From positions 908,195 to 972,194 of the forward strand of contig CAVVOF010000003.1 in assembly GCA_963749905.1 (NCBI GenBank): 64,000 nt of DNA. Direction: 5' to 3'. The notes under the pieces are model-generated. The model did not search any database, had not been told where the DNA came from, and was given only the letters and a program-made list of their open reading frames with translations. How positions within the stretch are numbered: the first letter of the stretch is position 1; each line of letters begins with the position of its first letter. Position numbers and translations under genes: made by a program. The DNA comes from an uncultured Actinomycetota bacterium (GTDB lineage Bacteria > Actinomycetota > Actinomycetes > S36-B12). Shown here piece by piece: positions 1 to 64,000 of the stretch.

Positions 1-234
1 ATGTCGATGTCCCCGTCGAGGTCGGCGATGTCCAGCAGGCCTTCGAGGTAGTCCGCGGCCACGTCGCCCTCGCGCTCGAGGAGCTGGGCTCCCGTCAGCC
101 GGGCCTCCGCGGGCTCGTCGGCCTGCGTCGGCTCGTGCGGTCTGCGCGGACTCGTCGGTCTGCGCGGACTCGTCGGACTCAGTCAGCTCGTCGGTCTCAG
201 TGGCGTCGACGGTTGCGGTTGCTTCCTCGGTCAT
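1..234 (-). CDS. jag: Jag/KhpB-like protein, N-terminal part only (runs off the left edge); apparent frame break near 136-140
   Basis: ATG at 234..232 gives acidic MTEEATATVDATETDELTESDESAQTDESAQT. The conserved Jag N-motif PHEPTQADEPAEARLTGAQLLEREGDVAADYLEGLLDIADLDGDID is read in a different frame (234-8 is not a multiple of 3). Position directly downstream of yidC. Confidence 0.55.
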   Translation of the reverse strand, partial: MTEEATATVDATETDELTESDESAQTDESAQTARADAGRRARGGPADGSPAPRARGRRGRGLPRRPAGHRRPRRGHRH

Positions 235-279
235 GATCTCTCCACACGGTTGTCGTACAGGTCGGGGTGCGCCGGGGCG

Positions 280-1257
280 CTACTTCTTCTTGCGCTGACT
301 GCGCGAAGTGCGCTTCGGCTGCTGGCGGGTGGGGTTTTCCGACACAGTGTCGGTAACTTCCCCTTCAATGGTCTCCACGGGCGGGGCGGTGCCCTTGCGG
401 GCCGCCTTGTGCTCCTGGCGTCGCTCCTTCGCCTCGAAGGCGGGCGTGCCGGGCTGGGGATTGTTCCGAATGACCCAGAACTGCTGACCCATCGACCACA
501 GGTTCGTGGTGAACCAGTAGATCAGCACGCCGACCGGGAAATTGATGCCGGAGACGGCGAAGATGATCGGGAACACGTACAGCAGGATCTTCTGCTGGCG
601 CACCATCGGGTTGTTGGGTGCGCTGTTCTTGATGATCAGCTGGCGCTGCGTGATGAACGAGGTCGCCGTCATCAGTGCGATGAGGATGACGGTCAGAATG
701 CGAGTGGCAGTGGGGCTCGGCGTCTGGTCCGCGTCCATGAAGGTCGCGTAGAGCGGCACCCCGAAGATCTGCGCGTCGTGCATGGACTCCGCGAGTCCTT
801 CGTACTGGGGCCAGCTGAAGACACCGGGCGCGACGTAGCCGGGGTCGTCCGCCGGGTTCTCCGGGTACATGGCCACGCCCTGCAGCACGCTGAACAGGGC
901 GAAGAAGATGGGCGCCTGCAACAGGATCGGCAGGCAGGAGGCCAGCGGGTTGGTACCGGTCTCCCGGTACAGCTTCATCATCTCCTGGGACTGGCGTTCC
1001 TTGTCCCCGGCGTACTTCTTCTGGATCTCCTTCATCTGCGGCTGGATCAGCTGCAGATTGCGTTGCGCCTTGATCTGCTTGACGAACAGCGGGATCAGCA
1101 GGATGCGGATGACGATGACCAGGCCGACGATGGACAAGGTCCACGCCCACCCGCTGTCGGGGTCCATGCCCAGGACGCCGGTGAAGAAGGCGTGGAACTG
1201 GACGAGAATCCAGCTGACCGCGTTCTTCAGCCATACGAACAGAAAAAAGTCGCCCAC
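280..1257 (-). CDS. yidC: Membrane protein insertase YidC
   Basis: 325-aa ORF with LLIPLFVKQIKAQRNLQLIQPQMKEIQKKYAGDKERQSQEMMKLYRETGTNPLASCLPILLQAPIFFALF. Conserved rpmH-rnpA-yidD-yidC order. Confidence 0.92.
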   Translation of the reverse strand: MGDFFLFVWLKNAVSWILVQFHAFFTGVLGMDPDSGWAWTLSIVGLVIVIRILLIPLFVKQIKAQRNLQLIQPQMKEIQKKYAGDKERQSQEMMKLYRETGTNPLASCLPILLQAPIFFALFSVLQGVAMYPENPADDPGYVAPGVFSWPQYEGLAESMHDAQIFGVPLYATFMDADQTPSPTATRILTVILIALMTATSFITQRQLIIKNSAPNNPMVRQQKILLYVFPIIFAVSGINFPVGVLIYWFTTNLWSMGQQFWVIRNNPQPGTPAFEAKERRQEHKAARKGTAPPVETIEGEVTDTVSENPTRQQPKRTSRSQRKKK

Positions 1258-1268
1258 AGCGCCCTTCC

Positions 1269-1619
1269 TTATGAATCCGCCGACACGCGGATGCCCATGC
1301 TCCCATGCCGGGGTTCACCGTTGGGCAGCACGTCCGGCAACCAGTGTCCCCTGCGCGGGACCGGGTCCACGCCGCCCTTGTTCCACGGATTGCAGCGCAG
1401 CACCCGCCAGCTGCCGAGCAGGAACCCCTTGATCGGTCCGTGCCGCTTGATCGCCTTCACCGCGTACGTCGAACAGCACGGGTGGAAGCGGCAGGACGGT
1501 GGGGTCATTGGCGAGATCGCCACCTGATAGCCGCGGATCGGCAGGATCAGCACCCACGTCAGCAGCCAGCCGATTGAGTGGTCCCAGAGCCACCGCACGC
1601 GCACCCACAGCCCGCTCAT
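1269..1619 (-). CDS. yidD: Membrane protein insertion efficiency factor YidD
   Basis: ORF contains [49 protein letters not shown]. Overlaps rnpA stop by 4 nt. Exact start uncertain. Confidence 0.85.
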
Positions 1620-1966
1620 CGAGCCGGCTCCCTGAGCCGTCCCAGGGCCCCCGACACGGCCGCCTGCACGTGCCCGGGCAGGCCGGGATCCTCGGGTGAA
1701 CCGGGGAGTGCTCGCAGGACTATCCGCGTGCCCGGGGGGCAGGTCGCCAGCAGTGGCCGGACGGCGGCTCGGAGCCGTCGAGCCGCGCGATGACGCGCCA
1801 CCGAGTTGCCGACAGCCTTGCTCACGATCAGCCCGACCCGTGCGGGCGCGTCAGACGAGGTGCGATCGGCGTAGGCGACGACCGAGCCGCGGGCGCACTT
1901 GGCCCCGAGCCGGGTGGTTGCCGTGAAGTCGGCAGCGAGCCGCATCCGGTGCGCGGCGGGCAGCAT
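1616..1966 (-). CDS. rnpA: RNase P protein component
   Basis: 116-aa basic ORF ([29 protein letters not shown]) immediately downstream of rpmH. Confidence 0.85.
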
Positions 1967-1973
1967 GTCGCCG

Positions 1974-2108
1974 TCAGGCGGAGAGGCGCTCGCGGCCCTT
2001 GGTGCGGCGGGCGGCGAGGATGGAGCGACCGGCGCGGGTGCGCATGCGGGCCCGGAAGCCGTGGGTCTTCGCCCGACGGCGGGTGTTGGGCTGGAACGTG
2101 CGCTTCAT
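1974..2108 (-). CDS. rpmH: 50S ribosomal protein L34
   Basis: Hand translation [44 protein letters not shown] (44 aa). Below the ORF-track length cutoff. Confidence 0.93.
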
Positions 2109-2278
2109 GGTGGGGCTCCTGGACGCGTGCGTGCGGGGAAGGTCGATCCGCCACTAGACGGACGCCCAAGACTACGGAACGGTCCCGAGCACGGTCAAAT
2201 GGGGTCCCCGGGCCCGCTGTGGGCCGGCACTTGTCGGCCACCGCCGTTCTGGCTATCGTCCTAGGCCCGCTCCACATC

Positions 2279-2299
2279 TGTGGATAATCATGTGGACAG
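2279..2299. promoter_or_regulatory. Two DnaA-box-like 9-mers in the dnaA upstream region
   Basis: TGTGGATAA (2279..2287) and TGTGGACAG (2291..2299), 24-44 nt upstream of the dnaA GTG. Both are near-matches to the complement of the actinobacterial box TTGTCCACA. Confidence 0.55.
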
Positions 2300-2322
2300 C
2301 CTGCGAATGACGAGGGGAAGCC

Positions 2323-3759
2323 GTGGACGCGACGGAGGATCTGACCGAGGTCTGGGCCACCGCCCTCGGGAGTCTCGGCGACGGCAACCTCACCCCTCAG
2401 CAGCGGGCCTTCGTCAACCTCACCCGTCCGATGGGCCTGGTCGAGGACACCGCCCTCATCGCCGCCCCCAATGAGTTCACCAAGGACGTCCTCGAGACGC
2501 GCCTGCGGCCCATGGTCGTCCACGCCCTGTCTCAGACCCTCGGGCGGGAGATCCGTCTCGCCGTCACCGTCGATCCCTCCATCGACCCGGGCATCGAGGA
2601 GGCGACCGACGAGGTGGCCGATGCCACGTATGCGCCGCCCCGTACGGCGCCGGTACCGGTCCAGGAGCGGCGAGAGGAAGCACAACGCCCGGGCGCCGGA
2701 TCGCCCGGCACCCGTAGCGAGGACGGGCGGCTGAACGACAAGTACACGTTCGACACCTTCGTCATCGGATCGAGCAACCGCTTCGCCCATGCCGCGGCGG
2801 TCGCTGTGGCCGAGCAGCCCGCCCGCGCCTACAACCCGCTGTTCATCTACGGGGGCTCGGGGCTCGGCAAGACCCACCTGCTGCACGCGATCGGCCACTA
2901 CACCCGCACCCTGTACAGCGGCACTCGCGTTCGCTACGTCAGTTCCGAGGAGTTCACCAACGAGTTCATCAACTCCATTCGCGATGACAAGGCAGCCAGC
3001 TTCCAGCGGCGGTACCGCGATGTCGACGTCCTGCTGGTCGACGACATCCAGTTCCTCAGTGGCAAGGTCCAGACCCAGGAGGAGTTCTTCCACACGTTCA
3101 ACACGCTGCACAACGCGAACAAGCAGATCGTCGTGACGTCCGACCTGCCGCCGAAGCAGCTGCCCGACTTCGAGGACCGGATGCGCTCCCGCTTCGAATG
3201 GGGTCTGATCACCGATGTCCAGCCACCTGATCTCGAGACCCGCATCGCCATCCTGCGCAAGAAGTCCATTCAGGAACGCTTGCAGGCCCCGCCCGAAGTG
3301 CTCGAGTTCATCGCCTCGAAGATCTCCAGCAATATCCGCGAGCTCGAGGGCGCACTCATTCGGGTGACCGCGTTCGCCTCGCTGAACCGGCAACCCGTCG
3401 ACCTCGCCATCACCGAGGTCGTCCTCAAGGACCTGCTCCCGTCCGAGACCGGTCCGGAGATCACCGCAGGTCAGATCATGGCCGCCACCGCCCAGTACTT
3501 CGGCGTCACCGTCGACGACCTGTGCGGGTCGAGCCGATCCAGGGTCCTCGTCACGGCCCGGCAGATCGCCATGTACCTGTGCCGTGAGCTCACCGACCTG
3601 TCCCTACCGAAGATCGGCCAGGCCTTCGGTGGCCGCGACCACACCACCGTCATGCATGCGGACCGCAAGATCCGGCAATTGATGGCAGAGCGACGCAGCC
3701 TCTACAACCAGGTGACCGACCTGACCAGCCGCATCAAGTCGCAGCCACGCCCCATGTGA
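2323..3759 (+). CDS. dnaA: Chromosomal replication initiator DnaA
   Basis: 478-aa ORF with [21 protein letters not shown] (Walker A), [12 protein letters not shown], and C-terminal DNA-binding region [17 protein letters not shown]. Confidence 0.97.
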
Positions 3760-4240
3760 CTCGTACATCCCTACTGTCACACCTGGCACTGGTATCCATC
3801 TTTCCCCAACGTGTCCCCAGACTGTGGATAACTCTGCCTCAGGCGTCGACACCCACCCGCGGGCTCCGGTATCCCCACTGGTGCACATCCTGTGGACAAC
3901 TCCATCGACGGTCCCCCAGCTGTCCACAGCACCACGAGCGTCACTGGGGACGCCGGCCGTCGTTTCGCCCTCTGAACGGCTGCCGTCCACCGCTGTCCCC
4001 AGCCAATCGGCCGTTGTCCACAGCTTCACTCGTCCACGACACGCGTGCTGACCAGCCGAAACGCGGATCATCCACGGTGTCCACACCACCTATGACGATG
4101 ACGACATCTAGTCTCTAGGGAAGTCATTCCCCAGACTCAGGTGCACGGGGCGTGGATAACTCCGGTGCAGAACGGCACCTGCCTGCGCAGTACGCCCCAC
4201 TTGCTGTAAGACTGACGCCTTCGGCGGACTGGAGGACACG
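3760..4240. other. oriC (dnaA-dnaN spacer with DnaA-box cluster)
   Basis: 481-nt non-coding spacer. Boxes: TGTGGATAA 3823, TGTGGACAA 3891, cTGTCCACA 3920, TTGTCCACA 4014 (perfect), gTGTCCACA 4077, cGTGGATAA 4151. A somewhat AT-richer stretch lies around 4105-4135. Confidence 0.8.
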
Positions 4241-5365
4241 GTGAAGATAAGGGTCGAGCGTGACGTGCTCGCGGAGGCGGTCGCGTGGGCGGCCCGGACT
4301 CTGCCGTCCCGTCCCTCCCTTCCGGTGCTGGCCGGGCTGGTCCTCACGGCGGACGCCGACCAGTTGACGCTGAGCAGCTTCGACTACGAGGTGTCCGGGC
4401 GAGTGGACGTCGATGCGGACGTCACCGATCCGGGCACGGTCCTGGTCTCCGGTCGGCTGCTGGCCGACATCGCCCGCTCGCTTCCCGGTGCTCCGGTCAT
4501 GCTGGAGAGTGAGGGCACCCGGCTGGCCATCACCTGCGGGCGTTCGTCCTTCACGCTGCCGACCCTTCCCGTTGAGGACTACCCGCAGCTGCCGGTGATG
4601 CCGACGACATCGGGCACGGTCGGTGGATCCGCCTTCGCGGCCGCGGTTGCCCAGGTGGCGATCGCCGCCGGCCGCGATGACACCCTCCCGACGCTGACCG
4701 GCATCCGCATGGAGTTCGAGGGCAGCAATGTCACGCTCGCGGCGACCGATCGCTACCGCCTCGCGGTCCGGGAGTTCACCTGGCAGCCCGAGTCAACGAC
4801 GATGTCCGCACATGCCCTGGTGCCGGCTCGAACCCTTGCGGATACAGCGAAATCCCTGTCCGACGTGGAGAACATCATCATCGCGCTCGCGTCCGGCGGT
4901 GCCGGGGAGGGCCTGATCGGATTCGAGGGACACGGCCGTCGCACTACGACCCGGCTGCTGGACGGCGAGTTCCCCAAGTACCGATCGCTGCTCCCTTCCG
5001 AGTCGTCCGCGACGGCGAACGTCGAGACCTCAGCTCTCGCGGATGCGGTCAAGCGGGTGGCTCTCGTCGCCGAGCGCAACACCCCGGTACGCATGCACTT
5101 CGAGGGATCGGAACTGACCCTGACCGCAGGCGCGGGTGACGACGCCCAGGCCCTCGAGGTCATCGAGGTGGCCCTGGACGGCGACGCGATCGACATCGCC
5201 TTCAACCCGGCCTACCTGCTCGATGGTCTCTCGGCCACCGGGGCCGACGAGGTCCGGTTCTCCTTCACCCAGTCGACGCGTCCGGCGGTGATCACGGCGG
5301 CCGGCGAGTCCGCGTCGGGAGACGACTACCGCTACCTGCTGATGCCGGTACGCCTCACCGGCTGA
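4241..5365 (+). CDS. dnaN: DNA polymerase III beta sliding clamp
   Basis: GTG start preceded by GGAGGA. Translation MKIRVERDVLAEAVAWAARTLPSRPSLPVLAGLVLTAD...LLMPVRL. Confidence 0.95.
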   Translation: MKIRVERDVLAEAVAWAARTLPSRPSLPVLAGLVLTADADQLTLSSFDYEVSGRVDVDADVTDPGTVLVSGRLLADIARSLPGAPVMLESEGTRLAITCGRSSFTLPTLPVEDYPQLPVMPTTSGTVGGSAFAAAVAQVAIAAGRDDTLPTLTGIRMEFEGSNVTLAATDRYRLAVREFTWQPESTTMSAHALVPARTLADTAKSLSDVENIIIALASGGAGEGLIGFEGHGRRTTTRLLDGEFPKYRSLLPSESSATANVETSALADAVKRVALVAERNTPVRMHFEGSELTLTAGAGDDAQALEVIEVALDGDAIDIAFNPAYLLDGLSATGADEVRFSFTQSTRPAVITAAGESASGDDYRYLLMPVRLTG

Positions 5366-5369
5366 CGCC

Positions 5370-6515
5370 GTGTGGGTCTCCGCCCTCCGTCTCACGGACT
5401 TCCGCTCGTACGAGCAGGCTGAGCTCAGCCTTCAGGAAGGGGCCTCGACATTCGTCGGACCCAATGGTCAGGGCAAGACCAACGTCGTCGAGGCGATTGC
5501 CTACGCGGCCGTCCTTGGCAGCCATCGCGTCGCCAGTGACGCGCCGCTCGTGCGCGTGGGCGCGGAACGGGCCGTCGTTGCGGTCGAGATCGTGCGTGAC
5601 GATCGACGCGCCTTGGTTGAGATCGAGATCAATCCGGGACGGAGCAACCGCGCGCGGATCAACCGCAGTCCCGCGACCCGGGCCCGTGATGTCCTCGGCA
5701 TTCTGCGGGCCGTGGTCTTCGCCCCTGAGGATCTGGCACTGGTCAAGGGCGATCCCTCCGAGCGTCGGCGTTTCCTCGACGAACTCATCGTGCAGAGATC
5801 GCCCCGACTACAGGGCGTGCGCTCCGACTACGACCGAATCCTCAAGCAGCGCAACGCATTATTGAAGTCGGCTGCCTCTGCGCGACGCGCGGATCCGGCC
5901 GAGGTGATCCGCACGCTGGAAGTGTGGGACGAGCAGCTCGCGACGGTCGGTGGAGAGCTGGTGGCGGCGCGAGTGGCCGCACTGGACGACCTCACCCCGT
6001 GGCTGGCCGACGCCTACGCCGTCATCGCCGGCGGCGGAGATGCCGTCAGTGCCGCTGAGGCCCAGGGCAGGTATGTGAGCGGCTCGGGAGCCGCGGACGA
6101 TCTCGGGTCGGACCGAGAGGCGTGGCGCACGAGCCTGCTGTCCGCGATCGAGAGCCGCCGCAAGGAGGAACTCGATCGAGGGATCACCCTGGTCGGACCA
6201 CATCGCGACGACCTCGAGCTGCGGATCGGGCCGCATCCGGCGAAGGGATACGCCTCGCACGGCGAGTCATGGTCGCTGGCTCTCGCCTTGCGACTGGCCT
6301 CCATGGACGTGCTCCGATCAGACGGCGACGATCCGATCCTCATCCTGGACGACGTGTTCGCCGAGCTGGACTCCCTTCGTCGTACGCGGCTGAGCGAGAG
6401 AGTGCGCTCGTGCACTCAGGTCCTGCTGACGGCGGCAGTGTTGGAAGACATCCCCGACGCCTTGCAGGGCCGGCGCTTCAGCGTCAGCCGAGGCTTGGTG
6501 ACGCCGGATGACTGA
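5370..6515 (+). CDS. recF: DNA replication/repair protein RecF
   Basis: LRLTDFRSYEQAELSL..FVGPNGQGKTNVVEAI (Walker A), and C-terminal ILILDDVFAELD. Confidence 0.95.
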   Translation: MWVSALRLTDFRSYEQAELSLQEGASTFVGPNGQGKTNVVEAIAYAAVLGSHRVASDAPLVRVGAERAVVAVEIVRDDRRALVEIEINPGRSNRARINRSPATRARDVLGILRAVVFAPEDLALVKGDPSERRRFLDELIVQRSPRLQGVRSDYDRILKQRNALLKSAASARRADPAEVIRTLEVWDEQLATVGGELVAARVAALDDLTPWLADAYAVIAGGGDAVSAAEAQGRYVSGSGAADDLGSDREAWRTSLLSAIESRRKEELDRGITLVGPHRDDLELRIGPHPAKGYASHGESWSLALALRLASMDVLRSDGDDPILILDDVFAELDSLRRTRLSERVRSCTQVLLTAAVLEDIPDALQGRRFSVSRGLVTPDD

Positions 6516-7032
6516 ATCCCACCAGCAGGACGGCACCCCCGAGCCGACCGCCGAGCCTCCCCAGCCACCAGCGCCTGATGCGGCCTCGACCGAGGCCGCC
6601 GGGGAGGCGCTTCGTCGGGCGACCGGCTCTACCCGACCGGCCAAGCGCCGCCGGCGCACGTCCCCGCCGCAGGCCAGCTCCGATCCGGAGCTGCTCGGCA
6701 GTGCCGTGGACCGGCTCATCCGCGATCAGGGGTGGTCCGATCGGTCGTCTGTCGCCGTGCTGATGGCGCAGTGGGCCGAGATCGTCGGCGCCGATCTAGC
6801 CGCCCACGTCGTGCCGACGAGCTTCGGTGACGGCGAACTGGTCCTGCAGGCCGAGTCCACCACGTGGGCCACGCAGGTCCGGCTGCTCCGCCCCCAGCTC
6901 CAGCGGGCGATCGACGAGCGGGTCGGCGGAGGCGTGGTGACCTCCATCTCCATCGTGGGGCCGGCTGGGCCCACCTGGCGCTCGGGAAGCCGCCGGGTCA
7001 AGGGTCGAGGGCCGCGCGACACGTACGGCTAG
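6508..7032 (+). CDS. DUF721 / DciA-like protein
   Basis: Pro/Ala-rich N-terminus then [43 protein letters not shown]. Conserved slot between recF and gyrB. Overlaps recF by 8 nt. Confidence 0.75.
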
Positions 7033-7225
7033 GCGGACCCTGAGGGCCTCGAGGGGCCATTGCCGACCCATGTCCATACGGCTACCCACACCCTGGGGGG
7101 TCAGCGGCCGAAAAGGGCCCGCATGGACGTGCCGGAGCCGGTCCTGTCAGCGGGAACCGGTAGACTGGAACTCACTTCCGGACCGCGCGCTCAGGTCTGG
7201 CATACCCACAGGAGGCCCGACCGCC

Positions 7226-9187
7226 GTGTCCTATGACGCCAGCGCGATCACCGTTCTCGAGGGTCTGGATGCCGTCCGCAAGCGTCCCGGCATGTACATC
7301 GGCTCCACGGGTGAGCGGGGCCTTCACCATCTGGTGTACGAGGTTGTGGACAACTCGGTCGACGAGGCGTTGGCGGGCTATGCCTCGACGATCTCGGTGA
7401 CCCTGCTCGCCGACGGTGGCGTCCGGGTCATCGACGACGGCCGCGGCATCCCGGTCGACGAGCATCCGATCGAGAAGAAGCCCGCGGTCGAGGTGGTGCT
7501 GACCGTGCTGCACGCCGGCGGGAAGTTCGGTGGCAGCGGCTACTCCGTCTCGGGCGGCCTGCACGGCGTGGGGGTGTCCGTCGTCAACGCGCTGTCGACC
7601 CGGCTCGACGTGGAGGTGCGCAGGGAGGGGCATGTCTGGCGGCAGTCCTACCTGCACGGCGTGCCGACCGCGCCGCTGGCGAAGGGCGAGACCACCACGA
7701 CCACCGGTACGACCGTGACCTTCTGGGCGGACGACCAGATCTTCGAGACCACGCACTACGACTTCACCACGTTGTCGCGGCGCTTCCAGGAGATGGCGTT
7801 CCTCAACAAGGGCCTCGTCCTGGAGTTGGTCGATGAGCGCACCCCCATCGTCTCCGACGAGCCCGATGCCGAAGATGTCGAGCAGGTCCGACGTGTCAGC
7901 TACCACTACGAGGGCGGGATCGCCGACTTCGTGAGGCACATCAACGCGAGCAAGGGCATCGCCAATCCCAGCGTCATCGATCTCGAGAACGAGTCCGACG
8001 ACAAGCGGATGAGCGCGGAGATCGCCATGCAGTGGAACAACTCCTACGCCGAGTCGGTCTACACGTTCGCGAACACCATCAACACGACCGAGGGCGGTAC
8101 CCACGAGGAGGGCTTCCGCTCGGCGCTGACCACGCTGATGAACAAGTTCGCCCGTGAGTGGAACATCCTGAAGGAGAAGGACCCCAACCTCAGCGGCGAG
8201 GACATCCGCGAAGGGCTGACCGCGATCGTCAGCGTGAAGCTCGCGGAACCGCAGTTCGAGGGCCAGACGAAGGGCAAGCTCGGGAACACCGAGATGAAGG
8301 CCTTCGTGCAGAAGGTCGTCAACGATCAGCTCGGCGAGTGGCTGGAGAAGAACCCGGCCGAGGGCAAGGAGATCGCCCGCAAGTCCGTCAATGCGGCCAC
8401 CGCTCGGATCGCCGCCCGCAAGGCCCGCGACCTGGCGCGCAATCGCAAGGGACTGCTGGGCGGGGCGGGTATGCCCGGAAAGCTCATCGACTGCTCGAGC
8501 CGAGAGCCCGAGGAGTGCGAGGTCTTCATCGTCGAGGGTGACTCCGCAGGGGGGTCGGCACGACAGGGCCGCGATCCGCGCACCCAGGCGATCCTGCCGA
8601 TCCGCGGCAAGATCATCAACGTCGAGAAGGCCCGGATCGACAAGGTGTTGCAGAACACCGAGGTGCAGGCGCTCATCTCGGCCTTCGGAACCGGCATCCA
8701 GGACGAGTTCGACATCAACCGCCTGCGCTACCACAAGGTCGTGCTGATGGCCGACGCTGACGTCGACGGCCAGCACATCCGCACGCTCCTGCTCACCCTG
8801 CTGTTCCGCTTCATGCGCCCCCTCGTCGAGCAGGGCCACGTGTTCCTCGCCCAGCCTCCGCTGTACAAGATCAAGTGGTCCCGCGAGACGGCCGACTTCG
8901 CGTACACCGAGCGCGAGCGCGAGGCGCTGATGGAGGCCGGCCTGGCCGCCGGCCGCAAGCTTCCGAAGGAGGAGGCGATCCAGCGGTACAAGGGCCTCGG
9001 CGAGATGAATGCGGACGAGCTGTGGGAGACCACGATGGACCCGGCCCGTCGCGTGCTGCTCCAGGTGACCATCGACGACGCGGCTCAGGCAGACGAGATG
9101 TTCAGCGTGCTCATGGGCGAGGACGTGGAATCCCGCCGCAACTTCATCCAGCAGAACGCACGCGACGTGCGTTTCCTGGACATCTAG
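7226..9187 (+). CDS. gyrB: DNA gyrase subunit B
   Basis: GTG at 7226 is 10 nt after GGAGG and in frame with the 7070 [51 protein letters not shown]. Toprim [14 protein letters not shown]. Confidence 0.95.
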
Positions 9188-9223
9188 CCACCGACGAACG
9201 ACTGTCCCACCGAGGAGTGCTTC

Positions 9224-11761
9224 GTGCCTGACGACATCGAGACCGAAGTGGCCGTCGACCACGGCCCGCATGGTCGGATCGACCCGGTCGACCTGCAGAC
9301 CGAGATGCAGCGGTCCTACCTGGACTACTCCATGTCGGTCATCGTCTCCCGTGCCCTGCCGGATGTCCGCGACGGCATGAAGCCGGTGCACCGCCGCGTC
9401 ATCTACGCGATGTACGACGGCGGCTACCGGCCGGATCGCAACTTCTCCAAGAGCGCGCGCGTGGTGGGCGACGTCATGGGCAACTACCACCCGCACGGCG
9501 ACAGCGCGATCTATGACGCCCTGGTCCGGCTCGCCCAGCCGTGGTCGCTTCGCTACCCGCTGGTGCAGGGCCAGGGCAACTTCGGATCGCCGGGCAACGA
9601 CCCGCCCGCCGCCCAGCGATACACGGAGTGCCGGATGGCTCCGCTCGCCATGGAGATGGTGCGCGACATCGACGAGGAGACCGTCGACTTCGGCCCCAAC
9701 TACGACGGCCGCACGCAGGAACCGCGCGTGCTGCCGAGCAGGTTCCCGAACCTGCTGGTCAACGGCAGCTCGGGCATCGCCGTCGGCATGGCGACCAACA
9801 TCCCTCCGCACAACCTGCGCGAGGTGTCGTCCGCAGCACTCTGGCTGCTGGAGAACCCGGAGGCGTCCCGCGAGGAGCGCCAGGCCGCGCTGATGGAACG
9901 GGTCAAGGGGCCGGACTTCCCGACCGGCGCCTTGATCGTCGGCCGCCGCGGGATCGAGGACGCGTACCGCACCGGCCGCGGCTCGATCACGATGCGGGCC
10001 GTCGTCGAAGTCGACGAGGACGCGCGCGGGCGCCAGGTCCTCGTCGTCACCCAACTGCCGTACCAGGTGAACCCCGACAACCTGCTGCTGCGCATCGCAG
10101 AACTAGTGGGAGACGGCAAGCTCACCGGCATCGCCGACGTCCGCGACGACTCGTCGTCGCGAACCGGCATGCGGCTGATCATCGAGCTCAAGCGTGATGC
10201 GGTCGCCCAGGTCGTGCTGAACAACCTGTTCAAGCACACCCAGTTGCAGGACACCTTCGGCGCCAACATGCTCGCACTGGTCGACGGCGTGCCGCGCACG
10301 CTGACGCTCGAGCAGTTCGTCCGGTACTGGGTGGCCCATCAGATCGAGGTCATCCAGCGGCGCACCCGGTACCGCTTGCGGAAGGCGGAGGAGCGCGCGC
10401 ACATCCTGCGCGGCTACCTCAAGGCGCTCGATGCGCTCGACGACGTCATCGCGCTCATCCGGGCATCCGCGACCGTCGACGACGCCCGCGTGGGATTGAT
10501 GGAGCTCCTCGAGATCGACGAGCTGCAGGCCACCGCCATCCTCGACATGCAGCTTCGGCGACTTGCCGCCCTGGAGCGACAGAAGATCATCGACGAGTAC
10601 GAAGACCTGATGACTCGGATCGCGGACTACAACGACATCCTCTCCAGCGAGTCGCGGCAGCGATCCATCGTCGCCACGGAGCTGACCGAGATCACCGACA
10701 AGTACGGCGACGAACGACGCACGGACTTCGTGGCGTGGGACGGCGACGTCACGGATGAGGACCTGATCGCGGTCGAGGACGTCGTCGTCACCATCACCTC
10801 GGGCGGCTACGTCAAGCGGACGAAGACCGACCTGTACCGAGAGCAGCGACGAGGCGGCAAGGGCGTGCGTGGGGCCTCCCTGCGGCAGGACGACGTCGTC
10901 GACCACATGTTCGTCACGACCACCCATCACTGGATCCTGTTCTTCACGGACCGCGGCCGGGTCTATCGAGCGAAGGCCTACCAGCTGCCCGACACCGGTC
11001 GCGACGGCAAGGGCCAGCACGTGGCGAACCTGCTGGCCTTCCAGCCGGACGAGTCCATCGCTCAGGTACTGGCCATCCCCGACTACCAGGCGTCCGAGCA
11101 TCTGGTGCTCGCCACTCGTCGCGGCATGGTGAAGAAGACGCGACTCTCGGAGTACGACTCGGTCCGGCAGGGCGGGATCATCGCGATCAACCTGTCGGAC
11201 GATGACGAGCTCATCTCGGCCCGGCTGGTCTCCGGTGCCGACGAACTGCTCCTGGTCTCCCGCAAGGGCATGTCCGCCCGGTTCTCGGCCGACGACGACA
11301 CCTTGCGACCCATGGGTCGCGCGACCGGTGGCGTGATCGGCATGCGGTTCCGTGAAGGGGATGCTCTGCTGGCGATGGATGTGGCGCGCGCCGACACGTT
11401 CGTGGTGACCATCACCGACGGCGGCTATGCCAAGCGCACGTCGATCGTGGAGTGGGCGACCAAGGGGCGCGGCATCCTTGGTGTACGTGCGATGAAGCTG
11501 GTCGAGGAGCGCGGCTCGTTGGTCGGCGCGATGGTGTGCGAGGAGAGCGACCAGATCTACGCCATCGCCTCCAACGGGATCGTCATTCGCACTCGTGTCG
11601 GTGAGATCCGACCCTCAGGGCGTGACACCATGGGCGTCACGCTGATGAATCTCGCCGAGGGCGACACGGTGGTGGCCGTGGCCCGAAGCGGTGACGTGGA
11701 CGAGGACGAGCTGGACGGCCCGCCCGAGGGCGACGCCGACCAGGGTGAGGCGGTCGAGTGA
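9224..11761 (+). CDS. gyrA: DNA gyrase subunit A
   Basis: 845-aa ORF with [21 protein letters not shown] and [23 protein letters not shown] (QRDR region). Active-site segment AQRYTECRM. Confidence 0.97.
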
Positions 11762-12150
11762 CGGGCGGTGACGTGACCCGTGGCCCGAAGCGGGCCCGGC
11801 TCTACGTCACACGCGTGGACCCGTGGTCCGTCACCAAGGCCGCGTTCATGCTCGCACTCGCCATCGGCGTCGTCATCATCGTCGCGGTCGCTGCGCTGTG
11901 GTGGGTCCTGGATGTCACCGGCGTGTTCGTCGCCATCTCCCGCACCATCGACGACGTGATCGGCACCGCCACCACGGGCTTCGACCTGCTCAGCTACCTG
12001 GAGTTCTCGCGGGTGCTCGGCGTGGCGGTCGTCGTGGCATCGGTGGAGATCGTGCTGGTGTCCTTCCTGGCCACGCTCTTCACGATCATCTACAACCTCA
12101 CCGTCGGCCTGACGGGCGGCATCGAGGTCGTCTTGTCGGACGAGGCGTAG
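11758..12150 (+). CDS. DUF3566-type transmembrane protein
   Basis: [30 protein letters not shown] followed by further hydrophobic segments. 4-nt overlap with gyrA. Conserved position after gyrA. Confidence 0.7.
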
Positions 12151-12202
12151 CCGGACCCGGTTCGAGACGATCAGTCACGTCGGGTAGTCTCTGCCGTCGT
12201 TC

Positions 12203-12277
12203 GGGCCTATAGCTCAGTTTGGTTAGAGCGCTTCCCTGATAAGGAAGAGGTCGGTGGTTCAAGTCCACCTAGGCCCA
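12203..12277 (+). tRNA. tRNA-Ile (anticodon GAU)
   Basis: Cloverleaf by hand: acceptor GGGCCTA/TAGGCCC, anticodon arm CTTCC-CTGATAA-GGAAG, T arm GGTGG-TTCAAGT-CCACC, 75 nt. Confidence 0.9.
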
Positions 12278-12324
12278 CCGAATCCGTTGACCACACAGTG
12301 CTGAACGAGGGGTAGGCTCGGCCC

Positions 12325-12450
12325 ATGAAGAAGCTGCTCCTGCTCGTCCTCCTCGCCGGCATCGGCTACGTCGTGTACCGCCAGCTCTCTGCTCGCAAGG
12401 CCGAGCAGGACCTGTGGTCCGAGGTGACCGCGGAGCCGGATCTGCGCTAG
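12325..12450 (+). CDS. 41-aa small membrane protein with DLW motif
   Basis: MKKLLLLVLLAGIGYVVYRQLSARKAEQDLWSEVTAEPDLR has one TM helix. It lies between tRNA-Ile and tRNA-Ala and is below the ORF-track cutoff. It resembles what I recall being named the DLW-39 family (unverified). Confidence 0.6.
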   Translation: MKKLLLLVLLAGIGYVVYRQLSARKAEQDLWSEVTAEPDLR

Positions 12451-12466
12451 GGCCCGACTGGGCTCC

Positions 12467-12539
12467 GGGGGCTTAGCTCAGCTGGTAGAGCGCTGCCTTT
12501 GCAAGGCAGAAGTCAGGGGTTCGAGTCCCCTAGCCTCCA
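12467..12539 (+). tRNA. tRNA-Ala (anticodon UGC)
   Basis: Acceptor GGGGGCT/AGCCTCC with the G3:U70 alanine identity pair. Anticodon arm CTGCC-TTTGCAA-GGCAG. T arm AGGGG-TTCGAGT-CCCCT. 73 nt. Confidence 0.9.
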
Positions 12540-12590
12540 CGTCACTCTCGCGGGGGATCGACCTCATCGCCGTGTGCGTCGCATGACAAG

Positions 12591-13118
12591 ATGGCGGCCA
12601 TGACGACGACCGCGACCCTCCACACCAACCTCGGCGACATCAAGGTCACTCTGTTCGACCTGCAGTCACCCAAGACCGTGCGCAACTTCACCGGCTTGGC
12701 GGAAGGCACGAAGGAGTGGACCGATCCGCGGGTGCGGGCGAAGTCGACAGCGCCGCTGTACGACGGCACGATCTTCCACCGCGTCATTCCCGGGTTCATG
12801 ATCCAGGGCGGCGATCCGCTCGGCACCGGGACCGGCGGCCCCGGCTTCCGCTTCGAGGACGAGTTCCACCCCGAGCTCGCCTTCGATCGTCCGTACCTGC
12901 TGGCGATGGCCAACGCGGGGCCCAACACGAACGGGTCCCAGTTCTTCATCACGGTGGCGCCGACGACGTGGCTGAACTTCAAGCACAGCATCTTCGGCGA
13001 GGTGGCCGACCAGGAGTCCCGTGACGTGGTGGATGCGATCGCCGCGACCGAGACGGGTCCCGGTGACCGCCCTCGTCAGGACGTGGTCATCTCCTCGATC
13101 GACATCGTGCGCGACTAG
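12591..13118 (+). CDS. ppiA: Peptidyl-prolyl cis-trans isomerase (cyclophilin type)
   Basis: FHRVIPGFMIQGGDPLGTGTGGPGFRFEDEF...LLAMANAGPNTNGSQFFIT. Confidence 0.92.
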   Translation: MAAMTTTATLHTNLGDIKVTLFDLQSPKTVRNFTGLAEGTKEWTDPRVRAKSTAPLYDGTIFHRVIPGFMIQGGDPLGTGTGGPGFRFEDEFHPELAFDRPYLLAMANAGPNTNGSQFFITVAPTTWLNFKHSIFGEVADQESRDVVDAIAATETGPGDRPRQDVVISSIDIVRD

Positions 13119-13126
13119 TCATCTCG

Positions 13127-13987
13127 GTGTCGGAGCCCACACCACCGGCGCAGCCGGGACTGTCGGCCTGCTACCGGCATCCCGATCGCGGGACCGGCAT
13201 TCGCTGTAGTCGCTGCGCCCGGCCCATCTGTCCCGAGTGCATGGTGCCCGCCCCGGTCGGCTTCCAGTGCCCCGACTGCGTCGCGGGCGCGGCCGCGCAC
13301 ACGCGTCAGGCCACCACGGTGGCCGGCGGTACGCCGATCACCCGTCCCGTCGTCACCTACACGCTGATCGGTGTCACCGCCGCCATCTTCCTGATGCAGT
13401 TCGCCACTGGGATCAACGCAGCGGCCGGCGACTGGGGCATGTGGCCGGTCGGCATCGCCATCGACGGCGAGTGGTGGCGGCTGGTGACGGCCGCGTTCCT
13501 GCACGGCTCGTGGCTGCATCTGGCCTTCAACATGTACGTGCTGTTCGCCCTCGGGCCGACGCTCGAGCGGATCCTCGGGCATGGCCGCTACCTGATCCTG
13601 TACGTGCTCGCGGCCCTCGGCGGCGGGGTCGCGTCGTACGTCTTCTCGGACATCCGCACGGTGTCGGTCGGCGCGAGCGGCGCCATCTTCGGCCTGATGG
13701 GCGCCTTGATCGTGGCGGGGAGACGACTGCGCTACGACATCACTCAGGTGCTGGTGCTGCTCGGCATCAACGTGGTGATCGGCTTCATCTCCCCCGGGGT
13801 CGACTGGCGGGCGCACCTCGGTGGACTGGTCACCGGCGCGGCAGTGGCGGCGATCATGGTCTTCCCGGCACGACGGCACCGAACCGCGGTCCAGGTGTCC
13901 GGGCTCATCCTGGTGGTCCTGGTGCTCGCCGGGCTGACCGCGTGGCGCACGGACCAGATCACCGACCTGGTGTCCGCCCTCCTCTGA
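13127..13987 (+). CDS. Rhomboid family intramembrane serine protease with N-terminal Cys-rich zinc-ribbon-like segment
   Basis: CYRHPDRGTGIRCSRCARPICPECM..FQCPDC, then WRLVTAAFLHGSWLHLAFNMYVLFALG and the catalytic-type GASGAIFGLMGA. Confidence 0.85.
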   Translation: MSEPTPPAQPGLSACYRHPDRGTGIRCSRCARPICPECMVPAPVGFQCPDCVAGAAAHTRQATTVAGGTPITRPVVTYTLIGVTAAIFLMQFATGINAAAGDWGMWPVGIAIDGEWWRLVTAAFLHGSWLHLAFNMYVLFALGPTLERILGHGRYLILYVLAALGGGVASYVFSDIRTVSVGASGAIFGLMGALIVAGRRLRYDITQVLVLLGINVVIGFISPGVDWRAHLGGLVTGAAVAAIMVFPARRHRTAVQVSGLILVVLVLAGLTAWRTDQITDLVSALL

Positions 13988-14061
13988 CCATCCTTGGTGC
14001 CACCCGCAATGCCTCCGTCGAACAGGCGACACCGGGCCACTCGACGGCGCAGGATGGGGGG

Positions 14062-15222
14062 ATGAGCACCGACGCCGTCATCGTCTCCGCTGTCCGTACC
14101 CCGGTGGGTATCGGCAAGCCCGGGAAGGGCGTGCTCAGCAGCGTCCATCCCGCCGATCTGTCCGCCCTCGTCCTGCGGGAGGTGGTGTCGCGGGCCGGCG
14201 TTGCGCCCGACATGGTCGACGACGTGATCTGGGGCTGCGTCACCCAGGCCGGCGAGCAGAGCGCCAACATCGGCCGGAACGCGCTGCTCTCCGCCGGCTT
14301 CCCCGAGACCGTCACCGGGGTCACCATCGATCGGCAGTGCGGATCGAGCCAGCAGGCGGCCACTTTCGCGGCGGCCGGTGTCATCGCCGGGCATTACGAC
14401 ATGGTCATCGCCGGCGGGGTGGAGTCGATGTCGCGGGCGCCGATGTTCTCGAACATGACGGGCGGCGACGGCCCGTTCCCGGCGAGCATGCAGGAGCGCT
14501 ACGACCACGGGCTGGTCAACCAGGGCATCAGTGCGGAGATGATCGCGGAGCGGTGGAACCTGTCCCGCACCTACCTCGACGAACTGGCTGCGGCCTCGCA
14601 CGAGCGGGCGGCGAACGCCCAAGACGGGGGACTCTTCGACGACGAGATCGTCGTGGTCGAGACCGCGGACGGCCCCGTCAGCCAGGACCAGGGCATCCGT
14701 CGGGGAACGACCGTAGAGACGCTGGCCGGACTGCCGACCCCGTTCCAGGCGGACGGGCGGATCACCGCGGGGAACGCCTCCCAGATCTCCGACGGTGCCG
14801 CGGCCGTGCTCATCACCAGTTCCGAGCGGGCGGCGGAGCTCGGGCTGCGGCCGCTGGCACGGATCCACAGCGTCGCCATGGCCGGTGTCGACCCGGTGAT
14901 CATGCTCACCGGTCCGATTCCGGCGACGGAGAAGGTCCTGCGCCGATCCGGACTGCGGCTGGACCAGATCGGAGCCTTCGAGGTCAACGAGGCGTTCGCC
15001 TCGGTGCTCGGTGCCTGGTACGCAGACACTGGCGCGAGCCCGGAGCTCACCAATGCGCGAGGCGGGGCGATCGCACTCGGGCACCCGCTGGGCGGATCCG
15101 GGGCGCGGCTGCTCACCACCCTCGTCCACCGGATGCGTCAGGACGGCATCCGCTACGGCCTGCAGACCATGTGCGAGGGCGGCGGGATGGCCAACGCGAC
15201 CATTCTGGAACTGGTCGACTAG
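14062..15222 (+). CDS. Acetyl-CoA acetyltransferase (thiolase)
   Basis: ATG 14062 is in frame within the 13237..15222 ORF. MSTDAVIVSAVRTPVG, DRQCGSSQQA (acyl-Cys), NEAFASV, GHPLGGSGARL, CEGGGMANA. Confidence 0.9.
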   Translation: MSTDAVIVSAVRTPVGIGKPGKGVLSSVHPADLSALVLREVVSRAGVAPDMVDDVIWGCVTQAGEQSANIGRNALLSAGFPETVTGVTIDRQCGSSQQAATFAAAGVIAGHYDMVIAGGVESMSRAPMFSNMTGGDGPFPASMQERYDHGLVNQGISAEMIAERWNLSRTYLDELAAASHERAANAQDGGLFDDEIVVVETADGPVSQDQGIRRGTTVETLAGLPTPFQADGRITAGNASQISDGAAAVLITSSERAAELGLRPLARIHSVAMAGVDPVIMLTGPIPATEKVLRRSGLRLDQIGAFEVNEAFASVLGAWYADTGASPELTNARGGAIALGHPLGGSGARLLTTLVHRMRQDGIRYGLQTMCEGGGMANATILELVD

Positions 15223-15239
15223 GAGTTGTCCACAGGCTT

Positions 15240-15255
15240 ATCCCCAGCTGGGGAT
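15240..15255. terminator. 16-bp perfect palindrome between convergent thiolase and crgA
   Basis: ATCCCCAGCTGGGGAT is its own reverse complement. It lies between the two stop codons (15222 and 15288). Confidence 0.4.
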
Positions 15256-15287
15256 GAATGACAGCGGTGTAAGACCGCAGCGGGGAG

Positions 15288-15554
15288 CTACTTCCAGCGG
15301 GTGGCGAGGAAGAAGCCGACGGCGATGAAGGCGAACCCGATGAGCACGTTCACGAGGGCACTGAGGTCCTGCATGATCGGGATCTGCGACCCGGCGATGT
15401 AGAAGACCACGATGTAGGTCAGGCCGATGACGAACATCGCCACCATCGTGGGCGCAAGCCACGAAGGGGAGCCGATACGGGCAACCTTGCGCTCACCCTT
15501 GGTGGTGGGCGGCGGGGTGTAGACGGCCTTCTTTCGGCCCTTCGACTCCGGCAC
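15288..15554 (-). CDS. crgA: Cell division protein CrgA
   Basis: GTG at 15554 preceded by GAGGAG. VPESKGRKKAVYTPPPTTKGERKVARIGSPSWLAPTMVAMFVIGLTYIVVFYIAG...FFLATRWK, two TM helices, 88 aa. Confidence 0.82.
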   Translation of the reverse strand: MPESKGRKKAVYTPPPTTKGERKVARIGSPSWLAPTMVAMFVIGLTYIVVFYIAGSQIPIMQDLSALVNVLIGFAFIAVGFFLATRWK

Positions 15555-15620
15555 GGTGCTCCTCTCGCGGTTCTGTTCGTCACAGCCTGCCACATCACGG
15601 CGAACGCGCCGACGGTTACC

Positions 15621-16382
15621 GTGGTGCACATGCGTCGCCCGAGCATCCCGCTGACCCGGTTGCGGCCGGCGGTCGTGATCGCCGGGCTGGCCGCGGTCGC
15701 CGCCGGCCTGATGTTCGCCGCGGCCGCCTCGACGAGCCAGGGGACCGACCTCCGGGCGGAGCGAGCGGTCGAACTGCGGGATCTGGTCCGCGAGCGCGCG
15801 ACCCGGGTGGACAACCTCGAGGAGTCGGTCGCGGCGCTCCAGCGGCAGGTCGACGACCTCACTGCGGGGCGGGTCGGTGACCCGGCCGCGATCGCGGCGC
15901 GCACCGGGATCCAGGCCCTGCAGGCCACCGCAGGCACCACTGAGCTCACCGGACGCTCGCTCACGGTGACCCTGGACGACGCCCCGCTGCGTGAACCGGA
16001 CGACCCGATGTGGCAGACCCTCACGCCTGATGACGTGATCGTCCACCAGGAGGACGTGCAGGCGGTCGTCAACTCGCTGTGGAGAGGCGGGGCGAAGGGC
16101 ATCCAGGTCATGGACCAGCGGCTCATTGCCACGAGCTCCATCCAGTGCGTGGGCAACACCCTGCTGCTGCAGGGCCGGGTGTACTCGCCGCCGTACGTGA
16201 TCACCGCCATCGGTCCCGTCAAGAAGATGCGCGCCAGTCTGCGTGACGACCCGATCGTCGCGGCGTATCGCGACTGGGCTGGTGCCGTGGGTCTCGGCTA
16301 CGACCTCAAGCGCAAGCAGAGCACGACGATTCCGGGCTTCGAGGGGCCGATCGCCATGGACTTCGCGACTCCGGGAGAATGA
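15621..16382 (+). CDS. DUF881 domain-containing membrane-anchored protein
   Basis: N-terminal TM, coiled region, then LTGRSLTVTLDD...DVQAVVNSLWRGGAKGIQVMDQRLIATSSIQCVGNTLLLQGRVYSPPYVITAIG. Start may be ATG 15630. Confidence 0.7.
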   Translation: MVHMRRPSIPLTRLRPAVVIAGLAAVAAGLMFAAAASTSQGTDLRAERAVELRDLVRERATRVDNLEESVAALQRQVDDLTAGRVGDPAAIAARTGIQALQATAGTTELTGRSLTVTLDDAPLREPDDPMWQTLTPDDVIVHQEDVQAVVNSLWRGGAKGIQVMDQRLIATSSIQCVGNTLLLQGRVYSPPYVITAIGPVKKMRASLRDDPIVAAYRDWAGAVGLGYDLKRKQSTTIPGFEGPIAMDFATPGE

Positions 16383-16386
16383 GCCC

Positions 16387-17004
16387 GTGGTGCGCATCCT
16401 CGTCGTCGACAACTACGACTCGTTCGTCTTCAATCTGGTCCAGTACCTCGCCCAGCTCGGCGCCGAGGTAGACGTGCGGCGCAACGACGAGGTGACCCCG
16501 GACGAAGCCCGTGGGTACGACGGCGTCCTGCTGAGCCCCGGCCCGGGAACGCCCGAGGACGCCGGGGTGTGCATGGACATCGTGCGGGAGTGCGCCGGCG
16601 ACGTGCCCATCTTCGGCGTCTGTCTCGGGCATCAGGCGATCGCGGCGGCCTTCGGCGCGACCGTGGGACGCGCACCCGAACTGCTGCACGGCAAGACATC
16701 CGAGGTCTTCCACCAGGACGCCGGTGTACTCGTGGGCCTGCCCTCGCCGTTCACGGCCACGCGGTACCACTCGCTCGCAGTGCAGCCGGCGAGCGTGCCG
16801 GCGGAGCTGGAGGTCACCGGGTCCACGTCCGGCGGCATCATCATGGCGCTGCGACACCGGAGCCTGCCCGTCGAGGGCGTGCAGTTCCATCCGGAGTCGG
16901 TGCTCACCGAGGGCGGGCACGCCATGCTGGCCAACTGGCTGGCGGAGTGCGGCGATCCCGAGGCGCGGGAGCGCGCGACGCACTTGGCCCCCGTCGTCGG
17001 CTGA
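16387..17004 (+). CDS. pabA: Anthranilate/aminodeoxychorismate synthase component II (glutamine amidotransferase)
   Basis: VVRILVVDNYDSFVFNLVQYLAQLG, GVLLSPGPGTPEDAG, PIFGVCLGHQAI (catalytic Cys), GVQFHPESVLTEGG. Confidence 0.87.
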   Translation: MVRILVVDNYDSFVFNLVQYLAQLGAEVDVRRNDEVTPDEARGYDGVLLSPGPGTPEDAGVCMDIVRECAGDVPIFGVCLGHQAIAAAFGATVGRAPELLHGKTSEVFHQDAGVLVGLPSPFTATRYHSLAVQPASVPAELEVTGSTSGGIIMALRHRSLPVEGVQFHPESVLTEGGHAMLANWLAECGDPEARERATHLAPVVG

Positions 17005-17096
17005 CACGTTTGTCCCGGCTACCGGGACGCATCCGCGATCCGGGCCTCGAAAGTGCCCCGGATCGCCGATCTCGCCCGGCTACCGGGACAAACGTG
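17005..17096. terminator. Nested palindromic structure between convergent pabA and pknB
   Basis: Outer 14-bp perfect stem CACGTTTGTCCCGG (17005..17018) / CCGGGACAAACGTG (17083..17096). Inner 10-bp stem GCGATCCGGG (17035..17044) / CCCGGATCGC (17057..17066). Confidence 0.45.
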
Positions 17097-17104
17097 GGCG
17101 GACG

Positions 17105-18901
17105 TCAGCCGCTGGGACCGAACTCACTGGGCACCGGCTCCTCGGTCGGGACCGGCTCCTCCGTCGGGACCGGCTCCTCGGTCGGCTCGGGCGTGGGCTC
17201 CTGGGTCGGCGTGGGCTGCGGCGGCGCGTTCGCGACCGTGATGGTCACCACCGAACCGCGGGGCAGCAGCTCGCCACCCTTCGGGGACTGCGCAAGCACA
17301 GTGCCCGACGCCACGGAGAAGTCGTCGATGTCCACCACCTGGACGTCGAAGCCCTGCTGTGCCAAGTCGCTGCGCGCCTGCGCCTCGGTCGACCCGACCA
17401 CGTCCGGCACCTTGATCAGCCCGGACGAGACGGTGATGTCGACGGTGGAGCCGGCATCGAGCTGCGTGCCCTCCTCCGGATCCTGCGCGAGGACGTAGCC
17501 GGCCGGCTGCGCGGAGTTCCGCTCCTTGATGCCGCCCAGTTGCAGTCCGGCGTCCTCCAGCGCGATCCGGGCCGCCTCCACGGAGGTCAGGGCGATCAGC
17601 TGCGGAACCGTCACCTGCTCGAGCCCGGACGAGACCGTCACATTCACCGACTGCCCCTGCTCGATGGCCTCGCCGGCGGCCGGCTGCTGGGCGGTGATCG
17701 TCCCGACAGGCCGGTCCGACACCTCCGGCGTCTGCGCGCCTAGGCGTAGCTCGTACTCCTCGAGGGTGACCGTGGCCTGCTCGACGGTCAGCCCCTCCAG
17801 GCTGGGCACCTGCACCTGAGTGGCCGACGTGTCCCCGAACACGAACCGGCCGATGAGCAGTGCACCGATGACGGCAGCGGTGATGCCGACGAGGGTCAGC
17901 GCCCAGAATCCGAAGCTGCGGCGCCGCCGTGGGCGCTCGAGGTCGTACATCGGCTCATACGCAGCGGCCGCCTGCACCGGAGGCATCATCTGCGTCCGGT
18001 CGCCAGAAACCATGGGCACGGCGGCGGTCACGGGTGAGCCCGCGATGGCGCGCTCCACGTCCGCGCGGAAGTCGGCGGCGGTCTGGTACCGCTCGTCGGT
18101 CCGCTTGGCGAGTGCCTGCAGCACGACTGCGTCGACCTCCGCGGTGACGCCCGCGTCCACCTGCGACGGCGGCACCGGCATCTCACTGACGTGCTGGTAG
18201 GCGATGGAGACGGGGGAGTCGCCCGTGAACGGCGGCCGTCCGGTGAGCAGTTCGTAGAGCAGTACACCGGTGCTGTAGAGGTCGCTGCGGGCATCGACCA
18301 CTTCGCCGCGGGCCTGCTCGGGCGACAGGTACTGAGCGGTCCCCATGACGGCTGAGGTCGCCGTCATGGTGCTGCCGGCGTCGTTGACGGCCCGCGCGAT
18401 GCCGAAGTCCATGACCTTCACGTCACCGGTGCGGGTGAGCATCACGTTGGCGGGCTTGATGTCGCGATGGACGATGCCGTGCCGGTGGGCGTAGTCCAGC
18501 GCCGAGAGGATCCCCGAGGTGATCTCGAGGGCACGCTCGGGCAGCAGGCGGCGGCCACTGGCCAGCAACTGGCGAAGGGTCATGCCGTCGACGTACTCCA
18601 TGACGATGTAGGGCACGGTGATGCGAGTGCCGTTGTCGCCCGACAGCACGTCCTCGCCGGTGTCGTAGACGGCGACGATGTTCGGATGGTTCAGAGCAGC
18701 CGCGGACTGGGCCTCGCGACGGAAGCGTGCCTGGAAGGTCGGGTCCTTGGCCAGGTCGGGGCGCAGGATCTTGACGGCGACGCGACGGCCGAGTCTGAGG
18801 TCACGTCCTTCGTGCACTTCCGCCATGCCACCGCGACCGATGACATCGCCGATCTGGTAGCGGTCGCCGAGCATGCGGGAGGCGCCGGGGTCGGTCGTCA
18901 T
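17105..18901 (-). CDS. pknB: Ser/Thr protein kinase PknB with three PASTA domains and a Pro/Glu/Thr repeat tail
   Basis: GRGGMAEVHEGRD..VAVKIL, HRDIKPANVML, DFGIA, one TM, three PASTA-like repeats. C-terminal TEEPVP x3. Confidence 0.95.
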   Translation of the reverse strand: MTTDPGASRMLGDRYQIGDVIGRGGMAEVHEGRDLRLGRRVAVKILRPDLAKDPTFQARFRREAQSAAALNHPNIVAVYDTGEDVLSGDNGTRITVPYIVMEYVDGMTLRQLLASGRRLLPERALEITSGILSALDYAHRHGIVHRDIKPANVMLTRTGDVKVMDFGIARAVNDAGSTMTATSAVMGTAQYLSPEQARGEVVDARSDLYSTGVLLYELLTGRPPFTGDSPVSIAYQHVSEMPVPPSQVDAGVTAEVDAVVLQALAKRTDERYQTAADFRADVERAIAGSPVTAAVPMVSGDRTQMMPPVQAAAAYEPMYDLERPRRRRSFGFWALTLVGITAAVIGALLIGRFVFGDTSATQVQVPSLEGLTVEQATVTLEEYELRLGAQTPEVSDRPVGTITAQQPAAGEAIEQGQSVNVTVSSGLEQVTVPQLIALTSVEAARIALEDAGLQLGGIKERNSAQPAGYVLAQDPEEGTQLDAGSTVDITVSSGLIKVPDVVGSTEAQARSDLAQQGFDVQVVDIDDFSVASGTVLAQSPKGGELLPRGSVVTITVANAPPQPTPTQEPTPEPTEEPVPTEEPVPTEEPVPSEFGPSG

Positions 18902-18931
18902 GTGCTCATACTCTCAGTTGGCTCGGTCATC

Positions 18932-20374
18932 TCATCGCAGCACGGCTTCGATCACGGACTTTGCGATCGGCGCCGCGAGCTGGTTGCCGCTGACCTCCGG
19001 GGCGCCGGCATCCTCGACCACGACGGCCACCGCGACCTCCGGGTTCTGCGCTGGGGCGAAGGCGATGAACCACGCCACCGCGGGGTTCTCGTTTCCGGTC
19101 TGCGCGGTGCCGGTCTTCCCTGCGACCCGTACGCCCGGGATCCGGGCGTTGCTGCCGGTGCCGTTGTCGACGACGTTGACCATCATCTCGGTCAGCTGCG
19201 CGGCATACGCGGGGTCGAGGGCCATCTCGAACTGGGTGGGCTCTGCAGTCTGCAGGATGGCGAGGTCCGGGCCGCGGATCTCCTGGACCAGGTATGGGTT
19301 CATGGTCTCGCCGTTGTTGCCGACCGTCGCGGCCACCATGGCCATCTGAAGCGCAGTCGCCCGCACGTCGAACTGGCCGATGGCTGACATGGCCGTCTGC
19401 GGCGCGTCGGGCTCTGCGGGGAACCGCGAGGTCGCCGCGCGCAGCGGGATCTCGAACCGCGTGTCGAAGCCCATCAGCTGGGCCTGGTCACGCAGGGCGT
19501 CGTCACCGAGCTGGTTGCCAAGCCACGCGAACGCGGTGTTGCACGACACCGCTAGCGCGTCGCGGAGAGTCACCAGCCCGTCTTCGCTGCACGCCTGCCC
19601 GTTCCAGTTGCGGATCTTCCGGGACGAGTCTGGCAACTGGTAGGTCCGAGGACCGGGCAGGACAGAGTCCGGGGTGTACCGGCCGGACGCGAGAGCCGCG
19701 GCGGCGGTGACGACCTTGAAGGTGGAGCCCGGTGGGTTCAGCGAGACGATCGGCCGGTTGAGGAGCGGCTTGGCTGGGTCGGCCTCGAGGCTCTCGTAGT
19801 AGGCGCGGATGGCGGATGGTGCGTGACTGGACAGCTTGTTCGGGTCGAATGACGGCGACTGAACGCTGGCGAGGATCCGGCCGGTAGCGGGCTCGATGGC
19901 GACCACGGACCCCTTCTTGCCCTTCAGGCCGTTGAAGGCGGCGCGCTGGGCTCGGGCGTTGATCGTGGTGCTGACGGCGCCACCGCGCGGCTCGAGTCCG
20001 GCGAAGAGCTGCTCGGCCCGGTCGACCACGAACAGCGGCGACTTCCCCGTCAGTACACGGTTCTCGGTGCGCTCGAGCCCCGTCGCGCCGTAGACCAGCG
20101 AGTAGAACCCGGTGACGGGTGCGTAGAGCGGGCCGTTCGAGTAGACACGCAGGAAGTTGAGCGTGTTGCCCGTCTCCTTCGAGCGGGCCACCGGATCAGG
20201 TCCGACCAGGATGGGGCCACGTTCGCGGTTGTACTCCTCGAGCAGCAGTCGCTGGTTGCCGGGACGATCGCGGTAGTCGCGTGCGAGGACCACCTGGATC
20301 ACGGTGACGTTGACCAGGAGCGCGACGAGCAGCAGCCCGAGAACGAGGGCGATGCGACGGATCGGCCGGCTCAT
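18932..20374 (-). CDS. pbpA: Penicillin-binding protein A (class B transpeptidase)
   Basis: STFK (SxxK), SCN (SxN) and KTGT motifs. N-terminal TM anchor. Confidence 0.9.
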   Translation of the reverse strand: MSRPIRRIALVLGLLLVALLVNVTVIQVVLARDYRDRPGNQRLLLEEYNRERGPILVGPDPVARSKETGNTLNFLRVYSNGPLYAPVTGFYSLVYGATGLERTENRVLTGKSPLFVVDRAEQLFAGLEPRGGAVSTTINARAQRAAFNGLKGKKGSVVAIEPATGRILASVQSPSFDPNKLSSHAPSAIRAYYESLEADPAKPLLNRPIVSLNPPGSTFKVVTAAAALASGRYTPDSVLPGPRTYQLPDSSRKIRNWNGQACSEDGLVTLRDALAVSCNTAFAWLGNQLGDDALRDQAQLMGFDTRFEIPLRAATSRFPAEPDAPQTAMSAIGQFDVRATALQMAMVAATVGNNGETMNPYLVQEIRGPDLAILQTAEPTQFEMALDPAYAAQLTEMMVNVVDNGTGSNARIPGVRVAGKTGTAQTGNENPAVAWFIAFAPAQNPEVAVAVVVEDAGAPEVSGNQLAAPIAKSVIEAVLR

Positions 20375-21789
20375 ACCCGACGCACCACCTGGGTGACGGC
20401 CTCGTCCGGCGAGGGAGCCACCGGCTCAGGTCGACGAGCGCGGTCGGAGATGCGCAGCAGCAAGGCGACGAGGATCCAGTTGGCGATCAGTGACGAGCCG
20501 CCGTAGGACAGGAACGGGGTGGTCAGCCCGGTCAGCGGGATCAGCCGGGTGACGCCGCCGATGATGACGAACACCTGCAGGCCGATGGTGATCGACAGGC
20601 CCGCCGCCACGAGCTGACCGAAGGAGTCCCGCACCGATACCGCCGTGCGCAGGCCGCGCTCGATGAGAATGGCGTAGAGCAGCAGGATCGCGACCAGGCC
20701 GGTGAGCCCGAGCTCCTCCCCGAGGGCCGCGACGATGAAGTCGGTGTTGGCGAACGGCACGAGGTTCGGGAACCCCTGGCCGAGTCCGGCACCGAGGATG
20801 CCTCCGTTGGCCAGCCCGAACAGCGACTGGACGATCTGATAGCCCTCGTTGCCGGCATACGCCCACGGATCCAGCCAGATCGTGACGCGGAGGCGAACGT
20901 GTCCGAAGGAGTAGTAGGCGAGCACCGCCCCGGCCACGAACAGCAGGGCGCCGAGGATGAGCCACGACCGCCGCTGCGTGGCGATGTACAGCATGGTGAC
21001 GAAGAGCCCGAAGAACAGCAGCGATGTGCCCAGGTCGCGCTCGAAGATGAGCACGGCGAGCGAGACCAGCCAGGCGACGATGATCGGCCCGAGGTCCTTG
21101 AGCCGGGGGAAGCCGATACCCAGGACCTTGGTGCGGACCAGTGCCAGCGAGTCGCGCTTCTCGACGAGGTAGCCGGCGAAGAAGATGGTGAGCAGGATCT
21201 TCGCCAGTTCGGCCGGCTGGAACGAGAAGCCCAGCACGCGCACCCACAGCGTCGCCCCGTTGACGGTGGTGCCGATCACCGGCGCCAGCGGCAGGACGAG
21301 AAGGACCAGGCCGGTCAGCCCCAGCGTGTACGTGTACCGCTGCAGGATGCGATGGTCGCGCAGCAGGATCAGCACGGAGACGAAGAGGATGACCGCGACG
21401 GTGAACCACGTCAGTTGCGAGTAGACGTCGGGCGAGGGCGCGGGGTTGCCGTTCAGTTCCGCCCGGCGGGCCGCGGCGATGTCGAGTCGGTAGATCATGA
21501 TCAGCCCGAGGATGGACAGCAGCGTCGCGACGGGCAGCAGGAACGGGTCCGCGTACGACGCCTTCCAACGCGTCACGCCATGCATCACCAGCGACAGCGC
21601 GCCGACCACGCCCGCAGTGATCCACAGGCTGCTCGTCGGCTCCTGCCCGATGGCCCACGTGATCTGCAGGGTGCCGAGCAGGCCGATGCTCCAGGCGAAG
21701 ACGAGCAGGATCAGCTCGACGTTGCGACGACTCGGCTGTCGGCGCGTGGGGCTGGGCACCGAAGGCTGGATCGCTTCAGGGGGGCTCAT
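20371..21789 (-). CDS. rodA: FtsW/RodA/SpoVE family peptidoglycan glycosyltransferase
   Basis: ATG 21789 overlaps the pstP stop (ATGA). MSPPEAIQ...NVELILLVFAWSIGLLG, polytopic. C-terminal GVTRLIPLTGLTTPFLSYGGSSLIANW. Confidence 0.9.
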   Translation of the reverse strand: MSPPEAIQPSVPSPTRRQPSRRNVELILLVFAWSIGLLGTLQITWAIGQEPTSSLWITAGVVGALSLVMHGVTRWKASYADPFLLPVATLLSILGLIMIYRLDIAAARRAELNGNPAPSPDVYSQLTWFTVAVILFVSVLILLRDHRILQRYTYTLGLTGLVLLVLPLAPVIGTTVNGATLWVRVLGFSFQPAELAKILLTIFFAGYLVEKRDSLALVRTKVLGIGFPRLKDLGPIIVAWLVSLAVLIFERDLGTSLLFFGLFVTMLYIATQRRSWLILGALLFVAGAVLAYYSFGHVRLRVTIWLDPWAYAGNEGYQIVQSLFGLANGGILGAGLGQGFPNLVPFANTDFIVAALGEELGLTGLVAILLLYAILIERGLRTAVSVRDSFGQLVAAGLSITIGLQVFVIIGGVTRLIPLTGLTTPFLSYGGSSLIANWILVALLLRISDRARRPEPVAPSPDEAVTQVVRRV

Positions 21790-23147
21790 GCAGGGGCCCC
21801 GGGGCAGCCAGCCGGCGCCAGCGGTCCCTGGCACTCCAGCGCGCGGGCCTGGAGTTCGCTGATGATCCGTTGGGCGTCCGCCTCGTCGGCTGCGGGGATC
21901 CCCTTGCTGACGAGTTCCTGGTCGAAGAACGGCAGCGTGCCGACCTGCAGCCCGGAGTCCGACCAGAGTTCGGACAGCGGGTACCCGAGCAGCGTGCCCT
22001 GGATGCCCTGGTAGACGGCCACCGTGCCGGTCCCGGCGCTGCCGTTCACGGCCACGTACCACTGCGACTCGAGCCAGGCGCTCGCGACGGAGAACACGAC
22101 GACGGCGACCACGACGACCGCCACGACGGCGGCCGCGATGGTGCCCCAGATCCGACGACGTCGATCACGGTCGGTCGGTCGGCTCTCCCGTTCCCGCCGG
22201 CTGGCTGATGCGGGAGCGATGATGTCCGCGTCGATCAGCGGCTGGGGTGCCGTGGGCGGGCCGCCCTCTGCCGGCGGTGGCGCCTCGGGCCGGTCGGGGT
22301 CCGGTTGGGAGTCGTCGGGGAACCGGACGGACGGCAGCCGCAACCGGACGCGGGGCTCACCCGCGGCACCCACGACCACGGGGGCGAACGTCCGATCGGG
22401 CTCGACCACGTCGGGGCCGGGATCCGCCACCTCGACGACGTCGGCGACCACCACGGTCACGTTGTCCGGTGCACCGCGTTCGATGGCCAGCTCGACCATG
22501 CGAGTCACCGTGCCGGTCGGATCGCCGAATGCGAGCAGCCCAGCGATCTCGTCGTTGCTGACCACTCCAGACAGCCCGTCGGTGCAGAGCAGGTAGCGAT
22601 CCCCGGGACGTGCCTCACGCAGGGACAGGTCCGCCTCGACCGGAGTCACGCCGTCGAGCGCCCGCATCAGCAGCGAGCGTCGAGGATGGACGGTGGCCTC
22701 CTCCTCGGTGATCCGCCCGGCGTCGACGAGCGTCTGCACATAGGTGTGATCGTGGGTGATCTGGGTGAGCTCGCCGTCACGGAGCAGGTAGGCGCGGGAG
22801 TCGCCGACGTGGACCACGGCGATGCGGGTGCCGAGCCAGTACAGGCCGGTGATCGTCGTCCCCATGCCGGTCAGGTCGGGGTCCGTGTCGATCTCGTCGG
22901 CAAGGGCATCCCCGACGTCGGCAACCGAGTCGGCGAGCGCGCCGAGGACCTCCGCCGGCTGGGGGGCGTGGACGTCCAGATCAGCGACCGTGGCGACCGC
23001 GATAGCGCTGGCGAGCTCGCCAGCCGCATGTCCGCCCATGCCGTCCGCCACCATCAGCAGGCTCGGTCCGGCGTAACCCGAGTCCTCGTTGCCTTCGCGG
23101 ATCAGACCGACATCCGATCGGGCGGCGTAGCGCAGTTCGAGTGCCAC
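21786..23147 (-). CDS. pstP: PP2C-family Ser/Thr phosphatase PstP
   Basis: RSDVGLIREGNEDSGY..LLMVADGMGGHAAGELAS, LLCTDGLSGVV, then a TM segment and an extracytoplasmic domain. Confidence 0.92.
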   Translation of the reverse strand: MALELRYAARSDVGLIREGNEDSGYAGPSLLMVADGMGGHAAGELASAIAVATVADLDVHAPQPAEVLGALADSVADVGDALADEIDTDPDLTGMGTTITGLYWLGTRIAVVHVGDSRAYLLRDGELTQITHDHTYVQTLVDAGRITEEEATVHPRRSLLMRALDGVTPVEADLSLREARPGDRYLLCTDGLSGVVSNDEIAGLLAFGDPTGTVTRMVELAIERGAPDNVTVVVADVVEVADPGPDVVEPDRTFAPVVVGAAGEPRVRLRLPSVRFPDDSQPDPDRPEAPPPAEGGPPTAPQPLIDADIIAPASASRRERESRPTDRDRRRRIWGTIAAAVVAVVVVAVVVFSVASAWLESQWYVAVNGSAGTGTVAVYQGIQGTLLGYPLSELWSDSGLQVGTLPFFDQELVSKGIPAADEADAQRIISELQARALECQGPLAPAGCPGAPA

Positions 23148-23153
23148 GGCCGC

Positions 23154-23639
23154 CTACTTCTGGATCTGCAGGGTCGTGCGGCCGACCCGCAGCGGTGCGC
23201 CGACCGGAAGGACGGTGGGCGTGGTGATCCGCGTGCGGTCGATCCACGTGCCGTTGGTGGAGCCGAGGTCCTCGACGACCCAGGAGCCCTCGGCCGGGTA
23301 GATGCGGGCATGCCGACTGGAGGCGTAGTCGTCCTCGATGATCAGCGTCGAGTCCTCCGCGCGGCCGATGGTGATCTGGACGTCGCCCAGTGGGATCACG
23401 GTCCCCTGCAGCGGGCCCTCGATCACGACGAGCTTGCTGCCCTTCACCTTCTGCTGCTTCGCCACCTTCGGGGGCTTGGGTGGCTTGGGGGCGCGTGCGG
23501 CGCGGCGCTGTCGGCCGGCGGGCTTGGCCTCTGCGGGCATGCGCAGGTCCCGGCGCAGCACGAGGATGGTGAGGAGCACGAACGACCACAGCAGCGTGAG
23601 GAATCCCAGCCGCACGAGGGTGAGCGCAAGCTCCGACAC
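23154..23639 (-). CDS. fhaB: FHA domain-containing protein FhaB/FipA
   Basis: N-terminal TM, basic linker, FHA core ITIGRAEDSTLIIEDDYASSRHARIY..WVVEDLGSTNGTWID. Confidence 0.87.
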   Translation of the reverse strand: MSELALTLVRLGFLTLLWSFVLLTILVLRRDLRMPAEAKPAGRQRRAARAPKPPKPPKVAKQQKVKGSKLVVIEGPLQGTVIPLGDVQITIGRAEDSTLIIEDDYASSRHARIYPAEGSWVVEDLGSTNGTWIDRTRITTPTVLPVGAPLRVGRTTLQIQK

Positions 23640-23642
23640 GGG

Positions 23643-24329
23643 TCAGCCGCTCCGGAACACCAGTTGCGTGGTCCCGATGGTGATCGTGGAGCCATCGGTG
23701 AGCTCGCGCTGCGAGACCTTCTGGCCATCCACGTACGTGCCGTTGGTCGAGCTCAGGTCCCGCAGCAGGACCGGCTGGCCGAGGACGATCTCGCAGTGGT
23801 TGCGGGACGCCCCGGGATCATCGATGCGGATGTCGGTGTCACTGCCCCGGCCGAGTCGGCTGACCGCGCGCACCAGGGGGTAGGCGGTGCCGGACACCTC
23901 CAGCCGTGGCTGACGGACGTCCACGTCCACGGCCTGCTGGCTGCCCGCCGCCCGCACTTCCGCCTGGGCCTCGCTGCGAATGCGGAAGATGCCGGTCTCG
24001 AGCTCGTCGTCCTGGCTCAGCAGCACGTCGACCGGACCGAGCAGGGTGTAGCCCTGCTCGGCGCCGTAGTCGCGAACCAGGGTGGACAGCTCTGTCTGCA
24101 GGGCGTCCTTGAAGACGGCCAGCCGCCGGTAGTCGTGCTGCGAGAGCTCGACATGGAACACGTTCGGGATGACGGTGCGGGCGCGATCGATCACCGCCGC
24201 GCGATCGTTGATCTCGCGCTGGAGGGCGGAGGCGATCTCCACCGGCTGCACCTCTGCCTTGAACGCCCGGGCGAACGCGCCGTTGACGAGTCGGTCGAGG
24301 GAGTCCTCGAACCGTTCCAGCAGTCCCAC
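23643..24329 (-). CDS. fhaA: FHA domain-containing protein FhaA (DUF3662 + FHA)
   Basis: GTG 24329 after GGAGGA. VGLLERFEDSLDRLVNGAFARAFKAEVQPVEIASALQRE. C-terminal FHA SRLGRGSDTDIRIDDPGASRNHCEI...LSSTNGTYVDG. Confidence 0.87.
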   Translation of the reverse strand: MGLLERFEDSLDRLVNGAFARAFKAEVQPVEIASALQREINDRAAVIDRARTVIPNVFHVELSQHDYRRLAVFKDALQTELSTLVRDYGAEQGYTLLGPVDVLLSQDDELETGIFRIRSEAQAEVRAAGSQQAVDVDVRQPRLEVSGTAYPLVRAVSRLGRGSDTDIRIDDPGASRNHCEIVLGQPVLLRDLSSTNGTYVDGQKVSQRELTDGSTITIGTTQLVFRSG

Positions 24330-24482
24330 GGGTCCTCCGCATCCGGGCAGCAGTACGAGCGCCAGTGATGACCAGCGTCGGTCGATGCTAACCCGCGCGG
24401 ATGCTGCGATCGGGGACGCGCACCGGCGCACACCCGCGGTACTGAGGGGCGTCGTGCGGCCTGTAGGCTTCTCCCGCTACAC

Positions 24483-24566
24483 GCGCGAGTGGCGGAATAG
24501 GCAGACGCGCACGGTTCAGGTCCGTGTGCCCGAAAGGGCGTGGGGGTTCAACTCCCCCCTCGCGCA
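24483..24566 (+). tRNA. tRNA-Leu (anticodon CAG)
   Basis: Acceptor GCGCGAG/CTCGCGC, anticodon arm CACGG-TTCAGGT-CCGTG, long variable arm GCCC-GAAA-GGGC, T arm GGGGG-TTCAACT-CCCCC. Divergent from fhaA as in other actinobacteria. Confidence 0.87.
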
Positions 24567-24570
24567 CCCA

Positions 24571-24616
24571 GCAAGAAGGCTCCCGCCTCACCCATCGGTG
24601 AGGGGGAGCCTTCTGC
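24571..24616. terminator. Imperfect ~19-bp hairpin after tRNA-Leu and the DUF1059 gene
   Basis: GCAAGAAGGCTCCCGCCTCACC-CATC-GGTGAGGGGGAGCCTTCTGC (one bulge, one mismatch) between tRNA-Leu (+) and the stop of the minus-strand DUF1059 gene. Confidence 0.5.
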
Positions 24617-24649
24617 GTTGCCGGGGGACCCTGCTCGGCAGGTGCCGGA

Positions 24650-24886
24650 TCAGGCATCCGGAAGGGCAGCGAACGTGGCCTTCATCTCCCGGTACCAGTC
24701 CATCGACTTCTTCGGGTGCCGCCAGCGTCCCTTCATCGCATCTCGGGCGGCCTCATGCGTGGAGTCGCCGGCCGCGACGGCGTCTTTCAGGTGCCGGTCC
24801 TGCGCGTTGATCACGTCGTCGGCTGATTCACCCAGGTGCGCGACATCGCAGGGGCCGCCCAACTGCTTGCAGGTCATGGTCTTCAT
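24650..24886 (-). CDS. DUF1059 domain-containing small protein
   Basis: MKTMTCKQLGGPCDVAHLGESADDVINAQDRHLKDAVAAGDSTHEAARDAMKGRW... matches my recollection of DUF1059 (MKxxxCxDxGxxC...). Confidence 0.7.
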   Translation of the reverse strand: MKTMTCKQLGGPCDVAHLGESADDVINAQDRHLKDAVAAGDSTHEAARDAMKGRWRHPKKSMDWYREMKATFAALPDA

Positions 24887-25746
24887 CGGTCATCCTTTCG
24901 AGAGGGTGTGCGTCGTGAGTCCTGCCGCTTGGTGATCCCAGCCAGCACCGTCGGCTCCGCGCGGAAGGTGATGACGGCGACCACGCCGTTCTTGATGGTG
25001 AAGTCGAATGCCACGCGAGCTTCGCTGCGATGGAACCAGGCCGCACCAGGCCGCCCATCGATGAAGGCTGGCAGCGCTGCCTTGGCGGCACCGTTGAAGA
25101 ACGCGGCGACCTCATGGCGCCCAACGATGCTTGCCGGGGTCCCGGCCGCCACGGCATCGAGGTCCGCAGCGAGGGCAGCATCAGGCGCGAGCAAGAGGAG
25201 AAGCCTCTCGAAGTCGCCGTTTCGCGCTGCGGACAGGAAGGCATCGACCACCTCCCAATCGGCCAGCGGATCCTCGACCCTCGGCTGGCCGACCTTGGCT
25301 CGGGCGCGTGAGGCCAGCTTTCGGGCAGCGGCGGGAGAGGTGTCCAGCAGAGTCGCGATGGTGGTGAACTCAAACCCGAAGGTGTCATGCAGGATGAACG
25401 AGACTCGCTCGGATGGGGTGAGCCGGTCCAGCACGACCTGAAGGGCCTGCCCGACTGTCTCCGCAAGGACGACCTCGTCCGCGGGGTCCGGGTCCACGTC
25501 CCCGTCGACTTCTCGGATCTCCTCGTCCTCGACAGGCAGTGGGACGCGAGCGCGCAACCGGTCCAGGCACAGCCGCGTGGTGACGGTGGTGAGCCACGCC
25601 GGCACGTCGTCGACGGAGTCCGTGCGGTCGAGTCGCATCCACGCCTGCTGGACGACGTCCTCGGCCTCCATTCGGTCGCCCAGGATGCGGGACGCGATCC
25701 TGACAAGGCGGTCTCGCTCGCTCATGAAGCTCGCTGTGCGGTCCAC
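24883..25746 (-). CDS. ECF sigma factor with C-terminal SnoaL-like extension (SigJ / ECF41 type)
   Basis: Region 2 DVVQQAWMRLDR..WLTTVTTRLCLDRLR. Region 4 LTPSERVSFILHDTFGFEFTTIATLLDTSPAAARKLASRAR. About 110-aa C-terminal extension. 4-nt overlap with the DUF1059 gene. Confidence 0.8.
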   Translation of the reverse strand: MDRTASFMSERDRLVRIASRILGDRMEAEDVVQQAWMRLDRTDSVDDVPAWLTTVTTRLCLDRLRARVPLPVEDEEIREVDGDVDPDPADEVVLAETVGQALQVVLDRLTPSERVSFILHDTFGFEFTTIATLLDTSPAAARKLASRARAKVGQPRVEDPLADWEVVDAFLSAARNGDFERLLLLLAPDAALAADLDAVAAGTPASIVGRHEVAAFFNGAAKAALPAFIDGRPGAAWFHRSEARVAFDFTIKNGVVAVITFRAEPTVLAGITKRQDSRRTPSRKDDR

Positions 25747-25838
25747 GGTCTCCTCCTTCCCCTACTTGGGGTATGACGTTGGAGCGGCCCCAAGTGTGAC
25801 CGCTGGGGACGCACCGTGGGCGCACCATGGGCTCCGGC

Positions 25839-25869
25839 GAGGGAGTTCGACTTCCCCCCTCGCGCACCA
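25839..25869 (+). repeat. Decayed duplicate of the tRNA-Leu 3' end (T arm + acceptor)
   Basis: GAGGGAGTTCGACTTCCCCCCTCGCGCACCA versus the tRNA 3' end GTGGGGGTTCAACTCCCCCCTCGCGCACCC. Shared exact core CCCCCCTCGCGCACC. No matching 5' half upstream. Confidence 0.55.
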
Positions 25870-25873
25870 CACC

Positions 25874-25901
25874 GAGACCCCGGTCCGAGGACCGGGGTCT
25901 C
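25874..25901. terminator. 13-bp perfect palindromic hairpin following the tRNA remnant
   Basis: GAGACCCCGGTCC-GA-GGACCGGGGTCTC followed by GTGCTTTCGG. It sits in the divergent spacer between the sigma gene and the transglycosylase gene. Confidence 0.5.
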
Positions 25902-25933
25902 GTGCTTTCGGCCTCGGGCGGGACACTCTTCCC

Positions 25934-27193
25934 ATGCACTCGGCGATGCGCGCAGCGGCGACGGCCTGTGCGGCCGCCGTGCTGTGGGGTGTCGCGGTGC
26001 CGGCGGAGGCATCATCAGGAACAGCCAACGAGACGAAGAGCCTGTCGTTCATCGATGCGCTGTCGGCCATTCCTGAGGCCTCGAAGCAGGTGGCGCGGAC
26101 AAGGAAGGCGATCCCTCCTCTGGTGGCGAGCTTCGACCGGGCCTACGCAGGCGCGAAGGCACAGAAGGACCGGGTGGCGGCGGCCAGCGACGGGCTGCAC
26201 GAGGCGATCGTCGTCAGGACCCGGGCGGAGTTGGCGGTCCAGGGTTCCCAGGAGTCGATCGACGACTCGGCGCGCGTGATGTACACCAGTGGCGGCTCGG
26301 TGCCGACCCTGCCCGAGGTCCTGCTGACGGCCGACTCGCCGGTGGGACTGGCGCAGAGCCTGTTCACCCGGCAGTACCTCACCAGTGTTGCCGGAGCGAC
26401 GGTCGCGCGTCGGCTTCGGGCTGAGCAAGCGGTCGTTGCCGCCGTGCAGGCCGGTGTTCAGAGCCTGGAGCAGCACACAGCTGAAGCGGTGCGCGCGGCC
26501 GCGGCCGACGCCGCAGCGGTCGCCGCGGCGCGGGAACTCACCACCGCCCGCAAGGCCGTCGTCGATGCGCGGGCCTACTACCGCAAGCTCATGCGTATCA
26601 CCAGCGTCGATCGCAGCGCGGAGTACGGCAAGGTCAAGAAGTGCGGCGACTGGGTGACCAAGCTGCTGTCCCGGTCGGGATTCGAGGGCGAGGACCTGCG
26701 CGAGGCGTGGGCCATCGTGATGCGGGAGAGCGGCGGACGCGAGGACGCCATCTCCGTCTCCAATGACCTGGGCCTGTTCCAGATCAACACGGCGACGTGG
26801 CGGGGCCAGCCGTGGTTCAACCGCAAGGAGCTGCTGACGCGCAAGTACAACGCGAAGATCGGCCACCTGCTCTCGCAGGGCGGAAGGTCTTGGTACAGCT
26901 GGGGACTGGACGGGCACGGCCGACCGGACGCACGCGCCTACGTCAAGGCCGGTTGGACCCCGGAGCACATCATGTCGTCGATCGTGCGGCCCTACATCGC
27001 GTGGTACCAGCAGTACCCGTGCCGACCCTCTTACGAGAGCGGCTACCCCTATGCGCTACCCGCGCCACGAGCGGACGAGAAGCCTGGCGCCGATGACCAG
27101 TACGCGGGTGACGGCCTGCTCCCGGGCCAGCGACCGACGGATGACGACGAGAGCCTGGAGTCCGACGCAGCGCAGGCCGGGAGCGGCACATGA
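25934..27193 (+). CDS. Secreted protein: coiled-coil N-region + lytic transglycosylase (SLT-like) domain
   Basis: Signal-like MHSAMRAAATACAAAVLWGVAVPAEA. Ala-rich helical region. WAIVMRESGGREDAISVSNDLGLFQINTATW (E-S...GLxQ pattern). Start could be the ATG 12 nt downstream. Confidence 0.7.
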   Translation: MHSAMRAAATACAAAVLWGVAVPAEASSGTANETKSLSFIDALSAIPEASKQVARTRKAIPPLVASFDRAYAGAKAQKDRVAAASDGLHEAIVVRTRAELAVQGSQESIDDSARVMYTSGGSVPTLPEVLLTADSPVGLAQSLFTRQYLTSVAGATVARRLRAEQAVVAAVQAGVQSLEQHTAEAVRAAAADAAAVAAARELTTARKAVVDARAYYRKLMRITSVDRSAEYGKVKKCGDWVTKLLSRSGFEGEDLREAWAIVMRESGGREDAISVSNDLGLFQINTATWRGQPWFNRKELLTRKYNAKIGHLLSQGGRSWYSWGLDGHGRPDARAYVKAGWTPEHIMSSIVRPYIAWYQQYPCRPSYESGYPYALPAPRADEKPGADDQYAGDGLLPGQRPTDDDESLESDAAQAGSGT

Positions 27194-28227
27194 CGGAGAT
27201 CCGTGCGGTCGCTTGGGACCCGACTGCGGCCTGCGTCGTGCTCCTCGACCAGACCCGGCTGCCGCAGGAGGTCGAGTGGGTGCGCTGCACGTCGGTCGCG
27301 GACCTGGTCGATGCGATCCAGCGGCTGGTGGTGCGAGGCGCTCCGGCGCTGGGTGTCGCCGGCGCCTACGGGGTGGCCCTCGCACTCGCGCAGGCAGACC
27401 GGGAGGGCTGGGACGAGGACCGACTGTCTGCGGAACTGGCGAGCCTTCGGCAGGCGCGCCCTACCGCGGTGAACCTGTCCTGGGGTGTCGACCAGGCCGT
27501 GGAGGTACGTGATCGGGGTCCCCATGCCGCAGCCGAGGTCGCCGCTCGGATCGCCGCCGAGGATGAGACCGCCAACCGGGCGTTGTCTGGACTCGGCGCC
27601 GACTGGATCCAGCAGCGGATCGGCCGCCCAACCCTGCGGATCCTCACGCACTGCAACACCGGGGCACTGGCCACGGCGGGATGGGGCACCGCCCTCGGCA
27701 TCGTCCGCGAGCTCCATGCGAGGGGCGCCGTCGAGCTCGTCTACGTGGACGAGACTCGCCCGTTGCTGCAGGGGTCCCGGCTGACCGCCTGGGAGCTTCA
27801 GCAGGAGGGCATCCCTTATGTCGTCCAGCCCGACGGGGCGGCGGCGTCCACCATCCTGCGTGGCTTGGTCGACGTGGCCATCGTGGGCGCCGACCGGATC
27901 GCGCGGAATGGTGACGTCGCCAACAAGCTCGGCACGCTGGGGGTGGCCCTGGCGGCAGCTGACGCAGGGATCCCGTTCGTGGTCGCGGCTCCGTCGACGA
28001 CTCTCGACCCGCTCACCGGAACGGGCGCCGACATCCCCATCGAGGAGAGGACGGCGTCCGAGGTGCTCGAAGTCGGCGGTAGGCAGGTCGCCCCTGCCGG
28101 GGCGAGGGCGTTCAATCCGGCATTCGACGTGACGCCGCATCGACTCATCACTGCCATTGTCACCGAGGGCGGCGTGGTGGACCCGCGATCGGACGGGGTC
28201 GTGGACTGGAAGGGGGAGGCGGGATGA
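27190..28227 (+). CDS. mtnA: S-methyl-5-thioribose-1-phosphate isomerase
   Basis: LDQTRLPQEVEWVRC, VRGAPALGVAGAYGVALA, RPTAVNLSWGV, THCNTGALATAGWGTALG, GADRIARNGDVANKLGT. Confidence 0.9.
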   Translation: MTEIRAVAWDPTAACVVLLDQTRLPQEVEWVRCTSVADLVDAIQRLVVRGAPALGVAGAYGVALALAQADREGWDEDRLSAELASLRQARPTAVNLSWGVDQAVEVRDRGPHAAAEVAARIAAEDETANRALSGLGADWIQQRIGRPTLRILTHCNTGALATAGWGTALGIVRELHARGAVELVYVDETRPLLQGSRLTAWELQQEGIPYVVQPDGAAASTILRGLVDVAIVGADRIARNGDVANKLGTLGVALAAADAGIPFVVAAPSTTLDPLTGTGADIPIEERTASEVLEVGGRQVAPAGARAFNPAFDVTPHRLITAIVTEGGVVDPRSDGVVDWKGEAG

Positions 28228-28868
28228 CCGCCGCTGCAGAGCAGCTCCATGAAGCGATGCGCTTGCTTGCCCAGCGCGGCCTGAACAGCGGGACGTCGGG
28301 AAACGTGTCCATCCGGATCGAGGGAGGCTTCCTCGTCACCCCGTCCGCCGTCGCTCCCGAGCAGTTGTCCCCCGCGGGAATGGTCGACCTTGCGTGGAAC
28401 GGGCGCACTCGGTCTGCGGGCATCCCATCCACGGAATGGCGGATCCATCGGGACGTGTATGCCGCGCTTCCCGGGGCGGGCGCGATCGTGCACACCCACT
28501 CGACGTACGCGACGGCCCTCGCCAGCCTGCGTGAGGACCTGCCGCCGTTCCACTATCTGGTGGGCAAGGCAGGTGGGCACCGTGTCCACTGCGCGGAGTT
28601 CGCCACCTACGGAACGCAAGCCCTGTCGGACGCGGTCGTCGCTGCCCTGGGCGATCGCCGCGCCTGCCTGATGGCGAACCACGGAATGCTGGCCTACGGC
28701 CCCGACCTGGCGTCCGCGGTGTCGCTCGCGACGGAGATCGAGGTGCTGTGCCGGCAGTACCTGATCGCGCGTTCGGCCGGTCGGCCGGTCCTGCTGACCG
28801 CCCAGCAGATGGACGAGGCCATCGCGAAGTTCGCCAAGTACGGAACGGCGGAGGATGACGAATCGTGA
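28224..28868 (+). CDS. Class II aldolase/adducin-domain protein (MtnB dehydratase-like or 5-methylthioribulose-1-P aldolase-like)
   Basis: GLNSGTSGNVSIRIEGGFLVTPS, EWRIHRDVY, GAIVHTHSTYATALA, MANHGMLAYGPDLASAV. Confidence 0.8.
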   Translation: MTAAAEQLHEAMRLLAQRGLNSGTSGNVSIRIEGGFLVTPSAVAPEQLSPAGMVDLAWNGRTRSAGIPSTEWRIHRDVYAALPGAGAIVHTHSTYATALASLREDLPPFHYLVGKAGGHRVHCAEFATYGTQALSDAVVAALGDRRACLMANHGMLAYGPDLASAVSLATEIEVLCRQYLIARSAGRPVLLTAQQMDEAIAKFAKYGTAEDDES

Positions 28869-29605
28869 GTGACGGGGCGCTCGGTGTCATCGCGGGGACC
28901 GGCTTCCAGGACCTGACCGGGCTGGCGAGTGCCGACAGCCTGCGCGTGGAGACGGCGTTCGGGCCGGTGGACGTGACGGTCGGCAGGCTGCACGGCCGGC
29001 GCACGGTGTTCGTGACCAGGCACGGGTCCGGTCACACCGTTCCGCCGCACCGGATCAACTTCCGCGCGCTGATCCAGAGTCTGGTCGATCTTGGCGTCAC
29101 GGAGGTGCTGGCCGTCAACGTCGTCGGCGGCATCGGCCTCGAGAGCGGTCAGCTCGTGGTGATCGACGATTTCATCGACTTCACCTCGGGTCGGGAGTCG
29201 ACCTTCTTCGACGGCGGGCCCCCGGACGGCGTGGTGCACGTCGACGTGACGGAGCCATACGACGCACGGCTGCGGGCGACGTGGATCGAGGCGGCCGACG
29301 CGCTGCGCGTTCCGGTCGTCGAGCGGGGTGTCTATGGGGCCTTCAACGGACCGAGGTTCGAGACCCGCGCGGAGATCCGGATGGCGGCGGGGTTGGGCGT
29401 GACCGTGGTGGGCATGACCGGTGTGCCGGAGGTGGTGCTGGCCAACGAGCGCGGACTGCCGTACTCGGCCCTGTGCCTGGTGGCGAACCCGGCCGCGGGG
29501 CTGGGACCTGAGATCACCATCGACGCGATCCTCGAGGAGATCGCGCGGGGAGCAGCGACGGTGCAGTCGGTCATCGTCGAGGCTGCCCGAAGGCTGGCGA
29601 CGTGA
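28865..29605 (+). CDS. mtnP: S-methyl-5'-thioadenosine (or thioinosine) phosphorylase
   Basis: GVIAGTGF, VFVTRHGSGHTVPPHRINFRALI, GPRFETRAEIRM, GMTGVPEVVLANERGLPY. GTG start overlaps the upstream stop by 4 nt. Confidence 0.85.
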   Translation: MSDGALGVIAGTGFQDLTGLASADSLRVETAFGPVDVTVGRLHGRRTVFVTRHGSGHTVPPHRINFRALIQSLVDLGVTEVLAVNVVGGIGLESGQLVVIDDFIDFTSGRESTFFDGGPPDGVVHVDVTEPYDARLRATWIEAADALRVPVVERGVYGAFNGPRFETRAEIRMAAGLGVTVVGMTGVPEVVLANERGLPYSALCLVANPAAGLGPEITIDAILEEIARGAATVQSVIVEAARRLAT

Positions 29606-30939
29606 CCGCCGCCGTCCGCGTCCCCACGCGTCCACGTGTGGACCTGTTGATCAGCGGCGCCAGATGCGTCCTCGTGTGCGATGACGAGGCGACCACGTTG
29701 AGCGATGCATCCGTCGCGGTGCGGGACGGCCGGATCGTCGATATCGGTCCCAGGGACGAACTCGACCATCGGCTCGAGGCGGGGCGCACCATCGACGCCA
29801 CCGGCCACCTGCTCCTCCCGGGCCTGGTCAACCTGCACACCCACCTGCCGATGACCCTTCTTCGCGGGATTGCCGAGGACGTCGACCTCCAGCGGTTCCT
29901 TGAACTGGTCTGGGCCGAGGAGGCCCGCGTCATGGACCCGGAGGGCACCGAGCTGGGTGCGACGCTGGGCGCGGTCGAAGCGCTGCTCAGCGGGACCACG
30001 ACGGCACTCGACATGTACTTCCATCCGGAGGCCGCGCACCGGGGGGCAGTCACCGCAGGACTGCGTCACGTGACCGGGCCGGTGTTCTTCTCCTTCCGTG
30101 GTCCGGACGGACTCTCATGGAGTCAGCGGATCGAGTTCGCGCGCGCGTGGCCGGACCTACTGGCGAGCATGGGTGGGCCGTACGTGCCGCCCGCGCTGAT
30201 GCCGCATGCGATGTACACGATCGACATCGAACAACTCAGGGACGTTGGCCAGCTGGCGCGGGAGCAGGGCGCCCTGGTGCACACGCACTGTGCCGAGAAC
30301 GATGCGGACGTGACGGAGACGATCGCGGCGCGGGGACACCGTCCGATCGGGTGCTTGGCCGAGGCCGACGTCCTCAGTCTGGGTCCGGTGCTCGCGCACG
30401 GCGTCCACCTCACACCCGATGAACGGGCGGCCGTGGCGCGGGCGGGCGCGAGCATCGCCCACTGCCCCGGTTCGAACCTGAAGCTGGCCAGTGGGGCCGC
30501 CGACATCGTCGGCTACCGCAGGGACGGGATCACGGTCGGTCTCGGCACGGACGGCTGTTCGTCAAGCAACGACCTCGACATGTTCGCGGTGATGCGGCTG
30601 ACTGCCAACCTTGCTCGATTGGTGAGCAACGACCCGGCGGCCATCGCGGCGCAGGACGTCGTGCGGGCTGCCACCCTGGACGGCGCGCGAGCCTTGGGCA
30701 TGGCCGATCGCATCGGCTCAGTGGAGGTGGGGAAGGAGGCCGACCTGATCCTCGTGGACACGCGCGTGCCGCACCTGACACCGCTGCGAGATCCGCACAC
30801 GGCCCTCGTCTACGCCGCCGGACGCGGGGACGTGCGTCATGTAGTCGTCGCGGGCGAGCTTGTGGTCGAGGATCGACAGGCGAAGCGCGTCGACGTGGAC
30901 CAGTTGCTGGAGACCGTCAACGCGCGGGCCAGCAGCTAG
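29602..30939 (+). CDS. mtaD: Amidohydrolase, 5-methylthioadenosine/S-adenosylhomocysteine deaminase-like
   Basis: LPGLVNLHTHLPMTLLRG (HxH), ALVHTHCAENDADV, VLAHGVHLT, GLGTDGCSSSNDLDMF. Confidence 0.8.
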   Translation: MTAAVRVPTRPRVDLLISGARCVLVCDDEATTLSDASVAVRDGRIVDIGPRDELDHRLEAGRTIDATGHLLLPGLVNLHTHLPMTLLRGIAEDVDLQRFLELVWAEEARVMDPEGTELGATLGAVEALLSGTTTALDMYFHPEAAHRGAVTAGLRHVTGPVFFSFRGPDGLSWSQRIEFARAWPDLLASMGGPYVPPALMPHAMYTIDIEQLRDVGQLAREQGALVHTHCAENDADVTETIAARGHRPIGCLAEADVLSLGPVLAHGVHLTPDERAAVARAGASIAHCPGSNLKLASGAADIVGYRRDGITVGLGTDGCSSSNDLDMFAVMRLTANLARLVSNDPAAIAAQDVVRAATLDGARALGMADRIGSVEVGKEADLILVDTRVPHLTPLRDPHTALVYAAGRGDVRHVVVAGELVVEDRQAKRVDVDQLLETVNARASS

Positions 30940-30962
30940 CCTGCACCGCACTCACGTACCGC

Positions 30963-31619
30963 TCAGATTCCGAGCATCGCGCGAAGCTCCGGGACGGTGT
31001 CGACGAGGTGAGTCGCCTCCGCCGTCTCGAGTTCGCGCGGCTCGGCATAGCCCCACGTCACGCCGATGGCGGTGAAGCCGTGGTGACGCGCGCCGAGGAT
31101 GTCCTCCTTGCGGTCGCCGACGACCACCGCGTCGACGTCCCCGACGGAACGGCCGATCAGTTCGATCCCGTGCGTGATGATCGACGGCTTGTCCTGGCGC
31201 ATCAGGTCGAGTTCCGTGCCACTGACGGCATCGAAGTACTGCAGCAGGTCGGCGCGCGTCAGCACGCGTTCCGCCGACTCGATCGGCTTCGCGGTCGCGA
31301 GCACGAGGGCCGAGTCGCTCGCTGAGATGTCGGCTATCAGTTCGCCCATGCCTGGAAACACGGTGAACTCGTACTCGCCGCCGCCGAAGTAGTGCGCGCG
31401 GTACTCGGCGACGAAGGCGTCGAGCTCGGCCTCCGACCGGCCGTACCGAGTGAGGAGGGTGTGTCGCAACGGTGGCCCGAGCCATGTCTGCAGCTCGTCG
31501 TCGGTGAGGTCCGCCATGTCCAGGACCGGCAGGGCGAGTCGGAGGCAGCGCAGGATCCCGGGGATGGAGTCAGTGATGGTGCCGTCGAGGTCGAGAAGGA
31601 TGACGTCTGGACGAGGCAC
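30963..31619 (-). CDS. HAD-IA family hydrolase (phosphoglycolate phosphatase-like)
   Basis: GTG 31619. VPRPDVILLDLDGTITDS (motif I), LATAKP, VVGDRKEDILGA (motif IV). Confidence 0.8.
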   Translation of the reverse strand: MPRPDVILLDLDGTITDSIPGILRCLRLALPVLDMADLTDDELQTWLGPPLRHTLLTRYGRSEAELDAFVAEYRAHYFGGGEYEFTVFPGMGELIADISASDSALVLATAKPIESAERVLTRADLLQYFDAVSGTELDLMRQDKPSIITHGIELIGRSVGDVDAVVVGDRKEDILGARHHGFTAIGVTWGYAEPRELETAEATHLVDTVPELRAMLGI

Positions 31620-31655
31620 CTGCCGATCCTCGCAGGTAGTGCCTACGCTGCCTCT

Positions 31656-32009
31656 GTGACCCTGCGCGCTCGGCAACCGGAGGCACTCGACCTCCTCGAC
31701 GCGACGGTGTCGCGCGCGGAGCAGGTCGTGGACCCGCGCCTGCTCGCGATGGCTCGCGCGTGCGTGGAGTGCCACGTCGCCGACGGGCCGCAGCCGCCGG
31801 AGCCCGTCGACGAGGCCGAGGCCGAGGTGCGCGCGGTGATCGAGCAGATGCTCATCGACGTGTCCCGACTGGACGACGCGACGGTGCAGCGGGCAGCCTC
31901 GCGGCTGCCAGAGGGCGCGCTGGCCGACCTCGTCATGGCCAGCTACGCGATCGAGGCCCGGACCCGACTGCGGGTGGCGTCGGATCGACTTCTCGGGGGC
32001 CTCGGATGA
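31656..32009 (+). CDS. Hypothetical protein, possibly AhpD/CMD-like partner
   Basis: First in-frame start (GTG) after the divergent HAD start. 117 aa. 4-nt overlap with the downstream CMD gene. No motif I can name. Confidence 0.4.
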   Translation: MTLRARQPEALDLLDATVSRAEQVVDPRLLAMARACVECHVADGPQPPEPVDEAEAEVRAVIEQMLIDVSRLDDATVQRAASRLPEGALADLVMASYAIEARTRLRVASDRLLGGLG

Positions 32010-32563
32010 CGCGGTCGGTGCGCGTCGCGGTCGGCGCGGATCGCCGACCGGTCGGCCGTGACATGAGGCTGGTGCGGTCGCTCGCCGCCTATCAGGAATC
32101 CGTGGTCCGATCCGGCCACCTCGATCCGACGACGACGGAGCTCGTCCGGCTGCGCTGCGCTCGGCAGCACGACTGCCGGATCTGCCAGACCCTGCGGCTC
32201 GCGGATGCGGTGCTCGCGGGTGTCGACGACTCCGTCACGAGCGCGATCGACGCCTACGAGACGAGCGACCTGCCCGAGCGGCACAAGGTCGCGCTGCGAT
32301 TGGTCGACGCGATGATCTGGAAGCCGACTTCCATCGATGACCGGCTTGCGGCCGATCTGCACCGGCACTTCACCGATGACGAGATCGCGGAGCTGCTCGT
32401 CGACGTCACCAAGTGGAGTACGCAGAAGATCCACGTCGCCCTGGGCACCGATGGCGCGGAGCACCTGCCGAAGGACGCGGCCGGACGGACGTACCTGTCC
32501 TTCGCCGGTGACGGCAGCGTGGCATCCATGTCCGCGTCACGGCCGGAGCAACCGAGCAGCTAG
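32006..32563 (+). CDS. Carboxymuconolactone decarboxylase (AhpD-like) family protein
   Basis: ELVRLRCARQHDCRICQTLR (CxxC), PERHKVALRLVDAMIWKP, FTDDEIAELLVDVT. Confidence 0.7.
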   Translation: MTRSVRVAVGADRRPVGRDMRLVRSLAAYQESVVRSGHLDPTTTELVRLRCARQHDCRICQTLRLADAVLAGVDDSVTSAIDAYETSDLPERHKVALRLVDAMIWKPTSIDDRLAADLHRHFTDDEIAELLVDVTKWSTQKIHVALGTDGAEHLPKDAAGRTYLSFAGDGSVASMSASRPEQPSS

Positions 32564-33841
32564 TACGGGGGTGGGTCGACGTCGTATTCGCGGCCGTGGG
32601 GGGAGCGCCAGGCGACGTAGCCGTCGTCGGCGGTCTGGGTGATGTCCCAGCCTCCGTGGGTCTTCAGCTGGTGGTGTCTGCGGCACAGGGGGGCGAGGTT
32701 GTCGCGGTCGGTGCGGCCGCCGTCGTCCCACGGGTGGGCGTGGTCGATGTCGCAGCGGGCGGCGCGGCGGGGGCAGCCGGGGAACCGGCAGGTCCCGTCG
32801 CGGGCCACCAGGAACCCGCGCAGGGCGCCGGTGACCTGGTAGCGGCGCCGGCCGCGGTCGAGCAGTCGGCCGGTGAATGGCTCGGTGACGAGGCGGCGCA
32901 GGTGGGTGGGGACGCTCGGGTCGGCGATCAGCTCGCGCACGGCCTGCGCGGTGACCGGCGGGTCGCCGGCGGCGGCCTGCGCAGGGTGCCGGGGCGGTCG
33001 TCGAGGCCGAGCAGGGTGGCCAGGTCGACGACCACCTGGATCTCCACGCCCACACCGTCGCCCCCACCGCCCGCCTCTGCGCCGCAGACGGCGTCGACCA
33101 GGGCGCGTGCCCGCCGCTGGCCGAGGGGGGTGGCCGGGCCGGTCGCGTGTTCGTGGCCGGGCGTCTGGTCGTGGGCGCGGGCGTCGAGGACGGCGTGCAG
33201 GCGGGCGGCGTCGGCCATCGGCAGCCGGGCGAACAGCACGCCCAGGCCGTCGTCCTCCGCATACACCCGCACGTCGACCATCGCGCGGGCCGCGGCACGC
33301 CTGCGCTCCTGCCCGGCCCGGTCCAAGTCGGCCACGACGCGCCGCGCCGCGGCGGTGGTCTGCCCGACGGTGGACCGGGTCGCCGCGGGCAGCACCTTGT
33401 CCTGCAGGACCCGGCACGCGTGCGCGAACGCGACCCGGTCCTCGGCGTCGGCCGGCGTGTCCGTCTCGGGCCGGCCATGGAGCGTCGAGTGCGGCGGTCG
33501 ACAGCCGGCGGGCCTGCTCGGCGATCGCCCGGGCGTGCCCCAGAGTGAGCTGGCCGTCGGCCAGCGCCTCACGGGTCGCGCGCAGCGGACCGGCGAGCAG
33601 CCGGGCCAGCACGATGTGGTCGTGCACCGCGCCCGGGGAACGGTGCACGGCGGCCGCGATCTCCTCGCGGACCTCGTCCTCGATCGTCACCGCACCCGAC
33701 GCGACCGGAACCTGGTGGACCTGCACGTGGGCGCCGGCGATCCGCACCAGCAGGTCGAGCTCCCGCGCATCCAACAGCCGCACGCTCCGACTGGAGCCCG
33801 ACCAGCTCCTCCACGAGCCCCGCGAGACCGGTTACCGACAT
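32560..33841 (-). pseudogene. DUF222 + HNH endonuclease gene (13E12-type), disrupted by about three frame changes
   Basis: N-terminal MSVTGLAGLVEELVGLQSE (frame 1). RLLDARELDLLVRIAGAH...LGHARAIAEQARRL (frame 2). ADAEDRVAFAHACRVLQ...VVVDLATLLGLDDRPG (frame 3). RELIADP...CRFPGCPRRAARCDIDHAHPWDDGGRTDRDNLAPLCRRHHQLKTHGGW (frame 2). Confidence 0.75.
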
Positions 33842-33936
33842 GCCCCGAAACTACCCCGGGGGTCTGACACCCGGAATCGCCAAACATGCTGCCCCGCAAC
33901 GAGAAATCGCCGGGGACGACTGTCGGCGGATGCGGC

Positions 33937-34338
33937 CTAGGCAGCCTTGAGGCGGAGCTTCCCATCCGGGGAGTACAGCTTCAGGACCGTGTCGGTGGCG
34001 CGGTAGCTGGTGGACTCCTGCACGGCCTTCAGGAACGCCTGCTCGCCGTCCATCCGACCGTCGCAGTACTTCAGTGTGGACGCGAGCGGGCCGATCTCGA
34101 TCGAGTCCGCCTTCACTCGGTAGCTGCCCGTGAAGTTGTTGCACCCGGCGTTGCCGTACACGCGTCCCTTCTTGTCGAACGTGACGGTCTGCTTGAACCC
34201 TTCCGCGCGGGTCTTCCAGTCTCCGATGACGCTTCCGTTCGGCGCGGGCGAGTCACCAGCGAGGGCCGGTGTCGCGGGCCCCAGGGCGAGGGCAAGGGCC
34301 AACGGCGTGAGCAGCAGGGCCCGGCGTGCGTGATTCAT
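33937..34338 (-). CDS. Secreted META (HslJ-like) domain protein
   Basis: ATG 34338 after GGGAG. Signal MNHARRALLLTPLALALALGPATPALAG. GNAGCNNFTGSYRV...GPLASTLKYCDGRMDGEQAFLKAV. Confidence 0.7.
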   Translation of the reverse strand: MNHARRALLLTPLALALALGPATPALAGDSPAPNGSVIGDWKTRAEGFKQTVTFDKKGRVYGNAGCNNFTGSYRVKADSIEIGPLASTLKYCDGRMDGEQAFLKAVQESTSYRATDTVLKLYSPDGKLRLKAA

Positions 34339-34508
34339 CGTGCGACTCCCTTGTGGCGGCAGGTGGTTGGACACACCGTATGGGACGCAGCGGGAGCCGT
34401 TCCGGTTCTGCGGTGAACGCGTCGGTTGCCGGCTCCATGGGCGCCAGTCGCCTAGCATGGGCCGGACCCCCATGAGTGACGACGCACGGCTGACGGTGAG
34501 GCGGTGGC

Positions 34509-35342
34509 ATGGACGACGGTCTCGGCGTCACGGTCGACGACATGATCGCGCTGTCCACCCGGGCAGGCGACGTCCTGCTGGAAGTGGACGCCGATGGGGT
34601 GTGCACCAGAGCCTCCGATGAGACCATCCGGATCGGCGTGCCGGCGGTCGACGTGTTCGCCGCCGAGGACGCGGGCGTCATCGCTGGGCTGCTGGCGCAC
34701 GGAACGGCGGGCCCGGCATGGGTGCGCCTGCGCGGGCGTGATGAGGGCGGCACGTGGATGTCCGCCGTGGCCACGTCGCGCGCGGCGGGTGGCTGGCTCG
34801 TGCTGGCCAGGGCGTCGCGCCAGCTCGACCCCACCGCGCGAGCATCGTCTCCGCAGGGCCAGGACCGCGTCACCGCCGACCGTGAGCAGGTCCTGAACGA
34901 GGTGGCCTGGCTGCTGTCGGCGACGCCACGCACCGGCAAGGAGATCGCCGTCGCGAGCTGCGACCTGGACGACCTCGACTTCGTCAACGAGGAGTACGGG
35001 CGTGAGGTCGGGGACGAGGTGATCCGCATCGTCACGGGCAGGATCTCCGACGCCCTGCGTTCCGGCGACCTGGTGGCGCGACTCGAGGACGACCAGCTGC
35101 TCGTCGTCCTGCGGGGCGTCCACCACCTCCGCGGTGCCATCCGCGTCGCCAACAAGATCCGGGTGGCCGTGGAGGACCCCATCTCCCTGCCGGTCGGGGA
35201 GATCGTGCAGACCATCAGTGTGGGAGTGACCCTCATCAGCCGCGGTGAGAGCGTCGACTCGGTGCTCGAGCGCGCCGAGGGCGCCATGGCGATGGCCAAG
35301 GACGCCGGCTGCAACACGGTCATGTCCAGTCCGCCCATCTGA
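34509..35342 (+). CDS. Sensor-like N-domain + degenerate GGDEF domain protein
   Basis: DLDDLDFVNEEYGREVGDEV...RSGDLVARLEDDQLLVVL. RxxD is retained and GG(D/E)EF is replaced by EDDQL. Confidence 0.75.
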   Translation: MDDGLGVTVDDMIALSTRAGDVLLEVDADGVCTRASDETIRIGVPAVDVFAAEDAGVIAGLLAHGTAGPAWVRLRGRDEGGTWMSAVATSRAAGGWLVLARASRQLDPTARASSPQGQDRVTADREQVLNEVAWLLSATPRTGKEIAVASCDLDDLDFVNEEYGREVGDEVIRIVTGRISDALRSGDLVARLEDDQLLVVLRGVHHLRGAIRVANKIRVAVEDPISLPVGEIVQTISVGVTLISRGESVDSVLERAEGAMAMAKDAGCNTVMSSPPI

Positions 35343-35343
35343 G

Positions 35344-36207
35344 ATGTCGCAAACCGGAGTGCCGGGCACTCGCGCCGGTGTCAGGGTTCCGTCCATGTCC
35401 ACACCATCCACTCGGGTCTCCCGCGCCTGCACGGCGATGCAGGATGCCGGCGGCCCGCTGCCCGTCGGCGACCTAGCCTTGAGCGTTCAGTGCAGCCCCC
35501 GGCAGCTCCAGCGCGACTTCGTCGAGGTGCTGGGGATCAGTCCGCGACAGTACGGGCAGGCCGTGCGGTCGGAGCGCACCCGCACGGCCCTGCGATCGGC
35601 AGACTCGGTGCTCGATGCTGCCTTCGCGGCCGGCTACGGGTCGGTCCGGGCGTTCTACGAGGAGGCGGCCCGTCGTCTCGGCATGACGCCGTCGGAGTAC
35701 GCGGCGGGCGCGCGGGCGCAGGTGCTGCTGTGGTCCGCCCGTCGCACATCGATCGGCGATGTGGTCGCCGTGGCCACGCCCAGGGGACTGGCCGCGGTGC
35801 GGATCGGCGTCGCAGATGAACTCGCCGAGGAACTGCGCGATGAGTTCCCGCACGCGTCGCTCGAGCGGGATGACGATGCCATGTCGGACGTCATGGACGC
35901 CCTCGAGGCACTCGCCCTCGGTCGGGCCGCGCCCGCACTGCCCATCGACGTTCAGGGCACCGCCTTCCAGGCTCGCGTGTGGAGCGCGCTTCGGGACATC
36001 CCAGCCGGGCAGACGCGCACCTACACCGAGGTGGCCGAGTCGATCGGCAGTCCGTCGTCGGTGCGGGCGGTGGCCCGCGCCTGCGCGACGAACAAGGTGG
36101 CCCTGGCGGTGCCCTGCCATCGAGTGGTGCGCGCTGACGGCGATCTGGCCGGGTACCGCTGGGGACTCGCGGTGAAACGCAGCCTGCTGCAGGCCGAGGG
36201 AGCGTGA
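35344..36207 (+). CDS. AraC-type HTH fused to methylated-DNA-protein-cysteine methyltransferase (Ada/Ogt-like)
   Basis: HTH SPRQLQRDFVEVLGISPRQY...GYGSVRAFYEEAARRLGMTPSEY. MGMT GTAFQARVWSALRDIPAGQTRTYTEVA...VPCHRVVRADG. Start is 35344 or 35395. Confidence 0.85.
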   Translation: MSQTGVPGTRAGVRVPSMSTPSTRVSRACTAMQDAGGPLPVGDLALSVQCSPRQLQRDFVEVLGISPRQYGQAVRSERTRTALRSADSVLDAAFAAGYGSVRAFYEEAARRLGMTPSEYAAGARAQVLLWSARRTSIGDVVAVATPRGLAAVRIGVADELAEELRDEFPHASLERDDDAMSDVMDALEALALGRAAPALPIDVQGTAFQARVWSALRDIPAGQTRTYTEVAESIGSPSSVRAVARACATNKVALAVPCHRVVRADGDLAGYRWGLAVKRSLLQAEGA

Positions 36208-37109
36208 CCGCACCCGCGCGCAGATGGCTGCCCGCCTACCTGGTGCTGGCCCTGATCTGGGGCAACTCGTTCATGTTCATCAAGATCGGGCTCGAGTCCC
36301 TGACACCCGCGGGTGTCGTGCTCTCCCGGCTCGCCCTTGGTGCCGTGACCATGCTCATCATCAGCGCGATCGCCAGGTCGCCGTTGCCGCCGCGTCGGTT
36401 GTGGGGCCGCATCTTCGTGGCCGCCGTGCTCATGACGAGTGGCGGCTGGGTGCTCTTCGCCTTCGCTGAGCAGTACATCTCGTCGGCGCTCGCGGGCATC
36501 ATCAATGGGGCGACGCCGCTCATGACCCTGGTGGTCGTGATGATGGCGTTCCCCGAGGAGCGGCCGACCCGGGAGCGGATCGTCGGGCTGATCATCGGCT
36601 TCGCGGGCATCCTCGTCGTCATCGGCATCTGGCAGGGCATGGGGGCCGCGACCCTGCTTGGCATCGGGGCTGGCGTGCTCGCGGTCATCGGCTACGGAAT
36701 CTCGTACCCGTACGTGCGCCGCCATCTGGCGACCGGCGAGGAGCGGATGGGCTCGCTGACGTTCGCCACCGGGCTGATGATCATGGGCACCCTGCAGATC
36801 GCCCCGCTGGCCGTCGTCACCGGCTATGCGCACGCACCCATCTCGTCTGCTGTGGTGCTGTCGATGCTCGCGCTCGGCATCCTCGGTAGCGGCATCGCAT
36901 ACGTGCTCAACTACATGGTCATCCATCGCTCCGATGCGACGACGGCGAGCACGGTGACCTACGTGATCACGGTGGTGGCAGTGATCTCCGGCGCGGTGTT
37001 CCTCGGTGAGGACCTGTCGTGGAACCAGCCGGTGGGCGCAGCGATGGTCATCCTGGGCGCGGCGACCGCTCAGGGGCTGCTCCGGCTGCCTCGTGTGGCC
37101 GGTCCCTAG
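36204..37109 (+). CDS. DMT superfamily (EamA) transporter
   Basis: About ten hydrophobic segments. LALIWGNSFMFIKIGLESLTP. 4-nt overlap with the upstream gene. Confidence 0.85.
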   Translation: MTAPARRWLPAYLVLALIWGNSFMFIKIGLESLTPAGVVLSRLALGAVTMLIISAIARSPLPPRRLWGRIFVAAVLMTSGGWVLFAFAEQYISSALAGIINGATPLMTLVVVMMAFPEERPTRERIVGLIIGFAGILVVIGIWQGMGAATLLGIGAGVLAVIGYGISYPYVRRHLATGEERMGSLTFATGLMIMGTLQIAPLAVVTGYAHAPISSAVVLSMLALGILGSGIAYVLNYMVIHRSDATTASTVTYVITVVAVISGAVFLGEDLSWNQPVGAAMVILGAATAQGLLRLPRVAGP

Positions 37110-37133
37110 GCCATCGGGGAGAATGGGTCGGCC

Positions 37134-38402
37134 ATGACGAACCTCCCCGTTCTCGAGACCGACGTCCTCGTCGTCGGCGCCGGCCCGGCCGGATCCTCGG
37201 CGGCGGCGTGGGCGGCCCGATCGGGCCTCGACGTACTGCTGGTGGATGCGGAGACGTTCCCTCGCGACAAGCCGTGCGGCGATGGGCTGACCCCGCGTGC
37301 GATCGCGGAGATGGACAAGCTGGGCATGGCGGGGTGGCTGGACGGACGGGCGCGCAACTGGGGCCTCCGCGCGGCCGGTTTCGGCCAGGAGCTGTATCTG
37401 CCCTGGCCCGGTGGCTCCTTGCCTCGGTTCGGTGGAGCCGCGCCTCGCCTCGAGCTCGACGCGGCGATTCGACAGGTGGCGCTCGACGCGGGCGTCCGGT
37501 CGGTCGAGGGCTATCGGGCCGTCGACGTGCGCCTCGAGGGGTCGCAGGTCGCGGGTGTGACCTTCACGGTCGGCGACGGCCGCGATGCGGAGCGCCGCGA
37601 GATCCGCTGCCGGCGCCTCGTCGTGGCGGATGGCGCTCGCTCTCAACTCGGTCGCCGGCTGGGGCGACGGTGGCACCGGAGCACCGCCTACGGCGTGGCC
37701 GCGCGCGCCTACATCAAGTCCCATCGCAGTGACGACCCGTGGATCTCGTCGCACCTCGAGCTTCGCGGCACTGAGAACGAGCTGCTGTCCGGCTACGGCT
37801 GGGTTTTCCCGCTCGGCGACGGCGAGGTGAACGTCGGCGTGGGCACGTTGGCCACCGAGCGACGTCCGGCGGACGTGAACCTGCGGGGGTTGCTCGCCCA
37901 CTACGCCGAGGGCCAGCGCGAGACGTGGCAGTTCGAGGGCGATGTCCGGGCGCCGTGGTCCGCGCTCCTGCCCATGGGCGGCGCCGTGAGTGGAGTAGCG
38001 GGGGCAAACTGGCTGCTCGTCGGCGATGCCGCCGGCTGCGTCAACCCGCTGAACGGTGAGGGCATCGACTACGGACTGGAGACCGGCCGACTGGCCGCCG
38101 AGCTGCTGGCCGACACCGTGCCCAACGACTCGTTGGACTACACCCGTCAGTGGGCGCCGATCCTGCGGGACCGCTACGGGACGGCGTTCTCGATCGCCCG
38201 ACGGCTCGCAGGACTCCTGACCGTGCCGGGGCTGCTGCCGGCGTTGGGCCCGTGGGGGATGCGCTCGCGGTCCCTGATGACTGTGGCGCTGAGGGTGATG
38301 GGCAATCTGGTCACCCCGGAGGACGCCGACACCGTGGCTCGCCTGTGGCGGGTCTCCGGGCGGATGAGCATCCGGCTCGACGACCGCCCCCCGTTCACGT
38401 AG
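37134..38402 (+). CDS. Geranylgeranyl reductase family FAD-dependent oxidoreductase
   Basis: DVLVVGAGPAGSSAA, DKPCGDGLTPRA, GYGWVFPLGDGEVNVGVG, LVGDAAGCVNPLNGEGIDYG. Confidence 0.85.
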   Translation: MTNLPVLETDVLVVGAGPAGSSAAAWAARSGLDVLLVDAETFPRDKPCGDGLTPRAIAEMDKLGMAGWLDGRARNWGLRAAGFGQELYLPWPGGSLPRFGGAAPRLELDAAIRQVALDAGVRSVEGYRAVDVRLEGSQVAGVTFTVGDGRDAERREIRCRRLVVADGARSQLGRRLGRRWHRSTAYGVAARAYIKSHRSDDPWISSHLELRGTENELLSGYGWVFPLGDGEVNVGVGTLATERRPADVNLRGLLAHYAEGQRETWQFEGDVRAPWSALLPMGGAVSGVAGANWLLVGDAAGCVNPLNGEGIDYGLETGRLAAELLADTVPNDSLDYTRQWAPILRDRYGTAFSIARRLAGLLTVPGLLPALGPWGMRSRSLMTVALRVMGNLVTPEDADTVARLWRVSGRMSIRLDDRPPFT

Positions 38403-38483
38403 TCGGGCCGGTCAGGCCGGCCGATCAGGCCGAGGGGCCCTTCGGCCCGAGCCTCCCGCACCGCGCCCATCGCCTCGTCGAGC

Positions 38484-38927
38484 TCATGCCAGCCAGTCAC
38501 CCTCGTGCTGGGCCACCAGCCGGACACACCAGGCAAGGGCGTCCGAGCGAGACCGCGCGACGCCGGCCTCGACGAGGGTGTCGAGCACCCGGCGCTGAGG
38601 CTGCTGCAGCCGGGTCATGACGGGGACGGAGATCCGCGCGAACAGCTGCTCCGTGTCCCCGCAGCGCACTCCCCAGGCGACCTTGCGCCCGGTCGTGGCC
38701 TCGAGTTCGCGGGCGATCTCGATCCGGGTCGCCCGGGTCTCTTCGCGGAAGCGGGTGATGCGCCCGCTCTCGGCGTCCGGGCTGGGGTGGTCTGTAGGCG
38801 CGGAGATGCGGCCGAGAACGGTGATCTCCTCGCGGTCGATCACTACCTCGACGTCAGTGAACCAATCTGCAGGCAGCCGACCGTCGAGCCAGTCGCCGAC
38901 GGAGAATGTCTTTTGTTGTGTAGTCAT
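38484..38927 (-). CDS. Hypothetical protein with C-terminal ribbon-helix-helix-like segment
   Basis: ATG 38927 is in frame within the 38484..39284 ORF. MTTQQKTFSVGDWLDGRL.... C-terminal VPVMTRLQQPQRRVLDTLVEAGVARSRSDALAWCVRLV looks RHH/CopG-like (weak). Confidence 0.5.
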   Translation of the reverse strand: MTTQQKTFSVGDWLDGRLPADWFTDVEVVIDREEITVLGRISAPTDHPSPDAESGRITRFREETRATRIEIARELEATTGRKVAWGVRCGDTEQLFARISVPVMTRLQQPQRRVLDTLVEAGVARSRSDALAWCVRLVAQHEGDWLA

Positions 38928-38945
38928 GTAATTACCATTACACAA
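38916..38945. promoter_or_regulatory. AT-rich nested palindromes overlapping the start codon of the RHH-like gene
   Basis: TTGTGTA (38916..38922) / TACACAA (38939..38945), and TGTAAT (38927..38932)-TACC-ATTACA (38937..38942). This is the most AT-rich patch I saw in the window. Confidence 0.4.
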
Positions 38946-39018
38946 GGTCGTGGAAGGAGCCACCGTCGTTCGCGGGAGGCGAACGTCGTCGCGGAAGCGG
39001 TGGGAGCGGTGGGGACGG

Positions 39019-39306
39019 CTAGGCGAAGTGCTCGACCAGCGGCGGGCCGTCGAAGTGCGGGCCGATGAGCGCCCGCCACTCGGCAAAGAGGTCCGAGCCG
39101 CGGAACCCCTCCGTGTGGTGCTCGAGGGTCTCCCACTGGATCGTGAACAGGTAGGTGCTCGGTCGCTCGACGCACCACCCGTGTGCCCGGAAGTCGACAT
39201 AGCCGGATGCACGCGGCAGCACGGTGTTGGCCGCGGTCCGAAGCGCGTCCTCGAACTCCTGCTCATGCCCGGGCAGCACGGCAACCTGCGCCACCTCGAG
39301 CACCAT
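39019..39306 (-). CDS. Antibiotic biosynthesis monooxygenase (ABM) domain protein
   Basis: MVLEVAQVAVLPGHEQEFEDALRTAANTVLPRASGYVDFRAHGWCVERPSTYLFTIQWETLEHHTEGFRGS, 95 aa. Confidence 0.65.
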   Translation of the reverse strand: MVLEVAQVAVLPGHEQEFEDALRTAANTVLPRASGYVDFRAHGWCVERPSTYLFTIQWETLEHHTEGFRGSDLFAEWRALIGPHFDGPPLVEHFA

Positions 39307-39677
39307 CAGAAGGCCCAGTCCTCGGCGAGCACCGTCTCCTGAAGCACCATGCGGAGGGGCTCCATTCGGAGTACGGCGGGCGGCCCCTCCAGGTACTCCG
39401 GCATCGTCGACATCATGCGTGCGAATCCCTGGGAGCCGCGATGCGCCTCCTCGGCGTCCTCGTCCTTGAAGACCTCGTAGAGCCACACGAGATTCCCATC
39501 GTCCGGGTCGAGTGACAGGAGGAACATCTCCGTCCCCGGCTCCTCCTCGAGCCCGTCCGCATACGTGTTCAGGACCTCGAGCATCGAGGGTCGCATGCCC
39601 TCCTTGCAGGTCAGGCGGACGAGCAGGCAGCGCCGCCCCGGCAGCAGGACCTGGACCGGCTCCTCGTTCGCGTCCAT
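39306..39677 (-). CDS. ABM-domain (quinol monooxygenase-like) protein
   Basis: LLVRLTCKEGMRPSMLEVLNTYADGLEEEPGTEMFLLSLDPDDGNLVWLYEVFKDEDAEEAHRGS. 1-nt overlap (TGATG) with the next ABM gene. Confidence 0.6.
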   Translation of the reverse strand: MDANEEPVQVLLPGRRCLLVRLTCKEGMRPSMLEVLNTYADGLEEEPGTEMFLLSLDPDDGNLVWLYEVFKDEDAEEAHRGSQGFARMMSTMPEYLEGPPAVLRMEPLRMVLQETVLAEDWAF

Positions 39678-39678
39678 C

Positions 39679-40623
39679 TCAGGCGACGTTCTCGACGTAC
39701 CAGTCGTAGGTACTCGCCAGCCCGTCCTGGAGCTTGATGGCCGGGTACCAGCCCAGCTCGTTGATGCGCGTCGTGTCGAGCAGTTTCCGCGGCATGCCGT
39801 CGGGCTTGCTCGTGTCCCACTCGATCTCGCCCTCGAAGCCCACGACCGAGGCCACCGTCTCGGCGAGCTCCTTGATGGGCAGGTCGTCGCCCCAGCCGAT
39901 GTTGATGGTGTCGGACGAGTCGTACGTCTGCAGCAGGGTCAGGCACGCCTGAGCGAGGTCGTCGACATGCAGGAACTCGCGCCGGGGGGCGCCCGTACCC
40001 CACACGGTGACGGTCGGTGCGCCGCTGACCTTGGCCTCGTGAAAGCGTCGGATGAATGCCGGAAGCACGTGTGAGGTCTCGAGGTCGAAGTTGTCCTTCG
40101 GGCCGTAGAGGTTGGTGGGCATCGCCGAGATCCAGTGCCGGCCGTATTCGGTGCGGTGGGCCTCGATGTAGTAGATGCCCGAGATCTTCGCCATCGCGTA
40201 GGCCTGGTTGGTCGGCTCGAGTGGCCCGGTCATCAGGGAGGACTCCCGGATCGGCTGCGTGGCGTGACGCGGGTAGATGCACGACGAGCCCAGGAACAGC
40301 AGTCGGTCGACATCGCAGGCGTGGGCGGCGTCCATCACGTTGGTCTGGATCAGCAGGTTGTCCTTGAGGAACTCCACCGGGTAGGTCGAGTTCGCCATGA
40401 TGCCGCCGACCTTGGCGGCGGCATCGATGATGATGTCGGGACGCGCCTGAGTGATCGCATCCATCGTCGCGTCTCGGTCGCACAGGTCGAGTTCGCTGGA
40501 GCGCCAGCCGACGACCTCGCCCACGCCGGACGCCTCCAGCGCGCGAACGATCGCCGAGCCCACCAGGCCGTTGTGGCCCGCCACGTACACCTTCACGTCC
40601 GGCCAGTGGATCTGCTGAAGCAT
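39679..40623 (-). CDS. fcl: GDP-L-fucose synthase (GDP-4-keto-6-deoxymannose epimerase/reductase)
   Basis: ATG 40623. VYVAGHNGLVGSAI, GGIMANSTYPVEFLKDNL, LFLGSSCIYP, YAMAKISG (YxxxK), NLYGPKDNF. Confidence 0.9.
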   Translation of the reverse strand: MLQQIHWPDVKVYVAGHNGLVGSAIVRALEASGVGEVVGWRSSELDLCDRDATMDAITQARPDIIIDAAAKVGGIMANSTYPVEFLKDNLLIQTNVMDAAHACDVDRLLFLGSSCIYPRHATQPIRESSLMTGPLEPTNQAYAMAKISGIYYIEAHRTEYGRHWISAMPTNLYGPKDNFDLETSHVLPAFIRRFHEAKVSGAPTVTVWGTGAPRREFLHVDDLAQACLTLLQTYDSSDTINIGWGDDLPIKELAETVASVVGFEGEIEWDTSKPDGMPRKLLDTTRINELGWYPAIKLQDGLASTYDWYVENVA

Positions 40624-40685
40624 GGCGAGATTGTCGCACAGGGGCCACCCGCCGGACCGGACGTGGCAACCCGGGGGGTGCAAGG

Positions 40686-41921
40686 ATGACGACCATGAGA
40701 GTCGTGTCGATCGAGCAGTTGAAGGGCATCTTCTCCGGTCTCCCAGAGAACCCGCGAGTGGTCGCATCCGGGAACTTCGCCACCCCGACGGTCCTGCTGG
40801 ACGCACTGGACTCGACCGTCCCCGAGTACAAGCTGCACATGCTCAATGCGCAGAAGGGACTCCCGGACCGCGAGGGGGTGGAGTACGAGACCACCTTCGT
40901 CGGGCCGGGCATGCGCGGGCACGATCGCCTCGTCTACATCCCGTGTCGACTGAGCCTGACGCCCGTTCTCTACCGCGACCACTACCGGCCGGACGTGGTG
41001 CTGCTGCACACCTCGGCACGCCGGCACGACACCGTCAGCCTCGGCACCGAGGTCAACGTGCTGCCGGCCGCGATCGAGGCCGTGCGCGAGCGAGGCGGCC
41101 TCGTCATCGCGCAGGCCAACCCGAAGATGCCGTACACCTACGGCGACGCCCAGGTGTACGAGCACGAGATCGACTTCCTCGTCGAGGTCGACGTGCCGTT
41201 GGCCACGCACACCCCGAAGCCGCTCGATGACATCTCCCGCGAGATCGGCAAGCGGATCGCCGCGCGGGTCAATGACGCCTCGACCCTGCAGTTGGGGATC
41301 GGTGCGGTCCCGGACGCGGTCCTGGCGTCCCTCACCACTCATCGGGACCTGCGCATCTGGACGGAGATGTTCAGCGACGGCGTGCTCGAGCTGCACAAGC
41401 AGGGCTGCCTCGACAACGACATCCCGCTCACCGCATCGTTCCTCTTCGGCTCGCAGGAGTTGTACGACTGGGTGCACCTGAACAAGCGGGTCCGCATGCT
41501 CCGCACGGAGCGCACCAACGACCCCGCCCAGATCGCCCGGCAGGCGCGGATGACCAGCGTCAACGGCGCGCTGCAGGTCGACCTCTTCGACCAGGCGAAC
41601 GCGAGCCGGGTCAAGGGCTGCATCTACTCCGGCTTCGGCGGCTCCACCGACTTCATCGTCGGCGCGCTGCACTCGCGCGGCGGCCAGTCGTTCATGGCCC
41701 TGCACTCGTGGCACCCGAAGGCCAACGTGTCGACCATCGTGCCCCACCTGGTCGAGCCCGTGACGAGCTTCCAGCACAGCTACGTGGCGACGGAGCACGG
41801 GCTGGCCCAGTGCTTCGGTCGCAGCCAGCGCTCGCAGGCCAACAACATCATCGACAACGCCGCGCATCCGGATGTTCGCGACGAGCTGCGCGAGGCGGCC
41901 GGCGAGATGGGCCTGATGTAG
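40686..41921 (+). CDS. Acetyl-CoA hydrolase/transferase family protein
   Basis: LQLGIGAVPDAVL, MTSVNGALQVDLFDQANAS..IYSGFGGSTDFIVGA. Confidence 0.85.
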   Translation: MTTMRVVSIEQLKGIFSGLPENPRVVASGNFATPTVLLDALDSTVPEYKLHMLNAQKGLPDREGVEYETTFVGPGMRGHDRLVYIPCRLSLTPVLYRDHYRPDVVLLHTSARRHDTVSLGTEVNVLPAAIEAVRERGGLVIAQANPKMPYTYGDAQVYEHEIDFLVEVDVPLATHTPKPLDDISREIGKRIAARVNDASTLQLGIGAVPDAVLASLTTHRDLRIWTEMFSDGVLELHKQGCLDNDIPLTASFLFGSQELYDWVHLNKRVRMLRTERTNDPAQIARQARMTSVNGALQVDLFDQANASRVKGCIYSGFGGSTDFIVGALHSRGGQSFMALHSWHPKANVSTIVPHLVEPVTSFQHSYVATEHGLAQCFGRSQRSQANNIIDNAAHPDVRDELREAAGEMGLM

Positions 41922-42803
41922 GTGCCCGAGCTGCCCGAGGTCGAGGCGCTCGCCCGGTTCCTGGGGGAGCGCACCTCGGGTGCCCGAGTCGCGAGCCTGA
42001 CGCTGGCCAGCCTCTCGGCGCTGAAGACCGTCCAGCCGTCCCTGACGGATCTCGCAGGTCAGCGGGTCGACAGCGTGGCCCGTCGAGGGAAGTTCCTCGA
42101 CCTGGCGACTGAGGACGGGCTGCACCTCGTGTGGCATCTGTCGCGTGCCGGCTGGGTGCAGTGGCGGGACGAGGTGCCGGACAGCCCGGTGCGTCCGGGC
42201 AAGGGGCCACTCGCGCTGCGCGTCGCGTTCGTCAACGACGATGGCGAGCCCATCGGCGGTTTCGACGTGACGGAGGCCGGCACGCAGAAGCGGCTCGCCA
42301 TCTATGTGGTGCGCGACCCGGGGGAGGTGCCCGGGATCGCCCGGCTTGGGCCGGACGCGCTGGGTGACGAGCTGACGCAGGAGGAGTTCGCCCGGATCCT
42401 GACCGCGGCAGGGCGGGCGCAGATCAAAGGCGTCCTGCGCGACCAGTCCGTCATCGCGGGTATCGGCAATGCCTACAGCGACGAGATCCTGCACGCGGCC
42501 CGACTCTCACCGTTCCACCCCTGCTCGAGCCTGACGCCGGACGAGGTGGCAGCGCTGTACGAGTGTCTGCGGGCGGAGCTGTCGGCAGCCGTGGAGCGCA
42601 GTCGGGGGCACGGCACCGGCACCCTCAAGTCGGAGAAGAAGGCCAATCTCGCGGTGCACGGACGGGCTGGCGAGGCCTGCCCGGTGTGCGGAGACGTGGT
42701 CAGGGAGGTGTCCTTCGCGAACTCGGCCCTGCAGTACTGCGCGACCTGCCAGACCGGAGGAAAACTGCTGGCCGATCGTCGGATGAGCCGCCTCCTGAAG
42801 TAG
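41922..42803 (+). CDS. Fpg/Nei family DNA glycosylase
   Basis: MPELPEVE N-terminus, H2TH IKGVLRDQSVIAGIGNAYSDEILH, zinc finger CPVCGDVV...YCATCQ. Confidence 0.87.
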   Translation: MPELPEVEALARFLGERTSGARVASLTLASLSALKTVQPSLTDLAGQRVDSVARRGKFLDLATEDGLHLVWHLSRAGWVQWRDEVPDSPVRPGKGPLALRVAFVNDDGEPIGGFDVTEAGTQKRLAIYVVRDPGEVPGIARLGPDALGDELTQEEFARILTAAGRAQIKGVLRDQSVIAGIGNAYSDEILHAARLSPFHPCSSLTPDEVAALYECLRAELSAAVERSRGHGTGTLKSEKKANLAVHGRAGEACPVCGDVVREVSFANSALQYCATCQTGGKLLADRRMSRLLK

Positions 42804-42805
42804 TC

Positions 42806-42875
42806 CCCCGATGCTGCGGCACTCGTGGCTGGACAAATCGGACGCGGACCAGCCACGAGTGCCGCAGCATCGGGG
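42806..42875. repeat. 70-nt hairpin repeat, copy 1 (27-bp perfect stem, 16-nt loop)
   Basis: CCCCGATGCTGCGGCACTCGTGGCTGG-ACAAATCGGACGCGGA-CCAGCCACGAGTGCCGCAGCATCGGGG. It starts 2 nt after the fpg/nei stop and ends at the base before the DUF559 stop. Confidence 0.85.
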
Positions 42876-43755
42876 TCAGCGGCGAGCCGCCCCGTCGCGC
42901 AGGGCTGCGCGCACCCGGGCGACGATCCGCGGCGGGTAGCGCATGTCCTCCCCGACCACCTCGACGACGATCCACCCGTGCTCGCGCAGCACCGCGCGCC
43001 GCGCCGCGTCCTTGGCACGCTGCGCCATCGGGGCGTGCACCTCGCCGTCGTACTCGACGATCACGCGTTCCCGGCGGAAGACGAGGTCTCCCCGCGCCAG
43101 GAACTGGCCGTCGGCATCGGTGATGACGCCGTTGACCTCGGGGCGCGGCAGCCGCGCGCGACGAAGGAGGACGCGCAGATGGGACTCGCGCGGCGACTCG
43201 GCCCCCGGATCCAGCCAGGGCAGCTGCGGACACCGCTCGGGCCCGACCGGGGTAGCGCAGTCGTCGTTGCGCCACGTCGAGCAGGTCGGCAGCTGAGACC
43301 GCATGCCGACGCATGACGACGTCTCCGAGCGCGACGAGGTGAGTGAAGTCCAGCAGGGCGGCGAGGTCTACATACGTTCGGGCCGGAGTCGTCACCCGGA
43401 ACTCCCCGAGCACCGACACATCCTCGGGCGGAAGTTGTGCGTGGTGGGTCACGATGTCTCGCCGCCGCGGCCGCGAGTGCTGGCGATCCGTGGTGACATG
43501 GATCGCGCCTTCGCGGAGTGTCGACGGCAGCGGAAGGCCGTGCAGCCGGGCTGCAGCGGTGTGCGACAGGACGATGTCGTCGCGCAGCGGCAGTTGGGCC
43601 GCCTGCAGTCGTCGGACCTCGCCTGACGTCCCGTCGCACTGGGGCAGTCGGACACCCCGACTGGTGAGTACGAAGTCGCGACGTCGGGTCTGCGCCCGGC
43701 TCAGCGCTGCGGAGCCGTCCGCCGTGACGAGGAAGGGAGCGCGCGCGTCGTCCAT
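42876..43755 (-). pseudogene. AbiEi-like N-domain + DUF559 (Vsr-like endonuclease fold) gene, one frame change near 43225-43245
   Basis: N-part MDDARAPFLVTADG...LSHTAAARLHGLPLP...TPARTYVDLAALL..RRLRYPGRARA in one frame. LPWLDPGAESPRESHLRVLLRRARLPRPEVN...VIVEYDGEVH in another. Confidence 0.7.
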
Positions 43756-43854
43756 GCGGGAACGGTGGGACAGCGCGACGGCGGCTGTCCGACCTGCCGT
43801 GGCCGCTGTGGACGACCGACGCCGTGCCCCGGCCGTGCGCTTATCCCGACTACC

Positions 43855-43924
43855 CCCCGATGCTGCGGCACTCGTGGCTGGACAAATCGGACGCGGACCA
43901 GCCACGAGTGCCGCAGCATCGGGG
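43855..43924. repeat. 70-nt hairpin repeat, copy 2 (identical to copy 1, same orientation)
   Basis: Same 70-mer. Flanking C/G extends the stem to 28 bp. It lies 100 nt upstream of the DUF559 ATG and 25 nt upstream of the methyltransferase ATG. Confidence 0.85.
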
Positions 43925-43949
43925 GAGGCGCTGCCCGTAGGCTGCGGGC

Positions 43950-44660
43950 ATGTTCGCGAAGAAGACGAAGGCGACCGGAGCGCTCCCCCCGGGCAAGTAC
44001 CGCATGGGCGGCAAGCACTTCAAGAACGACGCGGCCTTCATCAAGACCGCGGTTCGAGACGTGAAGCGCCTCGAGCGCTACTGCGGACTGACGACGGACT
44101 CCCGCCTCCTCGACTGGGGGTGCGGCGCCGGCCGACTGGCTGTCGGGGTCCGTGAGCGCTTCGCCGACCAGGGCGGGCGCATCGCCGACTACCACGGCGT
44201 CGACGTCCAGCCCGAGCTCATCGACTGGGCCGAGGAGAACCTGGCCGGTCCTGGCTACCGGTTCACCTGCGTCGACGTCAGCAATGAGCGCTACAACCCG
44301 GACGGCACCCCCGAGCGCACCCTGGCAGCCGACCCGGGCACCGTCGACGTCCTCTACGCCTACTCGGTGTTCTCCCACATGAACGACGAGGACACCGCCG
44401 CCTACCTAGGGCTCATCTCCGAGGCGCTCGCACCGAGCGGTAAGGCCTTCGTCACCTGCTTCGTCGAAGAGGACGTCCCGGGCTGGGAGGAGAATCCGGA
44501 CGGGTACGGCCCGCTCGAATGGAAGGGCCGCCTGCACTGCACCCGGTTCGCCCGCTGGCACTTCGAAGACCACGTGAACGCCGCGCGACTGGCGGTTGAC
44601 CGGTTCGAGTACGGCCAGGAGACAGACGGCCAGAGCCTCTACGTACTACGCAAAAGGTAG
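43950..44660 (+). CDS. Class I SAM-dependent methyltransferase
   Basis: Motif I LLDWGCGAGRLAVGV, post-I HGVDV, VLYAYSVFSHM. No DNA-methyltransferase (D/N)PP(Y/F) or PC motif seen. Confidence 0.8.
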   Translation: MFAKKTKATGALPPGKYRMGGKHFKNDAAFIKTAVRDVKRLERYCGLTTDSRLLDWGCGAGRLAVGVRERFADQGGRIADYHGVDVQPELIDWAEENLAGPGYRFTCVDVSNERYNPDGTPERTLAADPGTVDVLYAYSVFSHMNDEDTAAYLGLISEALAPSGKAFVTCFVEEDVPGWEENPDGYGPLEWKGRLHCTRFARWHFEDHVNAARLAVDRFEYGQETDGQSLYVLRKR

Positions 44661-44768
44661 GTAAGAACCTCACGGATTCCCCCGTCCGGCCGGCGTCGGT
44701 CGTCGGGAATCCGCCCGTCTTGGGCTATCGTCGAAACCGACCTGATCCTCACCGGAAGGCCTTCCCGC

Positions 44769-46046
44769 ATGCGCCGCGCCCTGACTGTTGCTCTCCTGAG
44801 CGTCTCCATCGCCGTCACCGGACTGACTGCCGCCGCCCCGGCGCAGGCCGTCACCGGTGGGCCCATCGACGACCTCGCGTTCGGGATGCACATCCCGCAG
44901 ATCTCGCAGGGCGAGGCCACGTCCGTCAACGAGGGCACCGTCCGGCTGTGGGACTCGGGGGTGGCCTGGGGCCAGGTCAACCAGGCGAACGGCAAGTACT
45001 GGTGGAACGGCCTCGACGCCGCCATCGCCAACGCCAACCAGCAGAACCTGCAGATCCTCTACGTCCTCGGTTCGACGCCCAAGTGGGCGGCAACCAGCAC
45101 CAAGCAGGGCACGTACCCCAACAAGGGCGCGGCGTCGATGCCCAAGAACATCAAGTACTGGAAGAACTGGGTGACGGCGGTCGTCAAGCGCTACGGCAGC
45201 TCGATCGACGCGTACCAGATCTGGAACGAGGCGAACCTGCAGACGTTCTGGCAGGGCACCCCGAAGCAGATGGCACAGCTGACGCAGCAGGCCTACAAGA
45301 TCATCCGCAAGTACGACCCGACGGCGAAGGTGGTGGCCGCCAGCACCACGGTGCGCCTGCAGAGCGCCTACAAGAAGTTCTTCCCGAAGTACCTGAAGGA
45401 GCTCAAGAAGGTCAAGTGGCCGATCGACGTCATGTCCGTGCACCTGTACCCGGCCAGCACCGGCACTCCCGCTGATCGCGTGAACTTCATCAAGCAGGTC
45501 CAGAAGGACATGAAGAAGGGCAAGGTCCCGAAGAGCAAGGCGCTGTGGGACACCGAGATCAACTACGGCATCGCCGGTCCGGGCTCGAGCAACAAGCGCA
45601 AGGTGATCGACGGCGCCCAGGCGGCCGCGTGGGTGGCGTCGACGTACCTCGACAACGTGCTCTACGGGGTCCAGCGGGCCTACTGGTACTACTGGTTCAA
45701 CAACTCGAACCTCGTCGGCATCCAGATGTTCAACGGCACTGCCGGGGCGACGGGCTACCAGACGGTGCGCAACTGGCTCAGCGGCGGGTTCTACTCGTGC
45801 ACCGAGGGCACGCCGAACGTCTGCCAACTCGGCGACAACGTCGCGCCGAAGGTGGTCGCGTGGGCGGACAAGGGCTCAGGTACCTTTACGGTGCCCGCAA
45901 ACGCGACCGTCACCTGCAATGCGCTGAACCAGTGCACCCCGGTGGCTCCCGGGTCGCAGGTGACGATTGGAAGCATGCCGCAATGGTTCGGAACGCCCGC
46001 AGTCCCCGCCCCGCCGGTCGATCCCACCGCGCCGCCCGCCTCGTAG
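44769..46046 (+). CDS. Secreted clan GH-A (TIM-barrel, GH39/GH5-like) glycoside hydrolase
   Basis: Signal MRRALTVALLSVSIAVTGLTAAAPAQA. YQIWNEANL (acid/base NE). LWDTEINYG (nucleophile E). Lys-rich and visibly lower GC than its neighbours. Confidence 0.75.
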   Translation: MRRALTVALLSVSIAVTGLTAAAPAQAVTGGPIDDLAFGMHIPQISQGEATSVNEGTVRLWDSGVAWGQVNQANGKYWWNGLDAAIANANQQNLQILYVLGSTPKWAATSTKQGTYPNKGAASMPKNIKYWKNWVTAVVKRYGSSIDAYQIWNEANLQTFWQGTPKQMAQLTQQAYKIIRKYDPTAKVVAASTTVRLQSAYKKFFPKYLKELKKVKWPIDVMSVHLYPASTGTPADRVNFIKQVQKDMKKGKVPKSKALWDTEINYGIAGPGSSNKRKVIDGAQAAAWVASTYLDNVLYGVQRAYWYYWFNNSNLVGIQMFNGTAGATGYQTVRNWLSGGFYSCTEGTPNVCQLGDNVAPKVVAWADKGSGTFTVPANATVTCNALNQCTPVAPGSQVTIGSMPQWFGTPAVPAPPVDPTAPPAS

Positions 46047-47326
46047 CACTCACGGCGGCGGGCACGGCCATGGCCCTGCTCGTGGCGGGCTGCTCCTCGG
46101 GCGGTGACGAGCCGGCCCCGAGCCAGTCCGCGGCGGCGTCCGGTTCCGCCGCGCCGGCCGCCGACGGCGTGCCCGCGTCCCTCGTCGGCATGCATGTCGA
46201 GGGCGAGGAGGCCGGCAACTGGCCGTCCGCCCCCTTCGGCGCATTGCGGCTGTGGGACAACGGCACCGGCTGGTCGCAGATCGAGCTGGAGCCGGGCGTC
46301 TACAAGTGGGACAACCTCGAGGGCGCTCTCGAGAACGCGGCGTCCAAGGGCATGTCCGACATCCTGATGGTGCTCGGCACCACCCCCGAGTGGAACGCCA
46401 CGAAGATCACCGACACGGACTATCCGCAGCCGGGCGCCGCCAGCGCGCCGAAGGATCTGGCGGCCTGGGACGCATGGGTCACCGAGGTGGCCACCCGGTA
46501 CAAGGGCCGCATCTCCGCCTACCAGATCTGGAACGAGGCGAACCTCAAGAACTTCTGGGGTGGCACTCCCGAGGAGATGGCCGAGCTCACGAAGCGGGCC
46601 TACGACATCATCAAGGCGATCGACCCCGACGCGCTCGTGGTTTCCGCTTCGCCCACCACCCGGTTGACCGCCGCGTTCGACAAGTTCTTCCCCGCGTACC
46701 TCACCGCGCTGGGTGAGCAGGGCTGGCCGGTCGACGTGATCGCCATCCACACGTATCCCGCGGGCGATGGCGATCCCGTTGCACGTGGTGCGGCGATCTC
46801 GAAGGCGCGCGAGTACCTGGCGGCCGCGGGCGCACCCGACCTGCCGCTGTGGGACACCGAGCTGAACTTCGGCATCGCCGGCCCGGGCGACATCGCCGGC
46901 CAGGACATCACCGGACCCCGCGCGGCCGGTTTCGTGGTCCGCACCTACATCGACGACCTTCGGTACGACGTGGGCCGTTCCTACTGGTACATCTGGACCC
47001 AGCGACCCGGTGGCAACACCGGCGCTGTCCGGGGCATCCAGGCCTACCCCGGCTCCGACGCAGAGCAGGGCTTCTTCGCCCTGGAGAACTGGGTGATCGG
47101 GGCGTCGTTCGACGGGTGCACCGACGACGCCACCGGGACGGTGACGTGCAACTTCTCGAAGGACGGCACGTCGTGGGTCGTGGCGTGGGCCGAGAACGGC
47201 GATGCCGCCTACACGGTGCCCGAGGGCGCTCGGCTGGTCTGCGACCCGCTGGCCAACTGCCAGGAGGTCGAGTCGGGGGCCGCGATCACCGTCACCGAGG
47301 TCCCGGTCCGGTTCTACTTCCAGTAG
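45983..47326 (+). CDS. Lipoprotein paralog of the preceding GH-A hydrolase
   Basis: MVRNARSPRPAGRSHRAARLVALTAAGTAMALLVAGC (lipobox). YQIWNEANL. LWDTELNFG. The proposed start overlaps the upstream gene by 64 nt (start uncertain). Confidence 0.72.
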   Translation: MVRNARSPRPAGRSHRAARLVALTAAGTAMALLVAGCSSGGDEPAPSQSAAASGSAAPAADGVPASLVGMHVEGEEAGNWPSAPFGALRLWDNGTGWSQIELEPGVYKWDNLEGALENAASKGMSDILMVLGTTPEWNATKITDTDYPQPGAASAPKDLAAWDAWVTEVATRYKGRISAYQIWNEANLKNFWGGTPEEMAELTKRAYDIIKAIDPDALVVSASPTTRLTAAFDKFFPAYLTALGEQGWPVDVIAIHTYPAGDGDPVARGAAISKAREYLAAAGAPDLPLWDTELNFGIAGPGDIAGQDITGPRAAGFVVRTYIDDLRYDVGRSYWYIWTQRPGGNTGAVRGIQAYPGSDAEQGFFALENWVIGASFDGCTDDATGTVTCNFSKDGTSWVVAWAENGDAAYTVPEGARLVCDPLANCQEVESGAAITVTEVPVRFYFQ

Positions 47327-47474
47327 CGGCCTGGTTCCCGGCTGTGCCGATATCCGTCCACAACGGACAATTCATCCCCGGGTAAAGATTCGGACAACCG
47401 CGCGTCTGCGTGGCCGGAACCGCCTCGGGCCGCTGCTACCGTGGTCGGACGTCCTGGTACCGGGGAGGTGACGC

Positions 47475-49022
47475 GTGTCGCTCGATGAGGGCAAGCCCGA
47501 CGCCGAGCCCGTGTCCGCGCCCGACGCGTCCGCGAAGAGTCACTTCGCCGAGCAGCACACCATCCCGCTACGCACGCCCGCGCGCATCGGCTGGGCGGAG
47601 GCGCACTCCCACCGAGATCGTCCGCACCTGCGTCGCGACCCGCTGCGGGTCTATGCCACCCGCGCGTTCTTTCTCGACCTGCTGGTCGTGATCGTCGCAG
47701 GGGTCACCGGCTTCGTGCTCCGCTGGGCGATCCCGTACTCCGTCGAGCTCAACGACCCCACGTACCTGTCCTTCGTGGTCATCATCGTTGTCGCGTGGAT
47801 GATCATCCTGGTCATGCGGGGTGCCTACGACACACGCGTCCTCGGCGTCGGCTCGGAGGAGTTCAAGCGCGTCGTCGGGGCCACCGCGGTGGTGTTCGGT
47901 GCGGTGGCGATCGTTGCGTTCGCGCTGAAGCTGGACCTGTCCCGTGGCTTCGTGCTCATCACGTTCCTCGTCGGCTTCGTGCTGCTGCTGACCGTCCGAT
48001 GGGGGCTGCGCGCGTGGCTTCGTCACGAACGACGCTACGGACACTTCCTGCACCGCACCGTGGTCATCGGAAGCGGCGCGGCGAGCATCGAGATCACCGA
48101 CCTGCTCGACCGCGATCCGGTGGCCGGCTTCACCGTTGTCGACGTGATCGACGAGCCCGCCACCGACATCGCCGAGCAGGCCCTGGATGCCTGGCTCGAC
48201 GAGGTGATGACCCGGATCTCCCTCGAGGACGCCGACACGGTCGCCGTCGCGGGATCGCAGGCGTTGGGGCAGACCGTCGTACAGAGACTGGCGTGGCGCC
48301 TCGAAGGCCCGCGGATCGACCTGCTCGTCGCACCCACGGTCGGCGACATCGCCGGCCCTCGCGTAACCATGCGCATGGCGGCCGACCTGCCGCTGCTGCA
48401 CCTCGACGAGCCCCACCTGACCGGCCCGAAGCGGGCTATCAAGCGCACGCTCGACATCGTCTTCGGCGCGCTGCTCTTCGCCCTCTTCCTGCCGTTCATG
48501 CTCGTCGCCGCGGTAGCCGTGAAGCTGACCAGCCGCGGGCCGGTCCTGTACTTCCAGGAGCGGGTCGGCCGTGGCGGCCAGATCATCAAGGTGGCGAAGA
48601 TCCGGACGATGTACCTGGGCTCGGACGCCAAGCGCGACGAGGTGATCGGCTCACCCGACGAACTGATCCTCGATCGCTACAAGGAGGATCCGCGGATCAC
48701 CCCCGTCGGCCGATTCCTGCGCCGGTGGTCGATCGACGAGACGCCCCAGGTCGTCGCGGTCATCGCCGGGACCATGTCTCTGGTCGGTCCGCGCCCGGTG
48801 CTGGTGGACGAGATGCCGCTGCTGGGTGACGCCGACCACCGCCGGCACCTGACCAAGCCTGGACTGACCGGCCTGTGGCAGGTCTCCGGACGCAAGGAGA
48901 CCGACTGGGAGGAGCGCATGCGGCTCGACCTCGACTACGTCGAGAACTGGTCGCCGGCACTCGATCTGGTCATCGTCGCCAAGACCGTCAAGGCCGTCCT
49001 CATGGGCGACGGCGCCTACTAG
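47475..49022 (+). CDS. Exopolysaccharide priming polyprenyl glycosylphosphotransferase
   Basis: N-terminal TM bundle. KRTLDIVFGALLFALFLPFMLV, LYFQERVGRGG..KIRTM, DETPQVVAVIAGTMSLVGPRP, PGLTGLWQVSGR. Confidence 0.9.
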   Translation: MSLDEGKPDAEPVSAPDASAKSHFAEQHTIPLRTPARIGWAEAHSHRDRPHLRRDPLRVYATRAFFLDLLVVIVAGVTGFVLRWAIPYSVELNDPTYLSFVVIIVVAWMIILVMRGAYDTRVLGVGSEEFKRVVGATAVVFGAVAIVAFALKLDLSRGFVLITFLVGFVLLLTVRWGLRAWLRHERRYGHFLHRTVVIGSGAASIEITDLLDRDPVAGFTVVDVIDEPATDIAEQALDAWLDEVMTRISLEDADTVAVAGSQALGQTVVQRLAWRLEGPRIDLLVAPTVGDIAGPRVTMRMAADLPLLHLDEPHLTGPKRAIKRTLDIVFGALLFALFLPFMLVAAVAVKLTSRGPVLYFQERVGRGGQIIKVAKIRTMYLGSDAKRDEVIGSPDELILDRYKEDPRITPVGRFLRRWSIDETPQVVAVIAGTMSLVGPRPVLVDEMPLLGDADHRRHLTKPGLTGLWQVSGRKETDWEERMRLDLDYVENWSPALDLVIVAKTVKAVLMGDGAY

Positions 49023-49075
49023 GGCTCGCGCGGGCGAGACCGGGATTGCCCGGAAGCCCTACCTATACTCACGAA

Positions 49076-51010
49076 GTGACTGTGCGCCGCCCACGACTCG
49101 TGCTGGGCGGCCTCCTCGTTCTCGTGGTGGGCGGCTTCGTCTTCTGGATGCAGGCGGGGCTTCTGTACGCCCTCACCAGCCTGGCCTGGGGTGGGTACGG
49201 CCTGCAGAGCCATCTGACGGAGACCGCGGCCGGGCTCCAGGCGGGTGAGTACGACCAGGTCACCGGGGAGTACGCAGCCGCCCAGGAGTCGACCATCCAG
49301 CTGGACCGGTCCGTGGACCTGCCGCAGCTCGCCCTGCTCGAGCGACTCCGCGGCGTCGATGTCGCCGTACAGAACTGGCGGGACGTGGTTGCGGCGGCAT
49401 CCAACATCACCGACGCATCGGGCGGCCTGCTCAGTCTCTACGGGGACCTGTCCGGCAAGGGGGGCGGCGAGAAGATCTTCCGGGACGGCGCGATCGACCT
49501 CGCCATGCTGGCGGACCTGCCCGACCGGGTCACGACCGCAAGCGACCAGTTGCATGCCGCTACCGCGCATCTGCAGGCGATCCGCGCAGAGGCGGTGTGG
49601 GCGACTCCTCTCGATCGCATCCGTGACCGCGCGCTGGGCGAGATGGCCCCCGTGCAGCAGGCGGTCGAGTCACTCGAGGGCATCGCGCCGGTACTCCCCG
49701 ACGCGCTCGGGGCGAACGGTGTCCGGCGCTACCTCATCGCCATCGGGAACCAGGCGGAGATGCGGGCCAGCGGTGGCGCTCCGCTCACGCTGGTGCTGGT
49801 CGAGTTCAACGAGGGCCGGATCTCCATTCCGATCAAGGGACCGACGAGCACGCAGCTCTTCCCACCCCTGAACGCTCCGGTCAGCTGGTGGGGGCCGGCG
49901 GCCAACCCCTTCTTCCCCGGAAATCCCCGGAACGCGCCGTTCGTCGTCACCAACACCCACCCGAACCTGCAGTTCTCCGGCAAGGAGATGGCCGAGGCAT
50001 GGGTCGGCGGCAACTACCCGCCCGTGGATGGGGTGATGACGCTGGACCTGACTGCCATCGCGGCGATGCTCGACGCCACCGGGGCAGTGGAGTCCCCGGT
50101 CTACGGCACGGTGGACGGGCAACGGCTCGGCGAGATCCTGCTGATCGACGCGTACGCGGACTTCGGACAGGAGGGGGCGGCCGAACGCCAACAGGCGAAT
50201 CAGGAGCTGCTCGACATCCTGCTGGAACGTCTCCTCTCCGGCAACGACCTGGTCGCCGCCGCGCAGGCGGTGGCGAGCACCGCTCCGGGCCGGCACTTCC
50301 AGGTCTGGATGCGCAGCCCGCAGCTGGAGGCCCTCGCGCTCGAGGCCGGCGCGGCCGGGGTCGTCGATGACCCTGAAGTCGGCGACTGGTCGGCCGTCTA
50401 CACGCAGAACGGCAACCAGAGCAAGGTCGACGTCTTCCAGCAGCGCAATGTCCTGGTCACCGTGCAGCTGCGGGAGGACGGATCGGCGTCCGTCGCCCAG
50501 CAGATGACCGTCACCAACGCCACGCCACCGGACCGGCCCGCAGAAGGCACCTTCGGCCGCATCGGCTACGAGACGACCTGGCTGAAGGCCGCCTACATCA
50601 TGTACGCGCCAGACGCGGCGCGCGACTACCGCGCTTCGTACCCGACCGGTTTCGCGGTGCGGCCGTTCAAGAACCACCCGCAGCTCGGGCGTGGCTGGGT
50701 CGATGACGGCTTCGGGCACAAGATGATCCGTGTCGTGGGCTGGACTCCGCCGGGTGGGCAGAACGCCGTGTCCGTGTCCTACGAACTGCCGGCCGGCACG
50801 TTCGGCAGTGCGGCAGAGGGACGACTCGACTACCGCCTGCGCGCGCTGCCGCAGTCGATCTGGACACCGTCGACGCTGACGGTGCAGGTCACCGCGCCCA
50901 CCGGATGGACGCCGGTGCCCCTGGACGGCCAGCAGGTGAGCGGGTCCACCGCCACCGTCAGCGCCGTACAGACCGCGCCCGTGGACGTGCTGATGGGCTT
51001 CCGTCCATGA
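49076..51010 (+). CDS. DUF4012 domain-containing membrane-anchored protein
   Basis: N-terminal TM. RYLIAIGNQAEMRASGGAPLTLVLVEF matches my recollection of DUF4012. The start (GTG 49076 or 49082) sits 6 nt after TATACT. Confidence 0.7.
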   Translation: MTVRRPRLVLGGLLVLVVGGFVFWMQAGLLYALTSLAWGGYGLQSHLTETAAGLQAGEYDQVTGEYAAAQESTIQLDRSVDLPQLALLERLRGVDVAVQNWRDVVAAASNITDASGGLLSLYGDLSGKGGGEKIFRDGAIDLAMLADLPDRVTTASDQLHAATAHLQAIRAEAVWATPLDRIRDRALGEMAPVQQAVESLEGIAPVLPDALGANGVRRYLIAIGNQAEMRASGGAPLTLVLVEFNEGRISIPIKGPTSTQLFPPLNAPVSWWGPAANPFFPGNPRNAPFVVTNTHPNLQFSGKEMAEAWVGGNYPPVDGVMTLDLTAIAAMLDATGAVESPVYGTVDGQRLGEILLIDAYADFGQEGAAERQQANQELLDILLERLLSGNDLVAAAQAVASTAPGRHFQVWMRSPQLEALALEAGAAGVVDDPEVGDWSAVYTQNGNQSKVDVFQQRNVLVTVQLREDGSASVAQQMTVTNATPPDRPAEGTFGRIGYETTWLKAAYIMYAPDAARDYRASYPTGFAVRPFKNHPQLGRGWVDDGFGHKMIRVVGWTPPGGQNAVSVSYELPAGTFGSAAEGRLDYRLRALPQSIWTPSTLTVQVTAPTGWTPVPLDGQQVSGSTATVSAVQTAPVDVLMGFRP

Positions 51011-52965
51011 CGGCGACCACCCGGTACGTCGGGGCCCTCGGGGCGGCCACAGCCCTGACCGTCGTCGTCCTGTGGCTGATCCCGCCCGTGGGCCTGGTGG
51101 CCGCCGCCGTGCTGCTGGTGATCCTGCCGCCCTGGGGTCGCGGCCTCACCGAGCGAGCGGTCATCTCCGGCCTGGTGCTGCTCGGTGTCGTCGCCGTCGT
51201 CTTCCCGCGCGCAGGCGGCCTGCCGGTCACGTCGGTGAGTTCCCGTGCGCTGCTCTCGTTGCTGCTGCTGACGATCCTCGCCCTGCGCCTCGTGCCGGGG
51301 CTACGCGATGCGCGTATCCCGAGGCCGAGCCTGAGCGACGGCATCGCCCTGGTGTTCGGGGTGGTCAGTGCCTTCTGGCTGATGGCCGCCTACCTCGGCC
51401 GATCCACCACGGAGATCGTCAGCGGCCTGTTCTTCAGCGGGTGGGACAACCACGCGCACTTCACCACGTTCGCCAACACCTACGAGTCGGCGAGCACGAC
51501 GTGGCCGACGATCGATGGCTCGGTCGCGTGGAACCAGTGGTACCCGTCGCTGCACTCGACGGTGTGGTCGCTGCTCGAACTCGGCCTGCGGCCGGTGGAG
51601 CCACTGCTCGACCGTCCGGGCCTGCTGTGGCCCTATGTGCAGTGGAACGCGATCACGTTCGCCGCCTGCCTGGTCGCGCTCGCGTGGGTGGCCGGGGATC
51701 TCGCGGCCCGGCTTGGCGGACGCTCGCGAGAGTCCTGGGCACGGCCTCTGGGCGTGGCCCTCGTCGCGGTCTTCGGCCTGCTCGGCTCCCCTGCCTACCT
51801 CTACAACGCCGGCTTCACGAACTTCGCCATGGGTGTGACCGTCGTCGTCGTCGCGGCCTACCTCAGCGCTCGTAGCCTGCGGTCGGCGCGAGTGCTGGGC
51901 TGGTTCGTGATCCCGCTGGCGGTCATCTCCGTGATCGGGCTGTGGACTCCTCTGGTGCTCGGCCTGATCCCCGCTGGCGTGATCGTCGCCGTCGCGCTGA
52001 TCCGGTACCGCTGGTGGCTGGGTGTCCTCTGGCTGCTGGCCGCCGCCCTCGCTGGCGGCTTCCTCGCGCTCACCCAGCTCTCGGCGATCCTCGGCGTCGA
52101 GCCGGGTCAGGGCGGTGCTGACGTCACTTCCGACCTAGGTGCTGTCAGCACCGGCATGGTGCCCTTCGAGCTTGGCATTGCCCTGCTCGCGCCGGTGATC
52201 GCGATCCTGCTCGCCGTGCTGATCGGAGTGCGACGTGGCTGGCCGCTGGCGGTGGCCGTCCTCGGTCCGACCGTCGGGTTCGGAGCGGTGGCGTTGTACT
52301 TCCTCGGCGCCGTCGATGCGGCCGGCGTCGGCCGTCTGCAGGCCTACTACTTCCTCAAGCCGCTCGACGCGATGCTGCTGGCAGTGGCGCCCCTCATCGC
52401 GGCAGCGGTCGCCGTGGCGATCGTGCGCGTGGTCGATGGGCTGCCTCGCGTGAGTGCCGCTCTCGCCACGGCCCTGAGCCTGGTCATCATCGTCGCCCTG
52501 TTCGGCTACGCGGGCGCTCTGACACCGCGAGGTGACGGCCTGGCGGCCGCCGCGGGAGTGCAGGCGGGTGCGGATCGCACCCGCGGCATCGAGGACCCGC
52601 TCGTCGGCGAGGCGATCATCCGCGCGCAGGAGGCCGCCCGTCCCTATCCGGATCGGGCCACCCTGCTGTGGGACGGTGCAGGCACGCTGCCCAACCTCTG
52701 GGTGATGTCGCTGCACGGCGTGCTGTCGAAGACGGAGCAGAAGTTCTACAAGGGCCTGCCCGCGTTCCCGTACGACAGCCGGGCGCTCGGCTACGTCGAC
52801 CTCTCGCTGCAGACCAGCCCGGAGCTCGACCTCGTCGCCCTGTGGTTCCGGCCCTCATCCGGCGAGCTCTTCGACGCATACCTGGCCGAGCGGAACGATG
52901 ACCGGGTGGTGTCCGTCGAAGTGCCGATGCCGCCCAACGACCTGTGCCCGGAGTGCGTCCCGTGA
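51007..52965 (+). CDS. 652-aa polytopic membrane protein of unknown function with C-terminal soluble domain
   Basis: ATGA overlap with the DUF4012 gene. More than 12 hydrophobic segments. C-terminal ~190 aa are hydrophilic and end in CPECVP. No motif I can name. Confidence 0.6.
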   Translation: MTATTRYVGALGAATALTVVVLWLIPPVGLVAAAVLLVILPPWGRGLTERAVISGLVLLGVVAVVFPRAGGLPVTSVSSRALLSLLLLTILALRLVPGLRDARIPRPSLSDGIALVFGVVSAFWLMAAYLGRSTTEIVSGLFFSGWDNHAHFTTFANTYESASTTWPTIDGSVAWNQWYPSLHSTVWSLLELGLRPVEPLLDRPGLLWPYVQWNAITFAACLVALAWVAGDLAARLGGRSRESWARPLGVALVAVFGLLGSPAYLYNAGFTNFAMGVTVVVVAAYLSARSLRSARVLGWFVIPLAVISVIGLWTPLVLGLIPAGVIVAVALIRYRWWLGVLWLLAAALAGGFLALTQLSAILGVEPGQGGADVTSDLGAVSTGMVPFELGIALLAPVIAILLAVLIGVRRGWPLAVAVLGPTVGFGAVALYFLGAVDAAGVGRLQAYYFLKPLDAMLLAVAPLIAAAVAVAIVRVVDGLPRVSAALATALSLVIIVALFGYAGALTPRGDGLAAAAGVQAGADRTRGIEDPLVGEAIIRAQEAARPYPDRATLLWDGAGTLPNLWVMSLHGVLSKTEQKFYKGLPAFPYDSRALGYVDLSLQTSPELDLVALWFRPSSGELFDAYLAERNDDRVVSVEVPMPPNDLCPECVP

Positions 52966-55269
52966 TGCAGCGCCGGACGCTCGGCCGCTGGCGCGCCCGG
53001 GCTTGGCTTGCTGTGCCGACGGCGGTTGCGGTCGGCGTGGCGACATTGGCGACGGCGCCCGCCAGCGTGGGAGCGCAAACGGGACCCGACGGGCAGCCCC
53101 GGGTCCAACCCGCACCCGACCTGCCCGATCTGCCGGATGTCCCGTCGAAGTGGCCCAAGGGCAAGATCCTTCCGCTGTCCGTCCCGGCCGCGGGCGCGGC
53201 TGATCGGGGCGTCTGGGTGGTCTGGGGGGACGGCTCACGTCGCCGCACCGGAACCGAGGTGCAGCTGCCGCCCGCCACCGGCATCCCCCTCATGGCCGAC
53301 TGGAACGGCGACGGCGTCGCCACGCCGGGGCGGTACGAGGCGGGTCAGTGGTTCGTCACCAACGCCGCCGCCAACTCCCCGCAATGGGAGGCGCGGACCA
53401 CGTTCGGGGGTGACCCCAGGGACGTGCCGGTGACGGGGGACATCGACGGGGACGGGCAGGTCGACGTCGGCGTCTTCCGCGACGGGCAATGGCTGTGGCA
53501 GCTGGTGAGCGGCCAAGCGATCGATCCCATCAGCTATGGCCGGCCGGGGGACCGGCCCGTCGTGGGCGACTGGGACGGCGACGGGGTTCGACGACCTCGG
53601 CATCTTCCGCGCCGGTGAGTGGTACCTGCGGCTGACCGGCGTCGACGCCAAGCCTCAGGTGGACCGAACCATCGACGTCGACCGTGATCGGCGGGCCCGC
53701 ACGGCGGTGCTGAGCTTCGTGTTCGGCTCGTTCGGGGACCTCCCGGTGGTCGGTGACTGGGACCGTGACGGCCGCTCGGAGCCGGGGGTGGTGCAGGACC
53801 GAAGCGCGTGGGTCCTCAGCGGGGGCCTCGGTGCCCTGCGGCCGACGACCAGGCAGGTGCACCCGCTCGCGGTCGACGAGACCGCGTTGGTGGGCAGCCA
53901 GGCCACGCGCGACGACCACTGCCCCTCCGGAACGTTCGCGGGTGAGAAGACTGGCAAGAAGCTCAAGAAGCTGGTCGACAAGCCCAAGACTCCCGGCGGC
54001 AGTCGCGCGATCGTCGGCAACCAGGAGGTGCTCGGCACGCTGCAGGACGGGCTGCGCTACGTCGTCACCAGCGACCTCACCGACCGCCTGCGCGGTCGGA
54101 CCGACGTCGCGTTCTACGACCCGCTCAGCACCCACAAGACGATCGAGGAGTCCGTCCGGCGCTCGGCCAACTCGGCCCTCTCGGCCGCGGTGGCCCTGAC
54201 CACGTCGCCCTGGGGCACCATCAACAACATCAGCAAGAAGGAGCTGACCGACTACGCGCGCTGGCACATCCGCTCGCTTGCCTGCCAGCACGGAGCGGTC
54301 ACCCCTGGCGGCTGGGGCAACACCTGGCAGTCGGCGCTGTGGGCCGTCACGGTGGGGCAGGCCGGCTGGATGCTGTGGCCGAAGCTGAGCAAGAACGAGC
54401 GCGCGCTGGTGGCGGCGATGGTGGAGAGCGAAGCCGACTACGCGACCGCTCGGGGTCCGCGGTACCTGCGGAACCGACTCGGCACGGACATCACGCCGGG
54501 CAACTCTCAGGCGGACGAGGTCTCCTGGGACCTGCTCGCGCCGGCCCTGGCCATGGCGATGATGCCGGAGCATCCGCGCTACAGCGAATGGCGCGATGCA
54601 CTGATCGGGATGGCGATCGCCGCATTCGCGCGGCCCGGCGACCTGCGGCAGGAGCAGGTCTTCAACGGTGTTAGGCCGGACATCAGACTGCCGGGCACGA
54701 ACGCGAACGAGGATGGCACGGTCATCAACCACGGCATCGTGAACCCGGACTACGTCCAGAACGTGCAGCACCTGTGGTGGGCGGCCAGCCTGCTGCGGTC
54801 GGCGGGGCAGCCGGTGCCGGAAGCGCTGTTCATGAACGCGGACATCGTCTACCGCGCACTCGCGGTCGTGGAGTACCCGTCGCCGCCGTACGCCGCGCCG
54901 GGCGGCACGGTCTACCAGCCGGGTGGGCAGATCTACTACCCCATGGGTGTGAGCTGGGGCGTGCGTCGCCCGGCCACCTTCGTCGGCGTCGACGCGTTCG
55001 CGAACGCGTACGCCGCAGCGGACACGCGGGCCGGTGAGTTCCTCGCCGCGCACGCGCGCGACGCCCGGGCACTTCAACTGCGCTGGCGGGACGGTCACAT
55101 GTATGCGGAGGGCCCGGGCGAGGAGTCCTACCGCCTGGGCAAGGAGGAGTACGCCCTGCAGCAGATGGCCCTGGCATGGTGGGCCGGCGCGGTGAAGTCG
55201 CGTCTGCGGATGACTGTGGACCGGACCGCGTACCCCGGCGTCAGCCTCGGCATCCGCACCGATCGTTGA
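52965..55269 (+). pseudogene. Secreted FG-GAP/VCBS-repeat protein with large uncharacterised C-terminal domain, split by +1 G in a G4 run
   Basis: Signal MQRRTLGRWRARAWLAVPTAVAVGVATLATAPASVGA. Repeats ADWNGDG, GDIDGDG, GDWDGDG|FDDLGIFRAGEW, GDWDRDG. The frame changes at GGGG 53583..53586. Confidence 0.65.
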
Positions 55270-55289
55270 GTGCCGGTTCGGATGGCCGG

Positions 55290-56477
55290 ATGACGCGGGC
55301 GGCGCCGAGATCGATGGCGCTGTTCTATGTCGTCATCGCCCTGGTCGCCTTCAACCTGCGGGATGCGCTCACCAGCCTGCCCACCGTGCTGCGCGAGATC
55401 CAGGAGGCGACGGGGGCGAACGAGGTCATGCTCGGCGCCCTGACGACGATCCCGGTGCTGTGCATGGGAGCCTTCGCCATCCTCGCTCCGATCACGGCCG
55501 CGCGGTTCGGCGCCACCCGCGTGGTGTCGGCAGCGCTGGCAATCCTCTTCGTGGCCATGGGCATGCGTCTGTGGGCAGCGCATCCGATGGTGCTGCCGGT
55601 GTCCGTGGTGCTCGCCGGAACGGGGATTGCCCTCGGGGCCGGGCTCGTCCCGGGAATCATCAGAGGCCAGGCCCCGGCGCGCATCGGAGTGGCGACGAGC
55701 GCCTGGACGACGGCGATGTTCGTCGGTGCCGGTGCTGCCGCCGCCTTGACCGTGCCGTTGTCCCAGCTGCTGGGGTCGTGGGAGCGTGCACTCGCCTTCT
55801 GGGCCATCCCTGCGGCGATCGGCTGGCTCGCGTGGAGTCTGTACGAGCGACCCTTCCGGACCCCCGTCACGGGAGGGATGCGGCTGAGGGTGGCCGAACT
55901 GCCCTGGCGTGATCCGATCGCCTGGGCGTTGACGGCGTGGGTGGCCATCAACTCGATCGTGTTCTACAGCTCTGTTGCCTGGCTGGCGCCGTCGTTCGTC
56001 GACCGCGGTCTCACTCCGGCGGAAGCAGGGTTGGCCTTCGGCGTGTTCAGCATCGTGCAGATCCTCGCCGCGCTGGTCGTGCCGTCAGCGATCCATCGCA
56101 GTGAGCGGCCGCGGCTGCTGCTGTCACTGATCGTGGCGGTGGGCGTGGTGTCGCTGCTCGTCCTCGCCTTCGGTCCGACGCCCGCGGCGATCGTGGCACT
56201 CGTGGCGTACGCGTTGTCCCTCGCGGCCGGCTTCACGGCCGGACTCGCGCTGATCCCGATGACGGCGCGCGACCAGCAGGATGCGGCCGGCCTGACCGCC
56301 GTGGTGTTCACGGTCACGTACCTGTTCGGGGCGATCGGTCCCATCGTCTGCGGGGCGATCGTGCTGGCCACCGGGTCGTACACCCTCGTCTTCGTGGGGC
56401 TCGCGGTGGTGGGTGCGCTTCAGGCGGTGCCGGTGGCCTGGCTGAAGCGTGGGGCGAAGACGCGCGAGCCGGCCTGA
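55290..56477 (+). CDS. MFS transporter (CynX-like)
   Basis: 12 predicted hydrophobic segments. LFYVVIALVAFNLRDALTSLPTVL. Confidence 0.8.
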   Translation: MTRAAPRSMALFYVVIALVAFNLRDALTSLPTVLREIQEATGANEVMLGALTTIPVLCMGAFAILAPITAARFGATRVVSAALAILFVAMGMRLWAAHPMVLPVSVVLAGTGIALGAGLVPGIIRGQAPARIGVATSAWTTAMFVGAGAAAALTVPLSQLLGSWERALAFWAIPAAIGWLAWSLYERPFRTPVTGGMRLRVAELPWRDPIAWALTAWVAINSIVFYSSVAWLAPSFVDRGLTPAEAGLAFGVFSIVQILAALVVPSAIHRSERPRLLLSLIVAVGVVSLLVLAFGPTPAAIVALVAYALSLAAGFTAGLALIPMTARDQQDAAGLTAVVFTVTYLFGAIGPIVCGAIVLATGSYTLVFVGLAVVGALQAVPVAWLKRGAKTREPA

Positions 56478-56488
56478 CTCCGTCCCGT

Positions 56489-56552
56489 CGTTGAGTGCGG
56501 ACTTGTTGCGGACCCAGGGGGGCAGAAACGCGCAACAACTCCGCACTCAACG
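56489..56552. terminator. 22-bp hairpin between convergent MFS and rmlC genes
   Basis: CGTTGAGTGCGGACTTGTTGCG ... CGCAACAACTCCGCACTCAACG (one mismatch). The right arm includes the rmlC stop codon. Confidence 0.5.
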
Positions 56553-57149
56553 AATGGAGCGGAGTTCTTCGACGAAGGCCTGGCACTCGGCGTAGTCGGG
56601 CAGCAGCCCCTGCTCGAGCGCCTCGGCGAGGGTCGGTGCGCCCTCGTCCTTGGGCGAGAGCAGCAGTTCCATGTCCGGCCACGGCAGGCCGAGCGCCGGA
56701 TCGACGGGTGTGACGCCATGCTCGTGGCTGGGGGCGTACGGCTCCGAGCACAGGTAGCCGACGGTCACCGACTCCGTCAGGGCGCAGAACGCATGCCCGA
56801 GCCCCTCGGCGATGTACAGGCCGTTGCGCAGCTCCGCGGACAGCTCGATGGCGTCCCACTGGCCGAACGTCGGTGAGCCGACGCGGATGTCGACCACCAC
56901 GTCGAGGATGCTTCCCTCGAAGCACTGCACGTACTTGGCCTGCCCCGGCGGCACGTCCGCGAAGTGCACCCCGCGCACCGTGCCGGCCTTGGACACCGAG
57001 ATGTTCATCTGCTGAAGATCGAACGGATGGCCGATGGCCTCCTCGAACACCGAGGCCTTGAAGGACTCGAGGAACACGCCTCGATCATCGGGCCGGAGGA
57101 CGGGGGTGAACTCCCACACGCCGTCGATGCCGCGAGCGGTGACCTCCAC
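56547..57149 (-). CDS. rmlC: dTDP-4-dehydrorhamnose 3,5-epimerase
   Basis: FTPVLRPDDRGVFLESF, VRGVHF, KYVQCFEGSILDVVVDIRVGSPTFGQW, GLYIAEGLGHAF. GTG start assumed. Confidence 0.88.
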   Translation of the reverse strand: MEVTARGIDGVWEFTPVLRPDDRGVFLESFKASVFEEAIGHPFDLQQMNISVSKAGTVRGVHFADVPPGQAKYVQCFEGSILDVVVDIRVGSPTFGQWDAIELSAELRNGLYIAEGLGHAFCALTESVTVGYLCSEPYAPSHEHGVTPVDPALGLPWPDMELLLSPKDEGAPTLAEALEQGLLPDYAECQAFVEELRSIR

Positions 57150-57188
57150 GGCGGGGAGGCTACCAGCCGGGATGAGTACGGTTGCGGC

Positions 57189-58295
57189 GTGAAGGTCACC
57201 TTGATGGGAACGCGCGGCGTTCCCGCGCTCTACGGTGGCTTCGAGACGGCGGTGGAGGAGATCGGCAGGCGGCTTGCTGCCCGCGGATACGACGTGACCG
57301 TGTACTGCCGCAATCCCGGGCAGCGGCTGACCACCTACGAGGGCATGACGCTCGTGAACCTGCCCGCCGTCCGGCACCGCATGACCGAGACGCTCTCGCA
57401 CACCGCATTCAGCACCGCGCACGCGATCGTGAAGGAGCACCCGGACGTCGTGCTCCTGCTGAATGCAGGCAACGCGCCACTGCTGAAGCCGCTCGCGATG
57501 GCCGGCATCCCGACGGCCATCCACCTGGACGGTCTCGAGTCCAAGCGCGAGAAGTGGCGCGGTGCCGGGGCGAAGTACTACCGATGGGCGGAACGAGCGT
57601 CCGTCGACTGGGGTGTCGAGGTGATCGCGGACGCGCAGGCCATCGCCGACCACGTGAAGGCGAGGTACGGGCGGGACTGCGTGGTGATCCCCTACGGGGC
57701 CGAGGTGATCGACCCCGGATCGGACCGGATAGGCGAACTCGGGCTCCAACCAGGGGCGTACCACCTGATCGTCGCGAGATTCGAGCCGGAGAACCATGTC
57801 CTGGACGCTGTGCACGCCTTTCGCGAGAGCGCCGAGGAGCGCCCACTCGTCGCGGTGGGCAGTGCTCCCTATGCACAGTGGTACGTAGACAAGGTGCGTG
57901 AAGCCGCTCGAGGGGATCAGCGGATTCGCTTCACCGGCGGCATCTACGACCAGGCACTGCTGGACCAGCTCTACGCCAACTGCACGGCCTACATCCATGG
58001 GCACTCGGTGGGCGGCACCAATCCGTCACTCCTGCGGGCGATGGGCGCGGGCGCTCCAGTGCTGGCGTACGACGTGGAGTTCAACCGCGAGGTCACCGCG
58101 GACCAGGCGTTCTTCTGGAAGGACGCCGATGCACTGACGGGACTCCTGAGTGAGATTGCGTCCGGCATGCATGACGGGAGGCTCCAAGAGCTGCGCGCAC
58201 TTGGGCAACAGCGCGTGCTCGAGGCGTACCAGTGGGATGCTGTGACGGATGACTACGAGGCACTCATCCAGCGGCTCGCGGCCCGTCGCCGCTAG
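57189..58295 (+). CDS. GT4-family glycosyltransferase (DUF1972-type N-terminus, rhamnosyltransferase-like)
   Basis: VKVTLMGTRGVPALYGGFETAVEEIG, HGHSVGGTNPSLLRAMGAGAPVLAYD. Confidence 0.85.
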   Translation: MKVTLMGTRGVPALYGGFETAVEEIGRRLAARGYDVTVYCRNPGQRLTTYEGMTLVNLPAVRHRMTETLSHTAFSTAHAIVKEHPDVVLLLNAGNAPLLKPLAMAGIPTAIHLDGLESKREKWRGAGAKYYRWAERASVDWGVEVIADAQAIADHVKARYGRDCVVIPYGAEVIDPGSDRIGELGLQPGAYHLIVARFEPENHVLDAVHAFRESAEERPLVAVGSAPYAQWYVDKVREAARGDQRIRFTGGIYDQALLDQLYANCTAYIHGHSVGGTNPSLLRAMGAGAPVLAYDVEFNREVTADQAFFWKDADALTGLLSEIASGMHDGRLQELRALGQQRVLEAYQWDAVTDDYEALIQRLAARRR

Positions 58296-58304
58296 GAGTC
58301 CGCG

Positions 58305-59141
58305 ATGACGCGCATTGCTGCCGTGCTGGTGACGAGCAATTCGCAGCGCTGGCTCGGCGCGACCCTGGACAGCATCGTCAGTCAGACGCGTCAGCCTGAC
58401 GAGATCGTCGTCGTCGACGATCGGTCCGTTGACAGTACCCGCGACATCCTCCATCGGATGCTCGGCACCCGAGTGCGCATCGTCGACTCGACCGCACAGT
58501 CGATGGACCGGGTGTCTCGCATCGCGCACAACTTCCGGCAGGGGCTGGAGGAGGCCCGTGACTTCGATGCCGCCGTTCTCGGCGACCATGACGATGTCTG
58601 GCACGCGAATCGCATCGGCCACCAGGTGGGACTCCTGGAGACGTGGCGTGACGAGACGATGGTCGCGTCAGATGGCCGACTCGTGGACGAGTCGGGCGAA
58701 CCGATCGGCGGCACACTTCGCACGGCATTCCCCGTGCCGTTGGACTGGGCGACGGCTTCGGCAGCCGAGCGGATGCGCACGACCCTTCGCTACTCCGTAG
58801 CCACCGGAGGTGCCAGCGCGGTGCGCCCCGTCGCGTTCGCGGATGTGCCCATCCCTGCCGGTTGGCTGCACGATCGGTGGTGGAGCCTGGTCGCGGCGTC
58901 GCGGGAGGAGCTGCGCGTCGATGACGAGTGCGTGATCGATTACCGGGTGTCCCGCGGCCAGGAGGTCGGCCTGGATCGTGGGCAGCAGGACCGCTCGCGT
59001 CGGGAGCGTGTGCAGGGAGCCGTCCGGCGACTGCCCACGTCCACTCGTCGGCTCCTGGAGGTGGCGTCCCTCAGAAGCCAGGCCACGGACGCGACAAAGC
59101 GTGAGCTGAGCCCCCGACGCTTGGTGCAGAATCTGGCGTAG
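58305..59141 (+). CDS. GT2-family glycosyltransferase
   Basis: AAVLVTSNSQRWLGATLDSIVSQTRQPDEIVVVDDRSVDST, LGDHDDVW (DxD-like). Confidence 0.8.
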   Translation: MTRIAAVLVTSNSQRWLGATLDSIVSQTRQPDEIVVVDDRSVDSTRDILHRMLGTRVRIVDSTAQSMDRVSRIAHNFRQGLEEARDFDAAVLGDHDDVWHANRIGHQVGLLETWRDETMVASDGRLVDESGEPIGGTLRTAFPVPLDWATASAAERMRTTLRYSVATGGASAVRPVAFADVPIPAGWLHDRWWSLVAASREELRVDDECVIDYRVSRGQEVGLDRGQQDRSRRERVQGAVRRLPTSTRRLLEVASLRSQATDATKRELSPRRLVQNLA

Positions 59142-59145
59142 TCAC

Positions 59146-60846
59146 CTACCAGGTGAGGCGGGTGACGCAGACGTGCGCCTCGGGCGAGCCGATGCCGAGG
59201 AAGGGCACGGCCGTGCACTCGGGCACCGAGGCCCGGGCTTGAGGGGGCAGCGACTGCCAGAACGTGTATATCTGCTCGCGCGAGGGCGCGTACATGGCGA
59301 TCGCCGACGGTCGCACGTCGGCCAGCCGAACGGACTCGTCCGCTGTCATCGTCGCGCTGTAGCTGACGGCGTTGTAGTTGCTCCACAACTGCATCGCCGC
59401 GATGCCGGCCGTGAGCCGATCCTGGTCCACCCACGTCCCCACCGTGTCGTCCGGTGACGTCACGCCAAGGACGAACTCCTGCGCAGCCACCTTGGCGCGC
59501 ATGAGGTCCTCGATCTGGAAGTCCTCGTAGGCCGCACGGAACGGGAACTGTCCATAGATGCCGAGCAGTCCGCGCCCGTTCTGCAGCAGTTGAGCACCAC
59601 CGGCGAGTACCGCCAGTGCCACGACAACGCCGACCCCCGTCCATGCCCTTTCGGGCCATCTCCGCCACGCGAGGGCGGCTGCCGCGAACACCGCCGCGAT
59701 GAGGACGAGGATCAGCAGGCCTTGGCTGCCCGTGAGCTCACGTGACGAGTGGCCGGCCCAGATGGTGACGGCTACCGCCCCGGCTCCCACAATCCACACC
59801 GGCCAGCGCAGCTGCCCTCGACCAACCACCGCTCCGAACGCCAGAGCGGCTCCGGCGAGGGCACCCGGCCAGAGCAGTGCGCCACGTACGTGGGTGCTTC
59901 GAGCCACGGGCCGGGCACGAGCCACAGGTAGCCGAAGGTGAACGCCCAGTTCAGCGATGACACCACGAGGGCGGCCGCCGCGACCCGGCGGTCGCGACCG
60001 ACCCACAGGGCGATGAGCGCGACGAGGACTGCGGCAAGCGGAACGAGCAGCGCGATGTCGCGTCGCCACACGTCGGGGTCGCCGACGAACACGGCGTAGT
60101 CAAGACGCGAGTTCCACTCGAGGTAGGTGCCCAGCCACGACCGTCCGGGGAAGATGGCCCACCCGGCCACCAGGAACACGGCTCCGGTCGAGAGCAGCGC
60201 CGACGACACCGGCCGCCGCGTCACGGGCAAGCCGCCGCCAGCGGACGTCGCCGTCGCGGATGACCGCCATCACCCACAGTCCGAGCCACATCGACAGGCC
60301 GAGCAGCATCCCGTACGGGTTCACCATGGCCAACCACGCCAGCAGTGCGCCCGAGAGCAGCGCGGGCAGCCAGGAAGGGTGTGGGTGCCCGAGTGCCCGC
60401 CACGCCCCGACCAGCAGCAGGGCGAGCACGCCGGCGAGCAGCGTGCCCGTCAGGTAGGTGTTGCCGACGAAGCTGAGTACGACGGTGTTCAGCGCGGCGA
60501 GGGCGGAAGCGATCACCGCGAGGGGTCGGACGCTGGCCAGCCGCACCAGGCCGTAGACGGCGCCGACGATGACGAGGATCAGCAGGAACCGCCAGGTGGC
60601 GAATCCTGCCCAGGGCCCGAGGAGTGACGTCAGCAGTCGGACCGGCGCGATGTAGCCCAGGCGCGTGGTCGTGTACGCGGGGTCGATGGCGCGTCCGGCC
60701 ACGTCGTCGCCGAAGAGCGCCAACGACGCGTAGAACTCCGAGTCCGGAGAGTTGAAGCCGGTCCAGCGCTGGGCACCGGAGAGGAAGGCCGCGAATCCGG
60801 CGATGAGGAATACGAGGCCAGCGTCCAGGAATCCGGACTTGCGCAT
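59146..60846 (-). pseudogene. Polytopic membrane protein (GT-C-like?) with two compensating frame changes
   Basis: Frame A MRKSGFLDAGLVFLIAGF...NSPDSEFYASLAL...LGLWVMAVIRDGD. Frame B PVSSALLSTGAVFLVAGW...FGYLWLVPGPW (about 60230 to 59900). Frame A again ALLWPGALAGAALAF...to the stop at 59146. Confidence 0.6.
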
Positions 60847-60901
60847 CTTCCCCGCCACGTCGGCAGGATACGGGTCCACCGGGCTCCCCTACGCTGGGCG
60901 C

Positions 60902-62745
60902 ATGGCCGGTCTGCTCCTCGACGTCACCGACCTCGTGGAGTTCCTGCAGAGGCAGGAGTCCGTGTCCGGAGTCCAGCGGGTGATCGCCGAGACGGTGCCG
61001 CTGATCCTCGCTGAGGAGCTGTCCAGCCGCGCGGTCGTGCTCGACCGTCCGCGCGGCGTGTTCGTGACCCTCACGGACGCAGAGACTCGGGTGCTTGTGG
61101 CAGAAGGGGCCTCCACGCGCGGCAGCAACGATCGCGCCAACCTGGCGGCTGCAGCTCTCAGCCTGTCTCGCACGCGCGCATACAGCCGAACCGGTCGTGA
61201 TCGACCGGCAGCACGACCCTGCTGTTCCTCGGCGCCGTGTGGATCAACGACGCCCTCATGCTCGCGGCCCGTGACGCGCACGCCGCGGGTGCCCGGTGCG
61301 TGTACCTGCTCTACGACCTCACCCCTGTGCTCGAAACCGGGCACACAGCCGCGGTCCACCAACTCTTCGATCGCTACCTGAACCTCATCACGCAGACGGG
61401 TTCGAGGGTCCCCGCCATCTCGAACTCCAGCCGACGCGACTACGAGCGCTACTGCGCGGCCCGCGGCTGGCAACCACCGGCTGGAGGTGCGACCGCCCTG
61501 CCGTGCGGCATCGAGCCGGGCGCCGCGACCGGTGGGGACCGCCCCTGGCCGCGTCCGTACGCCCTCTTCGTCGGGACCGTCGAAGCCCGCAAGAACCACA
61601 TCCTTGCGCTCCGAGCCTGGGAGCGGCTCATCGAGCGGCATGGCGCGGAGGGCGTGCCCGACCTGGTGTGCATCGGCCGCTTGGGCTGGCATGCCGACGA
61701 GTTCCTCGACGCCTACGTGCGGACCCGAGGGCTGGGCGGCAAGGTGAGCGTGTTGTCTGCCAGCGTTTCCGACGCCGATCTGCGCAGCTTCTACGCGCAT
61801 GCGGACTTCACCGTGTACCCGTCCCGCTACGAGGGCTGGGGGCTGCCGGTCTCGGAGAGCCTCGCGTTCGGGAAGCTCCCAGTGGCGGCGCGCAACTCGT
61901 CGATCCCCGAGGCCGGCAGAGAACTCGCCGCATACTTCGAGACCGACGACGTGGACGACTTCGTGCGCGTGCTTGAGGAGTCAGCCCTCGACGAGACGGC
62001 CCGCGCGGCTGCGGAGGAGCGGATCGCCGCGGACGGTGCAGACCCCATCACCTGGCAGGACGTCGCCGCGATCCTGCTGACAGAGGTGCGCGCGGCTGCG
62101 GACGAGGAGGCGAGGACGCCCGTGATCCCCGAGATCGAACTTGGACGTGAGTACATGCTGGCGGTTGGCCAAGCGCCACCCGATGGGGGCTACGCCGACC
62201 GCTACTACGCGCACCTGACCTCTGAGGGGTCGACGCCCCTGCTGGGTCAGCCTCGAGGCGAGCGGGACTTCGAGGTGGTCGATGCCGCCGTCATCGGCAC
62301 CTTCGGGGCGCCGCAGGCCTGGGGCAATGAGGTACGTCCGGGCCGCCGGGTCGACGTGCGGATCACCCGTCCCGTCGACGGCCCGCTCGTGCTGCTTCTG
62401 TCGACGCGCTCCATGCCCGGGGTGGCGACGATCGAGGCTGCTGGCCCGGGGGGTCCTGTTCGGGAGGACGTCTACCTGGGGTCCGTGATCACGCTGCCGC
62501 TGGGCGACGGACGGGCGGGGGAGCCCGCCCAGGTGTCCTTCACGGTCGTCGACGCGCACGATTCGATCGAGGGTTTCCTCGGGATTCGATCGTTCGTGGT
62601 GCTGCGAGCCGACGACCTGCAGGCGCAGGTGGTCGCGCACAAGGCGGCCGCCGCGGCCCTGCGCCAGGAACTCGACTTCATGACGAGTACCCGCTCGTGG
62701 AAGGTCACCGCGCCGCTGCGCAAGATGAAGGGCCGCGGCGCCTAG
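60902..62745 (+). pseudogene. GT4/GT1-type glycosyltransferase with C-terminal extension, one or two frame changes at ~61150-61225
   Basis: MAGLLLDVTDLVEFLQRQESVSGVQRVIAETVPL (frame 1). LLFLGAVWINDALMLAARD...YPSRYEGWGLPVSESLAFGKLPVAARNSSIPEAG (another frame). A CCC run lies at the junction. Confidence 0.68.
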
Positions 62746-62751
62746 GGGCTG

Positions 62752-62809
62752 TGCTGCGGCACTTGTGGCTGGCCGGTGTCCGGAATGTCCAGCCACGAGT
62801 GCCGCAGCA
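62752..62809. repeat. Hairpin repeat, copy 3 (inverted orientation, variant loop)
   Basis: TGCTGCGGCACTTGTGGCTGG-CCGGTGTCCGGAATGT-CCAGCCACGAGTGCCGCAGCA. The stem matches copies 1 and 2 with one change. The reverse complement of the loop matches the copy-1 loop at 10/16 positions. Confidence 0.8.
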
Positions 62810-62814
62810 AGGAG

Positions 62815-64000
62815 CTAGCGCTTCTTCTTCTTGGGCGGGTTGGTGATGGTGATCGTGTACGTCTCGCTGCCCGGGGTGAGGGTGGCACTGCCCGGCGACA
62901 CCGCGGTCACCTGACACTGGCCGGCGGCGAGCGCAGTGAGCACGGCACCGGCGATCACGCACGGACCCTGCTCGCTGAACAGCACCTGCGTGCCGGACTG
63001 ACTCGCGCCCACCAGCGTCACCGTCGAGCCGGTGGTCATGTTGATGGGCTTGGCGATGTTCCACACCGGCTGCCCAGGCGGGTCCACGGTGATGTTGTCG
63101 ACGGACTTGGCGGGCAGCACGTTCACGGTCTGGCTGACGTTGCCGTTGTACCAGAGCAGCCCGGCCTGGGTCGGCCGGGCGCCCGTGTACTGGACGTTGA
63201 TCGTGTGGACGCCACTGGCCGGGGGAGCCCACTGGAAGCTGGACACGCCGTTCACTGTGGGGATCGATCCGCTGATGCCTTGGCCGTCCCAGGACCACGA
63301 CACCGTGCCGTCCGGGATGCCTGCGCCCAGCACGGCCTGCAGCGTCGTCTGGCTGCCGACGTAGAGGTTCGTGGGCCAGCGCATCGCGACCGTGGTCACC
63401 GCGGTCGTGGAGTTCGGCTGCGAGATGGGGCTGGTGGACGCCAACTGGCCTTCGGAGGCTGGCGAGTACGTCGCCTGGACGGCGATCCCACCGCTTGATG
63501 TCGGGGTCCACGGAATCGTCGCGGTGGACGTGTTGGCGCCGAACGAGCCGGTCAGGGGGGCGCTGGCCAGGGCGTTGCCGCTGCCACCGGTCTGCAAGGT
63601 GACCGAACCCGTGGGCGCCAGGGTCCCGATGGGCGCCACGACTGCGGCGAGGATGTTGTTGCTCGACTCCCTGCTGCACCTCGTTCTGTGCGAGCAGCAC
63701 CGTGTACGTCGGCATCGGCGCCACCGACGCCGACGTCGAACCCAGGTTCGAGATGACGCCCAGGCCGTTGATGGTCCAGGTGCCTGCCCCACCGGGAGTC
63801 CACGACACCGAGCCGTAGCCGTTGGACCCGATCGTCGTCTGCAGTGTCTGCGAGGTTCCGCCGACCTGGAGGCCGATGGTCACCACCTGCCCGATGGCCT
63901 TCGGGGCGTTGATGACGATCTGCTCGGTCACCCCGACCATCCCGTTCGGGACGGCGATGAAGCCGTTGGATGCGGCTGACGCAGGGGAGGCGACCCCGAA
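62815..64000 (-). pseudogene. Ig-like-repeat surface protein, 5' end beyond the window, one frame change at a CCC run (63669..63671)
   Basis: Repeated Thr/Ser/Gly-rich beta-type segments (GSVSWTPGGAGTWTING; GTVSWSWDGQGISGSIPTVNGVSSFQWAPPASGVHTINVQY). Junction ...LLAQNEVQQ|ESSNNILAAV. Ends PPKKKKR. Confidence 0.6.

Follow-up and report, generated by a model that had tools for sequence, protein, structure and literature searches.

The window, that is, the whole 64-kb stretch of DNA that we analyzed, carries a frameshifted DUF559 nuclease gene that lies between an fpg/nei gene and a methyltransferase gene and is bracketed by two copies of one long palindrome (Table 1). Each copy is a perfect inverted repeat, and the two form a direct repeat of 71 nt with 100% identity; an earlier, sequence-only reading of this DNA had noted the identity over 70 nt. 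The 27-nt arm has four matches within the window, compared with none in 100 shuffles. The hairpin folds with an energy of −65.3 kcal/mol as RNA (z = −9.9) and of −41.3 and −40.7 kcal/mol as DNA for the two strands (z = −12 and −10, respectively). Copy 1 matches our hairpin covariance model with 63.3 bits (E = 3e-11). A search of Rfam at the focal hairpins gave no match, and a terminator scan did not flag them.

The palindromes are closely fitted to the neighboring genes. Copy 1 is separated by 2 nt from the fpg/nei stop codon (42801–42803) and by 0 nt from the minus-strand stop codon of the DUF559 gene (42876–42878). Copy 2 lies inside a 194-nt divergent gap, because the DUF559 gene starts at 43755 and the methyltransferase gene at 43950. 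Both placements had been read correctly from the letters. Hairpin, DUF559 gene, and leader together make up a unit of 1,049 bp. The earlier count of two hairpins holds for the flanks of the DUF559 gene but is too low for the family, since the covariance model has four hits in the 64-kb window, only two of which are the focal pair (the others are at 56486–56555 and 62746–62814).

Table 1. Features of the palindrome-bracketed DUF559 locus and solo palindromes in the window.
Feature	Position	Strand	Remarks
Left flank, Fpg/Nei DNA glycosylase gene	41922..42803	+	In relatives, methyltransferase gene directly next
Palindrome copy 1	42805..42875	.	3' side of DUF559 gene; 27-bp perfect stem, 16-nt loop
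DUF559 gene	42876..43755	-	Reconstructed 292-aa protein; frame broken by one extra G at 43218–43220
GGG run with +1 frameshift	43218..43220	-	Homologues read ...AVS AAA WLDP...
Leader, 98 nt, upstream palindrome to start codon	43756..43853	-	Part of cassette
Leader motif TCCACA	43807..43812	-	Conserved, strand-specific; for motif density in leaders, see text
Palindrome copy 2	43854..43924	.	5' side of DUF559 gene; identical to copy 1, 16-nt loop; pairing reaches 28 bp
Right flank, class I SAM methyltransferase gene	43950..44660	+	Methyltransf_11/12/25; not a DNA C5-cytosine methyltransferase
Solo palindrome	56486..56555	.	Between convergent MFS and rmlC genes; 61.6 bits; supplies last codons and stop of rmlC
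Solo palindrome	62746..62814	.	Glycosyltransferase gene (convergent) on one side, Ig-like-domain gene on the other; 42.7 bits

The DUF559 gene and its protein

We placed the frameshift by comparison with 29 homologues. Either the gene was recently inactivated or the extra G is a sequencing error in a homopolymer. ORFs in the DUF559 family set are intact in 71 of 73 cases. In the reconstructed protein, a winged-helix/AbiEi-like part at the N terminus is followed by a Vsr/DUF559 PD-(D/E)XK nuclease domain at the C terminus; its structure is predicted with a pLDDT of 92.6. Foldseek relates the C-terminal domain to the homing endonuclease I-Bth0305I (PDB 3r3p; target-normalized TM 0.74) and the whole protein to Rv2827c (1zel; probability 0.99, TM 0.37). 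The Pfam DUF559 model scores 26.7 bits (cut-off 20.6) and matches 29 of 30 family members; PDB 3hrl is matched with E = 0.024, and the residues E236, D238, H242, and D251 (E-x-D-x3-H...D) are invariant in the homologue alignment. These lines of evidence place the catalytic domain in the Vsr/DUF559 clade. Across the focal protein and family members, the Pfam matches are limited to DUF559 and MTES_1575, with weak hits to AbiEi_1 (2 of 30 members), and an NCBIfam search of the protein returned nothing.

The closest protein anywhere to the focal DUF559 protein has 73% identity. Its family is very large, comprising 2,708 clusters (50% identity) at E ≤ 1e-30 and 18,357 at E ≤ 1e-10. Genomes carry several DUF559 paralogues (at least three in some), and the family is essentially chromosomal. 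The leader motif TCCACA occurs at 5.5 per kb in 50 leaders, compared with a background of 0.14 per kb. At the family loci, the upstream palindrome ends ~100 to 130 nt 5' of the start codon.

A palindrome family at the ends of DUF559 genes

The focal unit represents a module that is widespread in actinobacteria, in which the gene for a ~290-aa winged-helix-like and Vsr/DUF559 nuclease lies between two cognate palindromes of ~65 nt. We scanned 79 loci encoding relatives of the focal protein (590 kb) with the hairpin covariance model. It produced 122 hits, of which 115 (94%) are at the two ends of a DUF559 gene and 7 are solo; both copies are present at 50 of the 79 loci. In a census of long hairpins, 106 of 133 were found in the 61 kb flanking the genes (~34-fold enrichment). 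The proposed association of the hairpin with DUF559 genes at other loci is thus borne out, and the hairpin is not a ubiquitous repeat that lacks DUF559 enrichment. The isolates Microbacterium sp. E-13 and Luteipulveratus flavus are among the carriers of the module, as is an Arthrobacter replicon, in which the upstream hairpin is present. Other DUF559 sites have no methyltransferase neighbor.

The palindromes form one homologous family with the consensus CCGnTGAGTGGnCAGTTGTGG...CCACAACTGnCCACTCAnCGG and a median stem length of 22 bp. All 22 stem pairs exhibit compensatory double changes, nearly always from Watson-Crick to Watson-Crick, while one-sided changes number 0 to 4 per stem pair. The base-proximal half of the stem is the conserved part. 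The sense strand shows no excess of G:T pairs, wobble pairs are rare, and a T-run of at least 4 follows none of the 51 downstream hairpins on either strand. Thus, strict DNA palindromy is what is kept. On the same grounds, we rejected an RNA element or intrinsic terminator, in line with the earlier remark that the hairpin is not simply a terminator. Terminators without a U-tract have been described in Actinobacteria, and the hairpins could be such.

The two palindromes of a gene evolve in concert. Their stems are 89% alike, compared with 70% for the same site in other species, and in 25 of 30 comparisons a copy is nearer to its partner around the same gene. The focal pair alone, among the pairs compared, is 100% identical from end to end, with the loop included. 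Palindrome type also co-varies with the protein (Spearman 0.54 over 837 pairs at different sites, a figure that ignores phylogenetic non-independence). In a neighbor-joining protein tree that carries no support values, the cassettes of each of the sites E, H, and I are polyphyletic, and palindrome type tracks the clade, not the chromosomal site.

Conserved sites and solo palindromes in related genomes

We find that the nuclease gene is present or absent among relatives at one conserved site, that between fpg and the methyltransferase gene. The site is occupied in the window and in L025, L069, L010, L011, and L163–L166, in either orientation among relatives. It is empty in L003, where one homologous hairpin lies between the two genes, and in L001 and L002, where there is none. 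The single-hairpin arrangement that the sequence-only reading had said to look for does therefore exist, and two hairpins, which it held would speak against a cassette, were never found at an empty site. Empty, one-hairpin, and either-orientation states are interspersed on the trees of the flanking genes. L001 also has a palindrome pair around a sugar-transferase gene, without a DUF559 gene. In a metagenome scan with Fpg, the Fpg proteins among the matches listed had ≤65% identity, with neither a methyltransferase nor a DUF559 gene nearby.

Orthologues at the fpg site occur in many related species and are only 60 to 71% identical, so we dropped the idea of a simple young insertion. The earlier proposal is thus not supported if it is taken to mean a recent arrival of the cassette. 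Given these orthologues and a nearest protein at 73%, the DUF559 gene is no newcomer at the site, and the 100% identity of its hairpins therefore points to homogenization or re-duplication. Both orientations are seen at 5 of 11 multi-genome sites, and so not at every conserved site. The nearest neighbor of a cassette is at the same site in 35 of 43 cases, and near-identical cassettes at different sites were not seen among the loci compared. Therefore, any movement must be rare or old. L029 has a 106-nt duplication of flanking gene sequence outside both palindromes, and L020 has an ordinary duplication of flanking sequence.

Palindromes are found just 3' of stop codons or between convergent genes. 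Solo copies are few relative to gene-flanking ones, with 7 in ~528 kb of flanks vs 115 at the loci and 2 vs 2 in the window, and solos near cassettes share the palindrome type of the cassette. Solo copies frequently lie in the gaps of convergent gene pairs. The hairpin, which had been taken for an ancestral element specific to its locus, thus belongs to a dispersed family that also occurs solo. The solo at 56.5 kb is absent in three rmlC relatives (L171, L168, and L170), where the genes abut or overlap; these have palindrome-free sites only and no cassette. By this sequence comparison, solo palindromes are gained. Judged by eye, the stem of the second solo agrees with that of the focal hairpin at 20 of 21 positions, while its loop approximates the reverse complement of the focal loop. 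No homologues of the genes beside the two window solos were found in the flanking sequence of the DUF559 loci compared.

Interpretation and comparison with known systems

A gene that lies between two copies of its own palindrome suggests a selfish, palindrome-targeting cassette. We consider it possible, with a probability of about 40%, that the module is a palindrome-recognizing nuclease cassette that would spread and be homogenized by cut-and-copy repair and would disappear when its two brackets recombine; both its cleavage activity and its mobility are inferred. Somewhat more tentatively, it may represent an unrecognized selfish or semi-domesticated actinobacterial element, with a winged-helix and Vsr-fold nuclease as its sole protein and cognate long palindromes as its brackets, that reaches new palindromes and homogenizes them through structure-directed cleavage and copy repair. 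The protein would bind the conserved base-proximal half of the palindrome, probably extruded as a hairpin or cruciform, and then cut. The break would be repaired from another palindrome copy. If that template lies beside a nuclease gene, synthesis could extend across the leader and the gene as far as the second palindrome, and a solo would become palindrome-gene-palindrome (homing by ectopic gene conversion). In a variant, cleavage at both cruciform bases followed by fill-in would duplicate the whole palindrome. The target is symmetric, and the cassette could therefore land in either orientation. Repeated cut-and-copy would prevent the four arms from diverging and so account for the 100% identity of the focal pair, while recombination between the brackets would delete the gene and leave a solo palindrome, the empty site of relatives.

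Some observations count against such a cassette. The bracketing palindromes are intact beside the nuclease gene, although a simple homing model expects them to be cut. The focal copy is frameshifted, yet its pair is the most identical one seen. The pair in L001 surrounds a gene other than DUF559, and the 106-nt duplication in L029 is more easily explained by general recombination than by a dedicated mechanism. Finally, no near-identical cassettes were seen across sites, and the nearest protein is at 73%.

There are rival explanations. The mostly vertical inheritance at conserved sites, the intact ORFs (71 of 73), the cognate palindromes around the gene, and the gain of solos at new sites (one window solo has the focal stem) would fit a REP/RAYT-like system, in which the palindromes replicate and a resident, vertically inherited DUF559 nuclease copies or maintains them in trans, so that the gene is flanked by its clients. 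Two preprints describe REPIN/RAYT systems as long-lived and inherited vertically (bioRxiv 10.1101/2022.05.22.493013 and 10.1101/2021.07.10.451892). However, solos are scarce (7 vs 115 and 2 vs 2), genomes hold several paralogues (at least three in some), cassettes at one site are polyphyletic, and the protein is a PD-(D/E)XK nuclease without an HUH/Y1 domain, which makes this explanation rather unlikely. A passive association is less likely still. Here, terminator- or REP-like palindromes would be host recombination hot spots at which an ordinary DUF559 repair or defense gene was inserted, duplicated, and inverted without acting on them. This would account for the position of palindromes immediately behind stop codons or in convergent intergenic gaps, the non-DUF559 pair in L001, the ordinary duplications in L029 and L020, and the essentially chromosomal family, but not for the location of 94% of model hits exactly at gene ends, for a palindrome type that follows the protein clade across sites, or for copies that evolve in concert. 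Moreover, the upstream copy has nothing to terminate, there are no T-runs, and a median stem of 22 bp seems long for a terminator.

The palindromes might instead be operators for the winged-helix part, serving autoregulation or looping, with the downstream copy also acting as a terminator. AbiEi antitoxins autoregulate via inverted repeats, and the N-terminal part resembles AbiEi-type Rv2827c; the conserved base-proximal stem half and the conserved leader motif point the same way. We nevertheless hold this to be improbable. Dimer binding would not account for the covariation at stem positions that are not conserved, which calls for intrastrand pairing or palindrome-generating copying. In addition, ~100 to 130 nt separate the upstream copy from the start codon, and solos exist without the gene. 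Regulation also leaves the empty sites, the either-orientation insertions, and the conserved nuclease active site unexplained. The full-length identity of the focal pair, loop included, could point to a recent tandem duplication or an assembly artifact unique to the window. An accident of this kind is contradicted by the comparative data, which reveal the same architecture in dozens of independent genomes, including isolates, and we give it hardly any credence.

The module is widespread in actinobacteria and apparently undescribed. In the literature searched, we found no description of such a palindrome-bracketed nuclease module, in agreement with the earlier statement that no system of that form was known. 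A co-evolving palindrome as a near-constant partner provides a concrete candidate substrate, and a first lead to function, for the very large, uncharacterized two-domain DUF559 family. If the cassette reading is correct, thousands of DUF559 proteins would gain a function, and solo palindromes between convergent genes would be targets or footprints of the element. To our knowledge, few extragenic palindromes have been characterized in Actinobacteria. Long perfect palindromes between convergent genes of actinobacterial genomes could be accounted for by the module, as could local inversions of genes and presence/absence polymorphisms. It could also be a source of structure- or sequence-specific nucleases with practical uses.

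Some known systems were rejected as identities for the locus. It is not a dcm-vsr pair. In its C-terminal catalytic domain, the DUF559 protein shares a Pfam/PD-(D/E)XK clade with Vsr (PMC3424549), but it has two domains and 292 aa compared with the single ~150-aa domain of Vsr, and the methyltransferase is not of the C5 type and is present with or without the DUF559 gene. An AbiEi/AbiEii toxin-antitoxin system shares the Rv2827c-like fold, but AbiEi_1 matches only 2 of 30 members and the neighbors are fpg and a methyltransferase gene, with no toxin gene. As in IS200/IS605 elements, a single gene has a DNA hairpin on each side, presumed to be a recognition structure. Unlike in these elements, the same palindrome forms both hairpins, near-identical elements in multiple copies were not observed, and Pfam found neither TnpA (Y1) nor TnpB in the focal protein and family members. 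Integron cassettes likewise consist of one ORF followed by a structured palindromic site, and here too the stop codon abuts the hairpin. However, attC sites are imperfect palindromes with extrahelical bases, whereas the focal stems are perfect (27 to 28 bp) and the module has its own leader and single cassettes rather than arrays. There was also no integrase match by Pfam among six neighboring genes scanned. By analogy only, the module recalls solo LTRs, in that an occupied site has two direct repeats and an empty one (L003) has one; it has no reverse transcription, and its repeats are 70-nt palindromes.

Two further known systems share features with the module. Free-standing homing endonuclease genes with the Vsr-fold EDxHD domain (I-Bth0305I, PDB 3r3p) encode the same nuclease fold, lie between conserved genes, are present or absent among relatives, and evolve faster than their flanks, as does the module. 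Unlike them, the module is not in an intron or intein, occupies many paralogous sites per genome, keeps its presumed target palindrome intact on both sides of the gene, and has overwhelmingly intact ORFs that do not cycle through decay. REP/REPIN sequences and their RAYT genes (Bertels and Rainey 2011, PMC3116915; PMC5581495) share with the module a gene flanked by a cognate extragenic palindrome that is also found elsewhere in the genome, mostly vertical and long-lived inheritance, and an apparent match between repeat and gene. They differ in their enzyme, an HUH/Y1 (IS200-like) transposase, for which the module has a Vsr/DUF559 PD-(D/E)XK protein with a winged-helix-like part (Pfam and NCBIfam, as above, show no such transposase). 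The module's palindromes are also long (~65 nt) and near-perfect, there are several paralogous genes per genome, each with its own palindrome type, and solos are few relative to gene-flanking copies. A REP/RAYT system would have a single gene for each repeat family and dispersed copies in the tens to hundreds; the scans here gave 4 copies in the 64-kb window and 7 solos in ~528 kb of flanks. If the cassette reading holds, the module would add a counterpart built on a nuclease to the paradigms of REP/RAYT and homing endonucleases.

The palindrome pair at the fpg–methyltransferase site

From the sequence alone, an identical hairpin pair had been claimed to bracket a frameshifted DUF559 nuclease gene. 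We confirm both points. The hairpins are direct repeats of one another, 100% identical over 71 nt, and comparison with 29 homologues shows that the DUF559 frame is broken by one extra G, the 292-aa protein being otherwise complete. As the extra G sits in a homopolymer, the frameshift may be a sequencing error. The focal hairpin folds at −65.3 kcal/mol as RNA (z = −9.9) and at about −41 kcal/mol as DNA on each strand (z = −10 to −12), and four matches to its 27-nt arm are present in the window vs none in 100 shuffles. The cassette, by which we mean the gene, its leader and the bracketing palindromes, has a G+C content of 72%, near the 69% of the window. Among the locus pairs compared, the window pair alone is 100% identical including the loop.

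Features of the DUF559 cassette, its flanks, and the solo palindromes (positions in the window)
Feature	Position	Strand	Remarks
fpg/nei stop	42801-42803		copy 1 begins 2 nt later
Palindrome copy 1	42805-42875		perfect inverted repeat, 27-bp stem, 16-nt loop
DUF559 stop codon	42876-42878	minus	abutted by copy 1
G run with one extra G	43218-43220		breaks the DUF559 frame
DUF559 start	43755	minus	copy 2 lies between here and the methyltransferase start
TCCACA leader motif	43807-43812	minus	in the stretch separating copy 2 from the start codon
Palindrome copy 2	43854-43924		perfect inverted repeat, 28-bp stem, 16-nt loop
SAM methyltransferase gene start	43950		beyond copy 2
Solo palindrome	56486-56555		between MFS and rmlC genes
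Solo palindrome	62746-62814		20/21 stem positions match the focal stem (by eye)

Tandem GH39-like glycoside hydrolase paralogues (44769-46046 and about 46100-47326), kept in relatives, lie downstream of the methyltransferase gene. Elsewhere, tRNA-Ile(GAT) (12203-12279) adjoins tRNA-Ala(TGC) (12467-12540) in an rRNA-spacer-like arrangement; Rfam finds no rRNA within the window.

A nuclease gene with two cognate palindromes

We find that the module consists of a nuclease gene and two cognate palindromes. In the structure model of the window protein (pLDDT 92.6), the C-terminal domain, assigned by Pfam to DUF559, aligns structurally with the catalytic domain of I-Bth0305I, a homing endonuclease (target-normalised TM 0.74), and the whole predicted structure resembles the winged-helix protein Rv2827c. 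Residues E236, D238, H242, and D251 are invariant in the homologue alignment. The protein family is large, with essentially no members in phages and few on plasmids. The best Foldseek E-values in the PDB belong to mitoribosomal proteins of Toxoplasma and Tetrahymena (9g6k_L9, 9i05_Xg, and 6z1p_AS), which hints that these mitoribosomes may contain a DUF559-like domain.

A scan of one genome per species provided 79 loci encoding relatives of the protein. Metagenome-assembled Nanopelagicales and other Actinomycetes supply most of them, with others coming from Aeromicrobium, Microbacterium, and Luteipulveratus. At many loci, a 60- to 72-nt direct repeat brackets the gene; the repeat is itself a long hairpin, and its sequence differs from locus to locus. 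A plain census of 589 kb (at least 15 paired bases, loop of at most 45 nt) returned 133 hairpins, of which 106 fall inside the 61 kb adjoining gene ends, an enrichment of about 34-fold. A median of 127 nt separates the end of the upstream copy from the start of the protein match. The downstream copy usually begins no more than about 20 nt from the stop codon, often overlapping it. Leaders (L004-L082) carry a strand-specific TCCACA(G) motif, often twice (5.5 vs 0.14 per kb background; 38-fold). The leader of locus L014 also contains, at about 3890-3960, a 15-nt unit (catgccagacagtcg) in four tandem repeats just before the DUF559 start.

Ninety-two census hairpins align to one consensus (CCGnTGAGTGGnCAGTTGTGG - loop - CCACAACTGnCCACTCAnCGG), from which we built a covariance model. 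Across the 79 loci, 115 of its 122 sites are at DUF559 gene ends (59 upstream and 56 downstream), so the association between hairpin and gene raised by the sequence-only reading stands. Both copies are recognised at 50 loci, one at 15 (several truncated by a contig end), and none at 14. In the last group are the homologues from Aeromicrobium and Microbacterium, with hairpins that depart from the model. A perfect 24-bp hairpin lies 98 nt upstream of an Arthrobacter homologue of 32% identity. In the 64-kb window, the model detects exactly four members: the focal pair and two solos, that is, palindromes of the same family that lack an adjoining DUF559 gene.

Compensatory double changes occur at all 22 predicted pairs (in 1 to 52 sequences per pair, and in at least 11 for 21 pairs), and one-sided stem changes are rare (0 to 4 per pair). 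Stem mismatches have no sense-strand G:T excess, and a T-run follows none of 51 downstream hairpins. These observations indicate that strict Watson-Crick DNA palindromy is maintained, and the data show a family under selection for perfect pairing. Such palindromy fits a DNA structure (hairpin or cruciform), or copying by which palindromes are regenerated, better than it fits an RNA structure or a classical terminator.

Evolution of cassettes and solo palindromes

The loci occupy at least a dozen chromosomal sites common to several species, and three or more paralogues occur in some genomes. Stem identity averages 89% between the two copies at one gene, vs 70% between copies at the same site in other species; in 25 of 30 comparisons, a copy resembles its own partner more closely. 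The data show two brackets that are homogenised within a genome. By inspection, paired loops are direct at some loci and inverted at others, as expected if arms recombine. Cassettes occur in both orientations relative to their flanks at 5 of 11 multi-genome sites. Between loci at different sites, protein identity correlates with palindrome-arm identity (Spearman 0.54, 837 pairs). Three shared sites (E, H, and I), in genomes themselves quite divergent, are polyphyletic in a neighbour-joining tree without support values, and palindrome type tracks protein clade rather than site. This suggests that gene and palindromes travel together over long times.

Relatives of the focal site were located via the Fpg protein. 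In L001 and L002 (Fpg 82% identical) and L003 (84%), the methyltransferase directly follows fpg after a spacer of 96 to 107 nt. The predicted empty site with one hairpin is found in L003, where a palindrome at the same position begins, as in the window, with CCCCGATGC (53.8 bits); the L001 spacer has no recognisable copy. Gene-less relatives with two copies at the site were absent among those found. DUF559 and fpg converge in L069, L165, L166, and the contig of database protein P0031, as they do in the window, and run in the same direction in L025, L163, L164, L010, and L011. On trees of Fpg, the methyltransferase, and the adjacent acetyl-CoA hydrolase, these states are intermixed. The data show gain, loss, and inversion of the module at conserved intergenic sites. 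In the same neighbourhood of L004 (1-2442), a DUF559 cassette directly adjoins the acetyl-CoA hydrolase gene, with no fpg detected between.

Recent insertion of the cassette is not supported. DUF559 proteins at the site are 60 to 71% identical to one another (vs 75 to 100% for Fpg and 80 to 92% for the methyltransferase), and the closest of 5.8 billion database proteins to that of the window is 73% identical, so the gene is an old, fast-evolving occupant of this site rather than a fresh arrival.

Solo palindromes are, by comparison with relatives, dynamic. The solo between the convergent MFS and rmlC genes fills their entire gap and supplies the final rmlC codons and stop; in L171, L168, and L170, the two genes adjoin or overlap, and no palindrome separates them. 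Local spread is suggested by third copies near cassettes, which are of the local type (L019, L020, L058, and L068), and by the solo at 62746-62814 with its near match to the focal stem. There are exceptions. In L001, a Bac_transf sugar-transferase gene lies between same-type palindromes (GCGAGTGGTCACTGCGCGCA; 10337-10407 and 12042-12090), and the surroundings lack a DUF559 gene. Two loci carry, beside the palindromes, a second copy of the terminal 3′ part of a flanking gene: in L029 (3661-3766 and 4925-5029) over 106 nt, the final 72 nt identical, outside both palindromes; and in L020 (3619-3811 and 5442-5634) over 196 nt with 79% identity, with a palindrome after each copy.

A possible mechanism and known systems

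We tentatively favor, with a probability of about 0.4, a cut-and-copy cassette. We infer that the nuclease recognises and cuts its own palindrome, and the cut would be repaired by copying from another copy. Such repair could spread the cassette into solo sites and make all four arms evolve in concert; combined with recombination between brackets, it could leave empty sites holding one palindrome. Cassette orientation would be random because the target is symmetric. Alternatively, an extruded cruciform might be cut on both sides, and fill-in would then duplicate the whole palindrome.

Three observations weigh against an actively mobile element: no near-identical cassette copies occur at different sites among the loci, ORFs are mostly intact (at least 270 aa in 71 of 73 complete loci), and inheritance is largely vertical. 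They leave room for a domesticated, RAYT-like role of the DUF559 protein, which we consider unlikely, and for passive association of the gene with recombination-prone palindromes, which seems quite improbable. A purely regulatory role is very improbable.

Full-text searches on DUF559 with hairpins or mobility, and on Vsr-like palindromic repeats and REPIN/RAYT in Actinobacteria, yielded no description of this association, in keeping with the earlier statement that no such system was known. If the cut-and-copy mechanism is true, the cassette may prove a new class of element. The protein lacks the HUH/Y1 domain of RAYT and IS200/IS605 systems. It has two domains and no DNA C5-methyltransferase partner, which excludes dcm-vsr. 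The toxin gene of AbiE is absent, and perfect stems and absent arrays exclude integrons. Likeness to IS200/IS605 ends and integron attC cassettes is confined to the gene-plus-hairpin layout; in behaviour, REP/REPIN-RAYT systems and free-standing homing endonuclease genes come nearest.
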